13,147 nt of DNA from Candidatus Eiseniibacteriota bacterium (GCA_043819135.1 JBDRFG010000060.1:1-13147); one strand, 5' to 3'. Positions 1 through 13,147 are shown, numbered from the stretch's first letter. Notes: a model not told the origin generated them from the sequence alone. Numbers and translations: made by a program.

Positions 1-119
1 ATGGCGGGTCCGAGCACCGTGCTGTGTATCGCGACGATCGCACGGAGGCCGGCGACCTCGTCGAACGCGAAGCTCACCTGCTCGTGCTCGGCCTGCTCCA
101 GAGCCTTGAAGACTTCCAT
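1..119 (-). CDS. Glu/Leu/Phe/Val dehydrogenase (leucine dehydrogenase-like), 5' end only; continues off the left edge
   Basis: Not in the ORF track. Manual minus-strand translation from ATG at 119 gives MEVFKALEQAEHEQVSFAFDEVAGLRAIVAIHSTVLGPA..., matching the LeuDH N-terminus pattern (ME.F......EQ..F..D...GL.AI.AIH.T.LGPA.GG). SD GGAGGT lies 4 nt upstream. Confidence 0.85.
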   Translation of the reverse strand, partial: MEVFKALEQAEHEQVSFAFDEVAGLRAIVAIHSTVLGPA

Positions 120-171
120 TGAGACCTCCAGCCGGGGCGCCATGTCGGCGCCGGCGCGGCATCGGCTTCGG

Positions 172-951
172 CTACTCCTTGACCCAGCTCGCGGGACGCT
201 TCTCGAAGAACGCGGTGATGCCCTCACGGGCCTCACCGCTGGCGAAGCAGAGCCCGAACGCGTCGGACTCGTGGGTGCCTCCGGCGTCCACATCGGTGCT
301 CGTACCCTTGTTGACGCACGCCTTCACAAGCCCTACTGCCGCCGGGCCGTTCTTCGCGATCCGGACAGCCATCTCCCTGGCGGCGTCCATGAGAGCGTCG
401 GGCTCCACGACCTTGTTGACGAGACCCCACGAGAGCGCCGTCTCCGCATCAATGGGGGTGCCCGTGAGGATCATCTCCTTGGCCCGACCGAATCCCACTA
501 TCCTCGGAAGGCGCTGAGTGCCGGCAAAACCGGGCACGGCGCCGATGGTGACCTCGGGCTGCCCCATCTTCGCTTTCGTGGACGTCACACGCACGTCGCA
601 CGCCATTGCCAGTTCGAGCCCGCCTCCGAGGGCGTAGCCGTTGACGGCTGCGATGACGGGCTTAGGCAGGTTCTCAATTATTGAGAACGTCCGCTGCCCC
701 AGCTGCGAGACGTGCCTGGCCTCCATGCCGTCCTTGGCTTTGAGCTCCGAGATGTCCGCACCCGCTGCGAACGCCTTCCCCGCGCCCGTGACGATGACGA
801 CTCTGATGTCGGCGTCTCCGCCAAGCTCCAGCATCGCGTCGCCGATCTCGGTCATGGTCTCGACGTTGATGGCGTTCAGGGCATCCGGACGATTGATGGT
901 GACAACGGCGATCTGCCCTTCCTTCTCAACTGTGAGGTTCTTGAGGTTCAT
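172..951 (-). CDS. Enoyl-CoA hydratase (crotonase family, Crt-like)
   Basis: Motifs INRPDALNA, FAAGADI, GYALGGGLELAMACD and QPEVTIGAVPGFAGTQRLPR; both catalytic Glu are present. Start moved to ATG 951 (MNLKNL) behind GGAGGAG, just after the buk stop. 259 aa. Confidence 0.92.
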   Translation of the reverse strand: MNLKNLTVEKEGQIAVVTINRPDALNAINVETMTEIGDAMLELGGDADIRVVIVTGAGKAFAAGADISELKAKDGMEARHVSQLGQRTFSIIENLPKPVIAAVNGYALGGGLELAMACDVRVTSTKAKMGQPEVTIGAVPGFAGTQRLPRIVGFGRAKEMILTGTPIDAETALSWGLVNKVVEPDALMDAAREMAVRIAKNGPAAVGLVKACVNKGTSTDVDAGGTHESDAFGLCFASGEAREGITAFFEKRPASWVKE

Positions 952-962
952 TTCTCCTCCAC

Positions 963-2096
963 TTAGGTGCGCGACGCCGACTCGCCCTCGACCGTCTGGG
1001 GGTAGGTCTTCGCCACTTCTTCTCCTCTGAGTACTCTCAGGCACCCGAGCGCGAGCGCCTTGAGTTCGTCTTCGCCCGGCACGACGATGACCTTCCCGAG
1101 GAAGGCGATCTTCGTCCGGAGTTTCTCTACGATGTATTCGTTGTTGGCCAGGCCCCCGGTGAGCACTATCGCGGCCAGCTCTCCGTCCAGAGCCGCGGCC
1201 ATGCCACCGATCTCCTTGGCTATCTGGTGGATCATCGCGTCCATGACAAGCCTAGCTTCTTTGTCACCCCGGTCCATGCGCGCCGTCACCTCCACGGCGT
1301 CGGTCGTGCCCAGGTAGGCCATCATGCCCCCGCCACCCACGAGCTTCTTCTGTATCTCGGCGGCGGTGAACTCGCCCGAGAAGCACATCTTCACCAGGTC
1401 GACCGTCTGCACGTTGCCCGCCCGCTCGGGTGCGAACGGACCCGCGGACAGAGCATTACTCACGTCTGCCATGCACCCCTTCCGGAGCGCGCAGACGCTG
1501 ATACCACCGCCCAGATGCGCCACCACCAGGTTGACCTCCGCGTGGTCCTTCCCCAACTCGTCCGCGACCATGCGTGCGGTGGCTTTGACGTTGAGCGCGT
1601 GGACGAGGCTTGTGCGCGGGATCTCTGGCATGCCGGAGTAGCGTGCCGTGGCGTCCAACTCGTCCACGCAGGGCGGGTCGACTATGAAGGAGGGAATATG
1701 GTGGTCCCAGGCGATCCCGAACGCGAGCACGGCGCCCAGGTTCGAGGCGTGCTCGCCACGCACCGCGTCCCGCGCGTCGACTATCATGCGCTGATTGACG
1801 CCGTAGGTTCCGCTGACCGTGGGGGCGAATAGCCCCCCGCGCCCGACGACCGCGTCGAGCGAGGAGAGCGCGACGTTCCGGTCCTCCAGGAACTCGAGGA
1901 TCATCGACTTGCGGTACTCGTACTGGTCCCAGATCCGGTCGAAACGCGAAAGGTCGAGCGGCGTGTGCTGGACGTCTCCCGCGAACGAGCACTCCGAACC
2001 GTCGAAGATCGCGAGTTTGGTCGAGGTCGATCCCGGATTCAACACGAGTATCCGTTCGCTCCTCGCGTTATCTGTCTTCTTCTGTGGCATCGTCAT
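963..2096 (-). CDS. buk: Butyrate kinase / branched-chain carboxylate kinase
   Basis: ASKHA/Buk motifs ILVLNPGSTSTK, VGRGG, HASNLG, FIVDP, HALN, VAHLGGGISV, GPFAPERAG, LTGGLA and PGEDE..ALA.G. The start could instead be ATG 2090. Confidence 0.93.
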   Translation of the reverse strand: MTMPQKKTDNARSERILVLNPGSTSTKLAIFDGSECSFAGDVQHTPLDLSRFDRIWDQYEYRKSMILEFLEDRNVALSSLDAVVGRGGLFAPTVSGTYGVNQRMIVDARDAVRGEHASNLGAVLAFGIAWDHHIPSFIVDPPCVDELDATARYSGMPEIPRTSLVHALNVKATARMVADELGKDHAEVNLVVAHLGGGISVCALRKGCMADVSNALSAGPFAPERAGNVQTVDLVKMCFSGEFTAAEIQKKLVGGGGMMAYLGTTDAVEVTARMDRGDKEARLVMDAMIHQIAKEIGGMAAALDGELAAIVLTGGLANNEYIVEKLRTKIAFLGKVIVVPGEDELKALALGCLRVLRGEEVAKTYPQTVEGESASRT

Positions 2097-2144
2097 CGCT
2101 TCCGTCGTCCCGCCGGCCTGTCGTGCGGCCGCCTGGCCCGGTGA

Positions 2145-3302
2145 CTAGTAACCTCGCTCCTTGTACACTTCCCGCGCGACGAGGAACTGCATGATCTCGG
2201 CGGTGCCGCCGCCGATGGTCATCAGTCTCGAATCGCGGAAGAGCTGTTCCGTCTTGCAGTCCTTCGTGTAGCCGATGCCGCCCGTGACCTGCAGCGCCTC
2301 CGAGCACACCTCCTGCGCGGACACGCAGGCGAACAGCTTGGCCGCCGCGCCCTGCCTCGTGGCGGACACGCCCATGTCGATCTGCCGTGCGGCCTGGAGC
2401 GTCAGAAGCCTCGCGGCGTCGATCTTGACCGCCATGTCGGCGATCTTGAAGCTGACGCCCTCGAACGCCCTGATCTGCTTGCCGAACTGCTCGCGCTCCG
2501 TCGAGTGCCGTATGGCGAGCTCGAACGCCGCGCGCGCGTACCCGACCGCGCCGGCGGCCAGCGACGTGCGCTCGGTATCGAGTTCGTCCATGAGAATGGT
2601 GAACCCCTTGTTCTCCGTACCGAGCATGCTGGACGCCGGGACCCGCGCGTTCTCGATCTTCAGGTGAGCGACCTTGAGGCCACGGAGCCCCATCAGCTCG
2701 TAGTCCTTGATGATGCTGAAGCCGGGAGTCGCAGTCTCGAAGATGAAGGCGCTCATGCCCTTCCTTGCCTTGACCGACGGGTCGGTCACGGCAAAGAGCA
2801 GCATGTAGTCGGCAACGCTGCCGTTTGTGATGAAGCGCTTCTCGCCGTTGATGACGAACTCGTCGCCGTCGCGGACCGCCGTGGTCTTCATGCCGGCGGT
2901 GTCGGAACCGACCTCGGGCTCGGTGATCCCGATGGAGCCGACCTTTTCGCCCGTGACGATGGGAGGCAGATACTTCGCCTTCTGCTCGTCGTTGCCGAAC
3001 TTGTAGACCGGCGGCGCGAAGTAGACCGAGGTGACGCCCCTGGACACGTCCATCATCGGACACACTGCCGAGATCTCCTCGGCGATGATCGTCTCGTACA
3101 CCATCCCCAGTCCCGTCCCACCGAACTTCTTGGGTATGAGCGCGCCCATGTAACCGACTTTGCCGAGTTCGAACAGAAGGTCCCGCGGATACTCGGCGGA
3201 CGCCTCTATCTCTTCGGCCCTTGGGGCGATCACCTTCTCGGCGAAGTCCCTAACCTGCTCGCGGAACGCGTTCTCCTCTGCCGTGTAAAGCACGCTAAGC
3301 AT
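2145..3302 (-). CDS. Acyl-CoA dehydrogenase, probably isovaleryl-CoA dehydrogenase type (LiuA/Ivd-like)
   Basis: ACAD motifs ITEPEVGSD, NGEKRFITNG, REQFGK.I and LQVTGGIGY. The C-terminal IGGGTAEI lacks the MCAD/SCAD catalytic Glu (IYEGT), while LDTER carries the Glu at the IVD/LCAD position. It lies next to MCC and LiuC genes. Start ATG 3302 with AAGGA upstream. 385 aa. Confidence 0.85.
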   Translation of the reverse strand: MLSVLYTAEENAFREQVRDFAEKVIAPRAEEIEASAEYPRDLLFELGKVGYMGALIPKKFGGTGLGMVYETIIAEEISAVCPMMDVSRGVTSVYFAPPVYKFGNDEQKAKYLPPIVTGEKVGSIGITEPEVGSDTAGMKTTAVRDGDEFVINGEKRFITNGSVADYMLLFAVTDPSVKARKGMSAFIFETATPGFSIIKDYELMGLRGLKVAHLKIENARVPASSMLGTENKGFTILMDELDTERTSLAAGAVGYARAAFELAIRHSTEREQFGKQIRAFEGVSFKIADMAVKIDAARLLTLQAARQIDMGVSATRQGAAAKLFACVSAQEVCSEALQVTGGIGYTKDCKTEQLFRDSRLMTIGGGTAEIMQFLVAREVYKERGY

Positions 3303-3321
3303 GTCGGTTCCTTTCCGTGGA

Positions 3322-3834
3322 TCACTCCTTGGTTTCCGCCGGCGTGATCTCCACCATGACCTCGGTCGTACCGACCGAATCGCCCGCCGCGACGTTGACC
3401 TTCTTGACAACGCCGTCCACGGGAGACTTCACGTCGTTTTCCATCTTCATAGCTTCGACAACTACGAGGCTGGTCCCGACCGTCACCTCGTCTCCCTCGA
3501 CGACCATGACCTTGACCACGTTGCCGGGCATCGGCGCCTTGATGGTCCCGCCTGCGCCGGCTGATGCGCCGGCAGCCACGGCGCTGTCGTCATCACGCGA
3601 ACCGGTGTCGAACGAGAACTGACGTCCCTCCACCTGCACGTCCACCCCCCCGTCGCGCCGTCCCACGTACACCGTGTGCGAACGCCCGTCGATCACCAGC
3701 GACAGGACGCCGCTCCTGACGCGCGTCCAGTCGACGTCGTATGAGGTTCCGTCGACGATGACCTCCGTTCGGGGCGACCTGGCGTCGGTCTTGACCCGTC
3801 GCTTCTCGCCGCCTGTGGTGAACTCGAATTCCAA
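3322..3834 (-). CDS. Biotin carboxyl carrier protein (biotinyl domain with an N-terminal BT-like domain) of the acyl-CoA carboxylase
   Basis: IKAPMPGNVV, the EAMKMEN biotinylation motif and SPVDGVV. Likely start is TTG at 3834 with SD GGAGG 6 nt upstream. 170 aa. Confidence 0.9.
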   Translation of the reverse strand: MEFEFTTGGEKRRVKTDARSPRTEVIVDGTSYDVDWTRVRSGVLSLVIDGRSHTVYVGRRDGGVDVQVEGRQFSFDTGSRDDDSAVAAGASAGAGGTIKAPMPGNVVKVMVVEGDEVTVGTSLVVVEAMKMENDVKSPVDGVVKKVNVAAGDSVGTTEVMVEITPAETKE

Positions 3835-3865
3835 GTTGATCCTCCGAACCTGTCTGCAGTGCCGT

Positions 3866-3915
3866 GCCCGCGCCGCTTCCGCGGCCGAAGCCGCCACGCC
3901 CGCGCCCCTTCCGCG
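3866..3915. repeat. Imperfect 18-bp direct repeat, two copies, in the spacer between the biotin carboxylase and biotin carrier genes
   Basis: gcccgcgccgcttccgcg (3866-3883) and gcccgcgccccttccgcg (3898-3915): 17/18 identical, 32-bp period. Very GC-rich, so partly low complexity. Confidence 0.5.
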
Positions 3916-3925
3916 CGCGTGCGCG

Positions 3926-5428
3926 TCAGCGGCCGCCGCCGGCCCCGACGCGCCAGCTTCCGAGCGTGTCCCAGGGAGACGGCGCCCTCTCGCGCACCGC
4001 GCCCCCGGCCGATCCCTCCGTCGAGAGCGAAAGCGCCGCCGCTATGAGCGCCAGGTGCTCGGCCTCTTCAGAGACCGTGCCGCTCGCCCAGTCTGACATG
4101 TGCTTCTCGATGAAATCGGTCTGAGTCTCGCCTGCCGCGTAGGCCTCATGGTCGATGATCGCCCAGAGGTATTCGAGGCAGGTGGCGATCCCCAGGATGC
4201 TCGTGTCCTTGAGGGCGCGCTTCATGCGCGCCCGCGCGGCGTCCCTGTCGTCTGCGTGGACGATGAGCTTCGACAGGATAGGGTCGTAGTGGACCGGCAC
4301 CTCCCACCCCTCGTATATGCCGCAGTCGTGGCGAATGCCGGGACCCTGAGGTTCGCGGAACAGCGTGATCTTCCCCGAGCTGGGCAGGAAGTTGTTCCTG
4401 GGATCCTCGGCGTAGATGCGGCACTCGATGGCGTGGCCCGTCTGCGAAAGGTCGGCCTGCGTGAACTCGAGCTTTTCACCCGAGGCTATCAGTATCTGCT
4501 GACGCACCAGATCGACACCGGTCACCATCTCGGTGACGGGGTGCTCGACCTGGATACGCGCGTTGACCTCCAGGAAGTAGAAGCTGCCGTCCTCGTCGAG
4601 GAGGAACTCGACCGTTCCCGCGTTGGTGTACCCGCACGCCTTCGCCGCGCGGACCGCCGTGCTGCCCATGATCGCCCTTAGGTCGTTGTCGACCGCGGGC
4701 GACGGCGACTCTTCGACTATCTTCTGGTGCCGCCTCTGTATCGAGCACTCGCGCTCGAACAGGTGGACGCAGTGCCCGTGGGTGTCCGCAAGCACCTGGA
4801 ACTCGACGTGGCGCGGGCGCTCGATGAGCTTCTCGATATAGACCGTGTCGTCGCCGAACGCGGAGGCCGCGATTCTGCTCGAGGTCTCGATGGCCGCCTC
4901 GAGAGACTCCTTCTCGCGCACGACCTGCATGCCCTTCCCCCCGCCGCCCGCGGAGGCCTTGACCAGGACCGGGTATCCCATCTCCGCGGCCTTCGCGTAA
5001 TACTCGGCCATGTCGGCCCCGCTCGACAGCATGCCGGGAATGATGGGCACGTCCTGCGCGAGCATCGTCTCGCGAGAGCGGATCTTGTCGGCCACGAGCT
5101 GCAGAGCGTCCGAGGTCGGGCCGATGAACGTCAGCCCCTCGTCCTCGCAACGCTTGGCGAACCGCCAGTTCTCGGCCAGGAATCCGTAGCCAGGATGGAT
5201 GCCGTCAGCGCCGACCTCGCGCGCGGCCGCAATGACCGCGTCCATGTTGAGGTAGCTCTCGAGCGCGGGCGCCGGGCCGATGCGTACGGCCTCGTCGGCC
5301 TCCAGCACGTGCAGCGAGGCGCGGTCGGCGTCCGAATAGACGACCGCCGCCGGAATGTCCATGTCGCGACACGCCCTGACCACCCGGACGGCGATCTCAC
5401 CCCTGTTGACTATCAGGATCTTCTTCAT
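3926..5428 (-). CDS. Biotin carboxylase subunit (3-methylcrotonyl-CoA carboxylase alpha-like, without a fused biotinyl domain)
   Basis: KILIVNRGEIA, HPGYGFLAEN, KASAGGGGKGM, ERECSIQRRHQK, EVNARIQVEHPVTE, RIYAEDP, YDPILSKLI and a C-terminal SPW....WR as in MCC alpha. Start ATG 5428 (or TTG 5431). 500 aa. Confidence 0.92.
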   Translation of the reverse strand: MKKILIVNRGEIAVRVVRACRDMDIPAAVVYSDADRASLHVLEADEAVRIGPAPALESYLNMDAVIAAAREVGADGIHPGYGFLAENWRFAKRCEDEGLTFIGPTSDALQLVADKIRSRETMLAQDVPIIPGMLSSGADMAEYYAKAAEMGYPVLVKASAGGGGKGMQVVREKESLEAAIETSSRIAASAFGDDTVYIEKLIERPRHVEFQVLADTHGHCVHLFERECSIQRRHQKIVEESPSPAVDNDLRAIMGSTAVRAAKACGYTNAGTVEFLLDEDGSFYFLEVNARIQVEHPVTEMVTGVDLVRQQILIASGEKLEFTQADLSQTGHAIECRIYAEDPRNNFLPSSGKITLFREPQGPGIRHDCGIYEGWEVPVHYDPILSKLIVHADDRDAARARMKRALKDTSILGIATCLEYLWAIIDHEAYAAGETQTDFIEKHMSDWASGTVSEEAEHLALIAAALSLSTEGSAGGAVRERAPSPWDTLGSWRVGAGGGR

Positions 5429-5501
5429 CAAGTGGCGACCTTGTAGAGTGTGTGTTGACCTCATCGGCCCGGCGTGCGGGCTGCCTCCCCCGCTCCGCCG
5501 G

Positions 5502-6293
5502 CTATTTCTTCGGTTCGAGCCACGACGGCTTCCGCTTCTCGAGGAACGCCGACATACCCTCCTGCCCCTCGTCCGAGACCCGCACCTCGGCGATCACCCT
5601 CGCGGTGTACCCCTTGGCCTCCTCTAGCGGCATGCCGTAGACATTGTCCAGGAGCTCCTTGCAGACGCGCAGGGCCTCCGGACCGCTCGAGATCAGCCGC
5701 CTGGTGAAATCGGCCACGCACTCGTCCAGCTCCTCCAGCGAGCAGACGGCGTTGACCAGTCCGAGCCGGAACGCCTTCTCGGCGCTCATGCGCTCGCCGG
5801 AGAGGAAGAACTCGCGGCACGCGGCGGGTCCGGCGCGCATCACGACGTACGGCGAGATGCACGCGGGGATCAGACCTATCTTGACCTCGGACAGGCTGAT
5901 GACCGCCGTGTCGGCCGCTACGACGATGTCGTTCGCCGCCATCAGTCCCGCGCCGCCGCCTATCGCGTAGCCGTTGACTCGCCCCACGGTGGGCTTGGCC
6001 AACCTGTGGATGCGCTCCATGACATCGGAGATCTTCATCCCGTCGGCGACATTCTCCTCGAACGTGTAGTTGATGGTGTTCTTCATGTAGTTGAGGTCGG
6101 CGCCCGCACAGAACGAGTTGCCTTCCCCCGTCAGGACGACCACCCTGACCGCGGGGTCCGACTCGAACTTCCCGTAGGCGTCGAACAGCTCGTCCAGCAT
6201 ACGATCGTTGAACGCGTTCTTCACAGAAGGTCTTGTCAGCGTGATCGTCGCGACCTGGTCGGCGACCTCGGCTCTGATGGTCTGATAGTTCAT
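5502..6293 (-). CDS. liuC: 3-methylglutaconyl-CoA hydratase (LiuC-type enoyl-CoA hydratase)
   Basis: FCAGADL; GGGAGL, where the first crotonase Glu is absent as in LiuC/YngF-type proteins; LSEVKIGLIPACISPYV; C-terminal RVSDEGQEGMSAFLEKRKP.W. It sits between the MCC beta and alpha genes, as in liuBCD. Start ATG 6293 or GTG 6299, with SD AGGAG. Confidence 0.85.
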   Translation of the reverse strand: MNYQTIRAEVADQVATITLTRPSVKNAFNDRMLDELFDAYGKFESDPAVRVVVLTGEGNSFCAGADLNYMKNTINYTFEENVADGMKISDVMERIHRLAKPTVGRVNGYAIGGGAGLMAANDIVVAADTAVISLSEVKIGLIPACISPYVVMRAGPAACREFFLSGERMSAEKAFRLGLVNAVCSLEELDECVADFTRRLISSGPEALRVCKELLDNVYGMPLEEAKGYTARVIAEVRVSDEGQEGMSAFLEKRKPSWLEPKK

Positions 6294-6338
6294 GTGCACT
6301 GCCTCTCCTGCCGTGTTGTAGCGTCGTGCGCCGCTGCC

Positions 6339-7946
6339 CTACATCCTGAAGATGCCGTACTTCTGGTCCGGGATCGGTGCGTTGAGCGACATCGCGATCC
6401 CCAGGGCCAGTGCCGACCGCGTGTCGAGTGGGTCGAGTATGCCGTCGTCCCACAGCCTGGCGGTCGAGTAGTAGGCCGACGCCTCCTCCTCGTACCTCTC
6501 GATGACCGGAGCCTTGAACGCCTCCTGCTCAGCGGTGGTCATCTTGTGACCCTCTTTCGCCGTCTGCCGCATCTTGACGGTCAAGAGCACGTTGGCCGCC
6601 TGCTCGCCGCCCATGACGCCGATCTTTGAGTTCGGCCACATCCACAGGAACCGCGGCCCGTAGGCCCGGCCGCACATGCCGTAGTTGCCCGCGCCGTAGC
6701 TGCCGCCGACGATGACCGTGAACTTCGGCACGTCAGCGTTCGCGACAGCGTGGACTAGTTTGGCGCCGTGTCTGGCGATGCCGCCGTGCTCGTACTCGCG
6801 GCCGACGATGAAGCCGGTGATGTTCTGCAGGAATATGAGCGGTATCTTTCGAGTCGTGCACAGCTCGATGAAGTGCGCTCCCTTCATCGCGCTCTCGGAG
6901 AAGAGCACACCGTTGTTCGCCAGTATGCCGACGGGATAGCCCATGATGCGGGCGAAGCCCGTGACGAGCGTCAGGCCGTACAGCTCCTTGAACTCCTGGA
7001 AGCGACTGCCGTCGACTAGACGAGCGATGACCTCCCTCATGTCGAACGCCTTCTTGGCTTCGGCCGGGACGATGCCGTAAAGCTCCTCCGGATCGTACGC
7101 CGGGTCCTCGGGTTCCTTGACGTCCAGCTCGAACCTCTTCGGCGCCTCAAGTGTCTCGAGGATGTTCCGGGCGATGGCGAGCGCGTGCTCGTCGTTCTGC
7201 GCGTAGTGGTCGGCGGTGCCGGAGATGCGGCAGTGCACGTCGGCCCCGCCCAGCTCCTCCGCCGTCACCTCTTCCCCGGTCGCCGCCTTGACGAGCGGCG
7301 GTCCCCCGATGAAGATGGTGCCCTGCTCGCGCACGATGACGGTCTCGTCGCTCATCGCGGGCACGTACGCGCCGCCCGCGGTGCACGAACCCATGACGAT
7401 GGAGACCTGCGGGATGCCCATCGCGGAAAGACGTGCCTGGTTGTAGAAGATGCGCCCGAAGTGGTCGCGGTCGGGGAACGTCCCCGACTGGTGCGGCAGG
7501 AAGATGCCGCCGGAGTCGACCAGGTACACGCAGGGCAGCCTGTTCTCCATCGCCACTTCCTGCGCGCGGACGTGCTTCTTGATGGTCATCGGGAAGTACG
7601 TCCCGCCCTTGACCGTCGCGTCGTTCGCCACGACCAGCACTTCGCGGCCGTGGACGCGCCCCACCCCCGTCACCACTCCCGCCCCGGGAGCGGCACCGTC
7701 GTACATCTCGTACGCGGCCAGAGGGCTGAGCTCGACGAACGGCGTGTTCGGATCGAACAACTTCTCGAGTCGCTCTCGCACCAGAAGCTTGCCGCGCTCC
7801 TTGTGCCGCGTCCGCTGCGACTCGGGGCCGCCCAGGCCCGCGGTCTCCAGCCGCCCCCTGAACTCGGAGACCAACTCGAGCATCCGGGCGCGGTTGTCCT
7901 TGAACTCCTGGCTCTTCGGATCGACCTTGCTCTCGATTCGGTACAT
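6339..7946 (-). CDS. liuB: 3-methylcrotonyl-CoA carboxylase beta (carboxyltransferase) subunit
   Basis: MCC-beta signatures [102 protein letters not shown] and terminal GIFRM. 535 aa. Confidence 0.93.
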
Positions 7947-8036
7947 TCCGGGACCTTTCGTGTGGCTGCGGCCAGCGCGGGTATTGCCTGCTGATGCGCC
8001 GCGCGCGGGATTCCCCTTGGGCGGCTCTCAGCTCAC

Positions 8037-8432
8037 TTACCTCACTGGAACGAACTTGTATCCGTAGCAGATGATCCCGGCCTCGCCCTCGTCCCGGATC
8101 TTCCGGAACTCCAGCTTGACCGGCATTCCGACCTTGAGTTCCTCGAAGTCGCAGTCGGCGATCATCGCCGTCAGACGCACACCGTCATCGAGCTCCGCAA
8201 CACCGACGGCGTACGGAGTCTGGTCCGAGAACTGGGACGGTCCGACTCTGATGACCGTGTGGGTCAGGAGCTTTCCCTGCTTCGCCATCTCGATCTTCTC
8301 GAACTCGCGACCGGCGCAGCTCTTGCACACGACGCGTGGCGGGAAACTGATCTCGCCGCAGCCCTTGCACTTCGCCGCCTCGTACCTGTAACGCTGCGGT
8401 ATCTCTCTCCAGTATCTTGCTGATGTTGACAT
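8037..8432 (-). CDS. DUF35 (ChsH2-like) Zn-ribbon/OB-fold protein; scaffold subunit of a thiolase/HMG-CoA synthase complex
   Basis: ARYWR N-terminus, CKGCG..SFPPR.VCKSC zinc ribbon, G...T.T, PYAVGVAELDDG, VGMPV..EFRK and YGYKF.P. SD GGAGGT. Directly downstream of the thiolase. 131 aa. Confidence 0.92.
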   Translation of the reverse strand: MSTSARYWREIPQRYRYEAAKCKGCGEISFPPRVVCKSCAGREFEKIEMAKQGKLLTHTVIRVGPSQFSDQTPYAVGVAELDDGVRLTAMIADCDFEELKVGMPVKLEFRKIRDEGEAGIICYGYKFVPVR

Positions 8433-8539
8433 CTCAGTACCTCCGGGAGTAAGGGGAATCGTGTCAGTTACGGTTCAGAGCAATGGTCCCGCGATGGGAC
8501 CCTGCCGCGCACTCGATGGCGCGACGCCTGCGTTGCCGG

Positions 8540-9697
8540 CTACTCCGATCCTAGAATGTGCACCACGCACGATCCGCCCGTCCCGCCCATGTTCTGAGTC
8601 ATGCCGATCTTCGCGCCCTTGACCTGGCGCTTGTCGGCCTCACCTCTCAGCTGCTTGGTCACCTCAACGATCTGAGCAATGCCGGTCGCGCCTACGGGAT
8701 GCCCCTTCGACTTGAGCCCTCCACTGGCGTTGACCGGAATGCGCCCGCCGATCGCGCTCTCGCCGCTCTCGGCACTCGCGCCGCCCTTGCCTCTCTCGAA
8801 GAAGCCCAGCGCCTCGATCGCGCAGACCTCCGCGATCGTGAAGCAGTCGTGTACCTCGACGAGGTCGATGTCCGAAGGAGTGAGTCCGGCCTGCTCGTAC
8901 GCCTGCTCGCCGGCCTTCGCGACCGCGCCGAGCCACGCGAGGTCGTCGCGCGAGTGGAGGGCGATCGTGTCGGTAGCGTGCGCCGAGGCGAGGACCTTCA
9001 CAGGCTTGTTCTTCGTCAGATCCTTTGCCATCTCGAGCGGACAAATGATGACCGCCGCCGCGCCGTCCGTGATCGGAGAGCAGTCGAGAATGGTCAGAGG
9101 ATCAGCGATCATGACCGAGTTCAGAACCCTGTCGACCGTCAGCTCGAACGGGTACTGCGCGTGCGGGTTCTTCGACCCGTTCGCATGGTTCTTCACCGAG
9201 ATCGTCGCGAGCTGCTCGCGCGTCGTGCCGTGGGCGTGCATGTGCGCCACGGCCATCATCGCGTAGAGGCCCGGAAACGTCACGCCGTTGTAGACCTCAT
9301 ACTCCGCGTCGGCCGCCGTAGACAGCGCGAACGTCGCGCCGTCGCCGCCGATGTCGGTCATCTTCTCGACGCCGCCGGCCAGCACCACATCGTGCGCGCC
9401 GGACGCCACATCGAACATCGCAGACCTGAAGGCGATACCGCCGGAAGCGCACGCGCTTTCGACCCTGACGCCCGGGATCGGTCCCATGCCCAGGTAGTCC
9501 GCAAGGAGCGAACCCAGATGCTCCTGACCGACGAATAGGCCGCTCGACATGCAGCCCACATACAGCGCTTCGACCTTGTCGACTCCTGCGTCCGCGACGG
9601 CCTCGAGAGCGCTCTCGACGAAGATGTCCCTGAGGGACTTCTCCCAGAGCTCGCCCCACTTCGTCATCCCGACGCCAATGACAGCTACATCCCTCAT
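8540..9697 (-). CDS. Acetyl-CoA acetyltransferase, archaeal/SCP-x-type thiolase
   Basis: RVESACASG (catalytic Cys), [55 protein letters not shown] and NMGG. The HDCF/GHP pattern marks the archaeal/SCP2 class rather than the NEAF class. Start ATG 9697 with AGGAG. 385 aa. Confidence 0.92.
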
Positions 9698-9757
9698 GTC
9701 GTTTCTCCTGTTAAGCAAGTTCACACGTTCCATATGCCGACGACCAACACGAACGGG

Positions 9758-10804
9758 CTACTCGCCCTTGCGTATCTTTCCGCGGTACTTCGTGTAGGTG
9801 CCGTAGTCGATGTAGACCTTGTGCTCGTCCAGCAGCGCACGCGTGAACGGCGCCTTCCCGCGCATCTTCGGCAGCTCGTCCGTCACCTCATACACGAACC
9901 CGTCGCTGCCGGCGCCTGAGCCGTACGAGACCATGAAGATCTTGTCTCCGGGCTTCGCCACATCTAGCGTCGCCGAGAGACCCATCGGTGAACTCCCCGA
10001 GTAGGTGTTGCCCAGGGTCGGCGAGAGCCACCCCGGTTCTATCTGCTCCTTCATGAACCCCAGCTGCTGTCCCACTCTCATCGGGAACTTGCCGTTCGGC
10101 TGGTGGAAGACGGCGTAGGCGAAGTCCGACGGCTTCATGCCGGTCTTCTCGAGCAGCGCGGTCGCGCAGCCCGTCACGTGCTTGAAGTAGGCGGGCTCGC
10201 CGGTGAACCGTCCGGCGTGCCGCGGGTAATGCATGTACTCCCGGCGCCAGAAGTCGGGTGTGTCGGTCATGAACGAGTTGGTCGCGAGCACCTTGGCGAT
10301 GCCGTCGCCACGGCCGATGATGTAGGCCGCGGCTCCCGCCGCCGCCGAGTACTCCAGAGCGTCGCCGGGCGCGCCCTGCGATGTGTCGGCGCCGATGGCC
10401 AGGCCGTACTCGATGTAGCCGGCGTCCACGAGCCCCATGCAGACGAACATGGCCTCGGAGCCCGCCTTGCACGCGAACTCGAAGTCGGCGCAGTGGCAAT
10501 CCGGCGTAGCGCCTATGGCCTCTGCTACCACGGTCCCGGACGGCTTGACCGCGTACGGGTGCGACTCGGAACCGACGTACACGGCCCCGATCTTCTTCGG
10601 GTCGATCCCGCAGCGCTTGAGCGCGCTTCTCGCGGCCTCCACCGACATCGTGATGACGTCCTGATCCGGCGACGGAACGGACTTCTCGCGGAGCATGAGG
10701 CCCTTCTTGTAGCTTGGTGCGTCGGCGCCCCAGACCTTGGCGATCTCTTCGACCTTGATCCGGTTTCTGGGAACGTATGCGCCGTAGCCAATGATTCCTG
10801 CCAT
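9758..10804 (-). CDS. Hydroxymethylglutaryl-CoA synthase, archaeal type
   Basis: [28 protein letters not shown] (Glu), EFACKAG (Cys), [38 protein letters not shown] (His), GNTYSG and SYGSGAGSD. Its 348-aa length is typical of the archaeal family. Start ATG 10804 with GAGG upstream. Confidence 0.92.
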
Positions 10805-10848
10805 GCAAACCTCTCTTCCCGCCAGCGCGTGTTGCCGTTTGACTTCCG

Positions 10849-11895
10849 CTAGCACATTATGTTGCGCACCATACGTATGCGACCTACGCGCCTCGCCGCC
10901 GCGGCCACGGCGACCCGGTACGGGGTCGTCCCTTCCTTCTTCGCTCTCGTTACGATCCCTGCCACAACGTCATAGACCCGCCGGGCCTCTTCGAGCAGCC
11001 GCTCCCTCGGAGCGTCCGCCAGTTCCGGCTCGGTCTGGTAAAGTTCTGCACCGCCGATGACGAAATCGGGCGCATAGAGGATGCCGCGCTCCTTAAGTGC
11101 GTCCGCATGCCTCGGCTCCTCAAGGAGGTCGGAGGCGGCGCCGGCTACTATCTTGCACTTGAGCTCCGGGATGGTCTCGTCGTTCAGTATCCGCCCCACG
11201 GCGCAGGGCGACAGAACGAAGCAGTCCAGACCCAGGATCTCTTCTGGCCGCACGATCTCGACGCCCGGATGGCGGTCCTGTACCGTCTTCAGCGCGTCGT
11301 ATCTGATGTCCGTGACGGTGATCCGCGCCTCCTCGCGCGCCAGTTCGTCCACCAGGAGCTGTCCGACGTCACCGACGCCCTGGACCGCGACGTGGACGCC
11401 CTTCAGGCTCGAACTCCCGGTCAGTTCCCGGACGCACGCTTTCATCCCCCACAGCACGCCCACCGCCGTTATCTCGTGGCTGCCCTCCATCGGCGCTATG
11501 CTCGACGTCTCCCGACGGACGTAGCGGAAGTCCCTGTCGGTCGTGCCGAGTGCCGGGTAGGCGACGAAGAGCCCTTTGAGCCCTTCGATGAACCTGCCGA
11601 ACGCTCTGAAGTACGCCTCGTCGGTCTCCTGACCTTCCTCGGTCATGAGCACGGCCGCGCCCCCGCCCATGTCGCTGTCGAACGAGGCGCTCTGAAACGT
11701 CGATATCTCCGAGAGCCTCAGAGCGTCGACGATCGCGTCCTCCTCGCGCTCGTACTCCATGAGCCTGGTGCCGCCGACCGAGGTCCCGAGCGTTGTGTCG
11801 TGGATCGCGATGATGGCCCGGAGCCCGGTGGGCTTGTTCAGGCAGAACACAAGCTGCTCGTGCCCTCTCGTCTTCATCCGATCGAAGATTGTCAT
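10849..11895 (-). CDS. Leucine dehydrogenase homologue (Glu/Leu/Phe/Val DH family) lacking catalytic residues; probable pseudo-enzyme
   Basis: HEQLVFC...[66 protein letters not shown] and GILYAPDFV align with LeuDH over the full length. TYK is replaced by TFQ, GGGK by GGGA, and TAEDVGT by AYPALGT. Start ATG 11895 overlaps the epimerase stop (ATGA). 348 aa. Confidence 0.88.
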
Positions 11896-12320
11896 GAGCC
11901 TTCGAACTCCTTCTTGTCGCACAGCTCCACCATTGTGCCCTGCGTGTCCTTCGGGTGCAGGAATGATATCCGCCCGCCGTGAATGCCCGGCTTCGGCTTG
12001 CCCAGGACGCGCACGCCGGCCCCGCCCACCTCGTCGAGGGCCTCGGGAAGGTCCGCTACCTCGAAAGCGACGTGATGGAACCCCGGGCCGCGCTTCTCGA
12101 GGAAGTCCGCGATGGCGCCCTCGCCCAGGGGATGGATGATCTCGATCATCATGTCGCCGACCTTCAGGAATGCGGCCTTCACGCCGTGAAGCTCAGACTC
12201 TTCTACCTTGAGCACCTCCAGCCCGAGAAGGTTGGCGTAGAAGTCGTACGCGGCGTCGAAGTCCTCGACGACTATCGAGATGTGGTCGACCCGTGTCGCT
12301 TTCGCCCTGGTTCCGCTCAT
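11892..12320 (-). CDS. mce: Methylmalonyl-CoA epimerase (VOC/glyoxalase fold)
   Basis: VDHISIVV.D...A..FY..LLGL, GVKAAFL, IE..P, IA.FLEKRGPGFHHVAFEV.D, G.HG..ISFLHPKDT.GT.VEL. Immediately downstream of the mutase. 142 aa. Confidence 0.9.
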   Translation of the reverse strand: MSGTRAKATRVDHISIVVEDFDAAYDFYANLLGLEVLKVEESELHGVKAAFLKVGDMMIEIIHPLGEGAIADFLEKRGPGFHHVAFEVADLPEALDEVGGAGVRVLGKPKPGIHGGRISFLHPKDTQGTMVELCDKKEFEGS

Positions 12321-12360
12321 ACTGCCCTCGTGTGGCGGCGCGCACGCGGCGCCGTTCGTG

Positions 12361-13147
12361 CTACCAGGCCGTATCGGACGGCCTGTATCGCCCGAAGACG
12401 CTCTCGAGCGCCGTCGTCATCTCTCCCAGCGTGGCTCGGTTCCTGGCGCACTCGAGCGCCGCCGCCATCGTCGGTCTTCCCGCTGCCGCGGCGTCCGTGA
12501 GCCTCCGGAGCGCTCCCTCGACGGCCGCGGCGTCGCGCCCGGCCCTGAGCTTCGAGAGGGCCGCGAGCTTGTCCCCTCTTATCGCGGGGTCGACCTTCAG
12601 AACGTCCATCTTCTCGGGCTCGTCGACCTCGTAGCTGTTCACTCCGACGACCAGCCGCTCACCCTGCTCGATCTCCTGCTGCTGGCGATAGGCGCTCCTG
12701 GCGATGGCTCTCTGGAAGTGACCCTTCTCGATGGCGGCCGTCGCCCCGCCCATGCCGTCTATCTTCTCGAGCTCGGCCAGGGCCTCGCTCTCTATCGTGT
12801 CGGTCAGCGCCTCGACGTAGTAGGAACCGCCCAGCGGGTCCGCGACGTTCGCGACGCCGCTCTCTTCTGCGAGGACCTGCTGCGTCCGGAGCGCTATGCG
12901 CGCGCTCTGCTCGGTCGGAAGCGCCAGCGCTTCGTCGCGCGAGTTCGTGTGCAGCGACTGCGTTCCGCCAAGGACCGCCGCCAGAGCCTGCACTGTCACG
13001 CGGACGACGTTGAGCTCCGGCTGCTGCGCGGTCAGGGTGCAGCCGGCCGTCTGCGTGTGGAACCGCATCATCTGCGCGCGCGGCGAGTCGATGCCGAAAC
13101 GGTCCCTCACGATGCGCGCCCACATCCTGCGGGCCGCCCTGAGCTTC
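12361..13147 (-). CDS. Acyl-CoA mutase large (substrate-binding) subunit, methylmalonyl-CoA mutase family, split type; 5'-truncated by the window edge
   Basis: The frame is open to the right edge: KLRAARRMWARI, RFHTQTAG.TLTAQQP..NVVR, LGGTQSLHTNS.DEALALPTE, ALRTQQ, DPLGGSYYVE.LT, VVGVN and ATLGE. It ends at VFGRYRP... with no DxHxxG cobalamin-binding domain. Confidence 0.9.
   Translation of the reverse strand, partial: KLRAARRMWARIVRDRFGIDSPRAQMMRFHTQTAGCTLTAQQPELNVVRVTVQALAAVLGGTQSLHTNSRDEALALPTEQSARIALRTQQVLAEESGVANVADPLGGSYYVEALTDTIESEALAELEKIDGMGGATAAIEKGHFQRAIARSAYRQQQEIEQGERLVVGVNSYEVDEPEKMDVLKVDPAIRGDKLAALSKLRAGRDAAAVEGALRRLTDAAAAGRPTMAAALECARNRATLGEMTTALESVFGRYRPSDTAW

Follow-up and report, generated by a model that had tools for sequence, protein, structure and literature searches.

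An archaeal-type thiolase/HMG-CoA synthase/DUF35 module joined to leucine-degradation genes in Candidatus Eiseniibacteriota is a candidate reversed exit from HMG-CoA

Introduction

Leucine and isovalerate are degraded through the Liu/Yng pathway, LiuABCDE, and HMG-CoA synthase (HMGCS) is treated as a one-way enzyme. A table in PMC4847356 gives part of the composition of this pathway. The archaeal reference for a thiolase/HMGCS/DUF35 complex is that of Methanothermococcus thermolithotrophicus (PDB 6ESQ and 6ET9; PMC11522927, PMC12960953), and HMG-CoA synthesis is the sole direction shown for such complexes in the available parts of the published accounts. As far as the available text of PMC12960953 goes, 1,030 bacterial HMGS/ACAT/DUF35 clusters have been counted, and the HMGS catalytic tetrad (E-C-H-N) and the His of HDxF are required for HMG-CoA chemistry and are lost in repurposed bacterial complexes; the words ‘carboxylase’ and ‘methylcrotonyl’ occur nowhere in its main text in that form.

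The locus studied here resembles each of four described systems in part. Like the M. thermolithotrophicus complex, it has the same three genes, each with that complex as best PDB match and with catalytic residues intact, but the host is a bacterium with an MEP pathway and no reductase, MCC and LiuC are joined to the module, and the predicted direction is cleavage. It shares with the Liu/Yng pathway an acyl-CoA dehydrogenase, MCC beta, biotin carboxylase/BCCP and a LiuC-type hydratase, but the LiuE lyase and ScoAB are absent, with the module in their place, and MCC alpha is split into separate biotin carboxylase and BCCP genes. As in the AIB route of Myxococcus, to the extent described in the available text of PMC5389471, acetyl-CoA, HMG-CoA, methylglutaconyl-CoA and isovaleryl-CoA are linked by HMGCS and LiuC; unlike that route, there is no AibAB, a biotin-carboxylase MCC and an acyl-CoA dehydrogenase replace AibAB and AibC, and the synthase is archaeal-type, not MvaS-type. 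Finally, the three-gene architecture occurs in bacteria in the PhlABC and MucABC acetyltransferases and the P. fluorescens ACAT/HMGS-DUF35 complex; according to the same portion of PMC12960953, PhlABC and MucABC have lost both E-C-H-N and HDxF and the P. fluorescens complex has lost E-C-H-N, whereas both are invariant here.

Results

The window, by which we mean the whole 13,147-nucleotide stretch analysed, is an entire contig of a Candidatus Eiseniibacteriota (Eisenbacteria-like) MAG that is 92.4% complete. Gene calls and profile matches bear out the genes, the order, the shared strand and the 90-bp gap between DUF35 and MCC beta reported in the first-pass annotation, and the whole gene set lies on the minus strand within the limits given there (Table 1). 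From the mutase through the crotonase, every intergenic gap falls between −4 and 107 bp, and the operon is embedded in a PCC/mutase/ETF/beta-oxidation super-operon (branched-chain acyl-CoA), which also holds Buk, ETF and an HdrA-like protein. Each end of the window has an exact overlap with another contig, of 115 bp with C155 and of 93 bp with C140. These carry PCC/mutase and LeuDH-like/BirA-like/thymidine-kinase-like/HBD-like genes, respectively, and no HMG-CoA lyase.

Table 1. Features of the window, in order along the minus strand
Feature	Coordinates	Strand	Evidence
Methylmalonyl-CoA mutase large subunit, 3' part (rest on C155)	12361..13146	-	TIGR00641 over cut-off
Methylmalonyl-CoA epimerase	11892..12320	-	TIGR03081 over cut-off
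Leucine-dehydrogenase-like protein 1	10849..11895	-	PF02812, PF00208; motif comparison
Archaeal-type HMG-CoA synthase, 348 aa	9758..10804	-	TIGR00748 543.7 bits (cut-off 353); NF003274 over cut-off
Archaeal/SCP2-type acetoacetyl-CoA thiolase, 385 aa	8540..9697	-	NF004720 553 bits (cut-off 420)
DUF35 scaffold, zinc ribbon + OB fold, four Cys, 131 aa	8037..8432	-	PF12172, PF01796
MCC beta (LiuB), 535 aa	6339..7946	-	best PDB match 3U9R
LiuC/AtuE-type hydratase, predicted methylglutaconyl-CoA hydratase, 263 aa	5502..6293	-	PRK07468/PRK05674 top matches, both below cut-off; ECH_1
Biotin carboxylase subunit of MCC, 500 aa	3926..5428	-	PF00289, PF02786, PF02785
Biotin carboxyl carrier (BCCP), ~170 aa	3322..3834	-	PF00364; gene call
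Acyl-CoA dehydrogenase, predicted isovaleryl-CoA dehydrogenase, 385 aa	2145..3302	-	Pfam ACAD domains; Glu placement
Butyrate/branched-chain carboxylate kinase	963..2096	-	TIGR02707 over cut-off
Crotonase (short-chain enoyl-CoA hydratase)	172..951	-	PRK05809 top match
Leucine-dehydrogenase-like protein 2, 5' end (rest on C140; start approximate)	3..158	-	ORF

We find that all three module proteins have a 6ESQ subunit as best PDB match (HMGCS, chain I, E = 3.7e-139; thiolase, chain A, 1.5e-116; DUF35, chain E, 1e-34), in agreement with the archaeal type first assigned to them. The HMGCS tetrad E80-C112-H234-N266 is intact and is invariant in 95/95 aligned sequences. Similarly, the thiolase keeps the catalytic Cys, HDxF and GH, with C83, H283, D284 and H333 invariant in 87/87. 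The predicted HMGCS-DUF35 complex scored 0.91, compared to 0.00 for the best control (contact agreement ≥97%, partner pLDDT 86), a value that shows likeness only, as a similar complex is already solved; solved pairs pass the mark for such models in 51 of 78 cases and mismatched pairs in 2 of 108. The three genes appear to encode an intact archaeal-type complex, which may assemble with a shared CoA site. Identity as a Phl/Muc Friedel-Crafts acetyltransferase was rejected, given the retained E-C-H-N and HDxF and the lack of a PKS/NRPS neighbourhood.

The claimed MCC beta, BC, BCCP and LiuC genes are all present, the hydratase with scores below its family cut-offs; its place after MCC beta is conserved among related loci. 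MCC beta matches the MCC structure 3U9R with E = 5e-236, versus 1e-145 for geranyl-CoA carboxylase and ~1e-88 for PCC. We rejected both an AtuC identity and an Atu (acyclic terpene) pathway, as MCC is favoured over AtuC by ~300 bits and the genome has no PF07287 match. The label ‘IVD-type’ for the dehydrogenase is tentative: the protein carries a Glu in its LDTER motif and lacks one in IGGGT, which we take to be the IVD arrangement, and both motifs are kept in 5/5 same-position orthologues, but its best PDB matches are acyl-CoA dehydrogenases of a generic kind, and named IVDs come no higher than 6th. Upstream of this step the genome has five 2-oxoacid:ferredoxin oxidoreductase alpha genes. LeuDH-like protein 1 has neither conserved active-site lysine, and an orthologue of protein 2 has LeuDH 1LEH as best PDB match; that both proteins lack an active-site lysine and that no IlvE was found count against the leucine route at its entry step.

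Profile searches of the 92.4%-complete genome returned no HMG-CoA lyase (PF00682 and NF004283, 0 each) and no HMG-CoA reductase (PF00368, 0), so that an absence first noted in the window extends genome-wide. Neither AtuA (PF07287, 0; the identical search was positive in 51/201 Zixibacteria-phylum genomes) nor the ScoAB/AibAB CoA-transferase fold (PF01144, 0) was found. Among these five families, the genome seems to hold no known consumer of HMG-CoA. PF00682 likewise had no match in any of 25 host-phylum genomes, and the window yielded no AibC reductase or AibR regulator. The genome has the MEP genes dxs, dxr and ispG, and its one GHMP kinase looks like IspE. It is missing most of the amino-acid synthesis genes tested (hisG/D/A/F/I, trpA/C/D/E, argB/C, metB/F, ilvD/I/E and leuA were not found), and leucine must therefore be acquired externally; gltA, cydAB, cyoAB and katG were not detected by tblastn.

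The link between module and MCC recurs in 57/80 related loci; the adjacency is therefore conserved and not due to chance. Four of the 80 have at least 8 kb downstream yet no MCC beta, and at three loci the module is joined to LiuC with no MCC beta adjoining. In the host phylum, MCC beta is found in 15/25 genomes, 13 of which have a full HMGCS, while in the other two the module genes are cut at contig ends; the remaining 10 have neither MCC beta nor HMGCS.

We then compared HMG-CoA exits in 201 Zixibacteria-phylum genomes, which are MAGs and among which kin are not independent. The 185 MCC-positive genomes comprise 122 with the module only, 34 with module and AtuA, 17 with AtuA only, 7 with a canonical lyase (3 lyase only, 4 lyase and module) and 5 with none; of the four of these that were inspected, three have a contig end at which thiolase and DUF35 are still seen, and one ends just upstream. 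A second lyase-family gene, set aside on gene context, occurs in 14 of the 122, and 108 module genomes have neither AtuA nor a lyase-family match at E ≤1e-40. All 8 canonical lyases directly follow the MCC biotin-carboxylase/BCCP genes, with MCC beta and LiuC upstream in 7/8 (the contig of G119 is cut). In G078 a lyase, ScoA, ScoB and thiolase come next in the PCC/mutase/epimerase/MCC run, and the MCC-lyase-ScoAB-thiolase order is repeated in G100. The unlinked module of four lyase genomes has diverged: its thiolase is shortened and its DUF35 has no zinc ribbon; G183 retains lyase and module side by side. Strong ScoAB-type pairs are found in 7/8 lyase genomes, 2/59 module genomes (any PF01144 match, 4/59) and 0/13 AtuA-only genomes.

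AtuA, to which we tentatively assign a cleavage role, occupies the module's slot upstream of MCC beta in Zixibacteria-phylum relatives, lying between DUF35 and MCC beta in 14/14 double loci fetched. This putative lyase would not need ScoAB; unlike the module, it is absent from the host genome and would release acetate, losing one thioester. AtuA-only loci nest among module + AtuA loci in at least two places in the MCC beta tree (midpoint root, no clade test), consistent with loss of the module after AtuA was gained. The reaction assigned to AtuA is credited to LiuE by another review (PMC4097962). Redundancy alone does not explain the 34 genomes with module and AtuA, or G183 with module and lyase.

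Discussion

What we observe is the set of genes present and absent, their conservation, the intact catalytic residues and the three-way swap; on this basis the module is probably the last step of leucine/isovalerate breakdown, HMG-CoA + 2 CoA → 3 acetyl-CoA. Indeed, of the three models in the first-pass annotation, lyase-free catabolism is best supported, because the module swaps with lyase + ScoAB or with AtuA, most of the amino-acid synthesis genes tested are missing, and the setting is a branched-chain acyl-CoA super-operon. As the lyase route is only catabolic, and the putative AtuA reaction would be likewise, the module that they replace is likely an exit for HMG-CoA, with one thioester saved.

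In this scheme, that the complex forms, what the substrates are, which way flux runs and that energy is saved are all deductions from sequence. Leucine would be deaminated and oxidised to isovaleryl-CoA, or isovalerate activated, and the dehydrogenase, MCC (one ATP) and LiuC would then yield HMG-CoA. The HMGCS Cys would accept HMG-CoA as acyl-enzyme, and retro-aldol cleavage would give acetyl-enzyme and acetoacetyl-CoA; the latter, channelled, would be thiolysed at once (~−25 kJ/mol), pulling the uphill step. No free acetoacetate would be formed, and a CoA-transferase would thus be unnecessary. One thioester more would be retained than with lyase + ScoAB or AtuA, which would repay the ATP of MCC. 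The net reverse energy is estimated at +5 to +15 kJ/mol; at +15 to +20 kJ/mol, reversal needs a CoA/acetyl-CoA ratio of ~10 and HMG-CoA build-up, and otherwise fails.

We also lean, if only slightly, towards a broader proposal, in which the reversed complex, giving 3 acetyl-CoA and saving one ATP equivalent per leucine, would be an undescribed, widespread ending of leucine/isovalerate breakdown, and the AtuA family a third kind of HMG-CoA lyase, one that releases acetate and has taken the place of the complex on more than one occasion. Physiological HMGCS reversal, for which reversed citrate synthase is a parallel case, would show that a channelling complex is usable either way. It would supply the missing final step of leucine breakdown for many sediment, groundwater and digester genomes, in which the synthase is currently annotated as a mevalonate gene, and would give a candidate role to check for most of the ~1,000 unexplained bacterial HMGS/ACAT/DUF35 clusters. 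The reversed exit also suggests a direct substrate test for AtuA.

It is possible, though doubtful, that the complex instead runs forwards, with LiuC dehydrating, MCC decarboxylating in reverse and the dehydrogenase reducing, to give isovaleryl-CoA as a source of iso-fatty acids, isovalerate or leucine. In the accounts available, the complex is proven to work forwards, and the MvaS/LiuC/AibAB/AibC route of Myxococcus is a precedent (PMC5389471, available text), but the AibAB family is missing here (no PF01144 match), the sole adjacent pair, at a related locus (L055), retains the Glu of CoA-transferases and has glutaconate CoA-transferase as its nearest match, and the carboxylase possesses a full biotin carboxylase. 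Buk, ETF and the HdrA-like protein could serve a reductive flux, the three module-LiuC loci fit this direction, and AtuA and module together in 34 genomes would suit two directions; the replacement of the module by cleavage enzymes in relatives argues against it. LeuA is missing from 25/25 host-phylum genomes, and absence of leuABCD had been proposed to favour synthesis; this does not discriminate, because the tested His, Trp, Arg and Met genes are missing too, as is IlvD (found in 6/80 genomes), and leucine is needed from outside in any case.

A breakdown without the saving, in which HMG-CoA cleavage by HMGCS is followed by hydrolysis of the acetyl-enzyme, leaving acetoacetyl-CoA and acetate before thiolysis, seems unlikely. 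It fits the distribution equally well and is far more exergonic, and HMGCS has an acetyl-CoA hydrolase side activity; but the same uphill acyl-enzyme step must be passed, the tetrad is no different from that of the archaeal enzyme, and such hydrolysis would waste acetyl-CoA.

We regard as slightly less probable still a hidden, unrelated lyase, with the module doing another job. A CitE-family enzyme of M. tuberculosis (compare Mycobacterium Rv2498c) is an HMG-CoA lyase according to the available part of PMC6689899, and this 92%-complete genome has one PF03328 gene, but this one encodes a gamma-beta fusion of citrate lyase and adjoins CitF. PF03328 is single-copy in 21/25 genomes irrespective of MCC, and neither G019 (100% complete) nor G021, both module genomes, has it; moreover, ScoAB for acetoacetate reactivation is absent, and the fixed module-MCC adjacency would be left unexplained.

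Supply of HMG-CoA from both leucine and acetyl-CoA to a mevalonate pathway is very improbable and fails for the host genome (92% complete), which has the MEP genes and IspE-like kinase and no reductase; a reductase is also absent from 14/15 module genomes of its phylum and from 38/50 others. Isoprenoid use may nevertheless be a side branch in the 8/50 module genomes with a strong reductase match (4 have a weak one): the operon of G037 encodes IDI-2, a reductase-kinase fusion and a decarboxylase with no HMGCS of its own, and must therefore draw on the HMG-CoA pool of the module.

A conserved variant of the Liu operon

The HMG-CoA synthase (HMGCS), thiolase and DUF35 genes (the module) belong to a run of 14 minus-strand genes: mutase (cut), epimerase, LeuDH-like 1, HMGCS, thiolase, DUF35, 3-methylcrotonyl-CoA carboxylase (MCC) beta, LiuC, biotin carboxylase, BCCP, acyl-CoA dehydrogenase, Buk, crotonase and LeuDH-like 2 (cut). 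The intergenic gaps range from -4 to 107 bp, and the 90-bp gap reported by the first-pass annotation in the module-MCC run is exact on gene coordinates. The window is one complete contig of 13,147 bp, and its ends match other contigs of this genome (2.69 Mb, 174 contigs, 92.4% complete, 1.5% contaminated) exactly, with overlaps of 115 and 93 bp, and these contigs hold PCC/mutase and LeuDH/BirA/HBD-like genes. The nearest relatives carry the label Candidatus Eisenbacteria. The run is unbroken in three better-assembled relatives, in which it also includes ETF, an HdrA-like protein, a CCG Fe-S protein, a second mutase, a 3-hydroxyacyl-CoA dehydrogenase and a second thiolase. It reads as a single super-operon that would handle acyl-CoAs from all three branched-chain amino acids; a promoter and terminator scan gave a signal no better than chance. 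Of the two flanking LeuDH-like paralogues (also in relatives L122-L127 and L147), the first lacks the MTYK lysine and, here and in 3 of 9 relatives' loci, the GGGK lysine as well, while the second keeps MTYK but has GGGA or GGGS in place of GGGK.

Each of the three module proteins has the Methanothermococcus complex 6ESQ as its top structural match. In residue alignments from which matches below 40% identity or 85% coverage were left out, the HMGCS E-C-H-N tetrad is invariant (95/95 sequences), as are the thiolase Cys, His-Asp and His (87/87), and the DUF35 zinc cysteines are retained in 67-70 of 85. According to PMC12960953, the HMGS tetrad and HDxF residues are required for HMG-CoA chemistry and are lost in Phl/Muc complexes. 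The module keeps both and is therefore not a repurposed acetyltransferase of the Phl/Muc type. The carboxyltransferase is, as judged from its sequence, an MCC and not a geranyl-CoA or propionyl-CoA carboxylase, and the acyl-CoA dehydrogenase resembles an IVD in its motif only.

Across the phylum (25 genomes), HMGCS is found in 13 genomes and MCC beta in 15; the two additional MCC beta genomes have module genes cut at contig ends, and the other 10 have neither. The adjacency survey that had been proposed bears out the linkage: among the 80 best of at least 567 loci, picked by HMGCS similarity and not at random, MCC beta (≥55% identity) is present at 57, thiolase at 76 and DUF35 at 73. Nineteen of the 23 loci without MCC beta end within 8 kb and four do not. 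The titles of the loci include Zixibacteria, Aminicenantes, Acidobacteriota, Gemmatimonadota, Planctomycetales and KSB1, titles that in some cases disagree with GTDB placement and that exaggerate breadth (six loci titled Ignavibacteria belonged to our Zixibacteria-phylum sample). A protein search, in which 7,918 of the 8,000 candidates reached E ≤1e-100, had no cultured organism among its best 120. Three loci (L029, L050, L073) lack an adjacent MCC beta; there, LiuC and a pair resembling 2-oxoacid:ferredoxin oxidoreductase come after the module.

The operon is thus a real and conserved Liu-pathway variant, for which we found no description: in its listings, a full-text literature search showed neither the module-MCC link nor physiological reverse HMGCS, and bioRxiv 2024.07.05.601840 gave nothing further on leucine. 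The module belongs to the archaeal complex family in sequence and residues, but the mevalonate context is missing; similarly, the operon works like the Liu pathway, but no lyase is found. It belongs to none of the Myxococcus AIB, Phl/Muc and Atu systems. A Gct-type pair adjoining the module in one locus (L055) was rejected as AibAB.

Locations of the module and of related or neighbouring features (G, genome, G000 being that of the window; C, contig of a genome; L, fetched locus)
Feature	Location	Coordinates	Remark
HMGCS, thiolase, DUF35	window	8037-10804	minus strand
LeuDH-like paralogue 1	window	10849-11895	flanks operon
LeuDH-like paralogue 2	window	3-158	flanks operon; continued on G000:C140
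SCP2-type thiolase fragments	G000:C86; G000:C4	2156-3182; 9535-10170	one paired with second DUF35 gene
IlvC-like gene	L141 (G000:C96)	12178-13161	lone
Aconitase-family protein (LeuC/LeuD-like fusion), citrate lyase gamma-beta fusion, CitF	L140 (G000:C78)	4684-9348	first protein single-chain
Divergent stand-alone trio	L143	8304-10999	also L144, L145, L146
Module facing lyase-containing liu operon	L132 (G183)	6587-14490	MCC beta gene in two pieces
AtuA before MCC beta	L156	10266-12113	
AtuA before MCC beta	L158	8558-10345	also L171-L188
Mevalonate operon	L148 (G037)	7690-13020	also L101, L104
Stand-alone reductase-family gene	L097	1129-2646	also L098; G004, G024

The module exchanges with canonical lyase or AtuA

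We compared the module with canonical HMG-CoA lyase and AtuA (PF07287), a candidate acetate-releasing HMG-CoA lyase whose assignment is tentative and disputed, in 201 genomes from the phylum that contains Zixibacteria. Among the 185 with MCC beta, 122 have the module only, 34 module and AtuA, 17 AtuA only, 3 lyase only, 4 lyase and module, and 5 none. In three of these five a contig breaks off with thiolase and DUF35 at its end, and in one the contig ends just upstream of MCC beta; the fifth is G237. The 16 genomes without an MCC beta match comprise 11 with none of the three, 4 with the module and one (G183) that has both module and lyase, its MCC beta being split. A Fisher test on the table 20/5/38/122 gives P = 9e-8, on which we place no weight since kin are not independent. 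These counts exclude a second lyase-family class (268-287 bits), the best match in 22 of the 201 genomes; when it is also counted, 108 genomes have the module and nothing else.

All eight canonical lyases come after MCC carboxylase genes, followed in two genomes (G078, G100) by ScoA, ScoB and a canonical thiolase. In the four lyase genomes with a module, the module is unlinked, shortened and divergent; the thiolase is N-terminally shortened and DUF35 lacks the zinc ribbon, and these trios are candidates for a relic or a new function. AtuA, present in 51 of the 201 genomes, in most lies directly 5' of MCC beta (13 of the 14 AtuA-only genomes with a fetched MCC locus and 14/14 double loci); the exception, G233, has AtuA elsewhere and a truncated LiuC. 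In a quick MCC beta tree (89 rows, midpoint root, no clade test), AtuA-only rows fall among double rows in at least two and up to five places, and six lyase-linked rows lie outside the 81-row clade with most module rows.

Of the 8 lyase genomes, 7 have a strong pair for acetoacetate CoA-transferase (ScoAB), against 2 of the 59 module genomes and none of the 13 AtuA-only genomes. Weak pairs occur in the eighth lyase genome, two more module genomes and two AtuA-only genomes. This distribution would be expected if acetoacetate is freed by lyase alone. Lyase with ScoAB, or an acetate-releasing lyase with thiolase, gives net HMG-CoA + CoA to 2 acetyl-CoA + acetate, which is strongly downhill and of no use for synthesis. 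The exchange of the module with these cleavage-only routes therefore argues that the module is the exit from HMG-CoA. Heme-copper oxidase is found in 5/5 lyase, 5/5 AtuA-only and 3/5 module-only genomes, a tiny sample in which the module as a mark of strict anaerobes is unsupported.

Direction of the module

We consider it probable that the complex is used in reverse, with HMG-CoA leaving as three acetyl-CoA. According to PMC11522927, the complex has a shared CoA site through which the thiolase step, which is endergonic, is coupled to the exergonic formation of HMG-CoA; thiolase condensation is put at +25.2 kJ/mol in PMC10562921. In either direction a single unfavourable step is drawn along by a single favourable one, so that effective forward channelling should be no bar to operation in reverse. 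The thiolase value alone was found in the literature, with none for HMGCS. We estimate the net reverse reaction at +5 to +15 kJ/mol from thioester values. Both sides of the reaction have three thioester/CoA species, and therefore only ratios matter: at +10 kJ/mol, a CoA/acetyl-CoA ratio of 10 gives a computed -1.4 kJ/mol and a tenfold build-up of HMG-CoA -7.1, while at +20 kJ/mol no ratio tried gives a negative energy. MCC, being ATP-driven, could push the HMG-CoA level up. Crystals of S. aureus HMGCS reportedly show the back-reaction. Reverse use of the module would save one thioester per leucine, worth about one ATP.

The opposite, anabolic direction seems unlikely given the exchange with cleavage-only routes, although retention of module and AtuA together in 34 genomes could mean that both directions are used. 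The genome was searched by tblastn (53 queries plus 10, a single-query miss meaning not found with that query), which recovered dxs, dxr, ispA, ispU, accA, fabZ and lpxA. Not found were hisG/D/A/F/I, trpA/C/D/E, argB/C, metB/F, ilvD/I/E, leuA, atoD/A/B, gltA, sucA/C, cydAB, cyoAB and katG. Of the leuABCD genes proposed for checking, leuA is thus missing; leuB, leuC and leuD have matches, but these, like those of hisB, trpB, argH, metL and ilvA, are 25-30% identical and were taken as paralogues. Two genes were rejected as evidence of branched-chain synthesis: the lone IlvC-like gene, which is present although IlvD and acetolactate synthase are missing from the genome, and the aconitase-family gene next to citrate lyase. 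The genome has five 2-oxoacid:ferredoxin oxidoreductase alpha genes, and the organism fits a peptide-fermenting anaerobic amino-acid auxotroph.

Catabolism with acetate release, in which HMGCS would cleave HMG-CoA and the acetyl-enzyme would be hydrolysed, is improbable. Neither AtuA nor a family I CoA-transferase was found in the genome.

A hidden lyase is still less probable. The absence of HMG-CoA lyase and reductase from the window extends to the genome (92.4% complete), which has no HMGL-like protein of any kind, and therefore neither lyase nor LeuA; PF00682 was found in 0/25 genomes of the phylum. Fifty genomes from the 80 best loci (45 MCC-linked, 5 not) were tested for both enzymes, and lyase exceeded the cut-off in eight; the seven records with 'chromosome' in their title are not among them. 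One of the eight is a canonical lyase, and MCC is not seen at the module locus of that genome; the other seven are of the second class. This class was set aside because all seven inspected loci (L108-L114) adjoin a CoA-transferase III-like gene, Pfam-checked at one locus, and not MCC. Two are also near a LeuB/tartrate-dehydrogenase-like gene.

Supply of an isoprenoid pool, which the first-pass annotation had offered as a model, is very improbable: the genome is without reductase and has the MEP genes dxs, dxr and, from other searches, ispG with one IspE-like kinase. Reductase occurs in 2 of the 25 phylum genomes, one of them with the module, and in 12 of the 50 module genomes; in the eight with strong matches, HMG-CoA may also supply a mevalonate branch. 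The mevalonate operon in G037 consists of IDI-2, a reductase-GHMP kinase fusion, diphosphomevalonate decarboxylase and another kinase-like gene, and has no HMGCS of its own. In two other genomes, stand-alone reductase-family genes adjoin an MMPL/RND-like membrane protein gene, outside any mevalonate operon.
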